Assembly (NCBI GenBank): GCA_965242725.1 | Contig: CBDESZ010000017.1 | Coordinates: 1-64,000 of the forward strand | Origin: Alkalispirochaeta sp. | GTDB taxonomy: Bacteria; Spirochaetota; Spirochaetia; DSM-27196; Alkalispirochaetaceae | Direction: 5' to 3' | Length of the DNA: 64,000 bases | Part shown: positions 1 through 64,000 of the stretch, piece after piece | Layout of the letters: every line of letters starts with the position of its first letter | Position numbering within the stretch: the stretch's first letter is position 1 | The notes under the pieces: model-generated | What the model was told of the DNA's origin: nothing | The model's database searches: none | What the model saw: the letters and a program-made list of their open reading frames with translations, nothing else | Made by a program: the position numbers and the translations under genes

Positions 1-923
1 TAAAGCTTTTAATATCGGTGAAGAGAATTGTCAGGTCCCGCTTGGTACCCTCCAGTCGAATTTCACGTTCCCGATACGCCTTTGCCGCAACGTCGCGGGC
101 GACAAACTTCTTGAATATACCCATCAGGTTATCGATGGTATTTGAAAGGGAGTTGAAGGCCACACCGAGGTAGGTGACGTCGTCGTTGGGTGCACCGTCC
201 ATATTCATCAATTCAAGCGTCTGGTCCGCCTGCATCCGCATGATGTTGTCGGTGATGACCCGGACAAACCGCAGAATGAATCGGAGAATGAGGATTCCCA
301 CCACGACAAAGATGAATGAAATCCCGACGATGATAAGACTCACCTGCTGAAAGATGCGCTGTGAGTCGGCGTAGAACTCTCCCAGCTCTTCCGCCCGTAT
401 CTGATAGATTTCCCATGAATCATTGTACTTATAGACGCCGAAATAATCGTACCCGGCATATTCAAAATTGAGAGTACCCTCTTCGGTACCATCGGAATTA
501 CGGGCGCGAACCATCTTCTCGAGAGCGTCATCGTCGGGAAACCGCTCCCGTGGCTCCAGCCGGGACGCGAGGAAGAACACCGTCCCGTCGGGACGTACTC
601 CGATGGAGAGGGACCCGCTCACCCCGGTGGTTTCGCGCGGCGGCGGTTTCGATATTGCGGACCGTCGCCTCCATATCGGGGTTGAAATCGAAAATTTCAT
701 GCTGGTTTCGCGCAAAGACGTGCATTTCTTTCAGGTCTTTCACCAGCAGCTGGTTGAGCAAGCGCATTTGCTCACCCCGGTTCAACATGAGGTTGATATA
801 GTTTGTCGTAAAGTTGGAAATGAGGAGAAAGACGGTGAAGATCGTGACGATCTTCAATACGAGAGGCGTGACTCTGACGCCGTTGATCTTCTGTCCGAAG
901 ATCTTTGAAAGCCAGTCTGCCAT
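1..923 (-). CDS. Membrane-anchored class III adenylate/guanylate cyclase (partial, runs off window start; one apparent frameshift at ~614-616)
   Basis: N-terminal TM in ORF 528..923. Removing one C from the CCC at 614-616 gives a continuous frame through a second TM, a HAMP-like segment and ...EGTKRDLTILFTDIKSF, the first class III cyclase motif, open to position 1. Confidence 0.8.
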
Positions 924-994
924 AAGTTCCCTTAGCGTATCCGCCTTTCCCTAAAAAGCCAAGTGCGATTGTTAAGAATTATAACAACTCGTTC

Positions 995-1645
995 TCATAC
1001 CTCACGGAGATCGATTACTTCGAGGATGTGCTTTTCCACCGAAGCGAGAAACTGCTCCCTGGACATCCCCGAGACTTTGATGATGCATACCGCATTTGTG
1101 GGCTTGTCGCCCGGCCACGTCCCGATGGAAATGATGTTCCCCTGATGGTCCGTGACATCCGATGCAAGCCTCGCCAGTTCGCCCGGTTCTTCGGGAATGC
1201 GCAGTGTTGCTCGAATTCCCTTCTCCCGTGTCCCGAAGAGATCGATAAACAGCCTGAAAATATCGGACTCCGTCACGATTCCGACGGGAAAGTTATTGTC
1301 ATCCACAACGGGAAGGCATCCGATATCGTTGTCCACCATCTTCCGTGCGGCGTCCTCAACAAGGTCATTGGGGTGTGCCGTAAGGGGATTCTTGGTCATG
1401 ACCTTTTTTACCGTGAGCTTTGAGAGGAGACGGGTCATCTCATAGACATCCAGCGTCGACGCCGGTGAAGGAGATGCGTACATAAGGTCTTTTTCGCTGA
1501 CGATCCCGACGAGCTTCTTGCTGTGCTCGTCGACGACGGGGAGGTGGTGGATATGCTCCCTTCGCATGATATCCTGTGCGTCGGTAACGACTGTGTGAGG
1601 GTGCGCGGTGAACAGATTCTCACTCATTATCTTGTGTATTAACAT
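995..1645 (-). CDS. CBS pair + ACT domain protein (AcuB-like)
   Basis: Two CBS repeats (HLPVVD..LVGIVSEKD; CLPVVD..VGIVTESD) followed by ACT-like PEEPGELARL; AGGAGG RBS upstream. Confidence 0.85.
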   Translation of the reverse strand: MLIHKIMSENLFTAHPHTVVTDAQDIMRREHIHHLPVVDEHSKKLVGIVSEKDLMYASPSPASTLDVYEMTRLLSKLTVKKVMTKNPLTAHPNDLVEDAARKMVDNDIGCLPVVDDNNFPVGIVTESDIFRLFIDLFGTREKGIRATLRIPEEPGELARLASDVTDHQGNIISIGTWPGDKPTNAVCIIKVSGMSREQFLASVEKHILEVIDLREV

Positions 1646-1680
1646 GGCGAACCTCCTGATCCCATTATACGCCCAATCCG

Positions 1681-2388
1681 TTAAACGCCCAAATAGGCGT
1701 TTTTCACGTCTTCATTGCTCAAGAGCCGCTCCGACGTATCTGCCAGTGTAATGCGCCCGTTTTCCATCACATACCCGCGATGAGCCACCTTGAGCGCCTG
1801 GTTGGCGTTCTGTTCGACAAGGAATATGGTCGTCCCGTTTTCACTGTTGACCTGGGCAATGATCTCAAAAATCTGCTGGACGATCAGCGGTGCCAGCCCG
1901 AGACTCGGCTCATCGAGAAGGAGGATCTTCGGCCGTGCCATGAGTGCCCGTGAGATGGCGAGCATTTGCTGCTCCCCCCCGGACAGGGTCCCCCCCGTCT
2001 GATGGCGCCGTTCTTCCAGAATGGGGAAGAGTCCATATACATATTCAATGTCCCGTCTGATGCCCTGACGATCCTGCCGGAGCAATGCACCGAGATCGAG
2101 GTTTTCCCGCACCGTCAAATGGGGAAATATCCGGCGTCCCTCGGGAACCTGGGAAATCCCCAGTGAGACGATCTTGTCAGGATCCATTCCGACGATCGAC
2201 TCACCATCCAGGAGTATTTCGCCGCTCTTCGGGGGGACAACACCGGAAATGGACATGAGGGTCGTCGATTTACCGGCGCCGTTTGCACCGATAAGGGTGA
2301 TGATCTCTCCCCGATTGACGACGAGGTCTATTCCCTTGAGGGCCTGTATGTTTCCGTAATAGGTCCGAACGGACTTCAGCTCAAGCAA
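1681..2388 (-). CDS. livF: Branched-chain amino acid ABC transporter ATP-binding protein
   Basis: GANGAGKST, LSGGEQQ, LLLDEPSLGLAP, VEQNA. Confidence 0.93.
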   Translation of the reverse strand: MLELKSVRTYYGNIQALKGIDLVVNRGEIITLIGANGAGKSTTLMSISGVVPPKSGEILLDGESIVGMDPDKIVSLGISQVPEGRRIFPHLTVRENLDLGALLRQDRQGIRRDIEYVYGLFPILEERRHQTGGTLSGGEQQMLAISRALMARPKILLLDEPSLGLAPLIVQQIFEIIAQVNSENGTTIFLVEQNANQALKVAHRGYVMENGRITLADTSERLLSNEDVKNAYLGV

Positions 2389-3172
2389 TTGCTTCCTCCC
2401 CGAGGTACGCTTTTATCACGTCTGGGTTGTTTTTTACTTCGTAGGGTGATCCGGTGGCGATGAGTTTCCCGTAGTCCATGACGTAGATCCGTTCCGAGAG
2501 GGACATGACGAGACTCATATCGTGTTCTATCAGGAAAATGGAGACGCCCTCGGTGTCACGTATCTGTTTAATCAACCCTTCCAGCTCTTTCGTTTCATAG
2601 GGGTTCATCCCCGCCGCCGGCTCGTCCAGGAGAATCAGGAACGGCTCCGTAGCGAGTGCCCGGGCGATTTCCAGCCTCCGCTGGGCGCCGTAGGGCAGAT
2701 TCCGCGCAAGGTCGTTGACGTACCGCCCGAGACCGATGCGCTTGAGGATCTCATAGCTGTCGTAAATGACCCGCTCTTCCTCTTCACGTGTCCTGCGATC
2801 CCTGAGAATCGCTCCGAAAATTCCCGCGTGGAGGCGGGTATGGCGGCCGATCATCACATTTTCGAGGGCGGTCATGTTTCCAAAGAGCCGGATATTCTGG
2901 AAGGTCCGGGCGAGCCCCTTGTGGGTGATCCGGTTCGGTTTCAGACCCTTTATTGAAACTTCCTTCTCTCCGGGCGGGGTAATGTGGATGTCCCCGTGGG
3001 TGGGGGTGTACACGCCGGTGACGCAGTTAAAGAACGTCGTCTTTCCCGCTCCATTGGGGCCGATGAGGGCGATGATCTCGCCTTCTTCCATGGAAATGGA
3101 AACGCTGTTGACGGCGCGCAGCCCGCCGAAGTCCATAGTCATTTCCCTGGCCGATAGAATCACATTGCTCAC
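2381..3172 (-). CDS. livG: Branched-chain amino acid ABC transporter ATP-binding protein
   Basis: GPNGAGKTT, RTFQNIRLF, LPYGAQRRLEIARAL, IEHDM. Confidence 0.93.
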   Translation of the reverse strand: MSNVILSAREMTMDFGGLRAVNSVSISMEEGEIIALIGPNGAGKTTFFNCVTGVYTPTHGDIHITPPGEKEVSIKGLKPNRITHKGLARTFQNIRLFGNMTALENVMIGRHTRLHAGIFGAILRDRRTREEEERVIYDSYEILKRIGLGRYVNDLARNLPYGAQRRLEIARALATEPFLILLDEPAAGMNPYETKELEGLIKQIRDTEGVSIFLIEHDMSLVMSLSERIYVMDYGKLIATGSPYEVKNNPDVIKAYLGEEAIA

Positions 3173-4443
3173 GATGACTTCTCCTCTTCCGTGACGGCGT
3201 CAACGGGGAAGGTGTAGGCTTTCCGTTTTTTCTGTATCAGTCCGCCCGGCCGGAAGACCATCATGATCACCAGGATGGCACCAAACATGAGCATACGGTA
3301 GTCAGAGAAGGCGCGCAGGTATTCCGGTATGAGGATGAGGCCGAGGGCGCCGACAATTGCCCCGGGAATTGACCCCATACCGCCGAGAACGACGCAGGAA
3401 AGTACGATGACCGACTGCCAGACGGTAAAGCTGGCGGGATTGATGAAGGTGGTCCGGGAGGCGAAGATGACGCCGCCGATGCCCGCCCACAGCGATCCGA
3501 GAGCAAATGCGATGACCTTGGTCTTCGTCAGGTCGATGCCCATCGCTTCCGCGGCGATGTCGTCCTCACCCATGGCGACAAGTGCGCGTCCAAGGCGGGA
3601 GTTTTCAAAACGCCAGACGACGAAAATCGTCAATATAACCGCGGCGACGATAATATAATACGTATAGGTCGTCGCGCCGGCGAGACGCATCTCGATCCCG
3701 AAGAGGCCGGGACGGGGAATGCCGCCGATGCCCTGGGGCCCTCCGGTGACGGGGGCGGAGTTGTTAATGACAATTCGAACGATTTCAGCAAATCCCAGCG
3801 TGACGATGGCGAGATAGTCGCCCCTGAGGCGAAGAACCGGCAGCGCAAGCAGAACACCCGCAAGGGTCGCGAGTACGGCACCGATGGGCAGAGCCACCCA
3901 GAAGCCGATGCCGAAGAAGCGGTACAGAATACCGTAGGTGTAGGCTCCGACGGCGTAGAAGGCGATATAGCCGAGGTGAAGCATGCCGCCCAGCCCGATG
4001 ACGATGTTCAGACCGAGGGCAAGGATGACGTAAATGAGGGCGGTAATCATGATGTTGGTCTGATAGAGAGACGCTACCAGGGGAAAAACCGCCAGTCCGA
4101 CGATGAGAACTGCATATACGACTTTCCGGTTATTCTCCGCCGTGAGGAACGTCCATGCCGAACGGATATATCCGACGATCTTCGGAACATCCGCGTCGTC
4201 GTCGTCACGATCCTCCGTTTTTTCTACGACGGCAACCGCCTTTCCCGGAGCTTTCCGTCTCGTCAGGGCAAAACGCCAGAGCAATCCGCCGAAAAACGTT
4301 CCGAGTCCTACATAGAGCATGTTGTGCCAGCGCCAGATGATCGTCTGATCGGTGACACGGACACGTATGACCATAATTGGAAAGGTGAGAAAGACAAACC
4401 ACAGGGCGATGCCGACCATTTTCAGTATTTCTTTACGACTCAT
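3169..4443 (-). CDS. livM: Branched-chain amino acid ABC transporter permease
   Basis: LRLRGDYLAIVTLGFAEI, VVLGGMGS; multiple TM segments. Confidence 0.92.
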   Translation of the reverse strand: MSRKEILKMVGIALWFVFLTFPIMVIRVRVTDQTIIWRWHNMLYVGLGTFFGGLLWRFALTRRKAPGKAVAVVEKTEDRDDDDADVPKIVGYIRSAWTFLTAENNRKVVYAVLIVGLAVFPLVASLYQTNIMITALIYVILALGLNIVIGLGGMLHLGYIAFYAVGAYTYGILYRFFGIGFWVALPIGAVLATLAGVLLALPVLRLRGDYLAIVTLGFAEIVRIVINNSAPVTGGPQGIGGIPRPGLFGIEMRLAGATTYTYYIIVAAVILTIFVVWRFENSRLGRALVAMGEDDIAAEAMGIDLTKTKVIAFALGSLWAGIGGVIFASRTTFINPASFTVWQSVIVLSCVVLGGMGSIPGAIVGALGLILIPEYLRAFSDYRMLMFGAILVIMMVFRPGGLIQKKRKAYTFPVDAVTEEEKSS

Positions 4444-4453
4444 CGTCCGCTCC

Positions 4454-5362
4454 CTATACCTTTTGTACTTCCGGTTTGCCGAGGAGCCCCGACGGCTTGA
4501 AAATCAGAATCAACACGAGAATGAGAAAGGCAAAGACATCCTCATATACGCTGGAGATGTATCCTGCCGCGTAGGATTCCGCCATACCCAGAACGAGACT
4601 TCCAAGCACCGCACCGGGGATGCTTCCGATACCCCCGAGGACGGCGGCGACGAACGCCTTGATTCCGGCTACAAACCCTATGTAGAAGTTTATCTGCCCG
4701 ATAAATGAGCTGATGAGGATACCGCCCAGTGCGGCGGTAAAACTCCCGATGAGGAAGGTCCAGCTGATGACGCGGTTGACGTTGATGCCCACAAGGGTCG
4801 CCATCGTCCGGTCCTGGCTGGTCGCCCGCATCGATTTACCCATCTTTGTGAACTTGATAAGCAGCGTGAGGAGAACCATCACCACAGCGGTGGTGAAAAA
4901 GATGATCACTTGTGCCGAGGTGACCGTTCCGGCCAGGGCTGCGGGAATGGGAAGTTCCGGCAGCATCTGGGGAAAGGGCAGGAAATTGGAAGTCTGTGAC
5001 AACAGAACGTAGTTCTGGAGAAACAAAGACATTCCGATCGCTCCGATGAGAACCGAAAGACGCGGTGCTCGTCGCAGCGGTTTGTACGCCAGTTTCTCCA
5101 CGGTAAATCCGTAGGCCGAGGAGTACACCAGGGCGATAAGACTCGCAAGCACAAGGATCGCCAGCGTCGGCAGCCCCATGATGGTGAAGACGCCCGACAT
5201 GATGAGCGCGATAAAGGCGCCGATCATGTATATCTCGCCGTGGGCGAAATTGATCAATTTGATGATGCCGTACACCATGGTGTAGCCCAGCGCGAGAAGG
5301 GCGTAAATGCTGCCCCTGGTCAGTCCGCTAAAAAAAAGTCTCAGAAAATATTCTGTGTCCAT
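4454..5362 (-). CDS. livH: Branched-chain amino acid ABC transporter permease
   Basis: YALLALGYTMVYGIIKLINFAHGE, KAFVAAVLGGIGSIPGA. Confidence 0.93.
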   Translation of the reverse strand: MDTEYFLRLFFSGLTRGSIYALLALGYTMVYGIIKLINFAHGEIYMIGAFIALIMSGVFTIMGLPTLAILVLASLIALVYSSAYGFTVEKLAYKPLRRAPRLSVLIGAIGMSLFLQNYVLLSQTSNFLPFPQMLPELPIPAALAGTVTSAQVIIFFTTAVVMVLLTLLIKFTKMGKSMRATSQDRTMATLVGINVNRVISWTFLIGSFTAALGGILISSFIGQINFYIGFVAGIKAFVAAVLGGIGSIPGAVLGSLVLGMAESYAAGYISSVYEDVFAFLILVLILIFKPSGLLGKPEVQKV

Positions 5363-5432
5363 ACGTTATTACCGCTTAGCGCAAACAGGCGGACGTTTCC
5401 GTCCGCCTGCCCGCTGTGCATGTGTACGTTGA

Positions 5433-6560
5433 TCAGAGTTCGACGTAGACGCCGTCCTGTACCTGATATACGGCGAATCCAACACCGATCGCGTCACCTG
5501 CGTCGTCAAAGCTGATGGAGCCGACGGGAGTGTCGACGTATTCGCTTCGCAACGCCTCCATGATCGCGTCACCTTCAGTTGAACCGGCTGCTTCAATGGC
5601 GTTGACGATCGCCTGCGCCGCGGCATATGCGTTCATGAAGAAGGGTCCCGGCTCCTCACCGTACTTCTCGACATGCGCTTCTCTGGCCGCCTCGGCAATG
5701 GGATTACCGGCGGTATCCTGCGGTCCCGTGGCATAGACGCCTTCAGCGGCTTCTCCTGCGACATCGATAAAGGATTCGTCCTTCACACCGTCACCGGAGA
5801 TGAAGGGAGTATCGATTCCCTGAGTCCGCATTTGACCGACCAGCTTTGAAGCTTCCGGATGGTATCCGCCGAAGATGACCGCTTCCGCTCCGGAGGATCC
5901 GACGCGGTTGACGATGGCGCTGTAGTCGACGGCACCGACGGTCACACCTTCATAAAGTACGATCTCTACGTCGGGATAGTTCGCTTCCAGTGCGGCTTGC
6001 GCGAAATCAGCAAGACCCTTTCCGTAGTCTCCACCATCGTGGAGGATCGCGACGCTGGTTACACCCAGTTCTTCAGCCGCAAATTGCGCCTGCAGCTGAC
6101 CCTGGGCATCATCCGGCGCGATTGTGCGGAAAAACACGGGGAATTCACCGCTCTTTGTGAGTTCCGGATTGGTCGCGGAGGGAGAAATCGTGACGATATT
6201 CTCGCTCGTATAGACACCGAGAGCCGACCGGGTCGCACCGGAACAGATATGTCCGATAACCGCGACAACCTCGTCACCAACAAGCTTTGCCGCCGTGTTT
6301 GTCGCAACTTCCGGGGCGCACTGATCGTCTTCCACGACGAGTTCGATCTGACGTCCCAGAACTCCACCTTCGGCATTCCACGCTTCCGCGACAAGTTCCG
6401 CCGCGTTGACCGTGGGCAGACCGTAGGACGCCAGGTCACCGCTGTGTGCGCCGGCAACTCCGATCTTTATCGGTCCAGCCTCTTCCTCAGGCTGACAGCC
6501 GATCAAGACGAGACCGACGGCGAGCGCAACAATCCCGAATACCAATACTCTGTTTCGCAT
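5433..6560 (-). CDS. Branched-chain amino acid ABC substrate-binding lipoprotein (LivK/LivJ family)
   Basis: Lipobox LIGC; DDQCAPE, VIGHICSGAT, FFRTIAPDDAQG, GGYHPEA. Confidence 0.9.
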   Translation of the reverse strand: MRNRVLVFGIVALAVGLVLIGCQPEEEAGPIKIGVAGAHSGDLASYGLPTVNAAELVAEAWNAEGGVLGRQIELVVEDDQCAPEVATNTAAKLVGDEVVAVIGHICSGATRSALGVYTSENIVTISPSATNPELTKSGEFPVFFRTIAPDDAQGQLQAQFAAEELGVTSVAILHDGGDYGKGLADFAQAALEANYPDVEIVLYEGVTVGAVDYSAIVNRVGSSGAEAVIFGGYHPEASKLVGQMRTQGIDTPFISGDGVKDESFIDVAGEAAEGVYATGPQDTAGNPIAEAAREAHVEKYGEEPGPFFMNAYAAAQAIVNAIEAAGSTEGDAIMEALRSEYVDTPVGSISFDDAGDAIGVGFAVYQVQDGVYVEL

Positions 6561-6688
6561 ACCACTCCTCCTTGAAAATATCCGGCATTATGAAGCACGT
6601 ACCGCCGTTGAGGCAAGAAGACTTCATAAACAATGCATAAATATACGGGCAATCCGGCGTCAGCACAAGCGCGTTTGCCCCGGCGCCG

Positions 6689-7480
6689 CTAATTCAGCCG
6701 CGCCTCATCGCTTTCAAGCTCGCGATGACGTATATTGTGAAATCGGTTCACCAGTCCGTCAACGGTCAGTCCCGCCTTTTCCGGACCTTCCACATCTAAA
6801 ATCACCTCACCCTTGTCCATCATGAGTAATCGATTTCCGTAATCAATCGCGTGCTGCATGTTGTGGGTGATCATCATCGCCGTCAGACGGTACTCTTCCA
6901 CGTACCGACGCGTGAGATCCAGGACGATTGCGGCATTCTTCGGATCAAGTGCCGCCGTGTGCTCGTCCAGAAGAATGAGGGCGGGTCGTGACATGACCAT
7001 CATGAGAAGCGTCAGCGCCTGTCGCTGCCCGCCCGAAAGCAGACGAACGTTGTCCTTCATGCGGTCTTCCAGCCCCATTTCAAGGTCGACAAGGTGTTCC
7101 CTGAAGCGTCGACGCATCGCCCTGTTGAGGCTGATACGGAGTCCCTTGAAGCCTTTCCGAAAGGCAACCGTCATATTGTCCTCAAGGGTCATATTTCCCG
7201 CCGTCCCGAGCATGGGATCCTGAAAGATCCTGCCGATATACCGGGCACGGCGAAATTCAGGTTGCTTCGTTACGTCAACATCGTTAATCCGAATTGCTCC
7301 GGTACTCGGCGGATAGGTCCCGCCTATGAGATTGAACAGCGTACTCTTCCCCGCCCCGTTGCTTCCGATGACGGTGATGAAATCACCTTCCCGGACGCGC
7401 AGCGACACCGGCCGCAGCGCCTGTACTTCGTTCACCGTGCCGGGGTGGAATGTCTTTGAAACCTCGTCGAGCCCGATCAT
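6689..7480 (-). CDS. ABC transporter ATP-binding protein (putative aromatic amino acid uptake)
   Basis: GSNGAGKST, FQDPMLGT, LSGGQRQ, LLDEHTAALDP, ITHN. Confidence 0.88.
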   Translation of the reverse strand: MIGLDEVSKTFHPGTVNEVQALRPVSLRVREGDFITVIGSNGAGKSTLFNLIGGTYPPSTGAIRINDVDVTKQPEFRRARYIGRIFQDPMLGTAGNMTLEDNMTVAFRKGFKGLRISLNRAMRRRFREHLVDLEMGLEDRMKDNVRLLSGGQRQALTLLMMVMSRPALILLDEHTAALDPKNAAIVLDLTRRYVEEYRLTAMMITHNMQHAIDYGNRLLMMDKGEVILDVEGPEKAGLTVDGLVNRFHNIRHRELESDEARLN

Positions 7481-8406
7481 GACCGCCCTCCCGCGGAGGC
7501 ACGAATGCTCTTTCTGAGGCGCGCCGATTCTCCCCGACTGTTCTGGTAGCGGCTGACGATGAGGGAGGCCACAATGAGCAACCCCGTCAGGAGACGCAGA
7601 TCGTTGGGGGTGAGGTTAATGTGATACCCGTAGTAACGCCCGAGATACATGATACCCCGATAGACGATCGAACCGAGAAGGACCCGCAATGTAAGGATAC
7701 CGATACGGTTGGACCGCAGGAGAAACTCGCCGATCATCACCGATGCGAGACCGGCAACGACGATCCCCTGCCCCATGTTGACATCGGCGAATCCCTGGAA
7801 CTGGGCGGCAAAGGCGCCCGAAATCGCGACCAGGCCGTTGGAGAGGCCCACACCGATGACTTTCATCCATTCAGGATTCACTCCCTGACTCACAACCATT
7901 TGCTGGTTGTTGCCCATCGCACCGAGGGTGAGTCCAAGATCGGTATGGAAAAAGAGGTCAAGGAGAAATTTTACCGACAGCCCCACCACGACAAAGAAGA
8001 AAAAGACCGCCCAATGACGGGGCATCACCGTGGCCAGACTGTCGGTCACGGTAGTGAGGATCGTCTCTTCCCGCAGGAGAGAGAGGTTGGCCCGATCTCC
8101 GAGGATACGGATGTTGACGGACCAGAGCATGGTCATGGTGAGAATTCCCGCCAGGAGGTTGGGGACCTTAAGCTTATTGTGAATCGTCGCCGTCACCGCG
8201 CCGGCGGCGACACCACCGGCAAATGCCATAAGAAGGGCGAGGATGATGGGGACGCCCTGAACGAGGGCCGTCGCCATGATCACCGCTCCGAGGGGAAAGG
8301 TGCCGTCTACGGAGAGATCGGGAAAATCGAGGATGCGAAAGGTGATGAAGACGCCGAGGGCCATGACTCCATAGAGAAGGCCCTCGACGAGAATCGCTTC
8401 AACCAT
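7477..8406 (-). CDS. ABC transporter permease (putative aromatic amino acid uptake)
   Basis: GVFITFRILDFPDLSVDGTFPLG; hydrophobic; lies between the binding protein and the ATPase. Confidence 0.88.
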   Translation of the reverse strand: MVEAILVEGLLYGVMALGVFITFRILDFPDLSVDGTFPLGAVIMATALVQGVPIILALLMAFAGGVAAGAVTATIHNKLKVPNLLAGILTMTMLWSVNIRILGDRANLSLLREETILTTVTDSLATVMPRHWAVFFFFVVVGLSVKFLLDLFFHTDLGLTLGAMGNNQQMVVSQGVNPEWMKVIGVGLSNGLVAISGAFAAQFQGFADVNMGQGIVVAGLASVMIGEFLLRSNRIGILTLRVLLGSIVYRGIMYLGRYYGYHINLTPNDLRLLTGLLIVASLIVSRYQNSRGESARLRKSIRASAGGRS

Positions 8407-8415
8407 CGGGCGGCG

Positions 8416-9438
8416 TTATTGAATCGCCCCGTCCTGAACGACGATGGAGGCGTCGTCCATGACGTTTCGGGGTATGGAGATACCGAGATCCTCGGCGACA
8501 TCGAGATTTACAAGCAGATCAAGGTCACTCGGGTCCGTGAGAAAGAGCGTCGGAATCTCGGCGGGATCCGCACCGTTGAGTATTTCCGCAACCAGACGCC
8601 CCGAGGCGCGTCCGAATTTGTAGTAGTTGAATCCGAGAGCGGCAAGAACACCGCCGTCCTCGGCGGAGGTGGTATCCGCGCTGATAACGGGAACGCCCGT
8701 CCTCGCGGCGACGTCGGTCAGTGCCGACAGGGCGCTTACCACGGTGTTGTCATTACTCACATATATGGCGTCGACCCGGTCGATGATCGACTGCGTCGCG
8801 GAACGGACTTCGCTTGAGTTGACCACCGTCGCTTCCACAAAGTCGAGTCCCCGCGCATCAGCCTCCGCCTTTGCCATATCACGGAGGGAGACGGCGTTGG
8901 CTTCGCCGCCGGCATAGACGTGCCCGACGGTCCCTACGTCGACGAGAGCGGTCATGAGATCGAACTGCGCCTTGATCGGTGCCATGTCGGACGATCCGGT
9001 GACATTTCCCTCACCGGAGTCTACGGAGGAAATGAGACCGGCCCCGACGGGGTCGGTGACCGCCGCAAAGACGACGGGAATGTCCGTCAGCGCGCCCACG
9101 AGCGCCTGAGCGGTCGGCGTAGCGATTCCGATGGCGAGACGGACACGGTCGTTCCGGAATTTGGAGGCGATGCTCGCCGCCGTGGAAATATCCCCGTTGG
9201 CGTTCTGAAGATCGTATTCGAGGTCGGTAAATCCAAGGTCGTTCAGCTCGTCGATGATGCCCTGTTCGATGGCATCAAGTGCGGGGTGGGCAACGATTTT
9301 TGAAATCCCGATGACCCTACCGGCGTCACCTGCCGCGGCACTTCCGTCTTCCGGTACCCCGGTGGCCGAAACCACCACGGCAATACCGGCAAACAGAACC
9401 GGCAGAATGATTCTTCGACCAAGATCATAACGTTTCAT
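8416..9438 (-). CDS. ABC transporter substrate-binding protein (Trp/Tyr-type)
   Basis: Start re-called at ATG 9438 after AGGAGG; signal peptide; HPALDA, QNANGD, IATPTAQA, AVTDP, DNTVVS. Confidence 0.85.
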   Translation of the reverse strand: MKRYDLGRRIILPVLFAGIAVVVSATGVPEDGSAAAGDAGRVIGISKIVAHPALDAIEQGIIDELNDLGFTDLEYDLQNANGDISTAASIASKFRNDRVRLAIGIATPTAQALVGALTDIPVVFAAVTDPVGAGLISSVDSGEGNVTGSSDMAPIKAQFDLMTALVDVGTVGHVYAGGEANAVSLRDMAKAEADARGLDFVEATVVNSSEVRSATQSIIDRVDAIYVSNDNTVVSALSALTDVAARTGVPVISADTTSAEDGGVLAALGFNYYKFGRASGRLVAEILNGADPAEIPTLFLTDPSDLDLLVNLDVAEDLGISIPRNVMDDASIVVQDGAIQ

Positions 9439-9526
9439 ACATTTCCTCCTTTTAACGCGGAGGAAAGGGTAGCGAAAAGCCCGGAATCTGTCTATGCAGC
9501 GCGATTCCGGGCTTCTAAGGGAGGTT

Positions 9527-10372
9527 CTAGTCCTGTTCCTGACTCTTGACGCCCAATGCCTGGGTGAGGCGGTCAAGAAAAATGGCGAGGATGACGATTG
9601 CAATGCCGCTTTCAAAGCCGACATCGATGCGCAACTGCGTGACGCCGCGGACCACTTCGTTTCCGAGACCACCGGCGCCGATCATTCCGGCAATAACCAC
9701 CATGGAAAGGGCGAGCATGATCGTCTGGTTGACGCCGGCCATGATTGTCGCAAGCGCCACCGGCAGCTCCGCCTTCACCAGCATCTGCCGCGGTGTGGAC
9801 CCGAAGGAGAGGGCCGCCTCTTTTATCTCCACCGGAACCTGGCGGATACCCAGATTGGTGAGTCGCACCGCCGGCGGGAGGGAAAATATAAGCGTCGCAA
9901 TAACGCCGGGCACCGCGCCGAGGCGAAAGAACAGTACCGCCGGAATCAAATAGACAAAGGCGGGTAGTGTCTGCATGAAGTCCAGGATCGGCCGTATAAC
10001 ATCCCATACCTTGTCGCTCTTGGACGACCAGATTCCCACGGGTATACCGATCAAAAGTGCAATGAGCACCGACGTGATAACCAGTGCGAAGGTACTCATC
10101 GTTGCCGTCCAGAGTCCCATATACCAGATAACCCCGAATCCGAGGAACGTGAAAATCGCCACGCCTCTGCTGGCGATATACCAGGCCAGTGCGGTAAGCG
10201 CGATGATCATGAGCAGCGCCGGCGGCAGGTTGAGGACAAATGCGGTCCCTGCCAATACCGCTTCAACGACCGAGCGGATTCCGTCGAAAAGCCAGCGCAT
10301 ATTGACCTGCAACCAGCGCACCACGGCTTCAAATCCGCCTCCGATATCAATAAGTTCTCGTAAGTTTTCCAT
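9527..10372 (-). CDS. proW: Glycine betaine/proline ABC transporter permease (ProW/OpuAB family)
   Basis: RPILDFMQTLPAFVYLIP, GVNQTIMLALSMVVIA, GAGGLG. Confidence 0.9.
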   Translation of the reverse strand: MENLRELIDIGGGFEAVVRWLQVNMRWLFDGIRSVVEAVLAGTAFVLNLPPALLMIIALTALAWYIASRGVAIFTFLGFGVIWYMGLWTATMSTFALVITSVLIALLIGIPVGIWSSKSDKVWDVIRPILDFMQTLPAFVYLIPAVLFFRLGAVPGVIATLIFSLPPAVRLTNLGIRQVPVEIKEAALSFGSTPRQMLVKAELPVALATIMAGVNQTIMLALSMVVIAGMIGAGGLGNEVVRGVTQLRIDVGFESGIAIVILAIFLDRLTQALGVKSQEQD

Positions 10373-10377
10373 CTCTA

Positions 10378-11625
10378 TTACTCCTCGCTCGCCGTATCGC
10401 CGTTCTGCAGTTCACTCAAGGGGGAAGGAGCGTTGGCGTCATCCGTACCTTTGCCCACCTCGGCAATGATGGCCGCACGACTGACCGCACCGAGAAAGGT
10501 TCCGTCCTCGTCAAGTATGGCGATGGGGTAATGGGTCTTGATTGCGGTGGTGAGAAGGTCTGAAACGGGCGTATGGGGGTGAGTGGTATAGACGTCATCG
10601 ATGATGATCGACGAGATGTCTTTCTCCCCCTTCTTCTTGAGTTCCAGCAGGTCATCGATGCGTACGACACCTTTGAGATGCCGATCCTGATCGGTGACAA
10701 ACACGGAGGAGATACCCTTCTGCTCCATGACGCGCATGGCGGCCTTGAGATCCTCCCGGGGATGGGTGATGCTCGCGGCGTGATATCCGATCGTGGAGGC
10801 GGTAATGACCTTTGTGCGATCCACGTTCTGCACGAATTTTTCAACATAGTCGTCCGCAGGCTTTGCCAGGATCTCTTCGGGAGTGCCGATCTGGCGCACC
10901 CGGCCGTCGGGGCCGAGAATTGCGATCCTGTCGCCGAGTTTCAACGCTTCATCGAGATCGTGGGTGATGAAGATGATCGTCTTGTGCATCCGCGCCTGGA
11001 GTTCCAGCAGCTCGTCCTGCATCTGTGTCCGGATGAGCGGGTCAAGCGCACTGAACGCCTCGTCCATGAGCAGAACTTCCGGGTCATTGGCGAGCGCCCT
11101 GGCGAGGCCTACCCGCTGCTGCATACCGCCGCTCAACTCGGAGGTGAGGCTGTTTTCAAATCCGTCGAGTCCGACGAGCTTAATGGCTTTCAGCGCCTTT
11201 TCCCGACGCTCCTCTTTATCCATTCCGCTGATTTCCAGACCGAACTCAACGTTATTGACGACGTTACGATGGGGAAGAAGACCGAAATTCTGAAAGACCA
11301 TGGACATCTTGTACCGCCGCGTCTCCCGCAGCTCGTTGTGGTCCATTTTCATGACGTCTTTTCCGTCGATGAGAATCTCACCCGCCGTCGGCTCGATAAG
11401 CCGATTGAGACAGCGAATAAAAGTCGATTTACCGCTTCCGGATAGTCCCATCACGACAAACGTTTCGCGCTTCTCGATTGAAAACGTTGCACCGTTTATC
11501 GCAATAGTACATCCGGTCTTCTTGAGAATATCACCTTTCGACATTCCCTCTTTAATGAGAGGGATCGCCCGCTTGGGGCTGGGACCGAATATTTTATAGA
11601 GGTCCCGAACTTCAATGAGTGCCAT
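10378..11625 (-). CDS. proV: Glycine betaine/proline ABC transporter ATP-binding protein with C-terminal CBS pair (ProV/OpuAA family)
   Basis: GLSGSGKST, LSGGMQQRVGLARAL, DEAFSALDPLIR, ITHDLDEA. Confidence 0.92.
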   Translation of the reverse strand: MALIEVRDLYKIFGPSPKRAIPLIKEGMSKGDILKKTGCTIAINGATFSIEKRETFVVMGLSGSGKSTFIRCLNRLIEPTAGEILIDGKDVMKMDHNELRETRRYKMSMVFQNFGLLPHRNVVNNVEFGLEISGMDKEERREKALKAIKLVGLDGFENSLTSELSGGMQQRVGLARALANDPEVLLMDEAFSALDPLIRTQMQDELLELQARMHKTIIFITHDLDEALKLGDRIAILGPDGRVRQIGTPEEILAKPADDYVEKFVQNVDRTKVITASTIGYHAASITHPREDLKAAMRVMEQKGISSVFVTDQDRHLKGVVRIDDLLELKKKGEKDISSIIIDDVYTTHPHTPVSDLLTTAIKTHYPIAILDEDGTFLGAVSRAAIIAEVGKGTDDANAPSPLSELQNGDTASEE

Positions 11626-11680
11626 ATACTTCCTTTACCTTGTATGTGGATTCCATTTGGTACATACCGATTCCTTACCT

Positions 11681-11735
11681 TTCAGTATACCATTACCGGG
11701 CGGGATCGCCCCTGTGGGCGATCCCGCCCTTTTTT
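11681..11735 (-). promoter_or_regulatory. Putative internal promoter for proV (extended -10 TG-G-TATACT) with a perfect 14-bp inverted repeat over the -35 region
   Basis: TATACT at 11684-11689 (minus strand); GGGCGGGATCGCCC-N4-GGGCGATCCCGCCC at 11698-11729. Confidence 0.5.
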
Positions 11736-11786
11736 CCCCCTGTTGCACAGCCGCTGCCGGTGGTGCATGGGGGACGCAGAAGACAC

Positions 11787-11810
11787 AAAAAAGGGGGCAT
11801 ACGCCCCCTT
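11787..11810 (-). terminator. Intrinsic terminator after the betaine-binding protein gene
   Basis: AAGGGGGC-N4-GCCCCCTT hairpin followed by a T run on the minus strand, about 18 nt after the stop. Confidence 0.7.
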
Positions 11811-11828
11811 CTGCACCACTACGGCGTC

Positions 11829-12737
11829 TTACATGCTGGGAATCCAGCTCTCCCAGACGTCCGGGTTTTCTTCCTTCCACTGCCGGGCAGCTTCAAGGGT
11901 GCTCATATTGGATTCTCTGATGGCGACCATGAGGGAACCAACCTGGGCGGTATCGAGTTCCATATTGTTAAGGAACGCCGCCAGTTCAGGCTTTTCCTCT
12001 TTCAGTCCGGTTCGGCCGATGATGTGAATGTCGTCGAGTCCCCAGATTTCCTCTTCATCCTGCTCGAGGATGGTGAGGTCGTAGTACCCGAACATTGAGT
12101 GGGGCTGCCAACCGAGGACGACGATGTATTCTTCATTCTGCACGGCGCTGTCGAGAGCGGCCATCATCGCAGGACCTGAGGAAGGTACAAGCTCGTAACC
12201 GGCTTCAACCAGACCGTAGGCAGGCATCGCCTCTTCTTCAGTGGTGATCATGAGACCGGCGCCGGCGTCAATCCCGGTAATCTGTCCGTTCAGCTGATCA
12301 ACAACTTCAGGATCGCGAAGGTCCGAAAGGGCGGTCACGCCGTCGTCGGCCATATACTGGGGAACGACAAGACCACTGACCGCGTCTTCATAGACAATTC
12401 CTATGTCTACAAGATCGTCGCCAAGTTCTTCCATATAGCTCGCGTGCAGACCGGGAAGCCATGCTTCCATGAAGGCATCGTAGTCACCGGCGGCAACCGA
12501 CGCATAGGCGGGACCGACGTCGGCGGCGGTGATCGTAACGTCGTAGCCCATTTCGTCTTCAAGAATTGCCTGTACAAGATGAGTGTACGCTACGCCTTCT
12601 TCCCAGTTGACGTATGCAAGGCGGGCCGTCTTGTCCATGCTTTCGGCGCCGCCGCTTTCCTGCTGACCTTCCGCAAATGCGAAGGCTGCCACTGCCATCA
12701 GCATGACGGCGAGAATAATTCGACTCATATTCTTCAT
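11829..12737 (-). CDS. proX: Glycine betaine ABC substrate-binding protein (ProX/OpuAC family)
   Basis: Signal peptide; YVNWEEG, EAWLP, ITGIDAGAG, GWQPH (Trp cage). Confidence 0.88.
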   Translation of the reverse strand: MKNMSRIILAVMLMAVAAFAFAEGQQESGGAESMDKTARLAYVNWEEGVAYTHLVQAILEDEMGYDVTITAADVGPAYASVAAGDYDAFMEAWLPGLHASYMEELGDDLVDIGIVYEDAVSGLVVPQYMADDGVTALSDLRDPEVVDQLNGQITGIDAGAGLMITTEEEAMPAYGLVEAGYELVPSSGPAMMAALDSAVQNEEYIVVLGWQPHSMFGYYDLTILEQDEEEIWGLDDIHIIGRTGLKEEKPELAAFLNNMELDTAQVGSLMVAIRESNMSTLEAARQWKEENPDVWESWIPSM

Positions 12738-12812
12738 ATAAAACTCCTTTATATAGTTTTTCTCTCTAAATCAGTGCGTCATTTGTGCACAACTCTGTTG
12801 CGTTACAACTAA

Positions 12813-12841
12813 ACGATAAGAAACCAGGAATTGAATGTCAA
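12813..12841 (-). promoter_or_regulatory. Sigma70-type promoter for proX
   Basis: TTGACA (12841-12836), 17-nt spacer, TATCGT (12818-12813). Confidence 0.65.
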
Positions 12842-13073
12842 GTATTTTATAGCTTGCTAAGTAATTTTCCAGTGGTATTTTCGGCGTCGAAAACGTAAAA
12901 ACACTCATGAGTAATTCATAATTATATATATATTATGTATTTACGGGAGATCGAGTTCGTTTTTTTGACAAATATAATTCAGTAACTGGAACAATTTTAA
13001 TTATGATACGAATTTACCGCGCTCTAATATCAACGGCCGTTGCCGATCCCGCGGTTGTGTGGTAATAACAGTC

Positions 13074-13670
13074 ATGCGACTGGCGTGTCTTGATCTTGAA
13101 GGTGTACTGGTACCGGAAATCTGGCAAAATGTTGCCCGCCGTACGGGCATCGAGGAATTACAACTCACCACACGGGATATTCCCGATTACCACAAACTGA
13201 TGAAATATCGCCTTGATATTCTGGACCGGCACGGGATTACCCTCCCGACGATCCAGGATGTGATAGCCGGAATGACTCCGCTGTCGGGGGCCCTTGAATT
13301 TGTGAACCGCGTGCGGGAGACGATGCAGTTTGTGCTCCTCTCAGATACCTTTGAAGAGTTTGCGGCACCCCTGATGCGGCAGCTTGGATACCCGACGCTT
13401 TTCTGCAACTCCCTGGAGGTAGATGAGGGAAGCGGCCGTATCGCCGGATACCGCCTGCGTCAGGAGAACGGCAAGTATCACGCCGTACGCGCATTTCGCG
13501 CCATCGGATTTGAGGTGTACGCCGCGGGCGATTCATACAACGACCTGGCGATGATCAGGGAGGCGGAGAAAGGCGCTTTTTTCACCCCGCCCGCATCGAT
13601 CGTCGACGAAAACCCGGACGTACCGGTTTGCCGTACCTACGATGAACTCTTTGAGTTCCTTTCACGGTGA
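13074..13670 (+). CDS. thrH: Phosphoserine phosphatase / homoserine phosphotransferase (HAD family)
   Basis: ACLDLEGVLVPEIW, TTRDIPDY, LSDTF, AAGDSYND. Confidence 0.9.
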   Translation: MRLACLDLEGVLVPEIWQNVARRTGIEELQLTTRDIPDYHKLMKYRLDILDRHGITLPTIQDVIAGMTPLSGALEFVNRVRETMQFVLLSDTFEEFAAPLMRQLGYPTLFCNSLEVDEGSGRIAGYRLRQENGKYHAVRAFRAIGFEVYAAGDSYNDLAMIREAEKGAFFTPPASIVDENPDVPVCRTYDELFEFLSR

Positions 13671-13707
13671 GAAATGAGCCGTCCGAACCCTTCAGTACCG
13701 GCGGATC

Positions 13708-14499
13708 CTAGTCCGCGGTATCCCCATCCGGTGCAGGCTCACCAAGGTTCCTTATTTGCAGGGCGAGACGATAGTAGTCGACGGCGCCTTCACTCCGCAG
13801 CTGATGCTGAAAAATCGTTCTCCCGTTGCCCGGTGCTTCGGCGAGGGAACGGTTGTGATGAATCGGGGTCAAAATGAGTTTTTTCCCGAGCCGGTCCGAC
13901 AGCTCATCAAGGAGACGCTGGGAGGTTGAAGCTCCCCGGTCGTAAAAGGTCGGAATCAGGCCCCGCACCTCAAGCCCCGGATTGTAGACGCGACGTATTT
14001 TTTCAACGAGCTCGACAATTTCTATCATCCCTTCAGTGGCGAGAAAATGGGCCTGCATCGGGACGTACGCTTCCGTCGCCGCAACGAGGGCGGCTACCGT
14101 CAGGAGCTGAGTCGTCGGCGGGGTGTCAAAGACGACATAGTCAAAGGTGTCCATAACGCCCGAGAGGTGACGCCGCATAAGCAGCCGTGCGTCCTTGTTG
14201 TTTGCATATTTTCTCTCAAAGACCGCCAGCTTCCGACTCGCCGGCAGCACGCTCAATCGGGGCGTCACCGTTGACTGCAGGGCGTCGGCCGCGGGGATCT
14301 TCCCTTCAAGGACGTGACTCACGTCGTAGGTGACGCGGGAGAGGGACAGACCGAGAGACATCGTTGCATGCGCCTGGGGGTCCGTATCGATAACGAGCAC
14401 CCGGTATTTCATGTGGGCAAGGGCGGCGGCAACGTTCACCGTGGTCGTCGTCTTACCGCACCCTCCCTTTCGGTTGGTGAATACAAGGCGCCGGCTCAT
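13708..14499 (-). CDS. ParA/Soj-family ATPase (orphan)
   Basis: Start re-called at ATG 14499; NRKGGCGKTTT deviant Walker A, DTDPQAHAT, FDTPP, LAEAP. Confidence 0.9.
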   Translation of the reverse strand: MSRRLVFTNRKGGCGKTTTTVNVAAALAHMKYRVLVIDTDPQAHATMSLGLSLSRVTYDVSHVLEGKIPAADALQSTVTPRLSVLPASRKLAVFERKYANNKDARLLMRRHLSGVMDTFDYVVFDTPPTTQLLTVAALVAATEAYVPMQAHFLATEGMIEIVELVEKIRRVYNPGLEVRGLIPTFYDRGASTSQRLLDELSDRLGKKLILTPIHHNRSLAEAPGNGRTIFQHQLRSEGAVDYYRLALQIRNLGEPAPDGDTAD

Positions 14500-16584
14500 A
14501 CGGCGGCTCCGTGGAGATTTCGTCAAGAATATGGCGGGTAATTGCGTACAAAGGGGGAACTCCTTCCGATTTTTCCAATGGCGCTGCGAGGTTTGAGTGA
14601 GTCTGAAGGGGTAAATCGGAAACATAATAGAAGAACCGGAAGGCCACATCCCTGCTTATCACTCCGAGCTGACCGGATTCAACGATTCCGCGATAGTAGT
14701 GAGTACCTTCCATCTCTATTCCGATAACATCCCATATTTGTCGGTAGAAATTGAGCATTTGCCGGTTTTGCAGCAGTGTGCCGTCGACGGTCAGAAGGGG
14801 ACCCCGATGAACATCACCTGCGGGATAGCGTCGCATGAGCCGGTCCGCCCAGGTATCACCATTGTCATCGGAACCGGCCGCCTCAGGAAGGGGCTGAAAG
14901 AAATCACTGTGCTGCTCGACAAAGGCCGTCGGGGCGAGAATATCACCGCGTTTCCCGACCAGAGCTCCGGCCTTCCCGAGGAAATTGACGCTCTTTACAT
15001 TCTCCCCGAAGAGCATAAGCAGATTGCGGATCACATATTCCGCCTGCTCCCCGAATGCGTAATCGATATTGACTATATAGTCCCGGCCACCGCCGTTGCG
15101 GGGAAAGGGACGGATCCCGGGATCTATGGGCCGGGTAATTTGAGAAAGGTCGATGAGCTGCACCTGGATCCCGGTGCTTGCGGTATGGTTCAGGCGGTAT
15201 TGGCCCGCCTCCCGTGCGCTCCTTGTAAATGCCGTCAGCTCCTCCGGACGGGCGACGAAGTAGTCCGGCAGCGCCGCATACACCATGTCCTGCTCATCGT
15301 TCCACTCCGAACTTCCGACGGGATGCCCCGTCCGGCGTATCCACTGGACCACCTCATTCCGGGACTCGCCGACCCAGGGATTGAGACAGTTTGTCACCGA
15401 GTGGGTATTGCTGCTGACGATGTGTATGTTCCGGTCTTCCGGAAGGTCGCTGGGATCGAATCCGGTAACCTCCCGGGACATCCCCGCCACCGCGGAGGTC
15501 CACAGCTCGTTCCGCCTGGCGTTGTAGTTGCGTTCCCTTCGGCGGACGTCTATTGAAAACATCTCCCGGTGGCGGGTGATTTCGGATACCCGCCGCGCCG
15601 TTTCATCGCCCCAGACCTCCAGCAGGTGATCGACTTCCCGGGAGCTGAAGGCGAGGGTGTTCAGAAAGGCTCTCACCTCTTCCAGAGGCGCGGAGTCCGT
15701 CCCGGAAGACTCCTCAGGGCGTCGCATGGTACGTACAAAGTGATCCAACCGATGGAGAGCGCCGTCCCGGACCATCCGCTCCCGGATCTTCCTCGCCTCG
15801 ACGGCGTAGAGACAGAGACAGGTGACCAGATCGATGAGATCCGAGTCGCCGCTCCGCAACAGCACGAGGTTTTTACCCGGCAGAACCTCCCATATGTCCC
15901 GCCGTCGCGCCACGGTGGGGACGGACTGAAAGAAGAGATCCCCCTCGTCGAAGGGCTCCGCCAGCTCGTCGACAAGAAGGAACGCAAACGTTGCAGTCAC
16001 GTTGGCGGGCAACCGGCGCACGGCATACTGAAGGGCGGGAAAATCGATCTTGCGGACTTCCCCTACTCCCGGATGGAGCGCCGGCTGGAGCTGCCGATAG
16101 AGCGGCATGAGACGGGGAACACTGATCTGCCCCTCGCCGGCCTCGTGAATAAGCTGCGTCTTGAAGCGCTCAAAGGCGGCAAAGATGCCCTGATTGTTCC
16201 GCAGGGTGGACCCGAATCCCTGGGCGAAGGTGGGCGACTCCTGGAGGAGAGAGCGAAAACGTTCGCCCGAAAGGGCGTAGCAGACGCAGTCGGTTCGGGC
16301 GCGGACACTGAAAATACGGGGCTCCTGAAAAACCGCCTCCCACTCCCCGAAAAAATGGTTTGCCCGGATGACGGTAACGATCTCTTCCGGGGTCTTCCGC
16401 GGATCAAATACCTCCACACCTCCCGACTCGACAAGGTAGACCGACTGGTCGTTGTCATGCCGCCGGAAGACCACTTCACCCTGTCGAAAAAGCCGCTTTT
16501 CAGCGTGCTGCGCCAGCTCGTCTCGCTGGTATGGCGGAGAAAACGGAAAGGATGTATCCGTTGCAACAGGGAAGCGACGTCCAT
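14453..16584 (-). CDS. cNMP-binding domain fused to a DUF6909-like / nucleoside-phosphorylase-fold domain (one apparent 1-nt deletion near 16536)
   Basis: N-terminus MDVASLLQRIHPFRFL (frame of ORF 16063..16584) joins PYQRDELAQHAE (frame of ORF 14453..16903); cNMP cassette FGEWEAVFQEPR; C-terminal HIVSSNTHSV, GKAGAL..RGDI, IGIEMEG, YYVSDLP. Confidence 0.75.
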
Positions 16585-17579
16585 CAGCCCATCGTATCAC
16601 GGAGGGGTGGAAGTGAAAAACTGCGCTGCCACGGCGGCGGAATAGAAAGCTGTGTCGTGATTCGGGAGAGGATATTCCAGCCGTCGATATAGCTGAATCC
16701 CTCGCACAGATCGAGAAGGCTATGCAGGTCGGGAACGGACGGGTCGAAGTTGAACCTGCAGATCGGATGCTCCACGAGACCGCGAATTTGCGCCCCCGAG
16801 AGGCCCCTGCCGGCGAGAAATGCCCCGAAGGAGCTCGCCTCCACGCCGAGACGTGATCCGTCACGATCGAGGAGGTAGTCGCGGCTGTCCAGAAGCTGTT
16901 CAAAGGGACTCCGTGACATGTGTACCGCCCGTGCGATGGGCATACCGCGACGCAGGAGGCTTCCCTTCACGAGTTCAGCCTGCATGCGCGCCGCCAGTTC
17001 GAAGAAATAATTATATCCCATGGATGTACGGAAGGTCATGACGGCGATGTCCGTCCCGGCGTTGTTCTTGTGGAGCAGAGCGGGTATGTCGTAATTGACG
17101 ATCCACAGGTCGCCGTATTTCTTGACGACCTGACCGGCGATCCGGACGACGGCGCGTTCCTCGACCCACAGCGCAAAAAGCTCCTCCGGCTGCCATCCAA
17201 AGCGGCGAAGCGCGTCAAATGCACCGATAACCTTCTGCCCGTCAAAGGATTCCCCGTAAAAATCGGAGAACTGCCGGCGCATTTCCGGGGAAAATACGGA
17301 CCCGCCGTGGACGGCAAAGTACAGGCGGACGGCGTAGTGATGCTCCACTACCTGCCGTCTGATCATATCTTCACCTGGAATATTGGCCATATAGACCAGC
17401 TCGATATCGGCGTTGTCCTGCCGGCAGTCCCGAATCAGTTTAAGAATTCTGCTCTCAACGGCGACGCCGTTTGACTCGGGACGCAGGTACATGAAGACAT
17501 CGAGAATTTCCGGCCGGGGATCAGGGCCGCCATAGGGTACGAGTATCTTGGGCTTATGTGCCTTTTTTACCTCCGCCAC
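16584..17579 (-). CDS. Hypothetical protein, divergent nucleoside-diphosphate-kinase-like fold
   Basis: Probable GTG start at 17579 overlapping the pheT end; VFMYLRPE (cf. NDK T-hhh-IKPD) and AVHMSRSPFE (cf. N-x-x-HGSD). Confidence 0.55.
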   Translation of the reverse strand: MAEVKKAHKPKILVPYGGPDPRPEILDVFMYLRPESNGVAVESRILKLIRDCRQDNADIELVYMANIPGEDMIRRQVVEHHYAVRLYFAVHGGSVFSPEMRRQFSDFYGESFDGQKVIGAFDALRRFGWQPEELFALWVEERAVVRIAGQVVKKYGDLWIVNYDIPALLHKNNAGTDIAVMTFRTSMGYNYFFELAARMQAELVKGSLLRRGMPIARAVHMSRSPFEQLLDSRDYLLDRDGSRLGVEASSFGAFLAGRGLSGAQIRGLVEHPICRFNFDPSVPDLHSLLDLCEGFSYIDGWNILSRITTQLSIPPPWQRSFSLPPLRDTMG

Positions 17580-19339
17580 GGTGTTCCAACAACCTTTCCA
17601 GGTCCAGTTCTCCGGCGGTGCACGGAACCTGAATACCCCACCCCTCCAACACACGGGGGTGGACTTCACCGAACACGCCAAAGACCGTCTGTGGGTCACT
17701 TTTTTTACCACCCGACGGGGCGACGATTTCCGCGGCCCTGCCCGGTATGAAGCGGGAGTCCCGAACTTCCCTCAGTTCATACTCCCGTCCCAGGTAAAAA
17801 AGTATAGCAGATATGTGGGAATTTATCATGTTGAAGCCCGCCTCACGGTCGGCACTGAGAAATCCCATGGTGGTCATAGTCGCCGTTCCGGTCACGTCCC
17901 GTTCATCCCGGAGAGCGGTCTTTCCCACCTCAAAAATGTGGTGCGGATAGACCGCATTGCCGCTCACCGCCTCCGACGACAGAAGGGAGGGAAGGATTGA
18001 CGGTCTGACAAACTCATAATTCTCACTCATGGGGTTGGCGATGCGTACCGCCTGTGCATACGCGTTTTCCCGTTCATCTTCGTCATACATGAGGTCTATG
18101 TATTCACGGCCCGATCCCAGGTAGTTGAAGATCATTTCCTGAAAGCCGAGACCGACCATCGTTGATTTGACACGTCGGGTGAACTCTTCCACAGGGGTCA
18201 GACGACCCACGGTAAAGTCACGGGGCATCTCGGGGGTGAAGCTTTCCATGCTCCGTCCGATCATGACGTCTTCGACGATGTCGACGGCGTGGAGAAAGTC
18301 ATTTCGATATTCCGGCACCCGAATGAGAACACGGGTGTCACCTGAGGCGTCCGTTTCCGTTGCGGCGATTCCCATGCGGTGCAGTGCCTGTATAACCTCA
18401 TCAGTCGTGAGAGATTCACCGAGGAGTGCGTTGATTTTCGCTCATGGCGGCGGATTGGGGCTTCTGGAAGTAGTATGGAACGGTCAGGTTCTTTCCGTAC
18501 GGTGTGTCATAGGGGTATTTCCACCTGTACCGGCTCCACGGTGTAACCCATATCGGTTACGTCGCAGGCGACGATGGAGGCGGCGTGGAGCAGGGATTCG
18601 AGATCACTGCCGGTAAGTTCGATGAAAAGAGCGGTATCCCCTTCCTGAACGGCACCGATGGAGGCGCTGTTGATGACGGGGGGAAAACTCAGCACATCAC
18701 CCTCGTCGTCGGTAAGAATCGGAAAGAGGGGCATATCCGCCACGATATGGCCGTATTCCTGCCCCCTTGGGATGCTCCTTGATGATCTCCCGCATCGAAA
18801 GCTCTCGCTCAAACTGCAGCGGAACGAATCGAGTCTCATCGGGATCCACCGCCTTGTAGTGCACGGGGTAGGTGATGAGATCCGAGCGGTAGACTCCCAT
18901 GGCGATGGAACGGCGTTTGCGACCGTAGTTCCAGGTGAGCTTCTCCTGCGTCTGAATGAGGTCCTTGAGCATCGCCTCCGAAACGGGGCGTCCCGTCATG
19001 ACGAAGCCGACGACCCAGGGCCTGATCTTCTGTACCGACCGGTCCACGACGACCCGACGCTCCCCGTGTTCTCTCCGGACGGAGGCGTCGGAAAAGAAGG
19101 GATACCTGGGGGCGTCGCCGCCGCGGTATATTCTCAGTTGTCGCGCCAGCCCGGCGGTGGACCACAGATCGGGTCGGTTTGTGTCATTGAGCTCCACCTT
19201 CATGATCCCGTCGGCGTCGGCGGGTTCGTCGAGCTCCGCCTTTGCGGCGGGGAAAGAGCGCTTCAAGCTGTTCATCTTTTATCGAACGGATGCCCATGGC
19301 GTCGAGCAGCACGTCGCGGAAAACTTCAATTTTCGGCAT
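17554..19339 (-). CDS. pheT: Phenylalanine-tRNA ligase beta subunit, archaeal/spirochete short type (four apparent +1 homopolymer errors)
   Basis: MPKIEV start at 19339; ELNDTNRPDLWS, QEKL..NYGRKR, LSFPPVINS, YRNDFLHAVDIVEDV, NPMSENY, FGEVHP distributed over successive frames. Confidence 0.9.
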
Positions 19340-19350
19340 AACTTGTCTCC

Positions 19351-20932
19351 TTACCTTCTCCCTAAGCGATGCGACGGCGAAAGGCGCACGTTTTCCAGAT
19401 CCGGGCTGAAAAGTTCCCGCAGATCATTCAGTCCCAGATGCATGAGAGCCATACGGTCGATTCCGAGGCCCCACGCCAGGACGGGTACGTCCACTCCCAT
19501 CGGTTTGGTGACTTCCGGCCGGAATATGCCCGACCCGCCCAGCTCAAACCATCCGAGTTTGGGGTGCTTGATGTGGACTTCAACGGACGGCTCGGTAAAG
19601 GGAAAGTATCCTGGAACGTACCGTACATCCGTTGCGCCGGCGAGCTCAACGGCAAACATTTCCAGGAGGCCGAGAAGGTTTTTTCAGATTCACCTCTTCG
19701 CCGAGAACGATTCCTTCGGTCTGGTAAAAGTCGGAAAGGTGGGTGGCATCGACCTGGTCATATCGGAAACCACCGCAGAATTCCGAAGTATTTTTCCGGG
19801 AATCTTCGCCTTGTGCAGCGTTTTGGCGGACATGACCGTTCCCTGACTGCGCAGAATGAGCCGGCGGAGTGAAATCGCGGTCAAAGCGGTAGCCCCAGCC
19901 GCGGCTGCCCGTTTCCCACCCGTCTTCATGGGTACCGGCGATACGGGAGAGGTAGGGTTCTTCGATCTCCCTGGCGTGGCTGGGATCCTTGACGTAGTAC
20001 ACGTCATGAATGTCCCTGGCTGAGTGGAACTGGGGCATAAAGAGGGCGTCGGAGTTCCAGAACTCCGTCTCCACCATCGGTCCGTCAAATTCCTCGAATC
20101 CCAGGGACACAAGCTTGTCCTTTACCGAGTCGAGATACTCGCAATAGGGGTTTCTCCGTCCCGGAATGAGCCGGCTTGTAGGCGCGTTGACGCCGTACTC
20201 CCGAAAGCTCCGGCCACGCCAGCTTCCGTCACGCAGCATTTCCGGCGTGAGCCGGCCGACCTCGTCTCCGCTCATCCCCGCCCTGGCGAGGGCGTCTTTT
20301 ACCTCCACGCCGAGGGGGTTGATTCTGTAGAAGACGACTTCCCGTTCTACGATCCGAAACATCGCCGACGATGCTCCCCGTTTCTTTGCGTTTGCCGCGA
20401 CAACGTCCCGCTCTTCAGGGGTAAGCCGGGCGTCCACCAGATCACCATCGGCGGCACTATTGAGGAGTCGGTTGAGTACCTGTTCGCTTTCGGGAAGGGC
20501 CTCGGCACCCTGGGAACCATCAGCCGGAAAGGAGACCTTTTTGTCCCCGTCCATCGTGAGGATACCCTTCTTGGACAATTGACCGTATGACGATCCGACG
20601 TCTTTCTTTTCAAGACCCGTCGCGTCGGCGAGTTCCGGAAGGGTCATCGGCCCGCGATCCGTAACGGCTCGTATTATGCGTTCAACGGGCGTTCCCTTCT
20701 CGGCAAACTCGGCGCCCAGCTCCGTTCTTTCGTAAAAGACGTGTTCTTCACGACGCGTCTCGTCGAGATACGATTTTGCGACAAGCCAGCTGAGGGCTTG
20801 ATTGCACTGACCCAGTTTCAGTCCAAGGTCGCGCTCCATTTGGGCGGCGCCAAACTCCGCCGTCCCGTCGTAATGCAGGAGCGTCTTTATTTCAAGGGGA
20901 TGAAGGCTTTTTAGTGTTGCTTCCGAAACCAT
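19351..20932 (-). CDS. pheS: Phenylalanine-tRNA ligase alpha subunit, long archaeal/eukaryote type (four apparent +1 homopolymer errors)
   Basis: FWNSDALFMPQFHSARDIHD, LILRSQGT, FRYDQVDATHLSDFYQTEG, PGYFPFTEPSVE, AWGLGIDR distributed over successive frames. Confidence 0.92.
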
Positions 20933-21007
20933 GGCCGGCATTATGCCAACCTTTTCCAGTATCCACAAGAACGGGCGGCGGCGTCCCGCCGAACCGAATG
21001 CGGCCGC

Positions 21008-24000
21008 TTAGAGAAGCCGTTTCCGGATCCGCTCCGCCCGTTCTTTCAGTTGTTCCGCAACGTCACCGTCCGGCAGATGTGAACTCACCTGCCCCAGATA
21101 ATCAAAGGTCTCGGCGATTTGTGCACGGTCTATCGGTGAGGACCTCCGTTGTGAAGGCGGCCGGCCGGAATCCTCCGGGGGACGCCGTTTTTCGACTTTT
21201 TTCCGAAGGGTATCCCTGCCGCTGAGTCGGGAAAATACACCCGCGAGTTTCAGACGTTCATCGCTGTGGCGGTATTCCCGGTCCCTGTCCGGAGGAAGGT
21301 TCCTGGCGAGGCCCATGAGGTACCCGAACAACCTCGCCTGGCGACCAAACGGACGGTCATCCTGCGATTGAGGCCCCTTTGTCGGACCAAGCTGGGCGCG
21401 CACCTTTTCTATCATGTCCTTGAGTTTCCGCCGTAACGACGGATCCGGCGTATGTTCTTCTTCGCTCCGGGGAGCCTCCCGTGCTTCGACGGGCCGGGAC
21501 GGCTGCTTCTCCTCACCTTCCCGGGCCGGCCGTTCCGGTGGCGGCGCCTCCTGAGGCACGGTTTCGGGAGGTTGTGTTTCCGGCGGTTGTGGCGGCCGCT
21601 CCATGGGGAAGGGCGACTCTTCCTCCTCCTGCAGCGCCTCCAGGCCCGAAGGGAGTTCTTCCTCCTCCTGCAGCGCCTCCAGGCCCGAAGGGAGTTCTTC
21701 CTCCTCCCGTGGCGTTTCGACGGGTACGTCTTCCTCCGGCGGCAACTCATCGTCCGGGGGAATCTGTGCCGGCGGCGGCATTTCGTCGTGCGGCGGCAAT
21801 TCTTCTTCCACCGACGGTTCCTCCGCAACCGGTTCTTCCCGGGGGAGATATTGCTCATCCGGTATTTCTTCTTCGGGGACTCCTTCCTCGGACTCCCGTT
21901 CCTCGTCGGAGTGCTCGTCGGCGAGGCGTTCTTCGCCGGGGTATACTTCATCCGAGGGGCTTGCGTCCTCGGGACTATCGGGTTCATCCGGTTCTTCTTC
22001 CATGTCCGGCGGCAGTACGGCGTCGGCATCGAACGACGGGTCCGGTTCCGTCACATACTCCGGTTCGGCATCCGCGGCAGGCTCCTGCGGATGCGGCGGT
22101 GCATCAGAGTAAAACGGCGCGGATACGGAGTGCGGTTCGGGTTGAAAATCGGGTCGAGGCTCGTACTGCGGCGCGGGCTGAGGTTCACTCCCGGATTCCG
22201 GTTCCGGGCGTGGTGCAGACCGCGGTTGAGGCTTCTTCTGCGGGGCGGGCGGTGATTGAAACGCCGGCGTCGGAGGTTCGGGCTGGGGACGGGGCGGCGA
22301 ATATGGCTGTTGTGCCGGCGCTTCGGGCGGAGCTTCAGGGACCCGCTCCCGTTCAGGGGGTGATTGACCGTCCGGTTTCGCCTCGTCGGAAAGGAAGGGA
22401 AAGGGCATTTCCTCGTCCTCTTCGATGAGGTTGCGGAAGTCTTCCTCATCTTCCTGACGGGGGTACGGCGCCTCGTCTTCCGGTGTGATCGGCACATTTG
22501 CGGGCGAGGTGCTCCCGTCCCGACCGGTATCGCCGCCGCCGGCGGTAGATTGGACCGGTGCGGCCGGTGCATCACGGGCTCCCGATTCCTGAGAATCCCC
22601 CGTCGCCGGGGCTTCCCTCTCTTCAACGGGGGAGTCCAGACCCGGCTCCCCTTCGTCGGGAGACTCCGTCGAGATATCTTCGCCGAAACTCAGAATCGGA
22701 ATGGATTCCTCGTCAAAGTCGCCCGTTTCCTCCTGATCCATCGCGTCCCGTCTCGTCTCCCGGGCGCCTTCCTTCGCCAATCGACCGAGGAGATCGAGAT
22801 TATCGTGCCATCGCTCACTGTTTTCAGCCTCGAAATCCTGGACCATCTGCTCATAGAGCTCGAGACTTTCGTTCAGTTTATCCAGGTCCTCCGCGCTTCC
22901 GCGGTTCCCCTGCAAAGATACAAGTTCATCCGCCGCACGGAGTGCTTTGTCCCGATCACCAAGGATGTGATAGACCTCCGCCCGGGACGAAAGGACACGA
23001 TAATCATCGGGGCTGATTCCGGACGCTTCATTCAGCGCGTCGTCCGCCTCTTCCCGGCGTCCCAGCTCCGCGAGTGCTTCCGCCTTTCTCAAAAATCCGG
23101 AGACATCTTCGGGGTTGGACTGAATGGATCTATCCGCATAGGTCAGCGCTTCTTCATGAAGTCCGTCACGTCGAAGAATGTCCGAAAGATCGGGCAGGTA
23201 ACTCTGGTCCGCAGGGTTCTGTTCGGCATATCGACGCAGCGTTTCCTCGCCCTGATCCTTCTGTCCGCTTCGATATTGGGACAGTCCCAGTTCGCGCAGT
23301 GCGTCGACGTCGTATGGATCGTCTTTCACGACTTCCGCCCAGAGTGCGGTCGCCTTGTCGTGCATCTGCGACCGCCCGTATACCCTGGCAAGACTTTTGC
23401 GCAGGCGGGTGTTGTCGGGGTCGCGCTCGATCAGCTGCTGCAGAATACGCCGACTTTCCGCGGGGTCAGCGATCTGTTCCGCCAGCTGGCCGAGGTTTCC
23501 CGCCGCCCGGCCGTATCCCGGCGACCGCTGCAACGCTTCCTGAAAATGGCGAATCGCCTCGTCGGTCTTGCCCTGCCGGGCGAGAACAGTACCGAGATTG
23601 TTTCTCGCGGTATGGTTTTCCGGTTCCAGCTCCAGGAGCTCATTGTAGATTTCCTGGGCCTCGTCCAGGGAATCAAGTTTGTCCAGGACGATTCCCAGAT
23701 TATTCAATGCGTCGCCCCAGCCTGGCCGGGACCTCCGCACGACTTCATAACTGTCCCGTGCCTCCGGCAGACGCCCCATCGCCTGATAGGTGTTGCCCTT
23801 GTTGTAGTGGAGCGTCGGATGGTTGCGATCCCGTTGAATTCCCCGTTCAAACACCTCAAGGGCTTCGTCATGGCGGCCCTGTGTATCAAAGAGGGTTCCC
23901 AGATTGTTGTAGGCGATGGTCAGGTCCGGATCCCGGGCAATCGCCCGCTGATAGGCGTCGATCGCCTCGGGATAATTGCCCAGATCCTTGTGGATGTTGC

Positions 24001-24334
24001 CAAGGTTATAGAGGACCTCTCCGTTTTCCCCGGAGTAGCGCAATGCCTCTTTTATCGTCTCCAGGGCACGCTCGGTATCTCCCGTCTGGCGATAGATGAC
24101 GGCGAGATTGTTCAAGGCCTCGTGGTTGCGTGGCTCGAGTGCGACGGCCTGCTTGTATGACGCAATTGCCGGGGCATATCGCTTTTGACGACCGTATATA
24201 GTTCCCAGCAGGACGTGAGCCGCCGTCAGATCGGGATAGTCCTCCAGTAACGCAGATGTGAGCCTCTCGGCCACTTCATAATCGTTGACTCTGAAGGCGT
24301 TGACGGCGCGGTCAAGTCTTTCCTGATGTTTCAT
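21008..24334 (-). CDS. TPR-repeat protein with a long acidic/Pro-rich disordered region
   Basis: Many TPRs (ALNNLA, YNLGN, YNNLG, RNNLG) in the first ~480 aa, an E/P-rich middle and a helical C-terminal domain. Confidence 0.88.
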   Translation of the reverse strand: MKHQERLDRAVNAFRVNDYEVAERLTSALLEDYPDLTAAHVLLGTIYGRQKRYAPAIASYKQAVALEPRNHEALNNLAVIYRQTGDTERALETIKEALRYSGENGEVLYNLGNIHKDLGNYPEAIDAYQRAIARDPDLTIAYNNLGTLFDTQGRHDEALEVFERGIQRDRNHPTLHYNKGNTYQAMGRLPEARDSYEVVRRSRPGWGDALNNLGIVLDKLDSLDEAQEIYNELLELEPENHTARNNLGTVLARQGKTDEAIRHFQEALQRSPGYGRAAGNLGQLAEQIADPAESRRILQQLIERDPDNTRLRKSLARVYGRSQMHDKATALWAEVVKDDPYDVDALRELGLSQYRSGQKDQGEETLRRYAEQNPADQSYLPDLSDILRRDGLHEEALTYADRSIQSNPEDVSGFLRKAEALAELGRREEADDALNEASGISPDDYRVLSSRAEVYHILGDRDKALRAADELVSLQGNRGSAEDLDKLNESLELYEQMVQDFEAENSERWHDNLDLLGRLAKEGARETRRDAMDQEETGDFDEESIPILSFGEDISTESPDEGEPGLDSPVEEREAPATGDSQESGARDAPAAPVQSTAGGGDTGRDGSTSPANVPITPEDEAPYPRQEDEEDFRNLIEEDEEMPFPFLSDEAKPDGQSPPERERVPEAPPEAPAQQPYSPPRPQPEPPTPAFQSPPAPQKKPQPRSAPRPEPESGSEPQPAPQYEPRPDFQPEPHSVSAPFYSDAPPHPQEPAADAEPEYVTEPDPSFDADAVLPPDMEEEPDEPDSPEDASPSDEVYPGEERLADEHSDEERESEEGVPEEEIPDEQYLPREEPVAEEPSVEEELPPHDEMPPPAQIPPDDELPPEEDVPVETPREEEELPSGLEALQEEEELPSGLEALQEEEESPFPMERPPQPPETQPPETVPQEAPPPERPAREGEEKQPSRPVEAREAPRSEEEHTPDPSLRRKLKDMIEKVRAQLGPTKGPQSQDDRPFGRQARLFGYLMGLARNLPPDRDREYRHSDERLKLAGVFSRLSGRDTLRKKVEKRRPPEDSGRPPSQRRSSPIDRAQIAETFDYLGQVSSHLPDGDVAEQLKERAERIRKRLL
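21618..21707. repeat. In-frame 39-bp tandem repeat (2 perfect copies + 12 bp) encoding EEEELPSGLEALQ
   Basis: TCTTCCTCCTCCTGCAGCGCCTCCAGGCCCGAAGGGAGT at 21618-21656 and 21657-21695. Confidence 0.95.
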
Positions 24335-25884
24335 TCACCCGATCTCCCGGCGCGTATTTCGATTTCAGGGGAGGGTACACTGCTGCGTCCGTATCGGTCG
24401 ACGCTCTCCACGGTAAAAACGTAGGATCTGTCCGGTTCCAACCCCGTAATGGTGACGGACGTTCCCTCTTCAACCGAAACCGGGGAAACGACGTTATCGG
24501 TCCCGAGATAGCGTCCCGGTCGTTCTCCCAGAAAGACACGGTAGCGTTCCGCCGTGTCGCTGTGTACGGCATCCCAATGTAGTTCCACCCCGCCGTTGAT
24601 GCTCCGACCACGCACGTTGTTTGGAGACGGCGGTGTCGGAAAGGGGCGGTAAAGGATTTCTATTTCCCGAATTCGGGGACTCACTGCCCCCGCCGCATCG
24701 CTGAGCAGGAGACCTCGGAGTTGGACGTACCGGCCCCGCTGTTCATCACCGCCCGCCCCCTGCGGAATCTTCCCATCGACGGGAACGGGTTGCCACGGCT
24801 GTTGAGAAAAGGAATCGCCGACGCGGTAGTAGAGACGCACATCCGTGTTGCCCGGCGTTTCGTAATGCGTATCAATTGCATAGAGCCGTCCACCACCGTC
24901 TCCGAGGGGAATGGGGGCACTTATAAATTCTCCGGGAGTCCCCGTATACCTTTCAGTATACACGGGGTATGCGGCGTTTCTTTCAAAGTGTATGGCATCG
25001 ATGAGACCGTAGTAGTTGCGACCGACCACGATTCCCTCTCCCGTATCGGACCCGAAGAGGAGGGCGTTCGGCGATCCCCCTTCCCTTCCCGTATCGGTGA
25101 GAAAGGTCGTCGCTTCCGGGATACCGTCCACCAGGTAGGTGAGCTGACTGCGCTCGGCGTCATATCGAAGTCGGTGGTGCGTCCAGCGCTGCGGTATCGG
25201 CGGGCGCCGGGCGGTCAGAACGACGTCGGAGACGTTTCGGAGCGATCCCTTTTCACGTTCCTGTATGACCACGTTGCGCAACGCCCATTGGAGACGACCC
25301 GCTTCAGTGCCGAATCGAACTTCCTGAACAACCGGATGGGTGGTGTTTACCAGTGCGCCGTTCCAGCGGAAGATGTCGGCACCGTCGGCAATGTGGGTCG
25401 GATAGATCCATACGTCCATGACAAAAGATCCGGGATGGGTGTAGGCGCTGAAGATGCTGCCCTCCCGGGGCGCAAGGGAAAAGGTGGCGGCGCCGTCAAA
25501 TGCCGCAGACCCCTCGCCGAACCGGGACATATCACCATGGTACTCGACGCCCTGTATATCCCGCAAATCATACCGTCCGGAGACATCATGCAGAGAGCCG
25601 TCAAAATTTACGACCAGGTCGGTCTGCTCCGATACGGTGTGGCGTCGATCGGATAGAAGGATGTCGTCTCCTCCCCGCCACCCTGAACGGAGGGTGACGC
25701 CCCGTTCCTCACGAAAGGGAAACCATCCATTTCGACCTCCAAAATCGATGCGGGAGACACCCGGCGGGTCCCGGGACAGGTCACCGCGTTGCAAATAGGC
25801 GATATTCTGGGCCATGATTGTCTGAGGAATCATCCCGTTGAACGCGGCGGCTACGAGAAGGTGCAGAATTATTTGTCTGGCCAT
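24331..25884 (-). CDS. Secreted LamG/concanavalin-like + fibronectin type III domain protein
   Basis: Signal peptide (MARQIILHLLVAAAF); GSAAFDG, FVMDVWIYP, WTHH..YD, YLVDG; C-terminal FN3 (VELHWD..Y..TITGLEPDRSYVFTVESVD). Start could be 25902. Confidence 0.7.
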   Translation of the reverse strand: MARQIILHLLVAAAFNGMIPQTIMAQNIAYLQRGDLSRDPPGVSRIDFGGRNGWFPFREERGVTLRSGWRGGDDILLSDRRHTVSEQTDLVVNFDGSLHDVSGRYDLRDIQGVEYHGDMSRFGEGSAAFDGAATFSLAPREGSIFSAYTHPGSFVMDVWIYPTHIADGADIFRWNGALVNTTHPVVQEVRFGTEAGRLQWALRNVVIQEREKGSLRNVSDVVLTARRPPIPQRWTHHRLRYDAERSQLTYLVDGIPEATTFLTDTGREGGSPNALLFGSDTGEGIVVGRNYYGLIDAIHFERNAAYPVYTERYTGTPGEFISAPIPLGDGGGRLYAIDTHYETPGNTDVRLYYRVGDSFSQQPWQPVPVDGKIPQGAGGDEQRGRYVQLRGLLLSDAAGAVSPRIREIEILYRPFPTPPSPNNVRGRSINGGVELHWDAVHSDTAERYRVFLGERPGRYLGTDNVVSPVSVEEGTSVTITGLEPDRSYVFTVESVDRYGRSSVPSPEIEIRAGRSGE

Positions 25885-25935
25885 GGTGACGCGTAGTTTC
25901 ATAATTCCGTATTTTCTGATATCGGCATGTCTTCC

Positions 25936-27735
25936 ATGGAACTCAAAGAGCAACTGAAAACTCAAATCCGGGAGTTTCCCACTTCTTCCGGCGTCTATAT
26001 CATGAAAGATCAGGACGGGACGATCATCTACGTCGGCAAGGCGATAAATCTCCGCGCCCGGGTCAGATCCTACTTTGCGGAGGATCTCCCGATAAAGACG
26101 CGAATGCTCATGGCCCGAATGGGTCATATCGACTATTTAATGACCGGCAATGAGTATGAAGCGCTGCTCCTGGAAAACAATCTTATAAAGCGACATCACC
26201 CCCGGTATAACATAAATCTCAAGGATGGAAAAACGTATCCCGTCATCCGCATCACCGCGGATGAATATCCCCGCGTCTTTCGTACCCGCCGTATCGTCCA
26301 TGACGGAAGCTCCTACTTTGGCCCGTACCCCAATGTACGTCAGCTTGAACGGTATCTCGATCTCGTTGAACGACTCTATCCCCTGCGAAAATGCCGGACG
26401 AAGGAGATACGGCCGCGATCCCGACCATGTCTCTACTGGCATATCGGACGATGTGCCGCCGTATGCGCCGGAAAGACGAGCCATCAGGAGTACATGACCC
26501 GGGTCGAGTCTATTCGCAAACTCCTCTCCGGTAAGACGGAGGAGCTGAAAGAAGAGCTGAAGCGGAAAATGGATGATGCCAGCAGGGCAATGGCATATGA
26601 AAAGGCGGCGGAGTACCGGGACGCCCATCAGACACTGGAAGAGGTTGAATCGGAACAGCGGATCGTCGATTTCGACCCGGAAGTCAGGGACTATATCGGG
26701 TACGCCGGGCGGAATGAATTCTCGACATTTGCGGTTTTTCAGATGCGTGCCGGGAAAATGGTGGGGAACACCGTTTTTCACGCGGAACTCCCCGGCACGG
26801 ACGAAGACAATCTCGTCGAGTTTGTCGTTCAATTCTACGGGACCGCCTCAAATCCGCCGAAACGGCTCTATACCTCGTCAACCCTCGGTGATCTGTCGGT
26901 GTTGAAACGTTTCTTTGCGGAGGAACTCGGAGCGGACGTGACGATACATACCCCCGAGTCCAGCAGAGACGCGGCGATACTCCGCCTCTGTACCGAGAAT
27001 GCCCGGCAGGAACTGGACAAGCGCCTGCGGGAACGGGGAAACCTCCCTGCACTTGAAGAGCTCAAGGGCGCCCTCGGCCTTTCCCATCCGCCGCTCAGAA
27101 TCGAAGGGTTCGACATCGCCCATATCGGAGGAAAGAATACCGTTGCCGCACTTGTCAGCTTTTCAAACGGCGTTCCCGACAAGAGCCAGTACAAACGGTT
27201 CAGGATCAGGACGCTGAAAGAGGGACAGATCGACGACTTTGCGGCGATGCGGGAGGTGATTGCACGGCGGTATACCCGGGTTCGAAATGAACAGCTCCCG
27301 CGCCCCGACCTCATCGTCATTGACGGCGGAAAGGGACAGGTCAACGCGGCCCGGGAAATTCTCACCGCGCTGGACGAGGAGATACCCCTTGTCGGAATTG
27401 CGAAACGGGAAGAGGAACTTTTTCTTCCCGAACGCTCCGATCCGATCGTCCTCCCCGAAGGAAACCCGGCACTGCGGGTCATACAGTACGTCCGGGATGA
27501 AGCGCACCGCTTTGCCACGACCTACCGGGCGGGTCTTCAGAAGCGGGATATCGTCACGTCGACACTGGAAGCCATTCCGGGAATCGGTCCGAAACGGGCC
27601 GCCCGCATTCTCCGGGCATTTCCCGACTTTGACAGCATCCTTGAAACGCCCGTCGATATCATCGCCAAGAGCGCCGGCATTTCCGAGGAAAAGGTTCTGG
27701 AGCTGCAGGAATACATACGGGAAGCCTTTCGATAG
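25936..27735 (+). CDS. uvrC: Excinuclease ABC subunit C
   Basis: GIY-YIG (GVYIMK..IYVGKA), RIEGFDIAH, PDLIVIDGGKGQ, VRDEAHRFA, HhH IPGIGPKR. Confidence 0.97.
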   Translation: MELKEQLKTQIREFPTSSGVYIMKDQDGTIIYVGKAINLRARVRSYFAEDLPIKTRMLMARMGHIDYLMTGNEYEALLLENNLIKRHHPRYNINLKDGKTYPVIRITADEYPRVFRTRRIVHDGSSYFGPYPNVRQLERYLDLVERLYPLRKCRTKEIRPRSRPCLYWHIGRCAAVCAGKTSHQEYMTRVESIRKLLSGKTEELKEELKRKMDDASRAMAYEKAAEYRDAHQTLEEVESEQRIVDFDPEVRDYIGYAGRNEFSTFAVFQMRAGKMVGNTVFHAELPGTDEDNLVEFVVQFYGTASNPPKRLYTSSTLGDLSVLKRFFAEELGADVTIHTPESSRDAAILRLCTENARQELDKRLRERGNLPALEELKGALGLSHPPLRIEGFDIAHIGGKNTVAALVSFSNGVPDKSQYKRFRIRTLKEGQIDDFAAMREVIARRYTRVRNEQLPRPDLIVIDGGKGQVNAAREILTALDEEIPLVGIAKREEELFLPERSDPIVLPEGNPALRVIQYVRDEAHRFATTYRAGLQKRDIVTSTLEAIPGIGPKRAARILRAFPDFDSILETPVDIIAKSAGISEEKVLELQEYIREAFR

Positions 27736-27751
27736 GGCGAAAAGGGAGAAC

Positions 27752-27780
27752 TTGACCCCTTCATCGGTCGTCCCTATGCT
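27752..27780 (+). promoter_or_regulatory. Sigma70 promoter for purK (leaderless geometry)
   Basis: TTGACC-17-TATGCT; GTG start 6 nt after the -10 box. Confidence 0.65.
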
Positions 27781-27786
27781 ACAGCG

Positions 27787-28935
27787 GTGGATATACACGG
27801 GTCACCTCTCGCACGGGTCGGACTGATCGGCGGCGGACAGCTGGGATTGATGCTGGCCGCCGAAGCGCTCGCCCTAGATATCGAGATTCATATACTCGAT
27901 CCCGATCCCTCCCCGCCCGCCGCACGCGGTGCCGTCCGCCACGTACGGGGTGAGCTCAACGATCCCGCCTCGATCCGCGAGCTTGCCGAGTCGTGCGATG
28001 TCATTTCCTACGAAATTGAAAGCGGTGATCCCGGTACCCTGCGACGTATCGGCAAGCCGGTAGAACCGTCCCCTGCGACGATGGAAATCATACAGGACAA
28101 GCTCGTGCAGCGGCGTCATCTGGATAACGCCGGCATACCCGTTCCGCGATACCGCGATCTCGAAGGGGAGACGCCGGAGAGCATTCCCGGGACACTTTCC
28201 CGGTTCGGTTTCCCCCTCGTCCACAAGGCCCGAAGGGGCGGATACGACGGCAGAGGAGTCGCCGTCATTACCGGACCCGGCTCTCCCCTCCCTGAAAGCC
28301 CCATACCCTGGGATTCGAGCGGATATTTTGAAGAGGGCGTCGCCATTGCGAAGGAGGTCGCCGTCATCGTCGCCCGCTCCACCCGTGGAGAAATTCGGTC
28401 CTACGAGCCGGTGGAAATGCACTTTGACGAAACGCTCAACCTGGTGGATGCCGTCATGTATCCCGCGGATATCCACAACGATGTTGCACGGGAATGCCGG
28501 CGGATCGGAGAATCGGCGGTTGCAACGCTCCCCGGGGCGGGTATCTTTGCGGTGGAGCTCTTTGTGACCGGCGACAATGCGGTGCTCGTCAATGAAATCG
28601 CCCCGCGGCCACACAATTCGGGACACCTGACGATCGAAGCGGCGGTAACGAACCAGTTTCAGCAACATCTTCGGGCAATAACGGGACTCCCCCTGGGAGA
28701 TACGACGTTCCACGCGCCGGCGGTGATGCGCAACCTTCTGGGCGGACCCGTTTCAGGCACGCCCCGCTATTACGGCATACACAAGGCGCTCACCGATTCG
28801 GGCGTGCATCTGCATCTGTACGGCAAGAAGGAAACACGACCGGGACGCAAGATGGGCCATATCACCGCCGTCGGACCCGACGCCTGGGAAAAGGCCCACC
28901 GGGCGTGGCGCCGGATTTCCATTAACGGAACGTAA
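27787..28935 (+). CDS. purK: N5-CAIR synthase
   Basis: [45 protein letters not shown]. Confidence 0.95.
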
Positions 28936-28945
28936 AGGAGAGTGG

Positions 28946-29443
28946 ATGATAGGCATAATCATGGGAAGCATTTCCGACGCGCCGATCATGGAACTGGCGG
29001 CACAGGCGTGCGAGGAGTTTTCATACCCCTACGAAATGACGGTGGTCAGCGCCCATCGCACCCCCGATCGCATGAGCGACTACGCCCGTACGGCGGAGAA
29101 ACGGGGGATTCAGGTGATTATCGCCGGCGCCGGAGGTGCGGCACACCTGCCCGGCATGGTCGCCGCCATGACGCCTCTGCCGGTTATCGGCGTACCCATC
29201 AGGAGCAAGGCGTTACAGGGACTGGATTCCCTGCTTTCAATCGTTCAAATGCCCAAAGGTGTCCCCGTCGCGACGGTGGCCATAGACGGCGGACGGAACG
29301 CGGCGCTTCTTGCGCTGCGCATCATCGGGTGCCGGGACGCTGCGGTTCGGGCTCAAATGGCCGAGTTTCTGGAACAACAGCGGCGGAACGTTGAAGAGAC
29401 GCTCCCGGAGGTGGAGAAATCGTGGAACCCGGAGGCGATATGA
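28946..29443 (+). CDS. purE: N5-CAIR mutase
   Basis: [39 protein letters not shown]. Confidence 0.97.
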
Positions 29444-32400
29444 ACGAGCACCGACCGGGTCATACCGTCTACGTGGAAAAGCGCAATGAGTTCGCCGACG
29501 CCGCACGTCGCGAGGCCGCCGAGATTCGGGAACTTCTTGGTATTCCCGAGCTGAGGAGCTTTCGCACCGTCATACGATACGACCTGTTCGATGTGACCGA
29601 TGGTGAGCTCCACGACGCCGCGCGATACGTTCTGTCCGATCCGGTGACCGACGAGGTAACGTTTGAACCGCCCCGGACTGATGGCTGCCCGGTATGTGCG
29701 ATAGAACTCCTGCCGGGTCAGTTTGACCAGCGTGCCGATTCCGCGGCGGAGGCGATCGAGATCCTCACCGGCGGTACCCGGCCGCGGATAAGGACTTCGA
29801 CCATATACGTCCTCGACGAAAGATTGTCGGAAGCACAGGTTGAGAAGATTCAATCCCATCTCCTCAACCCCGTGGACAGTCGCTTTTGTGCACCCTTTGG
29901 AGAAGCGCTCCCTCCCGCAAAGGCGGATACTCCGCCGGCAATTCCCCGCTGGAACCACCTTGTCGCCCCATCCGGTGAACCACCGGATGGGCGGGAGCTG
30001 GGACTCGCGATGAGCGCCGATGATCTCGCCATGTGCCGCCGTTATTTCGGTGAGGAGGAAGGAAGGGCGCCGACGGAAACGGAGATGCGCGTCCTTGATA
30101 CGTACTGGTCCGACCATTGCCGGCATACCACCTTTGAAACCCGCCTCACCAATATCTCCATCCAGGGGTCAGGGGCGGCGGCGGAACGCATCCGGGCGAC
30201 CCACGCCCGTTTTCTCGCACTGCGGTCCGAGGTTCTGAGCGAGGAACGGGCCCGAAAGGCGCCGACACTCATGGAACTGGCAATGATCGTGGGACGGGAG
30301 TTCCGGCAGGCGGGAAAGCTTGAAGATCTTCTCGTCTCGGAGGAGGTGAATGCGGCGACGATTTCCATAGACGTCACCACCTCCCGGGGCACAGAGCAGT
30401 GGTACCTGCTCTTCAAGAATGAGACACACAACCACCCCACGGAGATAGAGCCGATCGGAGGTGCGGAGACGTGTCTGGGAGGGGCAATTCGCGACCCCCT
30501 CTCCGGACGCGCCTACGTCCACCAGGCGATACGTGTTACCGGCTCCGCCGATCCCCGGCGTCCATTGGAGGAGACACGGAAGGGGAAACTGCCCCAACGG
30601 ACGATTACCACCCAGGCAGCGCGGGGATTTTCCTCCTACGGCAACCAGATCGGCATTGCCACCGGTGTGGTACACGAATACTACCATCCCGGATACGAGG
30701 CAAAGAGAATGGAAGTAGGCGCCGTAGTCGGTGCCGTGCCGGTGGAAAATGTCGTTCACGAACGTCCCGTCCCCGGTGATGTGGTGCTCCTCATCGGTGG
30801 CCGGACGGGGCGTGACGGATGCGGCGGCGCAACCGGCTCGAGCAAGGCCCATGACATATCCTCCGTCAGCGAGGCATCGGCGGAGGTTCAGAAGGGAAAT
30901 CCACCGGTGGAACGGGCGCTCCAGCGCCTCTTCCGAAACGGTGAGTTCAGCCGCCGGGTGAAACGGGCAAACGACTTCGGCGCGGGCGGTGTCTCCGTCG
31001 CGGTGGGCGAGATTGCGGAAAGCCTCGATATCGATCTTGACGCCGTACCGGTGAAGTACGACGGGTTGAACGGTACGGAGCTCGCGATCAGTGAAAGCCA
31101 GGAACGGATGGCGGTCGTGGTGAGCGGTTCAGACGCCGATGACGTTATCGCCGCGGCGGCGGATGAAAACCTTGAGGCGACAGTCATCGCCGTCGTTACC
31201 GACAGCGGCAGGCTGCGCATGAGGTGGCGGGGCGATACCATCGTCGATATTTCCCGGGAGTTTCTCGCTACAAACGGAGCGGAACGGCGCGCGTCGGTGC
31301 GGGTTGCCCCGCCGGCGTCGGCAGGAGCCACTTCAGGCGGGGACGGCCCGGGCAGGAATATCGCGGATGGGGTTGTCACGAATGGGGCCGCCACCGGCGA
31401 GAATGCCCCGTTCGACGGCACGCCGACACCCGCACAATGGCTTGCCCGTATCAATACACTGGAAGGAGCCGCCCAGAAAGGTCTTTCGGAGCTCTTTGAT
31501 TCCACCATCGGCGCCGGGACGGTCCTTGTACCCTGGGGCGGTCGATACGGCCTCACCCCGTCCAACGTCGCCGCGGCACGGATTCCTCACGGAGAGTATG
31601 ACACCACCTCGGTGTCTATCGCGTCTTTCGGGTTTGCACCTCGCATGACGGCAAGCTCGCCCTATCACGGAGCATACTGGTCTGTGGTGGAATCGGTGGC
31701 GCGGGTCGTCTGCGCGGGCGGGCGGCGCCGGGACATACGGGTGAGCCTACAGGAGTATTTTCCCCGTCCCGGCGACGATCCGGAGCGGTGGGGGCTTCCC
31801 TACGCCGCACTGCTGGGCGCCATGGAAGCACAGGAAGCGTGTGAGACACCCGCCATAGGCGGCAAGGACAGTATGTCCGGTTCATTTGAGGAGATGGATG
31901 TACCGCCGACGGTCGTCTCCTTCGCCTTTTGCGGAGGCGAGGAGTCCCGGATCGTCGGCACTGCGCTCTCTCCCGCCGGCGGCACCCTCGTTGCCCTCGT
32001 ACCCGAACGGGACGAAAGCGGTCTTCCCGCCGCCGGGACCGTACGAACGCTCCTGGACACGGTCGAAACGGCGATCGGGAACGGTATTGTTGCAGCTGCC
32101 GGCACCTTCAGTGAGACGGGAGCGATTCCCGCACTATCGGCGGCGGCTCTGGGGAACTGGTGCTCCCTCCGACTGGACGCCGCCGCCCTGGCACTGCTTG
32201 AAGATCGCTTTGGTATGCATCAGGGAACCGGTGTGGCTGTCTACATTCAGCTTCACCCGGATGCAGGAGACGCCGCGACGGCGCTCACGGAGTCGCCCTG
32301 TGCCGTCGTCCTCGGCCGTGTCGAACCCGACGGGACGGCCCCGCTCCCCTCCGACCGCCGCGGCCCCCTCTACGATCCGACGGGGCGGTCGATCAGCTGG

Positions 32401-33399
32401 GGATCCCATTCCGTCGCCCTCTCCGATATACGTGACGCATGGTTTGACCCCCTTGGGGAAGTCTTTCCCCTGTCGGCCCGGTCTCGTATACACAATCATG
32501 TTGCAGACCCGCACTCAACTGTCGATAGAGCCGGGAGTAACGCCCCCGAAGGTTCCTCCGCAAAGGAAGCCCCTTCCACCGCAACGAATTACTCACGGAA
32601 GCGCAACACGATTGTGTATACAGCTCAAGGACACCCCCGGGTCTGCATTCCCGTCTTCCCCGGAACCAACTGCGAGTACGACTCCGCCCGGGCGTTTCGG
32701 GACGCCGGGGCGATACCGGTGACGCCGGTCTTCCGCACGCACTCACCTGATGAACTGTCCCGGTCGATCGAGGAGCTGGCACGGCACATACGGGAATCCC
32801 GGATCCTGATGTTTCCCGGCGGTTTCAGTGCCGGGGACGAGCCGGACGGCTCCGGCAAGTACATCGCCGCCATTTTTCGGGACGAACGACTGCGCGATGC
32901 CGTAACGGAGCTCATGGAACGGCGGGACGGCCTCATCCTCGGGATCTGCAACGGCTTTCAGGCCCTCGTGCGCATGGGACTGCTGCCGGGGGGCATCGAA
33001 GCGATGGGACGCGCCCCGGAGGCGGGACTCTTTCTCAATGACACCCTCCGCCACATATCAACCTTCGTTCCCACCCGTGTCGTCTCCACCCGCTCGCCGT
33101 GGCTCGCCGCCACCGATCCCGACGCGATCTATACAGTCCCCATATCCCATGGCGAGGGGCGCTTCATCGCCACCGACGAGATGATCGCCGCACTCTCGGC
33201 GGGTGGACAGATTGCGACGCAGTATGTAGAGTACAACCCGAACGGTTCCGCCGCCGCCATCGAGGGCATCACCTCCCCCGACGGCCGCATCCTGGGAAAG
33301 ATGGCCCATAACGAGCGGGTCCGCCCGGGGCTGTATAAAAACCTTCCGCCCATGGCGGATATGAAGATCTTTGAAAACGGCGTCGCCTATTTCAGATGA
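29440..33399 (+). CDS. purL: Phosphoribosylformylglycinamidine synthase (large fused, Clostridia-like type)
   Basis: Start 29440 after [49 protein letters not shown]; glutaminase FPGTNCE, GICNGFQ, HGEGRF, HNER. Confidence 0.95.
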
Positions 33400-33503
33400 A
33401 TCACCGAATCGCCCGCCCGCGCTCTTTTGACGCGGTTGTGGACGGTTGTTCCGCGGTGACGAAGTTCAGAATAGACGATCCAGTGCATGCAATACATGCA
33501 GTA

Positions 33504-33574
33504 CACCCATATAATCCCGGTAATACGGTCCGGGAGTCTCTACAGGAAGACCGAAAATCTTTCTCCTATGGGTG
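33504..33574 (+). ncRNA. Purine riboswitch aptamer, guanine-sensing type
   Basis: P1 CACCCATA/TATGGGTG; J1/2 TAA; P2 TCCCGG/CCGGGA with loop AATACGG; J2/3 GTCTCTAC; P3 AGGAAGA/TCTTTCT with loop CCGAAAA; C at the position-74 equivalent (33566). Confidence 0.92.
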
Positions 33575-33629
33575 GATTCGACAACGCCGCGCGTCTCTCG
33601 CAGGCGACCTTGAGCGTTGTATTCGAAAT

Positions 33630-33663
33630 CCGCCTTTCCATTGTGGGAAGGCGGTTTTTTTTT
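33630..33663 (+). terminator. Riboswitch-controlled intrinsic terminator before purC
   Basis: CCGCCTTTCCA-TTG-TGGGAAGGCGG followed by T9; competing antiterminator 33571-33587 / 33614-33634. Confidence 0.88.
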
Positions 33664-33673
33664 GGAGGAGACG

Positions 33674-34402
33674 ATGACCGTCGACTATTCACACCCCCTC
33701 TATGAGGGCAAGGCCAAGCAGATTTTTCCCACCGATCGGGATGACTACATATGCGTCCATTACAAGGATGACGCAACGGCGTTTAACGGCGAGAAGTTTG
33801 ACCGCCTGGAGCGAAAGGGCGAGTACAATAACGCCATTTCTTCCCTGATTTTTGAGTATCTCCGGGACCGGGGCATACCTTCCCATTATGTTGAGCGCCT
33901 CTCGGTACGGGACCAGATCTGTCGGAAGGTGACGATCATCCCCCTGGAGGTCATCGTCCGCAATCGCGCGGCGGGATCCATGGCAAAGCGCCTCGGCCTC
34001 GACGAGGGACGGGACCTTCCCGTTACGGTGCTTGAGCTCAGTTACAAGAACGACCGTCTCGGCGATCCCCTGATAAACGACTACCACGCCGTGGCGATGG
34101 GGATCACCACCTTCGAACAGCTTGAAGAGATTTACCGCATCGCCCGGGAGGTCAACGACGGGTTGTCGGAGCTCTTCCGCCGGTGCGGCATCGATCTCAT
34201 CGATTTCAAGATCGAATTCGGCATCGACGGCGCGGGGACGCTTCTGTTGGCCGACGAGATTTCTCCCGATACGTGCCGCCTCTGGGACCACACGACGGGA
34301 GACAGACTGGACAAGGATCGCTTTCGCCGCGATATGGGAGGTGTCATGGAAGCGTACAGTGAAATTCTGCACCGCCTCGAGGGGCTCGGGGCGTCGTCAT
34401 GA
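33674..34402 (+). CDS. purC: SAICAR synthetase
   Basis: Start 33674 after [53 protein letters not shown]. Confidence 0.96.
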
Positions 34403-35931
34403 GGGAGCAGGACACCAACCGAAGAAGCCCCGCTCCGCCGGCGCTGAACGGGCACGCGTCGCCGGCGCCCGGCACCGCCCCGCATCTGCAGCACGGCCAA
34501 CTTGCCGCCTGGGAAGGTGACAAGCTCCATGACGAATGCGGCGTCTTCGGTATCTTCACGCCCGGTGCGGAGAGCAAGGAAGCACGCAACATCGCCCGCA
34601 TCGTCTATTACGGTATCTATTCCCTTCAGCATCGCGGTCAGGAGAGCGCGGGCATCGCCGTCCAGAAGGACGGGGACATTTCCCTCCACCGGGGAATGGG
34701 ACTCGTGGCGGAGGTCTTTCCCGACGGCGTCCTGGACGCTCTATCCGGAACCGCCGCCATCGGACACGTCCGCTATTCCACGGCGGGTTCCAGCAATATC
34801 GCAAACGCCCAGCCTCTCATGGGACAGAGCAAGCTGGGGCAGATCGCCATCGCCCATAACGGGAATCTGGTGAACGCCCCGGTCATCCGCGATCTGCTTG
34901 AGGACGCGGGGGTCATGTTCCAGACGAGCAGCGACTCCGAGGTGATCCTCAACCTCATCGCCCGAGGCGCCAAATACGGCCTCGAGCGGGCGCTCTGGGA
35001 CGCCGTCCGCGCCATCCAGGGCTCTTTCTCCCTCACCCTTCTCACCCGTGACTCCCTCATCGCCATTCGCGATCCCAACGGCATCCGCCCCCTCGTCATC
35101 GGCCGCCGGAACGACAGCTATATCGTCGCCTCCGAGTCGTGCGCCCTGGACACGATCGGCGCAGACTTTGTTCGGGATGTGGAACCGGGAGAGATCGTCG
35201 TCATCAACAACGACGGACTGCGCTCCATGAAGCAGAGTGAACGCACCCATTTAATGACCTGTTCCTTTGAATACATCTACTTTTCCCGGCCCGATTCGGT
35301 CATTGACGGCGTCGACGTCTACGAGTCGCGTCTGCGCGCCGGGCGACGCCTCTTTGAAGAGAGTCACGTCGACGCGGATATCGTCTCGGGCGTGCCCGAC
35401 TCGGGCGTCGTCGCCGCGACGGGATACTCCGAGATCTCCGGTATTCCCTACGCGATGACGCTGATCAAGAACAAGTATGTGGGCCGCTCATTTATCGCCC
35501 CTTCCCAGGATCTGCGGGAGCGGGCGGTGAGCGTCAAACTCAACGTCCTCAAGTCGACGGTCCGGGGCAAGAGGATCATTCTCATCGACGATTCAATCGT
35601 CCGGGGAACGACCTCACGTCGTCTCGTGCAGCTCCTCCGCGATGCCGGCGCGAGGGAGGTTCATTTCCGCGTCGCCTCGCCTCCCGTCGCCTTTCCGTGC
35701 TATTTCGGTCTCGATACGCCGAGCCGCAAAGAGCTCGCCGGCTCCCGGGGGCTGGAAGAGATCCGGGAGATGATCGGAGCGGACAGCCTCGCCTATCTCT
35801 CCGTGCCGGGACTCCTGCAATCGCTCTCGACGAAACAGAACTTCTGCACCGGCTGTTTTACCGGTGTCTATCCCGTTGCCGCTCCCCTGGAGCAGGAGAA
35901 GAAACACCTTGAACACGCACCGCAGCGATAG
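34399..35931 (+). CDS. purF: Amidophosphoribosyltransferase (Fe-S, propeptide type)
   Basis: [42 protein letters not shown]; Fe-S cysteines in CSFEYIY, PCYFG, CTGC. Confidence 0.96.
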
Positions 35932-36952
35932 GGACGGGGCGGTAAGCTACGCCGAGAGCGGCGTCAACCGCGAAGAGGGGTATCGTACAGTTGATATGAT
36001 TCGCCGCCTCCTTGCGGGCCGGTCGACGTCGGCGGCGAAGGAGATCGGTTCCTTTGCGGCAATTCACCCCATCCCGGGAATCGACAACATCCTCCTCGGA
36101 GCCGCCACCGACGGCGTGGGAACGAAGATCGACCTCGCCGTTCGGTACGGAACGCTCCGGGAAGCGGGACAGGACTGCGTCGCCATGTGCGTCAACGATC
36201 TCGCATGTCACGGGATCTCTCCCCTCTTTTTTCTCGACTATCTGGCTTGTGACGCCCTTTCCGCCGTCACGGCATCCGAGATCGTCGCGGGCATCGCCGA
36301 TGCGGCGGCGGCGTGCGGAGCGCAGCTGATAGGCGGCGAGACGGCGGAAATGCCCGGCGTGTACGCACCGGGAAAGTATGACGTTGCCGGATTTGCCGTC
36401 GGCACGGTCACACCGGAACGATTGGTCCACAAGGGGCTTATAAAGGGCGATGAGACGTTGATCGCCCTGCCGTCGACGGGTGTCCACAGTAACGGCTTTT
36501 CCCTCATCAGGTCGGTCATTTCCGACATGGAGGTCTCCTTTCACGGAGGGCCGCTGTGGCGCTCCCTCCTCACTCCCACTGCACTCTATCCGCCGGTCAT
36601 CAATGAGCTTCTTGACGCCGTCGGTACGGCGGGTGTCCATGGAATCGCCCACATCACCGGCGGCGGATTGCACGAAAACGTACCGCGGATCCTTCCCGAG
36701 GGACTTACCGCAGTCATAGACACCAGAATCATGGCGGAACCGGACCTTTTCTCCCTCATCAGGAAATCGGGGGTGACCGGGGACGAGATGTATCACACGT
36801 TCAATATGGGCTACGGCATGATCATCGCCGTGGATCCCGCGGCAGCCGACAGGGCGCTGTCGACGGTACGGAGGAAGTTCCCCGGCGCGGAAGCGGTCGG
36901 GCGACTCACGGCAAGCCGGGGACCCGCCGACACGGGCGTGCACCTGGTGTAG
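35909..36952 (+). CDS. purM: AIR synthetase
   Basis: Probable TTG start at 35909; SYAESGV, TDGVGTK, AMCVND, GGETAEMPG, GVHSNGFSL, HITGGG, TFNMG. Confidence 0.95.
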   Translation: MNTHRSDRDGAVSYAESGVNREEGYRTVDMIRRLLAGRSTSAAKEIGSFAAIHPIPGIDNILLGAATDGVGTKIDLAVRYGTLREAGQDCVAMCVNDLACHGISPLFFLDYLACDALSAVTASEIVAGIADAAAACGAQLIGGETAEMPGVYAPGKYDVAGFAVGTVTPERLVHKGLIKGDETLIALPSTGVHSNGFSLIRSVISDMEVSFHGGPLWRSLLTPTALYPPVINELLDAVGTAGVHGIAHITGGGLHENVPRILPEGLTAVIDTRIMAEPDLFSLIRKSGVTGDEMYHTFNMGYGMIIAVDPAAADRALSTVRRKFPGAEAVGRLTASRGPADTGVHLV

Positions 36953-36987
36953 GCGATGCGGGGCGGATTGACGGATATCCCGGAACG

Positions 36988-37563
36988 ATGAAGCGAATCG
37001 CAGTTCTCGCAAGCGGCGGAGGCACCAACTTTCAGGCAATCGTGGAGGCCATACGGTCGGGCTCTCTCCCCGTATCGGTGGCGCTCCTCATCTCAGATCG
37101 GACCGACGCGACGATTCTGCACAGGGCTGCCGACGCCGGCGTACCCACCGCCGTGGTCGATCGCCGCACCCACGGATCGGGACTCTCCGATCAGATTCTC
37201 AAGCTCCTTCCCCGTGACGTGGAGCTGATCGTTCTCGCCGGGTTTCTTTCGATCCTGAGGGGAGACCTTCTTCGTCGGTTTCACGGACGGATCATCAACC
37301 TCCATCCCTCCCTCCTGCCCCGCCACGGCGGTCCGGGCATGTACGGCATCAACGTCCATCGCGCGGTTATTGCCTCCGGCGACGACGAGTCGGGGTGCAC
37401 TGTTCACATTGTGGATGAAGGCACCGATACCGGACCCATCGTGCTGCAACGGCGCCTTCCCGTTCTGTCCGACGATACCCCGGAGCGCCTTGCCGCCCGG
37501 ATCGCGCCACTTGAACACGAGGCGATCGTTGCGGCCATACGGACCGTTCTGAAAATGGATTAG
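36988..37563 (+). CDS. purN: Phosphoribosylglycinamide formyltransferase
   Basis: ASGGGTNFQAI, LAGFLSIL, INLHPSLLP, SGCTVH..D.GTDTGPI. Confidence 0.96.
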   Translation: MKRIAVLASGGGTNFQAIVEAIRSGSLPVSVALLISDRTDATILHRAADAGVPTAVVDRRTHGSGLSDQILKLLPRDVELIVLAGFLSILRGDLLRRFHGRIINLHPSLLPRHGGPGMYGINVHRAVIASGDDESGCTVHIVDEGTDTGPIVLQRRLPVLSDDTPERLAARIAPLEHEAIVAAIRTVLKMD

Positions 37564-37587
37564 CCCGTCGTACCGGCCCGGCGCCCG

Positions 37588-38649
37588 CTACACCCGGTCG
37601 ATACGCGGCGCACCGGCGGGAAACTCCCACCACCGGTGCCCGCCACCCTGAGGACTCCACTTTCCGTCCCGTACGATGACGCTGTAGAGGTAGTGCTGCA
37701 TGAGCGTGCCGTGGTAGGCGGTCGGAACGGACCTCAGGAGGGCATCTATCTCTCCGGTAAGGAGCTTGATCGCCTCGCAGGCGGGAAGGGAATACTGGCT
37801 CCCCGCTTTCAGGAGCGCCTTCTGGGCCCGCTTGCTTGTAATTCTCTGTTTCAGCCCGAGGAATCCCGGCAGCTCGTCAAAGAGACGCCCTTCACTCACT
37901 CCCTGTGACCGCAACACCTGGAGGCCGTAGAGGCGGTCCAGCTGCCACGACAGTCCGCCGAGTATTTGTACCGGATCGTTGCCCACGAGCAGCTTGAGCA
38001 GGATGTCCAGGGCGTGGTCGAGATCGCGGTCGACGATCGCATCGTAGAGGGTGAAGACATTCTCTTCCCGGGCGTGATAAATGTAGCGGTCGACGTCCTC
38101 AACGGTTATGGTATCTCCCACAAAAGCAATCAACCGGTCCGCCTCCATGCGAAGCTCCATCGTATTGTTCTGGACGAGCTCAAGCATGAGCTCCACCGCA
38201 TCATTTTCGATTCTGACATTGTGGCGTCGAAAATATCCCTGCAGCCATCCCTGCTTCTGGTCTTCAAACATCTCCCAGAAGATCTTCTTGCCTGCGCTGC
38301 CTACCGCCCGTTCCACGTCACGGTGCACCGATATTTCGGCGCTCTCAAGGACGAGGACGGCGGTGTCGACGGGATGGGCGAGATAGTCCGCAAGCGCCTG
38401 AATGTCGTCTTTCTTCTTGAGTTGTTCCACACCACGATAGCGCACGAGGAGGGCGCTCCCGAAGAGCGAGCCGTTCTGCAGAATCGAGGTCACATGCTGC
38501 GACGGCGTCTCAAAGGCGTAAAAGGAATGTTCCTCCAACTCGTCTCCGAAGCGCTTGCGCAGGGCGATGCGAATTTCGTGGATCGCCCGCTGCTTGTCAC
38601 CCTCTTCCGGTCCGAGATAGAGCACGGCCCGCGGCAGTTGGCCCGCCAT
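37588..38649 (-). CDS. holA: DNA polymerase III delta subunit
   Basis: LYLGPEEG, NGSLFG, ELRMEADRL, ITVEDV, ENVFTLYDAI. Confidence 0.85.
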   Translation of the reverse strand: MAGQLPRAVLYLGPEEGDKQRAIHEIRIALRKRFGDELEEHSFYAFETPSQHVTSILQNGSLFGSALLVRYRGVEQLKKKDDIQALADYLAHPVDTAVLVLESAEISVHRDVERAVGSAGKKIFWEMFEDQKQGWLQGYFRRHNVRIENDAVELMLELVQNNTMELRMEADRLIAFVGDTITVEDVDRYIYHAREENVFTLYDAIVDRDLDHALDILLKLLVGNDPVQILGGLSWQLDRLYGLQVLRSQGVSEGRLFDELPGFLGLKQRITSKRAQKALLKAGSQYSLPACEAIKLLTGEIDALLRSVPTAYHGTLMQHYLYSVIVRDGKWSPQGGGHRWWEFPAGAPRIDRV

Positions 38650-38652
38650 CGG

Positions 38653-39264
38653 TTAGGCGTAACTCCGGACGATGTGGACAAGTTTCCCGAGGATACGGAC
38701 ATCCCGTGTGTAAATGGGGGGATATGAAGGGTTTTCCGCCTTCAGCTGTACCCTGTTTGCCTCCCGATAGAAGCGCTTCAGCGTTACCGCCTCTTCAACC
38801 ATTGCTACGACGATGTCTCCATTTTCCGCGACGGGCTGTTGTGCGATGATCGCCACATCCCCGTCAAGAATTCCGGCGCCGATCATGCTGTTACCCTGGA
38901 CGTGCAGGGCGAAGTAATCGCGGTTCCGGAGATATGACGCAGGGACTTTGACGGAGCCTTCCCGATTCTCCATCGCCAGCAGGGGCGTCCCGGCGGCGAC
39001 GTTTCCCAGCAGGGGCACTTCCCGCACCTCGTCTACGGGGGCGTCCTTCACCGCCGTATTGAGCACCTCTATCGCCCGGGAACGTTTGGAGTCACACTTG
39101 ATGATCTCCTTCTTCTCCAGCGCCTTGACGTGGTCGTGGGCCCCTTTGACGGAAATGGAAAAGTGCTCCGAAATCTCCCGGATCGTGGGGGGATACTTGT
39201 TTTCCCTGATATATGAGGAAATAAAATCGAGGACTTCCTGCTGTCGCCGCGTAATCGGTCTCAT
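38653..39264 (-). CDS. lexA: SOS repressor LexA
   Basis: wHTH PPTIREI, Ala-Gly site VAAGTP, GNSM serine, TLKR lysine. Confidence 0.96.
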   Translation of the reverse strand: MRPITRRQQEVLDFISSYIRENKYPPTIREISEHFSISVKGAHDHVKALEKKEIIKCDSKRSRAIEVLNTAVKDAPVDEVREVPLLGNVAAGTPLLAMENREGSVKVPASYLRNRDYFALHVQGNSMIGAGILDGDVAIIAQQPVAENGDIVVAMVEEAVTLKRFYREANRVQLKAENPSYPPIYTRDVRILGKLVHIVRSYA

Positions 39265-40610
39265 CGGTTCATCTCAATTCCAAGTTTCTTAATCTTCGCG
39301 TGCAGGCTGCTCGGATAGACGCCGAGGTCCTGGGCGGTCCGGGATACATTGAAGTCATGCTCCCGAAGCTTCTCCACCAGGTACCGTCGTTCAAATGCGT
39401 CCTTCGCGTCGGAGAGACCGAGGCCCAGGAGATCTCCCAGCGGAGACATCCGCGCCGCCGCCCGGGGGCTCCCCAGAAACCGCTGCACGTCGTCTTTTGA
39501 CAGACGATCGGTCCCAGCCATTATGCTAACTCGTTCAGCAAAATTCTTCAACTCACGAACGTTGCCGGGCCAGCTGTATGACCGCAACGCCTGGAGCGCT
39601 TCCTCATCAAGGGACACCTCGGCCCCCCCTTCCTTCAGAAAATCGGACAGGAGGTGTTCAATATCATCGCCCCGCTCCCGCAGTGCCGGCATATGAATCG
39701 GAACGACGTTCAGCCTGAAAAAAAGATCCTCCCTGAAACGGTTTTCCCTGATCTCCCGGTATATGTCCTTGTTGGTGGCGGCAATGATGCGGACGTCTGT
39801 GGCAATCGACAGCTCGCCGCCGACCCGCTCAAAACGCATCTCCTGTATCGCCCGCAGCACCTTTGCCTGCGCTTCAAGGGACATGTCGGCAACCTCGTCG
39901 AGAAAGAGCGTTCCACCGTCGGCGAGTTCAAATTTGCCTTTCCGTCCGCCCGCCGCACCGGTGAAAGCCCCCCGTTCATGGCCGAAGAGCTCACTTTCGA
40001 TAAGGGTATCGGGGATGGCGGCGCAGTTTACGGCGACAAACGATGCGTGTCTCCGGTCGCTGCGCTGATGTATCTCTCTCGCAACAAGCTCCTTGCCCGT
40101 TCCGTTCTCTCCCGTGATGAGAACGCGGGCGTCGCTGGCGGCGGTCTGCGCAATGAGATCGCGGACCGCACGAATGGCGGGGCTCGTCCCGGTAATCTGC
40201 AACGGTGATGCGACCCGTCCCTTCAGATCGTCGTTTTCCTGTCTCAAATCCTGGAGTTCCAGGGCGTTGCGAACAATGGTGGTCACCCGATCGAGGCTGA
40301 GCGGCTTTTCCAGAAAATCGAACGCCCCTTCCTTCACCGCCTTCACCGCCATATCGATGCTGCCGTGACCGCTGATGATAATAACCGGTGTATTGGGGTA
40401 GGAGGAGCGCACTTCCTGCAGGATCTCCAGTCCTCCCTTGCCCGGAAGCCACACGTCGAGGAGAACACAGTCGATGAGTTCCCGCTCCAGTATGCCGAGC
40501 GCGACCAGCCCGTCTCCGGCGGTCCGGACGGTGTAACCCTCATCTTCAAGGATATCACCGAGGGTTTCCCGAATTCCCCGCTCGTCGTCGACTACCAGTA
40601 TCGTTCTCAT
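39261..40610 (-). CDS. Sigma54-dependent response regulator (NtrX-like)
   Basis: REC (VVDDE, LDVWLP), GENGTGKE, intact GAFTGA, FLDEVAD, WPGNVREL, C-terminal HTH. Confidence 0.9.
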   Translation of the reverse strand: MRTILVVDDERGIRETLGDILEDEGYTVRTAGDGLVALGILERELIDCVLLDVWLPGKGGLEILQEVRSSYPNTPVIIISGHGSIDMAVKAVKEGAFDFLEKPLSLDRVTTIVRNALELQDLRQENDDLKGRVASPLQITGTSPAIRAVRDLIAQTAASDARVLITGENGTGKELVAREIHQRSDRRHASFVAVNCAAIPDTLIESELFGHERGAFTGAAGGRKGKFELADGGTLFLDEVADMSLEAQAKVLRAIQEMRFERVGGELSIATDVRIIAATNKDIYREIRENRFREDLFFRLNVVPIHMPALRERGDDIEHLLSDFLKEGGAEVSLDEEALQALRSYSWPGNVRELKNFAERVSIMAGTDRLSKDDVQRFLGSPRAAARMSPLGDLLGLGLSDAKDAFERRYLVEKLREHDFNVSRTAQDLGVYPSSLHAKIKKLGIEMNR

Positions 40611-42451
40611 TCAGTTGATTCCCCGATCGAAGCGTCAACAAGATCCACCTCCCCGACATCGTCACCCACCGGCACCAGGATGATGAAGGTTGTGCCGCTG
40701 CCGAGTGCGCTTTCCACATGGATCCGACCATCATGATCGTAGACGATTCGCTCCACAATCGCCAGACCGAGACCCGTCCCCTCGCCGCCTTTGCTTGTCA
40801 CGTAAGGCTGGAAGATGTCCTCACGGATTTCATCGGGAATTCCCGGGCCGTCATCCTCGACCCGGATCCGACAGAACCTTCGCCCGCCCTGTACGATAAT
40901 ATCCGCCGCACAGGTGATTCGGACGACTCTGCCGCTCGCTTCAACTGAATTCTTGAAGAGATTCACAAAGATCTGCCGCAGTTGCCCCTTGTCGGCGTGA
41001 ATGATCAGATCAGGGGCGATAGCCGACCGGTCGACGACGACGTCGGGATCCTCATCGTAAACCGCTGCCGCTTCCCCGCAGATGCGTTCCAGTGCAACGG
41101 GCTCTTTCGTCGGCCCCGGGAGACGGGAGAACGACCGGAATTCGTTCAGGAGCGCCGTAAGCGCCTCGGTCTCACGGATAATCGTTGAGGTGGTGCGGTG
41201 CAGCACCCGTCCAAAATCGTCTGCCCCCGCCTCATACCGGCGCTTGAGTCGTTCCGCGGCGAGCCTGATCGGCGTGAGGGGATTTTTCACCTCGTGGGCG
41301 AGCCGCTGGGCGATCTCCTGCCACGCCTGAACCTTCTCCGCCTGGGCGATGCGCTGTCTTGCCCGGTCGAGCTCGTTTACCATCCTGTTGAACGAGGTAA
41401 CCATGACACCCAGGTCTTCCCCGGGACGGCTCAAAATACGCACCGAATAGTCGCCGTCGGTTACGCGACGGGTCGCCTCTTCAAGGAGTTCGATCGGCCG
41501 TATAATGCGGTCGGAAAAGAAGAAGCTCGCCAGAATCGACAAAAGGAGAAGGGGAAGGGAGAAAAAACCGTACATCAGCGCGACGACGAGTATGTATACG
41601 GGACGCAGATTCTCCAGGCGCGAGAAGATGCGAATGGACTCGGTAATAGTCGCCGCCTTCCGTTCAAAGCCGTCGGGTAGTCCAACCGTCAAAACGGCGA
41701 GTCCCGGTGTCTGCCCGTCCGGGAGATTCACCACAGTGGTCATACGCAAAAGCCCGACGCCGTTAATGGATACCCGATGAATCCGCGCCGAATCGCCGGG
41801 GCTCAAATCGGGGGGAGCTTCGGGAAGGCGAAGCCCTTCGGAACCGAGAAACACGAGTTCCCTGCCGTTCCCGTCAAAGAGCTGTACTCCCTGCGCGCGG
41901 GGCTGTCGCCTGGTGACCTCCGGCCAGATAGGCGCACCCGGGGAAACGTCTCCAAGGGTCGGCAGCCGACCGTCGACGATACGCTGCATCGTTCCGTCGG
42001 CGGCGAGAATTTCCAGATCGTGAATGTGCTGATCGTAGTAGTCCAGAGCCAGATCCAGACCGTGCTGAAGAGACAGTCCCGTATTTGTATTGAAGAGCAG
42101 CTGCATCGTGGAAGAGAGAACGCCGACGGCGACGATGCCCTGAGGCAGCGCGGCGAGGAGGACGACCACCGCAAAAAAGCCTGCAAGTCGCGCCTTGAAG
42201 CCGGCACCGGGCTTGCCCGTTCTCCGGTCCCGCAGGAGACGAAGGAGACTGAGAATGACGGCACCAAGCAGTCCCGCCGGCAGAAGTGCGGCAATAAGAA
42301 CAAAGACCCACAGTCGTGGACCGCTGAGAATGTCCGGGTCCGAGAGAACGCGATTGGAGAGCAGAACGGTCAGTATCACGATGACCACATACAACGCGCC
42401 GAGGCTTGCAAGTGTCGTCGATGACGCTGAGGCGTTCCGAAATACTCTCAT
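40607..42451 (-). CDS. Membrane sensor histidine kinase with HAMP domain (NtrY-like)
   Basis: TM segments, HAMP, H-box WQEIAQRLAHEVKNPLTPI, N/G1/G2 boxes. Confidence 0.9.
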   Translation of the reverse strand: MRVFRNASASSTTLASLGALYVVIVILTVLLSNRVLSDPDILSGPRLWVFVLIAALLPAGLLGAVILSLLRLLRDRRTGKPGAGFKARLAGFFAVVVLLAALPQGIVAVGVLSSTMQLLFNTNTGLSLQHGLDLALDYYDQHIHDLEILAADGTMQRIVDGRLPTLGDVSPGAPIWPEVTRRQPRAQGVQLFDGNGRELVFLGSEGLRLPEAPPDLSPGDSARIHRVSINGVGLLRMTTVVNLPDGQTPGLAVLTVGLPDGFERKAATITESIRIFSRLENLRPVYILVVALMYGFFSLPLLLLSILASFFFSDRIIRPIELLEEATRRVTDGDYSVRILSRPGEDLGVMVTSFNRMVNELDRARQRIAQAEKVQAWQEIAQRLAHEVKNPLTPIRLAAERLKRRYEAGADDFGRVLHRTTSTIIRETEALTALLNEFRSFSRLPGPTKEPVALERICGEAAAVYDEDPDVVVDRSAIAPDLIIHADKGQLRQIFVNLFKNSVEASGRVVRITCAADIIVQGGRRFCRIRVEDDGPGIPDEIREDIFQPYVTSKGGEGTGLGLAIVERIVYDHDGRIHVESALGSGTTFIILVPVGDDVGEVDLVDASIGESTE

Positions 42452-42484
42452 GGCGCGTGGCGGCAGAGCCCCCCGAAGGGGAGC

Positions 42485-42751
42485 CTAATCCTCTTCAAAT
42501 CTGTTCTCAAAGAGCTGTGCAAGGTTTTCCACGGCATCTTCCTCATCTTCCCCATCGGCGGATATGGTGATCCTGGAATTGTACCCGGCGCCGAGGGTTA
42601 TGATCCCCATGATCGACTTGGCGTTAATGGTGTCCCGGCCGTTTTTAAACTCGATGTGTGCGGAGTACTGCGATGCTGTCTGAACGATGAGTGCCGCCGG
42701 TCGTGCATGGATGCCCGCCCGGTTTTTCACCACCACTTCTTTTTCGGTCAT
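42485..42751 (-). CDS. ptsH: Phosphocarrier protein HPr
   Basis: GIHARPAA (His15), NAKSIMG (Ser46); start re-called at 42751. Confidence 0.95.
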   Translation of the reverse strand: MTEKEVVVKNRAGIHARPAALIVQTASQYSAHIEFKNGRDTINAKSIMGIITLGAGYNSRITISADGEDEEDAVENLAQLFENRFEED

Positions 42752-42761
42752 GGAGCCAACC

Positions 42762-43745
42762 TCATGTAATACCCTTTTTTTGAAGATACGCACGCCGGGC
42801 ATTTTCACTGTCCAACCATCGAAGGACAGTCTGGTTGAACTCCCGGGCGCTGTAGTAACCCATTTTTTTCAGCCGTTCATTCATCGCTGCAGTTTCAATG
42901 ATAATGGGAATATTGCGTCCCGGTTTTACCGGTATTTCCAGATAGGGTGTGGCAACCCCGAGGATCTCCCACGTCCGTTCTTCCGCGCCGATGCGGTCAT
43001 ATGCCTTCTTGGAGTCCCACGTTTCAAGCTGACAGATAAGCTGAATCTGCTTTTTGTCCCGGATCGAACCGACGCCGAAGAGGTGGGTAATATTGATGAT
43101 ACCCAACCCGCGAATTTCCATGTGGTGGCCCAGTGCGGGATTCACCCCCTGACCGAGGAGAATATTCCCTGCCACCCGGCGGATCTCCACGGCGTCGTCG
43201 GCGACAAGGCGGTGTCCCCGTTCTATAAGCTCCAGCGCCGCCTCGCTTTTCCCCACGCCGCTGGCCCCGAGGATGAGGACACCGATTCCAAAGACCTCGA
43301 TCAGAGTGCCGTGGATCGTCTGCTTCGCGGCAAAGACGTTTCCCAGCGCCCGGATGAGGCGCATGACAAACTCGCTGGTATCGAGCTGGGTCTGCAGTAC
43401 CGGAATGTTGGCCGTATCTGCAAGTGCGGCAAAGTCGTCGGTCGGCTCAAGCCCGTGGGTAAAGACGCAGCAGGGGATCTCCCGCTGAAAAAACTCCTCG
43501 ATCGTCGTCGTCGTCTTCTCGGCGGCCAGTTTTTCGAGATAGGCGTGCTCACCCCGGCCGAAAATCTGTATTCGCTGAAAACCGAAATTGTCAAAAAAGC
43601 CGCTCAACGCCAGCCCGGGCCGATTGAGGTCGGGGATCGAAATGGGACGAAGCAGTCCCTGCCATCCTCCGATGCAATCCAGCCCGAGATCGTTATGCTC
43701 GCGTAATTCCAGATCGATGAGATCCAGAACGGTAAACTGTTCCAT
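42762..43745 (-). CDS. hprK: HPr kinase/phosphorylase
   Basis: NRPGLALSG, GASGVGKSE, LVADD, HMEIRGLGII, PVKPGRN. Confidence 0.96.
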   Translation of the reverse strand: MEQFTVLDLIDLELREHNDLGLDCIGGWQGLLRPISIPDLNRPGLALSGFFDNFGFQRIQIFGRGEHAYLEKLAAEKTTTTIEEFFQREIPCCVFTHGLEPTDDFAALADTANIPVLQTQLDTSEFVMRLIRALGNVFAAKQTIHGTLIEVFGIGVLILGASGVGKSEAALELIERGHRLVADDAVEIRRVAGNILLGQGVNPALGHHMEIRGLGIINITHLFGVGSIRDKKQIQLICQLETWDSKKAYDRIGAEERTWEILGVATPYLEIPVKPGRNIPIIIETAAMNERLKKMGYYSAREFNQTVLRWLDSENARRAYLQKKGIT

Positions 43746-43747
43746 CG

Positions 43748-44047
43748 TTACGGCTTGTGTTCCTGTACCTTTTCTACTTCTTTTCGCACCTTCTGGTCCA
43801 GTTTATCGATCAGTTCATTGATCGCTTTGTGTAAATCGTAACCGCCCGTCTTGATAACCGCGTTGGTTCCCCATCGAAAGTGCACTTTCGCTTCCACGTC
43901 AAAGCTGTGGCCCTTTTCCCTGGTCAAGGTGAAATCCAGATCAACGATCTTGTCGGTGGCGAAGTCCAGTTTCTGCAATCGTGTTTCAATAAGCTCTTTT
44001 GTCAAATCTTTTGCGTCAAAATGTACCGATTTGATCGTCATGTTCAT
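43748..44047 (-). CDS. hpf: Ribosome hibernation factor (HPF/RaiA family)
   Basis: ~99 aa immediately after rpoN; DLHKAINELIDKLDQKVRK. Confidence 0.8.
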   Translation of the reverse strand: MNMTIKSVHFDAKDLTKELIETRLQKLDFATDKIVDLDFTLTREKGHSFDVEAKVHFRWGTNAVIKTGGYDLHKAINELIDKLDQKVRKEVEKVQEHKP

Positions 44048-44068
44048 GGTTTACCTCCCGTGAAGTCA

Positions 44069-45445
44069 TCAACGCTCGTAGGACGAGCTGATTTTAAGTT
44101 CCTTGCGGTACTTGGCAACGGTTCTTCGCGCGATTTTTATCCCCCGTTGTGCAAGCAGATCGGAGATTCTCTGGTCCGAGAGGTGCTTGCCGGTCGCCTG
44201 CTCCTCCTGCTCCAGGATCTCCCGCACGATCTCTTTTACACCCTCCTTGCTGTATTTGGAGTACCCCGAACCGGTCCCGGCGATTCGATTCGAGAAAAAA
44301 TGTTTGAGCTCAAAGATACCCCATTCGGTTTGAAGATACTTCCCATTGGTCACGCGGGAAATAGTTGCCTCACTGAGATTCAGCTCTCCCGCGATATCCT
44401 TCAATGTGAGAGGTGCAAGATGCTTCTTGCCCTTCAGAAAAAAGTCGCGCTGAAACTCAAGGATCGCCCGTCCCACCCGCAGAATCGTCTCGTTGCGCTG
44501 GGCTATGCTGTTAATGAACCACCGTGCATCCTTGACACCCTTGTTTGCAAATTGCCGCGCCGAATCGTCGTCACTCTCGGCAATCTCCTCAAACATCCTG
44601 TTGACGCCGAGAACGGGAATCTCCTCGTCGTTGAAGACGAGGACAAACTGGCCGTCCCGCCTGCGCAGGACGAGGTCGGGAACGACATACCGCGATTCAT
44701 CGGAAGAAAACATGCGTCCCGGAAAGGGCGTGAGGGAACGGATGATGTCGATCGCCTCTTCCACTTCCTCCACCGAAGCGTGAAGCGTCCTGGCGATCTC
44801 CTTTATTCTGCCCCGCTCCACATCCTCGAGGTGATTCATGATTATCGGAATGACCAAATGCGGCGTATCCACCAGCTGGTCGGCCTGGACGACGAGGGAT
44901 TCATGAAAATCCCGCACGCACGTACCGACGGGTTCAAAGGTACGGATAATGGTCATCATCGGCTCCACCCGACGATGATCACCTTCAGGTACGACCCGAA
45001 AGGGTTCTTCGATATGAAATCCATTCTCGTCGAGATTGTTTATGAGCAATTCACCGACGGCAAAATCGGCATCGTCAAGTGGTTGAAGGCGCAACTGCCA
45101 GAGAAGATGATCGTGGAGCGACTCGGGTCGGGAGAGGGCTCCTTCAAGGAACATGCGTTTTCCGTCTTCATCGCCGTCAAAGCGGCCCGACCCGGTGTAT
45201 CCGGGATCTGAAGAGTTCTCGAAATACTCGTATTCATCACGTCTTGCATTCTGCTCGTCGTTTTCATTGAGTGAGATACTCGGTGCTTCCTCGAGTATTT
45301 CGAGGGCGGGATTTGTCTCCAGTTCCTCCTGGATACGGAATTTGAGGTCTTGTAGTGGAAGCGTCATGATTTGGATGCTCTGCAGTAACTGCGGCGTCAT
45401 CCGCAGTTCCTGGCGTTGCACCAGTGCAGGGCGTTGATACTGCAT
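44069..45445 (-). CDS. rpoN: RNA polymerase sigma-54 factor
   Basis: PQLLQSIQIM, ELETNPALE, PLTLKDIA, EATISR, RpoN box ARRTVAKYR; start re-called at 45445. Confidence 0.97.
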   Translation of the reverse strand: MQYQRPALVQRQELRMTPQLLQSIQIMTLPLQDLKFRIQEELETNPALEILEEAPSISLNENDEQNARRDEYEYFENSSDPGYTGSGRFDGDEDGKRMFLEGALSRPESLHDHLLWQLRLQPLDDADFAVGELLINNLDENGFHIEEPFRVVPEGDHRRVEPMMTIIRTFEPVGTCVRDFHESLVVQADQLVDTPHLVIPIIMNHLEDVERGRIKEIARTLHASVEEVEEAIDIIRSLTPFPGRMFSSDESRYVVPDLVLRRRDGQFVLVFNDEEIPVLGVNRMFEEIAESDDDSARQFANKGVKDARWFINSIAQRNETILRVGRAILEFQRDFFLKGKKHLAPLTLKDIAGELNLSEATISRVTNGKYLQTEWGIFELKHFFSNRIAGTGSGYSKYSKEGVKEIVREILEQEEQATGKHLSDQRISDLLAQRGIKIARRTVAKYRKELKISSSYER

Positions 45446-45502
45446 ACTACTCACTATAATGGGAGAGGGGGCCCTCTTTGTCAATTTGACCGGCGGCGAC
45501 TT

Positions 45503-46231
45503 CTACCGGCGATAGTCGTCGCCGAGATAGATCGTCCGGGCCGTCTCGTTTGCCTCAATCTCGTCCCGCGTTCCGGCGACGACGATTTCTCCCCGATGAA
45601 TGAGGTGGGAGTAGTCCGAGATGTCCAGGGTGTCCCGCTCGTTGTGGTCGGTGATGAGCACGCCGATACCCTTTCCGGAAAGGCGCCGTACGATCGTCTT
45701 CAGCTCATACCGCGCGCGGGGATCGATCCCGGCAAAGGGCTCGTCAAGGAGAAGAAAGCGGGGTTCCATCGCGAGGGCACGGGCGATTTCCGTCCGGCGA
45801 CGCTCGCCCCCGGAGAGAGAATACGCCTTCTGCCTGCGAATTGAGGCGATGCCCAGCTCCTCAAGCAACTCCTCCACGCGCCTGCGCCGCGCCGAGCGGG
45901 TCAGCTCCCGCCGCGGCTCCAGCACGGCCATGAGATTCTGCTCGACCGTGAGCTTTCTGAATACCGACGGTTCCTGGGGCAGATACGATATGCCCCGTCT
46001 CGCCCGGATAAACATGGGCAGCCGCCCGATATCGGCGTCGTCCAGAAAGACGGATCCCCCGGTCGGCGAGATGAAGCCCACGATCATGTAAAAGACCGTT
46101 GTCTTACCCGCCCCGTTGGGTCCAAGGAGACTGACGACCTGTCCGCTCTCCATGGAGAAATCGATGCCCCGGACCACCTCTTTCCGGCCGAACCGCTTGA
46201 CGAGATTCTCGACTCTCAGGGTACTACTCAT
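45503..46231 (-). CDS. lptB: LPS export ABC ATP-binding protein
   Basis: YLPQEPSVFRKLTV, LSGGERRR, DEPFAGIDP, LITDHN. Confidence 0.93.
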   Translation of the reverse strand: MSSTLRVENLVKRFGRKEVVRGIDFSMESGQVVSLLGPNGAGKTTVFYMIVGFISPTGGSVFLDDADIGRLPMFIRARRGISYLPQEPSVFRKLTVEQNLMAVLEPRRELTRSARRRRVEELLEELGIASIRRQKAYSLSGGERRRTEIARALAMEPRFLLLDEPFAGIDPRARYELKTIVRRLSGKGIGVLITDHNERDTLDISDYSHLIHRGEIVVAGTRDEIEANETARTIYLGDDYRR

Positions 46232-46871
46232 CTTCCGGGTCCTCCACCTCGATGGCGCCCTGTACGCGACCCTGCATTTCGATTTCCTCGGTATCCAGAT
46301 TCATGACGATTCGCGTCGCCCGATATTCGTCTCCCTTCCAGAAGAGGACGGGAAAACCGGACAGTTCCAGAACATTCTCTTCCCGCCGAAACCTGAGAAA
46401 CTGGGCGCGGGCGGTAAGATCGTCCCGAAGGACCCGAACCGCCGTCTGCACGACGATGAGATCCCCGCCGTTTCTCGTCTCCAGATATTCACCCTTGAGA
46501 ATGAGTTCATTGTCGAGGTCTTCCACGACGATCATGTACTCCGCCCGCAGGTTTTCAGTCGTACGGTCGAAACGAACCGTCTGCGCGGCAATTCGGATGT
46601 TGTGGGCGGAATCGAAGACCGATACGTTCCGGCGCCCCACGGCGTAGCGGAAGTTGGTGCCCCACAGCTCGATCTCCTCCGCGGTGAGCTCAAAATCGTT
46701 GCTCACCACCGTCGCATTTCCCTGAAGCAGCGTCCGCTCCCGACCCTCCGTCAGCGAAACGGACGTCCTCTCCCCGGAAAAGGTGAACGAATCGGCGATG
46801 ACCGTCAGGGGCGTCACGATGAGAAGACCCGCCCACAGGGCGGACCATACCCGGGCGGAGGGTGTCATCAC
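46224..46871 (-). CDS. lptA: LptA/OstA-like periplasmic beta-jellyroll protein
   Basis: Signal peptide; beta-rich (LQGNATV, LSGFP, GRVQG); lies between lptC and lptB. Confidence 0.7.
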   Translation of the reverse strand: MMTPSARVWSALWAGLLIVTPLTVIADSFTFSGERTSVSLTEGRERTLLQGNATVVSNDFELTAEEIELWGTNFRYAVGRRNVSVFDSAHNIRIAAQTVRFDRTTENLRAEYMIVVEDLDNELILKGEYLETRNGGDLIVVQTAVRVLRDDLTARAQFLRFRREENVLELSGFPVLFWKGDEYRATRIVMNLDTEEIEMQGRVQGAIEVEDPEDE

Positions 46872-47425
46872 TCTTCTTCCTCGCTCACATACGTTCCCTG
46901 TACGCCATTTTCAAATTCAACCACGTTACGCCTGCCGTCCAGGCGTAATCCCGCACCGGAAATGCGGGAACCGTCGCCGCGACCGACGGAAACAACCCCG
47001 CCGTCCCGGGAGGAGAGGATACGCCCGGCGTTGTCCCAATAGAGAAAGTCGCTTTCTAGTACGGCGTCGTCCTCCGTTGAGGTCAGGCGCACCTCGCCGC
47101 GCAGTTCCACATCTTCCGAGTCGAGATGGAGTGTCCCACCCTCTGCGCTCCCGGCGAGGCGGAGATCACCCTGTGGCCCGAACTCCTGAAAGGTCATCTC
47201 CTCAAACTCCTGAACCCCTTCGTCCGGAAAGGTCGCGATCCTCCGTGCGGTGAGCTCCAGCCGGTTTTCCCGTACCACCACCATACGCACATCGATCACT
47301 TCCGTCTGCGGTACTCCCGGCTGTCCCTCCGTCTCCACCGTTGCCTCGTCGTAGTCAAAGGTGCAACCCGCCATCAGCGGCAGGAGCAGGATTGTCAGAA
47401 GCGTCGGAAGGGAGGAGGTCGCCAT
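46868..47425 (-). CDS. lptC: LptC-like lipoprotein
   Basis: MAGC lipobox; LRGEVRL, LESDFLYWD, ISGAGL; synteny. Confidence 0.7.
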   Translation of the reverse strand: MATSSLPTLLTILLLPLMAGCTFDYDEATVETEGQPGVPQTEVIDVRMVVVRENRLELTARRIATFPDEGVQEFEEMTFQEFGPQGDLRLAGSAEGGTLHLDSEDVELRGEVRLTSTEDDAVLESDFLYWDNAGRILSSRDGGVVSVGRGDGSRISGAGLRLDGRRNVVEFENGVQGTYVSEEEE

Positions 47426-47430
47426 CGCTA

Positions 47431-49071
47431 TCAGCCGTCGTCCCCGGGGGTGTCGCCGTTCCGCTCCGCCGAGCTGCCCCGTGCCGCGGCGATAAACGCC
47501 CTGAAGAGGGGGTGGGCTTCAACGGGTTTCGACATGAACTCCGGATGAAACTGGACGCCCACACCCCAGGGATGAGCGGCCCATTCCAGGGATTCCACCA
47601 ATGAATAGTCTTCGGTGACGCCGCCGGTGGTCAGTCCCGCCTCGTTGAGCTGCTGGCGATAGGAGTTTGAAACTTCGTAGCGGTGACGGTGACGTTCAGT
47701 GATGATTTCCGTACCGTAGACGCGGCGAATCAGCGTATCCGGCAACAGGCGGGAATTGCTCGCCCCCAGACGCATGGTACCGCCGTAGTGTTTCACATCG
47801 ATCTGCTCTTCAAGCAGGCTCACGACGGGATAGGCACATTCCGGATGAAACTCCGTACTGTCCGCGTCCTCATAACCCAGGACATTCCGTGCATACTCTA
47901 TCACCATCACCTGCATTCCCAGACAGATACCGAAATAGGGTATCTTGTGCTCCCGTGCGTAGCGCGCCACGTTGACCATGCCGTCCACTCCCCGGCCGCC
48001 GAAACCGCCGGGAACGAGAATTCCATCGATTCCGCGAAAGACGCGATCCAGATCGATGTCGCCCTTCTCCAGGCCTTCGGAGTCAACCTTGACCAGTTCC
48101 ACTTTGCAGTCATTGGCGATTCCGCCGTGGTAGAGCGCCTCGTCTACCGATTTGTAGGAGTCGCTGAGTTCGATATATTTGCCCACCACCGCGATGCGGA
48201 CGGTACATGAGGAACCGGTGACCACTTCCACGACGTGCTGCCACCCCGACAGGTCCGCCGGCCGCACCTCCATGTCAAGGCGTCGAAGGACGATCTCATC
48301 CAGACCCTGGGTGTGATACATCAGGGGAATTTCATACAGCGACGACCGTACGTCGTATGCCGAAATGACCGCCTCCATATCCACATTGGTGAAGAGAGCT
48401 ATCTTCCGTCGAACGTCGTCGGGGAGGGCGGTAGGCGCCCTGCAGAGGAGCACATCCGGTTGTATACCGATTTCGCGCAGTTCTTTCACAGAATGCTGCG
48501 TCGGTTTTGTCTTGAGCTCTCCATTTGCAACTTCCGGAATCAGCGTCAGGTGAACGGCGAGGACGTTCTGTTTTCCCAGCTCGTGGACCATCTGGCGCAC
48601 CGCTTCAAGAAACGGAAATGACTCGATGTCGCCCACCGTTCCGCCCACTTCCACGATCGTCACATCCACTTCCCCGTCGTCTCCGACGCTCCGTACGCGC
48701 TGCTTGATGCGATCGGTGATGTGAGGAATGACCTGCACGGTCCGTCCCAGATAGCGGCCTTCCCGCTCATGCTGAATGACTTCCTGGTAGATCTGTCCGG
48801 TGGTGATGGAATTTGCCCGGCTCAAAGGTGAGCGTGTAAATCGCGCGTAATTGCCCAGGTCCAGATCGGTTTCGGCGCCGTCGTCGGTAACATACACCTC
48901 TCCGTGTTGATAGGGACTCATCGTCCCGGCGTCAACGTTTATATACGGATCGATCTTGATCATCCTGACGGAAAACCCGCGACTCTCCAGGAGACTTCCC
49001 AGGGACGCCGCGGCGATCCCTTTTCCGAGGCTTGAACATACGCCCCCGGTAACGAAAATATACTTGTTCAT
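47431..49071 (-). CDS. pyrG: CTP synthase
   Basis: GGVCSSLGKG, HGEVYVTDDGAETDLDLG, KTKPTQHSV, GICLGMQ, HRHRYE, QFHPEF. Confidence 0.98.
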   Translation of the reverse strand: MNKYIFVTGGVCSSLGKGIAAASLGSLLESRGFSVRMIKIDPYINVDAGTMSPYQHGEVYVTDDGAETDLDLGNYARFTRSPLSRANSITTGQIYQEVIQHEREGRYLGRTVQVIPHITDRIKQRVRSVGDDGEVDVTIVEVGGTVGDIESFPFLEAVRQMVHELGKQNVLAVHLTLIPEVANGELKTKPTQHSVKELREIGIQPDVLLCRAPTALPDDVRRKIALFTNVDMEAVISAYDVRSSLYEIPLMYHTQGLDEIVLRRLDMEVRPADLSGWQHVVEVVTGSSCTVRIAVVGKYIELSDSYKSVDEALYHGGIANDCKVELVKVDSEGLEKGDIDLDRVFRGIDGILVPGGFGGRGVDGMVNVARYAREHKIPYFGICLGMQVMVIEYARNVLGYEDADSTEFHPECAYPVVSLLEEQIDVKHYGGTMRLGASNSRLLPDTLIRRVYGTEIITERHRHRYEVSNSYRQQLNEAGLTTGGVTEDYSLVESLEWAAHPWGVGVQFHPEFMSKPVEAHPLFRAFIAAARGSSAERNGDTPGDDG

Positions 49072-49082
49072 ACCGGGAGTTC

Positions 49083-49111
49083 ATTATCCGCGCCCGCGAC
49101 CCCGCTGTCAA
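49083..49111 (-). promoter_or_regulatory. Sigma70 promoter for pyrG
   Basis: TTGACA (49111-49106)-17-GATAAT (49088-49083); ATG 11 nt downstream. Confidence 0.7.
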
Positions 49112-49127
49112 CGAAGGTCCAATCGCG

Positions 49128-49156
49128 TTGACACACCATGAGGGACACCGTACTCT
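49128..49156 (+). promoter_or_regulatory. Sigma70 promoter for cheR (leaderless geometry)
   Basis: TTGACA-17-TACTCT; ATG 7 nt after the -10 box. Confidence 0.7.
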
Positions 49157-49163
49157 TTCATAC

Positions 49164-49979
49164 ATGTCCGAATTCCTCAGCGATGCTGATTTTGAACGGT
49201 TTCGCACACTCATTTACGACGAAAGTGGCATCCACTTCTCCGAATCAAATCGGACCATTCTGGAAAGTCGACTGAAAGAACGTCTGAGAATCGCCAAGAT
49301 AGACACCGTAGGAGACTACTATCGCTTTGTCCGCTCCGACAGCGAGGAATTGAAGGTCCTTCTCGATGCAGTTACGACCAATTTGACCCGATTTTACCGC
49401 AATACCGCCCATTGGGAGACGTTCGAAAAATTCGTTGTTCCCGATCTGGTGGAACGAAAGAAAAAAAGCGGCAATCGTCGGGTCAAGGTGTGGAGCGCCG
49501 GGTGTTCCACCGGCGAAGAGCCATATACAATCGCCATGGAACTTCTTGAACTGTTACCGAAAGATTTTGAGGCCGAAATCGTTGCATCCGACCTGAGCCT
49601 CAAATCGGTACTGACGGCACAACAGGGCTTCTACACCGAAAACCGTATCGCCGGCATACCGGAATCCCATCTCGCCAAGTATTTCGACAGGAGAGAGGGG
49701 GGCTATCAGGTCAAGGATTTTGTGAAGAAGCTGATAAAGTTTGACTATCACAACCTGAAAAACGACAGCGGCCAGCGCAATCTGGACGTCATTTTCTGTC
49801 GAAATGTGCTCATATACTTTGACGAAGCGGCGCAAAAGGCGGTGATCAATCGCTTCTGGGAGGCCATGGCCCCCCAGTCGTATCTGTTCATCGGCCACAG
49901 TGAATCGCTCTTCGGCATGAATACTTCCTTCAAGTTCATTAAAACCGACTACGCATGCATCTACGGGAAAGAGGTATAG
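49164..49979 (+). CDS. cheR: Chemotaxis methyltransferase
   Basis: TTNLTRFYR, WSAGCSTGEEPYT, DVIFCRNVLIYF, GHSES. Confidence 0.95.
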   Translation: MSEFLSDADFERFRTLIYDESGIHFSESNRTILESRLKERLRIAKIDTVGDYYRFVRSDSEELKVLLDAVTTNLTRFYRNTAHWETFEKFVVPDLVERKKKSGNRRVKVWSAGCSTGEEPYTIAMELLELLPKDFEAEIVASDLSLKSVLTAQQGFYTENRIAGIPESHLAKYFDRREGGYQVKDFVKKLIKFDYHNLKNDSGQRNLDVIFCRNVLIYFDEAAQKAVINRFWEAMAPQSYLFIGHSESLFGMNTSFKFIKTDYACIYGKEV

Positions 49980-49984
49980 GCAAC

Positions 49985-51196
49985 ATGGAACTTCGAGTCC
50001 TGGTGGTCGACGATTCGGCCCTCATGCGTAATTTGATCAGTAAAATCGTTGAAAGTGCCCCCGACATGACGGTCGTCGGAACGGCGATGAACGGATCGTT
50101 TGCCCTCGACAAGATACCGCGGTTGAACCCCGATGCAATTGTCCTCGATCTGGAAATGCCGGAAATGAACGGCATCGAATTTCTCAAGGCACGGGCGGAG
50201 AAAAAGATCGACATTCCCGTAATCATCCTCTCCTCGATCGCACAGAAGGGAGCCCGGGTCACCATGGAAGCCCTGGACCTGGGGGCCAGCGACTTTATCA
50301 CCAAACCGTCAGGTTCGGTTTCCCACGATATTCACGTGGTGGGGGATCAGCTCATCGCCATGATACGCGGTTTCGGCGGTACCTACCGGCGACGCAAGGG
50401 AGAGTCCTCGCCGCCGGCGCCGCAGGATTACGCAATCCGGACACCCCGCCATCCGCAGGAGGGCGGAATCAGGACGGAAGACCGGGACGGGGAACGACCG
50501 GATTCGGCGTCGCCGGAGGCCGCTCAGCGCCCGGGGACCGCCACGCAGCAGGATCGTCCGTCGACAACGACGCCGTCGGCACCAAAACGCTCTCCCCGGT
50601 CAAAACCGGGTACGCTGGAACTGATCGTGCTTGGAATCTCCACCGGCGGTCCAAATGCGCTGCGCAAGCTCTTTGGCCAGGTTTCCGGAGATATCGGAGT
50701 ACCTATCGTGGTGGTCCAGCATATGCCTGCGGGATTTACATCGGAGTTTGCCCAGAGTCTCAACCGCGTCTCCCCCCTTGAGGTCAAGGAGGCGGCTGAA
50801 GGGGATCTCCTGAAGCCCGGAAGGGTTCTTATCGCGCCGGGGAATTACCACATCGAGGTGGAGCGGAAGAAACTGGCGGGGATCGTTCATCTGAACCAGC
50901 AACCCGTCTGCAACGGTCACCGCCCCTCGGCGGGAATCCTTTTTCAGTCTGCGGCCCGCGCATACGGGAACAACGTTATGGCCGTCATCATGACCGGTAT
51001 GGGCAGGGACGGCGCCTATGAAATCGGCGATATCTATGAAGCCGGAGGCATGACCATCGGCCAGGACGAGCAATCGAGCGTCGTCTACGGCATGCCGAGG
51101 GTGGCATATGAAAACGGCTATCTGCATCGGCAGGTATCCCTTGACGATATGGCCGGCGTCATGGACGAGATCGCCGCATCACTGAGGAGCTCCTGA
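49985..51196 (+). CDS. cheB: Chemotaxis methylesterase with a long disordered linker
   Basis: REC (VVDDS, LDLEMP); GISTGGP, VQHMP, HRPS, MTGMGRDG, VYGMP. Confidence 0.95.
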   Translation: MELRVLVVDDSALMRNLISKIVESAPDMTVVGTAMNGSFALDKIPRLNPDAIVLDLEMPEMNGIEFLKARAEKKIDIPVIILSSIAQKGARVTMEALDLGASDFITKPSGSVSHDIHVVGDQLIAMIRGFGGTYRRRKGESSPPAPQDYAIRTPRHPQEGGIRTEDRDGERPDSASPEAAQRPGTATQQDRPSTTTPSAPKRSPRSKPGTLELIVLGISTGGPNALRKLFGQVSGDIGVPIVVVQHMPAGFTSEFAQSLNRVSPLEVKEAAEGDLLKPGRVLIAPGNYHIEVERKKLAGIVHLNQQPVCNGHRPSAGILFQSAARAYGNNVMAVIMTGMGRDGAYEIGDIYEAGGMTIGQDEQSSVVYGMPRVAYENGYLHRQVSLDDMAGVMDEIAASLRSS

Positions 51197-51201
51197 CGGC
51201 G

Positions 51202-51945
51202 ATGCAGGGGACGCTCGGACTCGGAACGACCCTTGAGATCCTCGATCTGGGATCACTCCCCTACCGGGATGCCCTGTCCCTCCAGCATCGACTTGTTTCG
51301 CTGCGGCAGCGCGGCGCGATAGGCGACACGCTTCTCCTGCTTGAGCATCCGCCGGTGATTACCCAGGGTAAAAGCGCGGAACCCGGCGATATCGTGGCAC
51401 CGCCGTCGGTGCTGAATGAACACGCCGTCGATCTGGTGACGATAGAACGGGGCGGTGAAACAACATACCACGGTCCCGGTCAGTTGATCGGATACCCGAT
51501 CATCGATTTGCGCAGTCACCTGCGGAGCCTGAAGAAGTATATTTACCTCCTTGAAGAGGTAACGGTTACCTATCTCCGTCGCTATCACGATATTTCAGCC
51601 GATCGCGACGACGCACACCGGGGCGTATGGGTACGTAACGAAAAAATCACCGCCGTGGGTGTTGCCGTGCAGAAACGTGTCACCTTTCACGGTTTCGCCT
51701 TTAACGTGAATACCGACCTTTCCCACTTTGACTGGATCATTCCCTGTGGTATCACCGATCGCGGACAGACATCACTGTCGCGTCTGACGGGAACGAGTAT
51801 TCCCATGGAAGAGGTGAAAGTGCATATCGGCGAAATTTTCTGCGAGCTCTTTGGTTACCGGTACGACGGCATGAAATACGTTGCGCCGGACGCATACGGC
51901 GATCTCCTCGGAGATGCCCTCAAAGATGGAGAGACAGCTCCGTAA
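51202..51945 (+). CDS. lipB: Lipoyl(octanoyl) transferase
   Basis: LLEHPPVITQG, RGGETTYHGPGQ, KITAVG, HGFAFN, IPCG. Confidence 0.94.
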   Translation: MQGTLGLGTTLEILDLGSLPYRDALSLQHRLVSLRQRGAIGDTLLLLEHPPVITQGKSAEPGDIVAPPSVLNEHAVDLVTIERGGETTYHGPGQLIGYPIIDLRSHLRSLKKYIYLLEEVTVTYLRRYHDISADRDDAHRGVWVRNEKITAVGVAVQKRVTFHGFAFNVNTDLSHFDWIIPCGITDRGQTSLSRLTGTSIPMEEVKVHIGEIFCELFGYRYDGMKYVAPDAYGDLLGDALKDGETAP

Positions 51946-52360
51946 AGCTCCCCTCCGGCGGGGATGAAAGACGCTGAACGACGAAGGGCCTGTCCTCCCG
52001 CCGGGCACCGCGGATGAGGGCGTACAGTACCGGTGCGGCCGCCGCCGCAGCGGAAATGCCGCCTGCGATCGCCGGCGAAGAGACGATTGCCGTGGCGACA
52101 AGGTATCCCCCTGCGGCGGCGGCGGCGGGGAGGATGAAGAGCTGCCCTATTCCGCGATAGACGGCGTCCCGAGGTGTGCCGAGTCGCACAATCTCCCCCG
52201 GTGTAACTGTCATTTCCGCGGGTATATTCACCCACATTTGCCGGTGTCTGCGAGTACAGTGCCCCGGTTCGTCGCAACGGCCGCATGAGGCGGGATAGAC
52301 GGCGACATGCGCTTCACGATCCTGCAGGTTTACTTCCAGGACACGGGCAAATCCGTTCAC
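51920..52360 (-). CDS. RseC/MucC-like membrane protein with Cys motif
   Basis: Probable GTG start at 52360 overlapping the upstream stop; SCGRC....C, PGEIV, two C-terminal TMs. Confidence 0.6.
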   Translation of the reverse strand: MNGFARVLEVNLQDREAHVAVYPASCGRCDEPGHCTRRHRQMWVNIPAEMTVTPGEIVRLGTPRDAVYRGIGQLFILPAAAAAGGYLVATAIVSSPAIAGGISAAAAAAPVLYALIRGARREDRPFVVQRLSSPPEGSFTELSLHL

Positions 52361-53289
52361 CCTTCCCTTCCCTTTTCCGGCGAAGGACACCCTTCGCGAA
52401 CCGGTTCAAAGGCGGTTACATAGCCCCCCGCGGGATCCACATCAAGCAGAACTCCCTGCAGCTCCAGGGCGTCCCATCCTTCCTCGGACTTCACCGGTAT
52501 TTTGGTGAGATATTTTTTTATTTCCGGCCCCGGTGACATTCCGCCGACGCTGTTCTGGCTGCCCGTCCGACCGGCATCGCATATGACCGCCGTGCCGGAG
52601 CTCATGACGTGCGCGTCCGCGGTCTGAACACGCTGACCACTGCCTACCACCGCAGTGACCTTTCCGTTGAGGTAATGGAACATTGTGTATTTTTCGGCGG
52701 TCGTCATTGCGTGAAAGTCGACTATCACGACGACGCTGTCTTTCTGGATACGCTCCAGAACGTTTGCAAGATAGGTGAAGGGATTGCCACCGTGAATACG
52801 GGTAAAACCGGACTGTCCGATAAGGTTGACGACGGCGACTTTGACCCTGGGGAGGGACTGTGATGTTTCATCACCGCCGGCCTGCCGCTGTTCCCCGCCG
52901 TCGGGGGCGTCCACGGATTTGCCGTCGTCATCGGCGGGCGACGCGTTGTCGATCTGAGACCACTCAGACGGGTTGACGGTGAAATGCCGCCACCCCCTTC
53001 CCGGCATTTCCGGGGGTAAATTGGCCGGCCTGAGAATGTAGGGTGCCTTGTCGATGTGGTCGGCGATGTCCTTCTTGAAGAAGGTCTGATCACCACCGGT
53101 TATGACGTCTACACCCAGTTTCCGCAGATAGACGCTATGATTCTTTCCGATGCCGAATCCTCCGGTGGCGCCGTCGCCGTTGGCGACGACAAAATCGATA
53201 TTCAGCTCCTTCCGGAGTCGGGCGAGGTGTGTTTTCACACAGTAGATTCCGGGTTTCCCCACGATTTCGGCGATGTACAAAATACGCAT
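52357..53289 (-). CDS. YmdB-like metallophosphoesterase
   Basis: IAEIVGKPG, VANGD, TGGD, LRPANLP, VDFHA..TAEK, VQTAD, CDAGRTG. Confidence 0.85.
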   Translation of the reverse strand: MRILYIAEIVGKPGIYCVKTHLARLRKELNIDFVVANGDGATGGFGIGKNHSVYLRKLGVDVITGGDQTFFKKDIADHIDKAPYILRPANLPPEMPGRGWRHFTVNPSEWSQIDNASPADDDGKSVDAPDGGEQRQAGGDETSQSLPRVKVAVVNLIGQSGFTRIHGGNPFTYLANVLERIQKDSVVVIVDFHAMTTAEKYTMFHYLNGKVTAVVGSGQRVQTADAHVMSSGTAVICDAGRTGSQNSVGGMSPGPEIKKYLTKIPVKSEEGWDALELQGVLLDVDPAGGYVTAFEPVREGCPSPEKGREG

Positions 53290-53360
53290 GTGTTTTCATC
53301 GTACCCGCCTTACCGGTGAGCGTCCAGACGGCGCGCGGTGACGTCATACCGGTAAAAAAG

Positions 53361-53465
53361 TGTTATATTCTCAGGTGAGACGCCGAAGTGCTCTCAGCCG
53401 TCGATCCAATGATGACGGTTTCGCGCTGCCTCCGGGAGCGCACATATCACATGAGGAGGTGCACG
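53361..53465 (+). promoter_or_regulatory. Extended -10 promoter and structured 5' UTR of the Hsp20 gene
   Basis: TG-T-TATATT at 53361-53369; three hairpins and an anti-SD GCCTCC (53428-53433). Confidence 0.45.
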
Positions 53466-53960
53466 ATGCACAACCGCGATTACGTCGATCTGGGAACACT
53501 CCTGGATCAGATCTTCCAGGCAACGGAAGAGTTCACCCACACGTTCGGCAACTTCGCCTTCAACCAGAAAGAGCGGGGTGAGCACCGCAATTACTACTCG
53601 GTCTATCCCTTTCCCCCGGCAAACATTTACATGCTCCAGGACAAGACAATGGTCTTCGAGTTTGCCCTTGCGGGGTACAGGGACAACGATATCTCCCTCG
53701 AGTTTCAGGGCGATTATATGGTTCTCTCCGCCCACGCGCCGGATGCCGCCCCGGACTCGGACGAAGTGATTTTTTTCAATCGCCGGCTCAAGTACACGGA
53801 GATTCCCGACCAGCGGTACTACGTTCCGGAAGACAAGTTTGACCGGGAAACCGCAAAGGCGGTCTACAGGAACGGCATCCTGAAGGTAACGATTCCACCG
53901 AGAGAAGAGGTCCGGAATCACGAGGGCGTGAAAATAACGATTATCAACGAAGACGAATAA
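53466..53960 (+). CDS. Small heat shock protein (Hsp20/alpha-crystallin family)
   Basis: Start after GAGGAGG; PPANIY, FALAGY, AVYRNGILKVTIP, C-terminal I-x-I. Confidence 0.88.
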   Translation: MHNRDYVDLGTLLDQIFQATEEFTHTFGNFAFNQKERGEHRNYYSVYPFPPANIYMLQDKTMVFEFALAGYRDNDISLEFQGDYMVLSAHAPDAAPDSDEVIFFNRRLKYTEIPDQRYYVPEDKFDRETAKAVYRNGILKVTIPPREEVRNHEGVKITIINEDE

Positions 53961-53969
53961 AACAACCCC

Positions 53970-54671
53970 TCATCCCTGCAGCTCGTCTCCAACGATACCG
54001 AGATCACAGGAGTCCGGCGGAACAAAGACGATGGGCACGAGGATACGCCAGAGGTTGCTTCGCGCCCATCCGCTGCGTTTCCGCCACTCCCGAAACTGAT
54101 CGTTGCTCCCGATCCACCCGCCTCGTTCCCGGGCAACCTCTATGATCGTCGGGTCGGCGGGGGTACCGGCCGGGGCGTACCGGAACTCCTCGACTCGATC
54201 CGAGAGGAAAGCGATATTCCCGGGATCGGCGACGACGTATTGCAGATTTGCATCGGCAACGGCGACTATCTCGGCAACGTGGTGGCGCCGCAGACAGTGA
54301 ATAATGTGTAATAGAGGTTCCACCTTCGGCCCTGACGCGTTGAAGGACCACACGAGATTGCTCACATCCAGGACGGCGGTCCCCTTCTCTTCGGGACGGA
54401 GACGACGCATGTATACATTGCCGTCGCTTCCGCGGATGAGTCGCGCCGCCGTCGTCGAAGAGCGCAGGAGCTGATCAAGCGCCTCCGTCCCGCCGGACAG
54501 CAGGGCGTGCACCTGTCGCACCGCTTCGATTGAGGTATTCCATCTGCGTCTGGAAAAGAGTAACCGTAACGTCTCCACCGAGACCCGCTGCCCGGGGTGA
54601 TAGGCGGTCAGCAGTTCCGCCGCCAGTTCGTCCGCGGACGCTCCCGCCGGCAGGTCTCCCCGTTTACCCAT
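53970..54671 (-). CDS. NYN/PIN-fold (Zc3h12a-like) ribonuclease domain protein
   Basis: VLDVSNL, VADANL, PAGTPADPTII, IGSNDQFREW acidic motif set. Confidence 0.75.
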   Translation of the reverse strand: MGKRGDLPAGASADELAAELLTAYHPGQRVSVETLRLLFSRRRWNTSIEAVRQVHALLSGGTEALDQLLRSSTTAARLIRGSDGNVYMRRLRPEEKGTAVLDVSNLVWSFNASGPKVEPLLHIIHCLRRHHVAEIVAVADANLQYVVADPGNIAFLSDRVEEFRYAPAGTPADPTIIEVARERGGWIGSNDQFREWRKRSGWARSNLWRILVPIVFVPPDSCDLGIVGDELQG

Positions 54672-54680
54672 CGCCTGCAG

Positions 54681-56183
54681 TCACTGAATCGGGGCGGCCA
54701 GATAGGCAAGTCGTGAGAAAATCCGCAGGGTGATCGGCATCTTGCGCATTTCGTCCACCGTCATGAGCCGGGAATGACCGAAATCCCGTTCCAGCATCTC
54801 CTCCACCTGCTCGGCAAATCGCCTTCCTACGACGATGGAGGTAATTTCAAAGTTCAACCGGAATGACCGGTTATCAAGGTTGACGGTACCGACGGTACCC
54901 ACGGTGTCGTCTATGAGCATCACCTTTTGATGGAGAAAACCGGGCAGATAGCGGTATATCCTTACCCCCGCTTCAAGCATGTGTCCGACGAAGGCGAACG
55001 CCGAGAGATAGACGAGCAGGTGATCCGGTCTGTCGGGAATGAGAATCCGTACATCCACGCCGCGCAGGACGGCCAGTTTCAACGCGTCCTGAACCCCTTC
55101 GTCGGGAACGAAATAGGGACTGGCGATCCACAGCCGGTTTCCGGCGGAGTGAATCGCATGCTGTATGAGGAGACTTGCCGTGGATGAGTCGTCTGCGGGA
55201 CCCGAGGGAAGGACGAGGGCGGTAACGTTGGATACTGCGGGGAAATGCCTTGTATACGGGGAAGCCCCTTCCGCACCGTAGTCGGAGGGCGGCTGGAACA
55301 CGTCCCGATCCCGCAGAGATTCGTCGGTGACACAACTCTGCCAGTCGAGATCGAGATACTCCTCGGTCGCCCAATGCCAGTCCTCTACAAAGGTCAGCTG
55401 GAGCCCCATCACCGCCGGTCCCGTCAGGTGCAGGTGGGTATCCCGCCACGGGCCGAAACGCTCGCTCCGTCCGAGATACTCATCGCCCACATTGAGTCCC
55501 CCGAGGAATCCCTCCACTCCGTCCACGACGAGTGTTTTCCGGTGGTTGCGAAAATTCAATTGAAAGCGATTTTTTGCGCCTCTGGTCGATGAAAAGGGCT
55601 GGATACGGACGCCGTGGTTCCGCAGGAAGTGCACGTATCTTCGCCCTATCTGGTAGCTGCCGATCTCGTCGAAGAGGAAATAGACCTCTACTCCCCGGCG
55701 GACCGTTTCGATCAGGAGTTCCTGTAATTCACCGCCAATCTGATCATCCCGGACGATGTAAAACTGAATAAGGCAGTACCGTCGGGCTCGCCGAATCGCG
55801 GCAAACATGGATTTGAAGGCATCCGTCCCGTCGCTTAACAGCTGTACGCCATTTCCCCGGGTAAAGGGAAGACGGGCGATACGTTCCAGGGCAAGCGCGC
55901 GTCCCGTATCATCGTCATCCCTGGCGTGACGCGTTTCCAGGCGGCTTCGGAGATCACTGAGGCGGGTCCTCAGTCTGCCGTCCACCTCCTTGCGGGACTG
56001 GACATATCCATTAAACCGGGTGCGCCCGAATATCCAGTACGCCGGTACGGCGAGGTAAGGGAAGGTGTTGAGTGAGACGATCCACGCGATGGCACCCTGG
56101 GCGGTACGGGTAGTCAACAGCGCCGACACCGACGTCAGGACGCCGAGAATCTGTGCGACGGTGATAATTACCGCTAGTACCAT
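54681..56183 (-). CDS. cls: Cardiolipin synthase
   Basis: Start re-called at 56183; two N-terminal TMs; two HKD motifs (NHRKTLVVDG, HQKVMLIDD); SPYFVPD, NLDNRSF. Confidence 0.93.
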   Translation of the reverse strand: MVLAVIITVAQILGVLTSVSALLTTRTAQGAIAWIVSLNTFPYLAVPAYWIFGRTRFNGYVQSRKEVDGRLRTRLSDLRSRLETRHARDDDDTGRALALERIARLPFTRGNGVQLLSDGTDAFKSMFAAIRRARRYCLIQFYIVRDDQIGGELQELLIETVRRGVEVYFLFDEIGSYQIGRRYVHFLRNHGVRIQPFSSTRGAKNRFQLNFRNHRKTLVVDGVEGFLGGLNVGDEYLGRSERFGPWRDTHLHLTGPAVMGLQLTFVEDWHWATEEYLDLDWQSCVTDESLRDRDVFQPPSDYGAEGASPYTRHFPAVSNVTALVLPSGPADDSSTASLLIQHAIHSAGNRLWIASPYFVPDEGVQDALKLAVLRGVDVRILIPDRPDHLLVYLSAFAFVGHMLEAGVRIYRYLPGFLHQKVMLIDDTVGTVGTVNLDNRSFRLNFEITSIVVGRRFAEQVEEMLERDFGHSRLMTVDEMRKMPITLRIFSRLAYLAAPIQ

Positions 56184-56290
56184 TGGGGTATGGTGAATGG
56201 GGAAGACCCGTTGGTCAACCGCCCCGAGACGGCCGAGACGTTGCGACGGCGTTGTTTTCCCCACGCAATTGGGATACTATCACAGCCACT

Positions 56291-56995
56291 ATGATAGATT
56301 CGTCTCCAAACGTCCTTCCTCAAGGAAAGGCGTATACATATCTTTCCGCGTTATTTGTCGGCTCCATCGTCGCCGCCAACCTGATGGGAACGAAAGTCAT
56401 CCCCTTTTTCACGATCGGTGGATTCGAATTTACCGGATCGGTGGGTATTTTTCTCTTCCCCCTTTCATTTCTGGTAACAGATATCATGGCGGAAATCTGG
56501 GGAGGGAAATCGATTCGCTCCCTCATCGGGGCGACGGTGGTGATTCTCCTCCTCATTATGGCCGTCACTGCGCTTGCAACGATCATCCCCCCTGCCGATC
56601 GGTTTGCGGCCAACAATGACGCCTACCTCACCATTTTCCGGAGCTCCCTCCGTATTACAGCGGCGAGTGTCGTTGCCTTCGCCCTCTCCCAGACCCACGA
56701 TGTCTGGGCGTTCGAGCTGTGGAAGCGAGTCACCCGGGGAAGACTCCTGTGGCTGCGAAACAACGCGTCCACGATGGTCAGCCAGCTCATCGATACGGTG
56801 GTGTTCATGCTTATTGCATTCTGGATGGTGGGCGAACGCTTTACCCTCGGCTACGTTCTGGGAAGCATGGTCCCTCCCTACTACTTTCTGAAGGTCATCA
56901 TGGCGCTTCTTGATACACCCTTTGTCTATCTTGGTGTACGAATCCTGCGGGGTGAGGCTCGGGGTAAAGTGACCGCAGTCAAGGCGGCGTCATAA
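56291..56995 (+). CDS. Queuosine precursor transporter (YhhQ/Vut_1 family)
   Basis: FPLSFLVTDIMAE, AS..AF..SQTHDV, LWLRNNASTMVSQLIDT, DTPFVY. Confidence 0.88.
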   Translation: MIDSSPNVLPQGKAYTYLSALFVGSIVAANLMGTKVIPFFTIGGFEFTGSVGIFLFPLSFLVTDIMAEIWGGKSIRSLIGATVVILLLIMAVTALATIIPPADRFAANNDAYLTIFRSSLRITAASVVAFALSQTHDVWAFELWKRVTRGRLLWLRNNASTMVSQLIDTVVFMLIAFWMVGERFTLGYVLGSMVPPYYFLKVIMALLDTPFVYLGVRILRGEARGKVTAVKAAS

Positions 56996-57047
56996 CGGAG
57001 CGTTCGATTGCCGTGACCGATAGAACGTACGCGAAGGGTATTGTCGC

Positions 57048-58904
57048 GTGAAAAGAAATGCACTTCCCGCCAGATGGAAATCCCGTCGCTTTCTGATCGG
57101 CGCCGTGGCGATACTGTTTGGAAGTGCATTTTATATCGCCATACTCTTCTCCCTGCCGCCGTCGATGAAGGGCGGGGACGTTGCCGTTCAGGATGGCGTC
57201 GTCAACCTGTCGGCGGAGACCCGGAATTCCGTCATTTCCCTTACGGGCACGTGGGAGGCGGTAATCGGCAGACACGTTCTTCCCGCATCTCTTTCATTTA
57301 TTGAACAGCGCTACATTTCCGTCCCGGGATCCATAAAAGGCGTCGAGAAGATGACATACCGGGTGACCGTCCAGGGGTTGAATCCGGAGGAGCGGTACGC
57401 CCTCTATGTGACGGGCGTCGCAGCCTCGGCGCAGATCTATGCCAACGGCGTATTCATAGGCACCTTCGGCAGACCGACCGAAGGAGGAGACGCGGAAGCG
57501 GGGTTTGTACCCACCCTCTACCCAAACCTGCCAAGGAGCGGGAAGCTTGAACTGGCGTTCCTCGTGACCAACAACCTCCATGAGCGGGGGGGACTCTGGA
57601 GTGAGGTATACTTCGGCCCCCAGCGGGTACTTATCCGCTATCGGGACCGCCTCAACCTCGTGGAAACACTGCTCATCGGTGCTCTTGTGACGGTGGCAAT
57701 ATACCACTTGATTCTCGCCTCGATTCACACCGGAGAAGGATCGACTCTGATATTCGCCGTATTCACCCTCCTCGCGGCGGTCGTCGCGGCAGTGGCGGGA
57801 CAGCGCGTTTTCCTTCGCCTTCTCCAGCCTCCGCGGGAGTTGCCGTGGATCCGCCTCGCCTACACCGCCGTCTCTCTTGCCGTGCCGACATTGGTGGCGT
57901 ACTCGGAACGGCTCTTTCCGCCGCCCCGGAGAAGGAAATTCGTCCCGATTCTCACATCCGCGGCCGCCGTTCACGTCGCCGTGGTGTGGTTGGTACCGTA
58001 TGCACTGTTTCAGCAGATCCGTGTCGTATGGTATATGATCATTTTCCTCGTCTCCATTTATTTACTGTATCTGACCATCTCCGCGGTGAAGCGGCGAGAA
58101 TGCGGCGCCGCCGTCTCCCTTGTCGGTTTTCTCATTTTTATCGCGTTTACCGGCAACGACATCCTCTTCGACATGAGAATCATTCACACCGGATATGTGA
58201 TGTCCCTCGGTCTGTTTGCCTTCATCCTCTCCCAGGCGACGGTGATCGCCCTGCGATATGACGTGATGTTTCAGGAGCTCTCGGAATTTCGGGTACGTCT
58301 TGAAGAAACGGTGGCGCAACGGACGGAGCAGCTCCAGGAAGAGCGAAATCGCCTGCGCTTTCTTGCGCTCAACGATGAACTCACCGGTCTGATCAATCGG
58401 CGGTACGGTACGGAGCTTTTAACCAATGAGGTCAGGCGATTTCTCCGCTACTCCACATCTCTCTCGGTGGTCCTCGTTGATATCGACTACTTCAAGGAGA
58501 TAAACGACAATCGGGGCCATCAGGTGGGCGACGACACACTGCAGGGATTTGCCCAGTTTCTGAAAACGACCACCCGCTCGACGGATATCGTCTGCAGGTG
58601 GGGAGGAGAAGAGTTCCTGCTCATACTGCCTAACACCGACGAGTCGGAAGCACAAAACCTTGCATACAAGCTTCAGGAGACGCTTGCGGCAACGCCTCTC
58701 GAAACGCGGGAGGGGTCGACATTACTCACCTTCAGCGCCGGTGTCACCGGTCTGAGCGAGTCCGACCAGGACGGAGCGGCCGACGCCCATACCGATGCGA
58801 TCCTGGACGCCCTGCTGCGGTCCGCCGATATTGCGCTGTATACGGCAAAGCGGGACGGACGAAACCTCGTGCGCGGCGAGTCCTTTCATCTCGGGCGAGG
58901 GTAA
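57048..58904 (+). CDS. Diguanylate cyclase with extracellular domain and 7TM-DISM-like membrane region
   Basis: N-terminal TM, SLTGTW..VPGS..GGLW extracellular domain, ~7 TMs, DELTGL, DIDYFK.IND, RSTD I-site, GGEEF. Confidence 0.88.
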   Translation: MKRNALPARWKSRRFLIGAVAILFGSAFYIAILFSLPPSMKGGDVAVQDGVVNLSAETRNSVISLTGTWEAVIGRHVLPASLSFIEQRYISVPGSIKGVEKMTYRVTVQGLNPEERYALYVTGVAASAQIYANGVFIGTFGRPTEGGDAEAGFVPTLYPNLPRSGKLELAFLVTNNLHERGGLWSEVYFGPQRVLIRYRDRLNLVETLLIGALVTVAIYHLILASIHTGEGSTLIFAVFTLLAAVVAAVAGQRVFLRLLQPPRELPWIRLAYTAVSLAVPTLVAYSERLFPPPRRRKFVPILTSAAAVHVAVVWLVPYALFQQIRVVWYMIIFLVSIYLLYLTISAVKRRECGAAVSLVGFLIFIAFTGNDILFDMRIIHTGYVMSLGLFAFILSQATVIALRYDVMFQELSEFRVRLEETVAQRTEQLQEERNRLRFLALNDELTGLINRRYGTELLTNEVRRFLRYSTSLSVVLVDIDYFKEINDNRGHQVGDDTLQGFAQFLKTTTRSTDIVCRWGGEEFLLILPNTDESEAQNLAYKLQETLAATPLETREGSTLLTFSAGVTGLSESDQDGAADAHTDAILDALLRSADIALYTAKRDGRNLVRGESFHLGRG

Positions 58905-58931
58905 CATCGCGGGAGGGTCACGGTTCCACCG

Positions 58932-61040
58932 TCACCCGTCCAAAGACACAACGATGCCCTCTCCGCTGCCGACTTCTGCGACATAGAGAGACCCTCCCCG
59001 GTCGATAAGGGGGAATGGTTCCGCCTGCCGACGTCCTTCTTCAGTTGAAAAGGCGAGGGTACCCGTCTTTGCCTGCTCCTTCGTTCCGAGGGGGACTTTC
59101 AAGTGTTGAACGGGCTTCTCCGCATAGTTCACCACAAAGAGATACATACCGACGCGCCACGCGACATACGCCGTTCCGCCCGTCCCGTCCGGAGGAAGGA
59201 GCATAGTCACCCGTTCTCCCGCAAGGGAGGGCAGAAGCTCTTCCGCGAAGAGGCGTATTCTCATAACGTGATAGAAGAGGTATCCGTTCTCACCGAAACG
59301 GAAGGGGCCGGCGGTTGCCTTGGGACCGTCTGACTCGTGAAAGACGTAGAGTTTTGTGTAATGCTCGTTCGGCGCCCGTTGAAAATGGGGATCCCGGCAT
59401 TCAAAGTTCAACGCCGTATAGGACGGCATATCCACGAGAAAAAGGGCGGTGAAATATCGTGCTTCGTTGCCCCTGAGGTAGTAGTCGTCAAATCGCGGAT
59501 CGTCCTTGTCCGCCGTCATAACCGTAAATGACGGTGTAACGCGGCGGGTATCCATAATATCCCGATAGAGACGGAAGCGCCGGAAAAACTCGGGATCGTC
59601 CACCCGCAGGGATTGCAGGTCGCCAAGGGTTACCTCGGAACCACACGCCTCCAGGTGGTCCACCTCGTTACCGTACGCCATCGTACCCGGTGGTGCGATG
59701 AAAGACTCGGCGAAATAGGCAAAAGAGGGTGCGCCGTTATCCCGGCGAACGGCGGCGGCAATCGATCCGAGGAGATCATAGTACTCGTCGGGATACGGTG
59801 GCGTGCCGTCACGACGCATCTGGACGTGGGACATATCTCCCCGCATAAAGTCGAATCCATACCGGTCCTGGAGGGACGCGTAGAAGCGCTGCACCTCTTC
59901 CCACACCTCCCGTCGGGGACGGGAAAAGTCGATCTCCCACTTCCGATTGTCGTCCAGACGCTCATAGAGTTTATACCTCGCCAGCGGCCCGAAGACACGG
60001 GACATCGGCTCCGGATCGGTGAAGGTGTACTCCCGCCAGATGTGGCCGTCTTCATCACGGTGAAATGAATCGGTGTCCACTCGCAAGCCCCGGTAGGGTG
60101 GTGCCATCGTGGCCGGGACCGGTTCATACCCCACCCTGTAAATGAAGCGGGCAATCGCCTTCCGACGGGAGGAGCGCTGCGAGGGGTCCCCGGACGGCCC
60201 GAAAAGCAGATACTCCCGCTCCGCGACGGGAGTGGAATCATCGAATATCGCCTCAATGGCGGCGTGTTCGATGGGACGCCCGTCCGCCGCCCCGTATTGT
60301 CGAAGAAACACTTGTATCCGTTCCATCACCTCTTCATGGAGATCGGCCCGGTGGTCGACAATACGCGTATCCTCCCGTCGAAGCCATTCGAAATGGTGAG
60401 GAAAGGCAAGGACCACTTCTGAAAATCGATCGGTGTGGGGAATGACGTCCATGCCGACCGACTTGCCGAGAAGGTGCAGCAAATTCACCGCCCCCTTTAA
60501 CTGCCGGGCGGGAGTGTTCAAGTGGGGAAAGAGATCGGCGACCGAGGCGCTGTAGAACTCGCCGTTGATATGACGGCTGCTCATCCCGTAAAGACTGCCG
60601 ACGACTCCGGGCTCCCATATCGGCAGTATATGGATTGAATCATGAACGCGGGAGAGCGTGAGGGCGTACTTCACGACACCAAAGAAATCTCCAACGGTTC
60701 GGACGTTGACGCCGACCATGTTGGTCCGACGAATCCATTCCGTGTCGGTACGGTACGTCGCGGGGCCACGAATCGAAGAAGGCATTTCGTCGGCGGATCG
60801 CGCCGGATCGGTACAACCGGGAGAAACGGCGAGATCTGCATCTCCGCCGAAACGACCGCGCAATGTATCAAAAAGCTCCTCCACTGTAAGCAGAAGGGCG
60901 TCGGCAGGTAACACATTAAGGCATGCATCACTTTGTCCGGTACGGAATAGTGATGCGGTCGTTCCGTCGTCGGCGGACCGCAGCTCACGGATCGCTTCTA
61001 CGGTCTTGCCGAGGCGCGCCGCCGAACCGTACCAATCCAT
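58932..61040 (-). CDS. Divergent alpha-amylase (GH13-like) family protein
   Basis: IHILPIWEPG..GSLYG, VGMDVIPH, FDFMRGDMSH, YFAESF, TADKDD resembling GH13 conserved regions. Confidence 0.65.
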   Translation of the reverse strand: MDWYGSAARLGKTVEAIRELRSADDGTTASLFRTGQSDACLNVLPADALLLTVEELFDTLRGRFGGDADLAVSPGCTDPARSADEMPSSIRGPATYRTDTEWIRRTNMVGVNVRTVGDFFGVVKYALTLSRVHDSIHILPIWEPGVVGSLYGMSSRHINGEFYSASVADLFPHLNTPARQLKGAVNLLHLLGKSVGMDVIPHTDRFSEVVLAFPHHFEWLRREDTRIVDHRADLHEEVMERIQVFLRQYGAADGRPIEHAAIEAIFDDSTPVAEREYLLFGPSGDPSQRSSRRKAIARFIYRVGYEPVPATMAPPYRGLRVDTDSFHRDEDGHIWREYTFTDPEPMSRVFGPLARYKLYERLDDNRKWEIDFSRPRREVWEEVQRFYASLQDRYGFDFMRGDMSHVQMRRDGTPPYPDEYYDLLGSIAAAVRRDNGAPSFAYFAESFIAPPGTMAYGNEVDHLEACGSEVTLGDLQSLRVDDPEFFRRFRLYRDIMDTRRVTPSFTVMTADKDDPRFDDYYLRGNEARYFTALFLVDMPSYTALNFECRDPHFQRAPNEHYTKLYVFHESDGPKATAGPFRFGENGYLFYHVMRIRLFAEELLPSLAGERVTMLLPPDGTGGTAYVAWRVGMYLFVVNYAEKPVQHLKVPLGTKEQAKTGTLAFSTEEGRRQAEPFPLIDRGGSLYVAEVGSGEGIVVSLDG

Positions 61041-61681
61041 CACACAAATTCCACATCGTAATCGCGGGAAATGACGATATTCGCCTGCCGCCGGTGAGGT
61101 GCAATAATGTCGTGTTCAACCTTCAGTACTTCTTCGATAAACGGATCAAAGAGCTCCCGTGCGCGCCGCTTGCGCGCGGGCAATGTATCATTGTAGTCCC
61201 TGGCGATGAAGACGTGTACGTCCGCTTCATCAAGGATGGTGGTATAGGTCCCTTCCGCGATAATGACACGAAGCCCCTCGGTGTTCAGCTCTTCCTCGAT
61301 GATCGTGTCTTTTTCATAGATCACCAGAGGTTTGGCCAGCTTCTTCACGCCGCTCTTCAGCTGCCGCAAATGACCGTTCAGGTCGTCAAGCTTAACCTCA
61401 CCCGTCCCGACCCAGGATTGGTCGGACCGGCGCCTCGCATCGTTCGATTTTGGAGGCAGGACGAAGTAGTCGTCCTGTTGCAGGACGATCGCGGGAAAAC
61501 CGGCGACCTCAAAGGCCTCCTTCAACGCCTGTCCCATCTCGGACTTTCCACTTCCCGATTCACCGGCAACGGTCAGTGCCAGAGGTCGGTCGAGGAAAGA
61601 AAGTCGGGACTGCAACGCTTCCACAATGACTGCAGCAGCATTCCGGTGATGTTCCTCAATGATAATGACGTCACCATGCAT
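61040..61681 (-). CDS. P-loop kinase of the uridine kinase/phosphoribulokinase superfamily
   Basis: VAGESGSGKSE, QDDYF, IIAEGTY, RKRRARE; GGAGG RBS. Confidence 0.75.
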   Translation of the reverse strand: MHGDVIIIEEHHRNAAAVIVEALQSRLSFLDRPLALTVAGESGSGKSEMGQALKEAFEVAGFPAIVLQQDDYFVLPPKSNDARRRSDQSWVGTGEVKLDDLNGHLRQLKSGVKKLAKPLVIYEKDTIIEEELNTEGLRVIIAEGTYTTILDEADVHVFIARDYNDTLPARKRRARELFDPFIEEVLKVEHDIIAPHRRQANIVISRDYDVEFV

Positions 61682-61764
61682 CGACAGCCTCCATGTAAAT
61701 TGGTTTATCCAACCAACGTACTAAAGAAATGCCCATTTGTCAACGTTCCCGGGGGGCATTTCCC

Positions 61765-62280
61765 TCAGTCAATAGTCCCGATGTAGGGCAACCAGCGGTA
61801 TTTCTGGTCGAAATCGATTCCGTAACCGACGATAAAGAGATCGGGGATCTCCTTTCCCACATATTTCACCGGCACCTCCGCCTGACGCCGTGCGGGCTTA
61901 TCGATGAGGGTACATATTTCAAGGCTCGCAGGCCCTTCTAAAAGCAGCCGCTCTCTGATCCTGCTCAAGGTGAGACCGGTATCGATGATGTCCTCCACGA
62001 TCAATACGTGCCGCTCATGCACCGACTCATTGAGACCTTTCAGGATGACCAGCTCGCCCGTACTCTCCCTGCCGGCATATGACGTGGCCGCCATGAAATC
62101 GACTTCCGCCGGAATATTCAACGCCCGCATGAGGTCGGACATAAAGACAAAGGAGCCTTTCAGGAGTCCGATCATGAGCAGGTCTTTTCCGTCATAGTCA
62201 TCACGTATGCGTCGAGCCAGCTCCGATACCGTTTCTTTGATTTCCTCTTCAGTGAGGACCGGGTGAAGTTCAGGTTTCAT
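61765..62280 (-). CDS. hpt: Hypoxanthine phosphoribosyltransferase
   Basis: LLKGSFVFMSDL, VEDIIDTGLT, FIVGYGID, YRWLPYI. Confidence 0.95.
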   Translation of the reverse strand: MKPELHPVLTEEEIKETVSELARRIRDDYDGKDLLMIGLLKGSFVFMSDLMRALNIPAEVDFMAATSYAGRESTGELVILKGLNESVHERHVLIVEDIIDTGLTLSRIRERLLLEGPASLEICTLIDKPARRQAEVPVKYVGKEIPDLFIVGYGIDFDQKYRWLPYIGTID

Positions 62281-62339
62281 GGGGAATGAGTATACATGCG
62301 GGCGGCCACAATTAACATCGGGTTATGAAGATCGGGCAA

Positions 62340-62726
62340 TCAAGAACGGGATGCATTATAGTCGCGGACTGATTTTGTGATCATATCCAGAAGCGAATCG
62401 TCAAGCTCTCCCCGCTCCTCCTGCAGGCGGAGTATGACCTCTTCAGGTACGGGACCGGCGTCACCATAGAGGATTGCCGTCGCTTTCCAGGGACGTCCGC
62501 GCCCGTCGTCGCCGCTGGAGACATAATGACTGCTACGTTTGTTTCGATGCCACGTAAAGGCGCGCTCGACCTTGTTGCGGTTATAGCAGAGCTGAAATCC
62601 CACAAGCTCCCCCGCTGCCGATTCGTACCAGACGATCACATCAAAGAAATCGTTCACAAACCAGCGTCGAAATCCTTCGTCCGGTCGCTGTCGAACACCT
62701 TTATGTTCCACCAGGGGCTCACTCAT
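62340..62726 (-). CDS. Hypothetical protein (~128 aa)
   Basis: Start re-called at 62726 (TATTAT 6 nt upstream); globular-looking RRWF..FDVIVWY..GFQLCY..ERAFTW. Confidence 0.65.
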   Translation of the reverse strand: MSEPLVEHKGVRQRPDEGFRRWFVNDFFDVIVWYESAAGELVGFQLCYNRNKVERAFTWHRNKRSSHYVSSGDDGRGRPWKATAILYGDAGPVPEEVILRLQEERGELDDSLLDMITKSVRDYNASRS

Positions 62727-62802
62727 GGTGTAATAATACCGCACATTTCGCCCTTTGGCGTCGTCAACCCCGGTTGGAATGGACGCCTGCCGGGCGGATG
62801 CG

Positions 62803-63843
62803 TTACAACAGCGGGATTCCGGCGGAACGGCACGCCTCTTCCATCTCCGGCGGCCATATTCCGGACTGTATTTCGCCGATATGGGCCTTTCGCAGATAGA
62901 ACATGGCGAGACGACTCTGACCGATGCCGCCGCCGATAGATAAGGGAAGGTCGCCCGCAAGCAGACGTCGGTGGAAAGACAGTTCCCGCCGCTCCTCAAC
63001 GCCGCGAATGGTCAGCTGCCGCTCAAGGGCTTCACGGTCAACACGGACACCCATGGACGAGAGCTCAAATGCCATGTCGAGGACACGATTATACACGAGA
63101 ATATCGCCGTTCAGCCCGCGATAGTCCGGCGCAATTTCGGTTGACCAGTCGTCATAGTCGGGAGCACGTCCGTCATGGATCGAACCGTCGCCGAGGGCAC
63201 CGCCAATACCGATGACAAAGACCGCACCATGTTCCCGACAGATCTCCCGCTCACGTTCCTTGGGCGCAAGTCCGGGATAGCGGCGACGGAGATCTTCGGC
63301 GTGGATAAAGGTAATCCCCCGCGGCAACTCCGGCGTCAGCTCATCATATTCATGACAGATGTGACGTTCGGTTCTGCGGATCACATCGTAAATGATCTCC
63401 ACCGTCTCTTTCAGCGTTTCTATGGTTCGTTCTTCAGGTGTGATTGTCCGTTCCCAGTCCCACTGGTCGACGTATATTGAATGGGTGTTGTCCATGGCGT
63501 CGTCCGGTCGGAGGGCATTCATGTCCGTATACAGTCCCTCTCCCGGTTGAAAACCGAGGTCACCAAGGGCGACCCGTTTCCATTTTGCCAAAGACTGAAC
63601 GATTTCCGCCTCACGGTCGCCGAGACCGCCGATGTGGAAGCGAACGGGGCGCTCGACCCCGTTGAGATCGTCATTGATACCGGTCCCCGATTTTACGAAA
63701 AGCGGTGCCGTTACACGAATGAGGTTGAGCTCATAGGCCAAGGCGGTCTGAAATGCGTCCTTGATCGTCTGTATCGCCCGCTCAGTGTGGCGGGCGTCCA
63801 AAATCGGAACATACCCCGGGGGAATGATTAACGTGTCGCTCAT
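62803..63843 (-). CDS. asnA: Aspartate-ammonia ligase
   Basis: DDLNGVERPV, QSLAKWKR, HSIYVDQWDWE, RAPDYDDW, ELSSMG, SIGGGIGQSR. Confidence 0.96.
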   Translation of the reverse strand: MSDTLIIPPGYVPILDARHTERAIQTIKDAFQTALAYELNLIRVTAPLFVKSGTGINDDLNGVERPVRFHIGGLGDREAEIVQSLAKWKRVALGDLGFQPGEGLYTDMNALRPDDAMDNTHSIYVDQWDWERTITPEERTIETLKETVEIIYDVIRRTERHICHEYDELTPELPRGITFIHAEDLRRRYPGLAPKEREREICREHGAVFVIGIGGALGDGSIHDGRAPDYDDWSTEIAPDYRGLNGDILVYNRVLDMAFELSSMGVRVDREALERQLTIRGVEERRELSFHRRLLAGDLPLSIGGGIGQSRLAMFYLRKAHIGEIQSGIWPPEMEEACRSAGIPLL

Positions 63844-63928
63844 GTTGCGACTATATCAGATCACCCGCCCGGGGGCGAGGAGGCCTTCCGATGACGGAGA
63901 TCCGTCAATCACGAAAGGCCCACGATCG

Positions 63929-64000
63929 CTATCGCCGGGCCGCCCCCAACAGGCCGATATGCTTTTCAAAGTGGTGTCGCAGCATCTCAGAGTATTCGTT
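63929..64000 (-). CDS. Probable C-terminal end of a gene continuing beyond the window
   Basis: Open frame NEYSEMLRHHFEKHIGLLGAARR* from the window edge; too short to identify. Confidence 0.35.
   Translation of the reverse strand, partial: NEYSEMLRHHFEKHIGLLGAARR

Follow-up and report, generated by a model that had tools for sequence, protein, structure and literature searches.

Genes for an NDK-fold protein, a cNMP-binding DUF6909 protein and an orphan ParA behind pheST in Alkalispirochaeta: probably a conserved gene order and not one module

The closest known group for the first of the three genes described here is the NDK family (PF00334), which includes 1xqi from Pyrobaculum, 3q83 from S. 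aureus and the group II proteins Nme5/Nme7/RP2 (8wzb, 6u42, 3bh6). PMC7024210 lists Arg88, Thr94, Arg105 and Asn115 as the ligand residues of the Kpn loop, and PMC11431768 describes cAMP binding by human NDPK-C as relying less on this loop. The second gene compares with the NP-I superfamily (PF01048), represented by MTA/SAH nucleosidase (6aym), PNP (1odi), uridine phosphorylase (6k5g) and AMP nucleosidase (7uwq/1t8s/1ybf); NP-I domains are ATP nucleosidases in CBASS/Detocs, according to a preprint (bioRxiv 10.1101/2023.01.24.525353). The third belongs with the ParA ATPases, among which Soj has the DNA-binding arginines R189 and R218, as numbered in a further preprint (bioRxiv 10.1101/2025.07.02.662783). 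In the literature searched, with subscription papers outside its scope, no paper on DUF6909 was found. The texts covered in part contained nothing on these proteins under atypical NDK in spirochetes, trypanosome multi-NDK, cNMP and nucleosidase fusion, or the combinations in Alkalispirochaeta.

The window is a 64,000-nt stretch of Alkalispirochaeta sp. DNA, with the following features:

2..923, minus strand: class III cyclase, HAMP-type; only its N-terminal part, the contig ending here; synteny extends over part of the order
13059..13670, plus strand: thrH, phosphoserine phosphatase/homoserine phosphotransferase, oriented convergently and forming the conserved right edge of the block
13708..14499, minus strand: gene 3, orphan Soj-like ParA ATPase with KGGCGKT, DTDPQ and DTPP
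14496..16584, minus strand: gene 2, cNMP-binding domain and DUF6909; frame broken at about 16527 in the window, running on to 14453
16584..17579, minus strand: gene 1, 331-aa NDK-fold protein with an insertion of ~90 residues and a C-terminal extension
17554..20968, minus strand: pheS-pheT, with several window frameshifts absent from the sequencing-run contigs

The original prediction placed three genes behind pheT without intergenic space, and the genes, their strand and the pheT overlap stand: the GTG start of gene 1 at 17579 lies 26 nt within pheT, which ends at 17554 (the beta subunit is short in relatives, about 570–590 aa). The expected stop/start overlap of genes 1 and 2 was likewise recovered as TGATG at 16586-16582, with 1 nt shared, and the 18 residues from ATG 16584 agree with the N-termini of gene 2 homologues. 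What had gone unreported is a frameshift in the window copy of gene 2 near 16527-16549. Contigs from three runs of one sample, possibly the source of the GCA_965242725.1 assembly, have one extra base behind 16527 and another behind 14508, and differ from the window at nine single bases in pheS/pheT; contigs of a fourth run of the same sample stop at 16527 and 14508 and are uninformative there. Adding both bases turns gene 2 into a single 696-aa frame and reduces its overlap with the ParA start from the 47 nt first reported to 4 nt, the value in 11 of the 15 relatives' loci measured (1–4 nt in 13 of 15). The frameshift and the 47-nt overlap are probably assembly errors (two indels). A promoter/terminator scan gave 7 promoter-like sites, against 3.8 ± 1.8 in shuffles, none of them diagnostic.

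Our survey of 70 genomes of the order, each at least 85% complete, showed differing distributions: gene 1 was present in 69, gene 2 (DUF6909) in 52 and the ParA clade in 17, all of the latter in the window's family and none among the 53 genomes of other families. Gene 1 occurs without a DUF6909 match in 18 of the 70; gene 2 is missing from one genome (G020) that has gene 1 and ParA; in another (G150) gene 2 adjoins a LiaF-like gene and gene 1 gave no match; in a third (G199) genes 1 and 2 lie on different contigs; and each of the three genes is found elsewhere without the other two. Relatives have gained and lost the three genes separately, so a single machine is improbable. Within the order, gene 2 hardly ever occurs without gene 1, which carries little weight because gene 1 is nearly universal there. 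At the scale of the phylum (301 genomes), the gene 1 family was found in 23 genomes and DUF6909 in 6, and no shared neighbours appeared among 10 gene 1 loci outside the order.

The order pheS-pheT-gene 1-...-gene 2 is conserved across the order, with pheT and gene 1 within 170 nt of each other in 30 of the 32 loci measured. Gaps between genes 1 and 2, measured with heuristic starts in 27 loci holding both, are more variable: -1 nt here, -11 nt in one locus, 5–261 nt in 13 and more than 500 nt in another 13; an opposite-strand DUF1707/LiaF-like gene lies between them in 12 of the 27. The 1-nt contact of genes 1 and 2 is a local feature.

The original prediction had gone further, to a cNMP-gated complex of all three proteins that would be expressed together with PheRS and that ParA would possibly place on the nucleoid. 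The lack of intergenic space here and the short gene 2/ParA overlaps fit such a complex, as does the presence of all three genes in 16 of the 17 family genomes, which we count against our own reading. The expected co-conservation did not emerge from the neighbourhood survey; the confinement of the ParA clade to one family, the genome without gene 2, the antisense gene, the missing Soj arginine columns and the lost Kpn loop (see below) make this complex very improbable, and the module as first proposed probably does not exist.

Genes 1 and 2 might instead form a functional pair for cNMP-gated purine nucleotide turnover, in which gene 1 would make or remove the substrate of the nucleosidase, while also being able to act alone, and ParA would have joined later. 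Both have nucleotide-handling folds, and they lie no more than about 2 kb apart in all 27 fetched loci with both, from several families, which again counts against our reading; they are still close in two genomes where gene 1 has left this pheT. The cAMP site of human NDPK-C (PMC11431768) is near a Tyr and a His that gene 1 keeps. However, a pair has to accommodate the 18 genomes with gene 1 alone and the exceptions G150 and G199, and the neighbouring housekeeping genes thrH and a TPR gene show synteny equal to that of genes 1 and 2. We consider the pair rather unlikely. With moderate confidence, we read the locus as a stretch of conserved gene order in which three genes evolve separately, with the individual roles proposed below, and not as one obligate module.

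The original prediction had also read an NDK-like His in gene 1, a cNMP cassette with a phosphorylase-type EME in gene 2 and a deviant Walker A in gene 3, and all of these were borne out, as His220 in an NDK fold, a cNMP domain with EMEG in an NP-I fold, and KGGCGKT. The predicted structure of gene 1 (pLDDT 94.4) has NDKs as its best structural matches (Z 8.5, rmsd 4.4, 152 aligned; Z 8.1, rmsd 2.6, 124 aligned). Among 48,161 chains, the top 10 all appear to have the NDK fold (Z 8.5–6.8; next 6.3); three of them are titled NDK, and the ciliary and RP2 chains are ones that we take to be NDK-fold. A chain of profiles leads from gene 1 to NDK at 99.9% and then 95%, with reversed controls below 1%. 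Compared directly with canonical NDK, neither the sequence nor the profile gave a significant match; Pfam gave no match and Foldseek none with E < 0.001. The structural match is moderate (Z 8.5; best Foldseek E 0.047), which we also count against our reading. An atlas feature for NDK (0.89, with NDK in 22% of members) is a lead only.

NDK residues were mapped onto the gene 1 clade (n = 97) by alignment through a remote clade (n = 27). Gene 1 keeps R33/H81/Y82/H220/S222/D231: the catalytic His column (NDK His118) holds H220 in 95 of 97 members, Ser120 corresponds to S222 in 92 (T in 5), and Glu129, Lys12 and Tyr52 correspond to D231, R33 (a conservative change) and Y82 in all 97, whereas the Asn115 column is Arg in 91. 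The Kpn-like motif was found in 0 of 97 members vs 17 of 27 in the remote clade; the NDK phosphate/ribose ligands Arg88, Thr94, Arg105 and Asn115 of the Kpn loop are not retained by gene 1. In a quick tree, the remote clade split off with a support of 100, and the gene 1 clade was not one branch. Gene 1 is an atypical NDK-fold protein.

Gene 1 could still be a second working NDK if the invariant arginines R33 and R217 stood in for the Kpn-loop contacts, as the Lys12 and Asn115 replacements and the retained His, Ser and acidic partner would allow. Yet the equivalents of Arg88 and Thr94 are lost, as in inactive human Nme5 (PMC7024210), and a canonical NDK is also present in all 41 relatives' genomes, as it is in 9 of the 10 more distantly related gene 1 carriers; a separate normal NDK is encoded elsewhere in this genome. 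A second NDK is unlikely; this proposal bears on gene 1 alone and would leave our view of the locus intact. In a further reading, gene 1 would be an NDK-fold enzyme turned to a new chemistry, with only the cyclic/monophosphate-nucleotide-binding half of the site kept. It might be a His-dependent cNMP phosphodiesterase/phosphotransferase that works with a cNMP-gated DUF6909 nucleosidase in second-messenger-controlled purine turnover of free-living spirochetes, to which one family adds a DNA-independent positioning ATPase; we regard this as quite unlikely.

Gene 2 (in P0002 numbering) consists of a cNMP-binding domain (about 1-119), a middle alpha/beta part (120-340) and an NP-I fold (about 340-680); DUF6909 (PF21850) spans residues 143-675 (397 bits, model 3-533 of 535). 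The predicted structure (pLDDT 92.1) matches the NP-I fold at Z 18.9 (rmsd 2.7, 206 aligned; Foldseek E 3e-8) and the cNMP domain at Z 16.3 (PF00027, 64 bits). Over 117 members, E609-M-E-G and S641-D642 are kept without exception; we take [ED]ME to be the ribose motif and S-D the base-activating motif. The cNMP phosphate-binding residues are nearly as constant (G65 in 117, E66 in 116, R75 in 115), and two places past the Arg, 100 of the 117 have F/Y instead of the small residues of PKA-type domains. The leading NP-I subfamilies differ by no more than 2 Z units (Amn 17.1 vs MTAN 18.9), so the match carries no substrate assignment; of two profiles compared by sequence, the Amn-led one matched better (78.7%, E 1.7e-5; reversed control 0.3%). 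NCBIfam AMP-nucleosidase models matched none of 44 DUF6909 members, the DUF6909 profile was not significant against single sequences of E. coli Amn, DeoD and Mtn, and DUF6909-only sequence searches of the PDB gave nothing credible. An atlas feature for PNP (0.76, PNP in 17% of members) is again a lead only. From the observed fold and motifs, gene 2 is probably a purine nucleosidase under cNMP regulation, its substrate and regulation being our own reading.

A class III cyclase about 13 kb from the three-gene block had been noted alongside the proposed complex; the gene is there, but it is one of many. Its orthologues match PF00211 in the three genomes (of five searched) that have one, and the own genome has 7 further PF00211 matches and 20 cNMP-domain matches. 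Five relatives have 11–20 cyclase matches each (overall range 8–20 per genome). The orthologue was not found in four single-contig genomes with gene 2 and present in G024, which is without gene 2. A specific link between this cyclase and gene 2 was rejected, given the many cyclases and cNMP-domain proteins per genome.

The cNMP domain also matches Pycsar effector models (E 2e-6), and NP-I domains act as ATP nucleosidases in CBASS/Detocs (bioRxiv 10.1101/2023.01.24.525353), so gene 2 could be a cyclic-nucleotide-triggered anti-phage nucleosidase with a Pycsar-type sensor and a Cap17-type effector. PADLOC matches are, however, confined to the cNMP domain, with none for stand-alone DUF6909; gene 2 occurs once per genome, at a constant housekeeping position, in 52 of 70; the loci examined contained no recognised defence genes; and the dedicated adjacent cyclase and patchy defence-island distribution of Pycsar/CBASS are lacking. 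Such a role is extremely improbable.

Gene 3 matches AAA_31 at 151 bits, and each of the 17 aligned clade rows has KGG[CV]GKT, D.DPQ and DTPP. The columns matching the DNA-binding arginines of the own-genome Soj (DSRT, PRN), a motif context for R189/R218 that we assume, are not Arg. Some clade members have an Arg one place before a Soj DNA-binding column. The same genome encodes Soj separately, with a ParB-like ORF behind it.

In our preferred reading of separately evolving genes, gene 1 is near-universal in the order and usually closes the pheST operon. His220 is probably still phosphorylated, but the protein could not hold a nucleoside diphosphate as NDKs normally do. Most likely it exchanges phosphate with a different small substrate or with a protein; a nucleotide-binding pseudo-enzyme is less likely. 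Gene 2 would be a dispensable DUF6909 enzyme that cleaves a purine nucleoside or nucleotide at its N-glycosidic bond, in the manner of AMP nucleosidase or MTA nucleosidase. In this spirochete lineage DUF6909 gained a cNMP-binding domain, so cAMP or cGMP probably tunes it. Where the DUF1707/LiaF-like gene intervenes, gene 2 is probably transcribed from a promoter of its own; in this view, genes 1 and 2 came into contact here when the intervening gene was lost from the locus. ParA would be an addition specific to one family and coupled to gene 2 in translation, and any cargo role is putative.

Genes 1 and 2 are good targets singly. DUF6909 is large and widespread in Bacteroidota, and its NP-I placement makes an activity directly testable; the spirochete cNMP-DUF6909 fusion, if our reading is true, would be a nucleoside-cleaving enzyme controlled by a cyclic nucleotide. 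The gene 1 family is an NDK fold without a name that escapes Pfam and is retained in addition to a normal NDK in almost every genome of the order; its activity would reveal what an NDK does once the Kpn loop is lost, and its relatives are repeated in giant protist proteins.

Compared with known systems, gene 3 resembles Soj/ParA and orphan cargo ParAs (e.g., PldP, Corynebacterium) in its intact deviant Walker A, A' and B motifs and, like the latter, has no adjoining ParB; unlike Soj, its arginine DNA-binding columns are not conserved and its clade is limited to one family, and no activator partner tied to a cargo was identified. Gene 2 shares the NP-I fold over residues of about 340-680 (Z 17–19), and its GKAG, GDI, EMEG and SDLP align to GHCG, GDY, DMES and SDKP of Amn, but identity is just 11–16% and gene 2 adds the middle part 120-340 and the N-terminal cNMP domain. 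Stand-alone DUF6909 proteins of Bacteroidota and Desulfobacterota (at least 8000 clusters) match gene 2 over the whole domain, with 45 invariant columns in 44 aligned members; they are without the cNMP domain, about 560 aa long and differently surrounded, with no gene 1-like or NDK neighbour at any of 80 loci. Their neighbours in Bacteroidota are GH3, M23 and sugar genes. Like the NDK family, gene 1 has a ferredoxin-like core with the same strand order, a last strand that carries the His (Ser follows at +2, an acidic residue at +11), a basic residue after strand 1 and an HY motif; unlike it, gene 1 has 331 aa instead of about 150, an insertion of about 90 residues after the HY helix, Arg for Asn115, Asp for Glu129 and no Kpn-like motif. 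Over its whole length, gene 1 is homologous to an unnamed "large NDK-like" family of ~335 aa (hhalign 99.9%, E 1e-34), which also forms 5–8 repeats in giant protist proteins, e.g., of Trypanosoma theileri (2516 aa); the remote clade of this family retains K/N/E and the Kpn-like loop (full motif in 17/27), whereas the spirochete clades have lost the loop.

According to our analysis, the genes of this locus are real and their folds had been assigned correctly, but the unit proposed for them, a three-gene module attached to pheST, is not supported. The window forms the start (64 kb) of contig C17 in a genome of 4.3 Mb, with the nearest named homologues in Alkalispirochaeta and other free-living spirochetes. 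The features are as follows, the block running on the minus strand in the order TPR gene, pheS, pheT, gene 1, gene 2, parA:

21008-24334, minus strand: TPR protein of 1108 aa, conserved 5' of pheS, whose long middle part is of low complexity and rich in acidic residues and proline
16584-17579, minus strand: gene 1, 331-aa NDK-fold protein, downstream of pheS and pheT
14496-16584, minus strand: gene 2, cNMP-binding domain and DUF6909
13708-14499, minus strand: parA, followed by thrH in convergent (head-on) orientation
2-923: cyclase gene, cut by the contig end

Gene 1 starts inside pheT at 17579 with an overlap of 26 nt, homologues beginning at the same residue, and the TGATG stop/start junction is present at 16586-16582. 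In the window, the first 18 residues of gene 2 are encoded in a different frame from the remainder, so that the gene is interrupted; pheS and pheT, both essential, are interrupted as well. In three runs of one sample, which may be the source of the assembly, the contigs (depth only 4-5) had one additional base at each of two gene 2 sites and nine differences in pheST. Since the window departs from these contigs by 11 or more single-base indels within 8.5 kb (17554-20968, 14508, 16527), "pseudogenes" and overlaps elsewhere in this genome should not be taken at face value. With the two bases added, gene 2 encodes 696 aa and the ParA start overlap is 4 nt; in relatives it is 4 nt at 11 of 15 loci, 1 nt at two and 70-76 nt at two, the last probably start mis-estimates. 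The 47-nt overlap of the original prediction is therefore most likely an artefact.

The gene-neighbourhood survey did not bear out a three-gene module. Of 70 genomes surveyed in the order, gene 1 was present in 69, DUF6909 in 52, and a member of the ParA clade in 17, every one of these 17 from the window's family. As the genomes are related to one another and some are incomplete, the counts are tallies and not a test. Four genomes without gene 2 have a locus continuous from gene 1 to thrH, and its local absence is therefore real. At the phylum level (301 genomes), the gene 1 family was found in 23, DUF6909 in six and both together in three. The distance from pheT to gene 1 was at most 170 nt in 30 of the 32 loci measured; in two genomes of family f10, genes 1 and 2 adjoin without this pheT. 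An f10 locus (L017 858-4011, genome G038) holds a long, 807-aa pheT with only ~23% identity to that of the window; the PheRS near gene 1 in this family is of another type. Two further features were recorded in relatives:

L013 11770-12357 and 11 other loci, antisense: small DUF1707 and LiaF-like gene (homologue in the window genome at C5:26406-26981)
L013 4290-8905, also L014, L027, L030 and L031: CheB-CheR-PAS fusion with histidine kinase-receiver cassette, between parA/gene 2 and thrH in many relatives, missing in the window

The DUF1707/LiaF-like gene separates genes 1 and 2 on the opposite strand in 12 of the 27 loci holding both; one of the 27 has a 2-kb insert and just one other an overlap. 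It occupies the same place in three genomes without gene 2, and lies beside gene 2 in G150, where no gene 1 match was found. This distribution suggests an older arrangement in which gene 1 would end the pheST operon and gene 2 would open a new unit. Against a reading as separate genes, the two are never more than ~2 kb apart in loci holding both; thrH and the TPR gene are equally stable in position.

Pfam, NCBIfam and PADLOC have no family that matches gene 1. When 1.84 billion proteins were searched with a profile, 216 matches were obtained; the distant ones comprise proteins of ~335 aa and giant protist proteins in which 5-8 stretches match. Of the 54 scanned, 21 matched PF00334 at E values of up to 0.05, mostly short of the cut-off. 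Profile comparison linked the gene 1 clade to a remote clade (99.9%, E 1e-34), which in turn matched canonical NDK (95%, E 3.5e-8); reversed controls stayed below 1%, and the direct comparison with canonical NDK failed. Independently, comparison of the AlphaFold model (pLDDT 94.4) with 48,161 chains placed NDK-fold chains at the top (Z 8.5 over 152 aligned residues, rmsd 4.4; for S. aureus NDK, Z 8.1 over 124 residues, rmsd 2.6). The tool terms Z values of about this size middling, and it is therefore the agreement of both routes that upholds the predicted fold. The giant eukaryotic proteins (P0328, P0335, P0342, P0388, P0311; 1382-2595 aa, 5-8 related repeats) include one named from Trypanosoma theileri and one from Jenningsia; two have C-terminal EF-hands, and in most repeats an HAS[AD][SG] motif around the His is retained, along with GS[ILV]R, which resembles the Kpn loop.

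The expected catalytic His is H220, retained across 97 clade members together with R33 (Lys12), Y82, S222 and D231 (Glu129). Canonical NDK is present in 41 of 41 relatives and in 9 of 10 more distant carriers; gene 1 is presumably not the housekeeping enzyme, and a second NDK is quite improbable. The Asn115 column is Arg in 91 of the 97 members, and none of the 97 carries a Kpn-like motif, which 17 of 27 members of the remote clade have. PMC7024210 names these positions as nucleotide-binding residues and ties Arg88/Thr94 loss to inactive Nme5. A role in binding only is less likely than catalysis. The strict His-Ser-Asp triad and two invariant arginines suggest phospho-His chemistry on another substrate, which we consider reasonably probable. 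For human NDPK-C, PMC11431768 describes cAMP binding near Tyr and the catalytic His, with less reliance on the Kpn loop; on this basis gene 1 might, speculatively, be a His-dependent cNMP phosphodiesterase or phosphotransferase working with gene 2.

In gene 2, Pfam places cNMP_binding at 16-101 and DUF6909 at 143-675. In the model (pLDDT 92.1), residues 1-119 match cNMP domains (Z up to 16.3), and ~340-680 match NP-I enzymes (MTA/SAH nucleosidase Z 18.9, uridine phosphorylase 18.6, PNP 18.3, AMP nucleosidase 17.1; Foldseek E 3e-8). GKAG, EMEG and SD, invariant in 117 of 117 homologues, align with the corresponding Amn motifs. The cassette retains its Gly, Glu and Arg, but bulky residues come after the Arg, which makes the ligand uncertain. 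Gene 2 would be a purine N-glycosidase, most likely a hydrolytic one, and is probably tuned by a cyclic nucleotide. bioRxiv 10.1101/2023.01.24.525353 describes NP-I domains as immune ATP nucleosidases; such a role is disfavoured here because the locus is fixed and housekeeping. In genus g17 (G040:C5, G348:C83, G350:C53), gene 2 is shorter (~657 aa), and model positions ~120-150 are absent from its DUF6909 match.

DUF6909 is mostly a stand-alone protein of 560 aa, represented by at least 8000 clusters that span Bacteroidota, Desulfobacterota and other groups; the cNMP fusion is a lineage variant. In 80 stand-alone loci, GH3 (26) and M23 peptidase (24) genes were the commonest neighbours, and a gene 1-like or NDK neighbour was found in none. 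At L155 4452-5951 and 25 other Bacteroidota loci, stand-alone DUF6909 shares its strand with a GH3-family acyl-adenylating gene and lies 3' of it. GH3 enzymes release AMP, and this adjacency is a possible hint at the DUF6909 substrate, although the loci are related.

For the nearby class III cyclase, PF00211 was matched in three orthologues, but each of the five genomes searched has 11-20 such matches; its pairing with gene 2 is not consistent. Of 40 relatives, 26 gave an orthologue, often at a distance of 1-27 kb from the block, including one relative without gene 2, and none was found in four single-contig genomes with gene 2.

The catalytic motifs of ParA are intact. In family f13, the gene directly 3' of gene 1 encodes a ParA of another clade (E 1e-13 to 1e-15 against the window's ParA), and gene 2 is missing (L047 8858-10566, G070; L056 7644-9367, G269; L180); this ParA is independent of the window's and the second one at this site. 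Searches of the literature library listed nothing on the gene 1, gene 2 or ParA proteins, and no paper for "DUF6909". R189/R218 are given as DNA-binding residues of Soj in bioRxiv 10.1101/2025.07.02.662783. The Soj of the window's own genome is encoded on contig C16, followed by a ParB-like ORF. It has arginines of the DNA-binding type in two columns, matched to R189/R218 by motif context; in the window's ParA clade neither column is Arg. Because these arginines are absent, the predicted cargo positioning, in its classical nucleoid-based form, appears doubtful, although nearby basic residues could take their place. The locus is best read as a conserved gene order in which genes 1 and 2 are unstudied variants of known enzyme folds, accompanied by a family-specific ParA.
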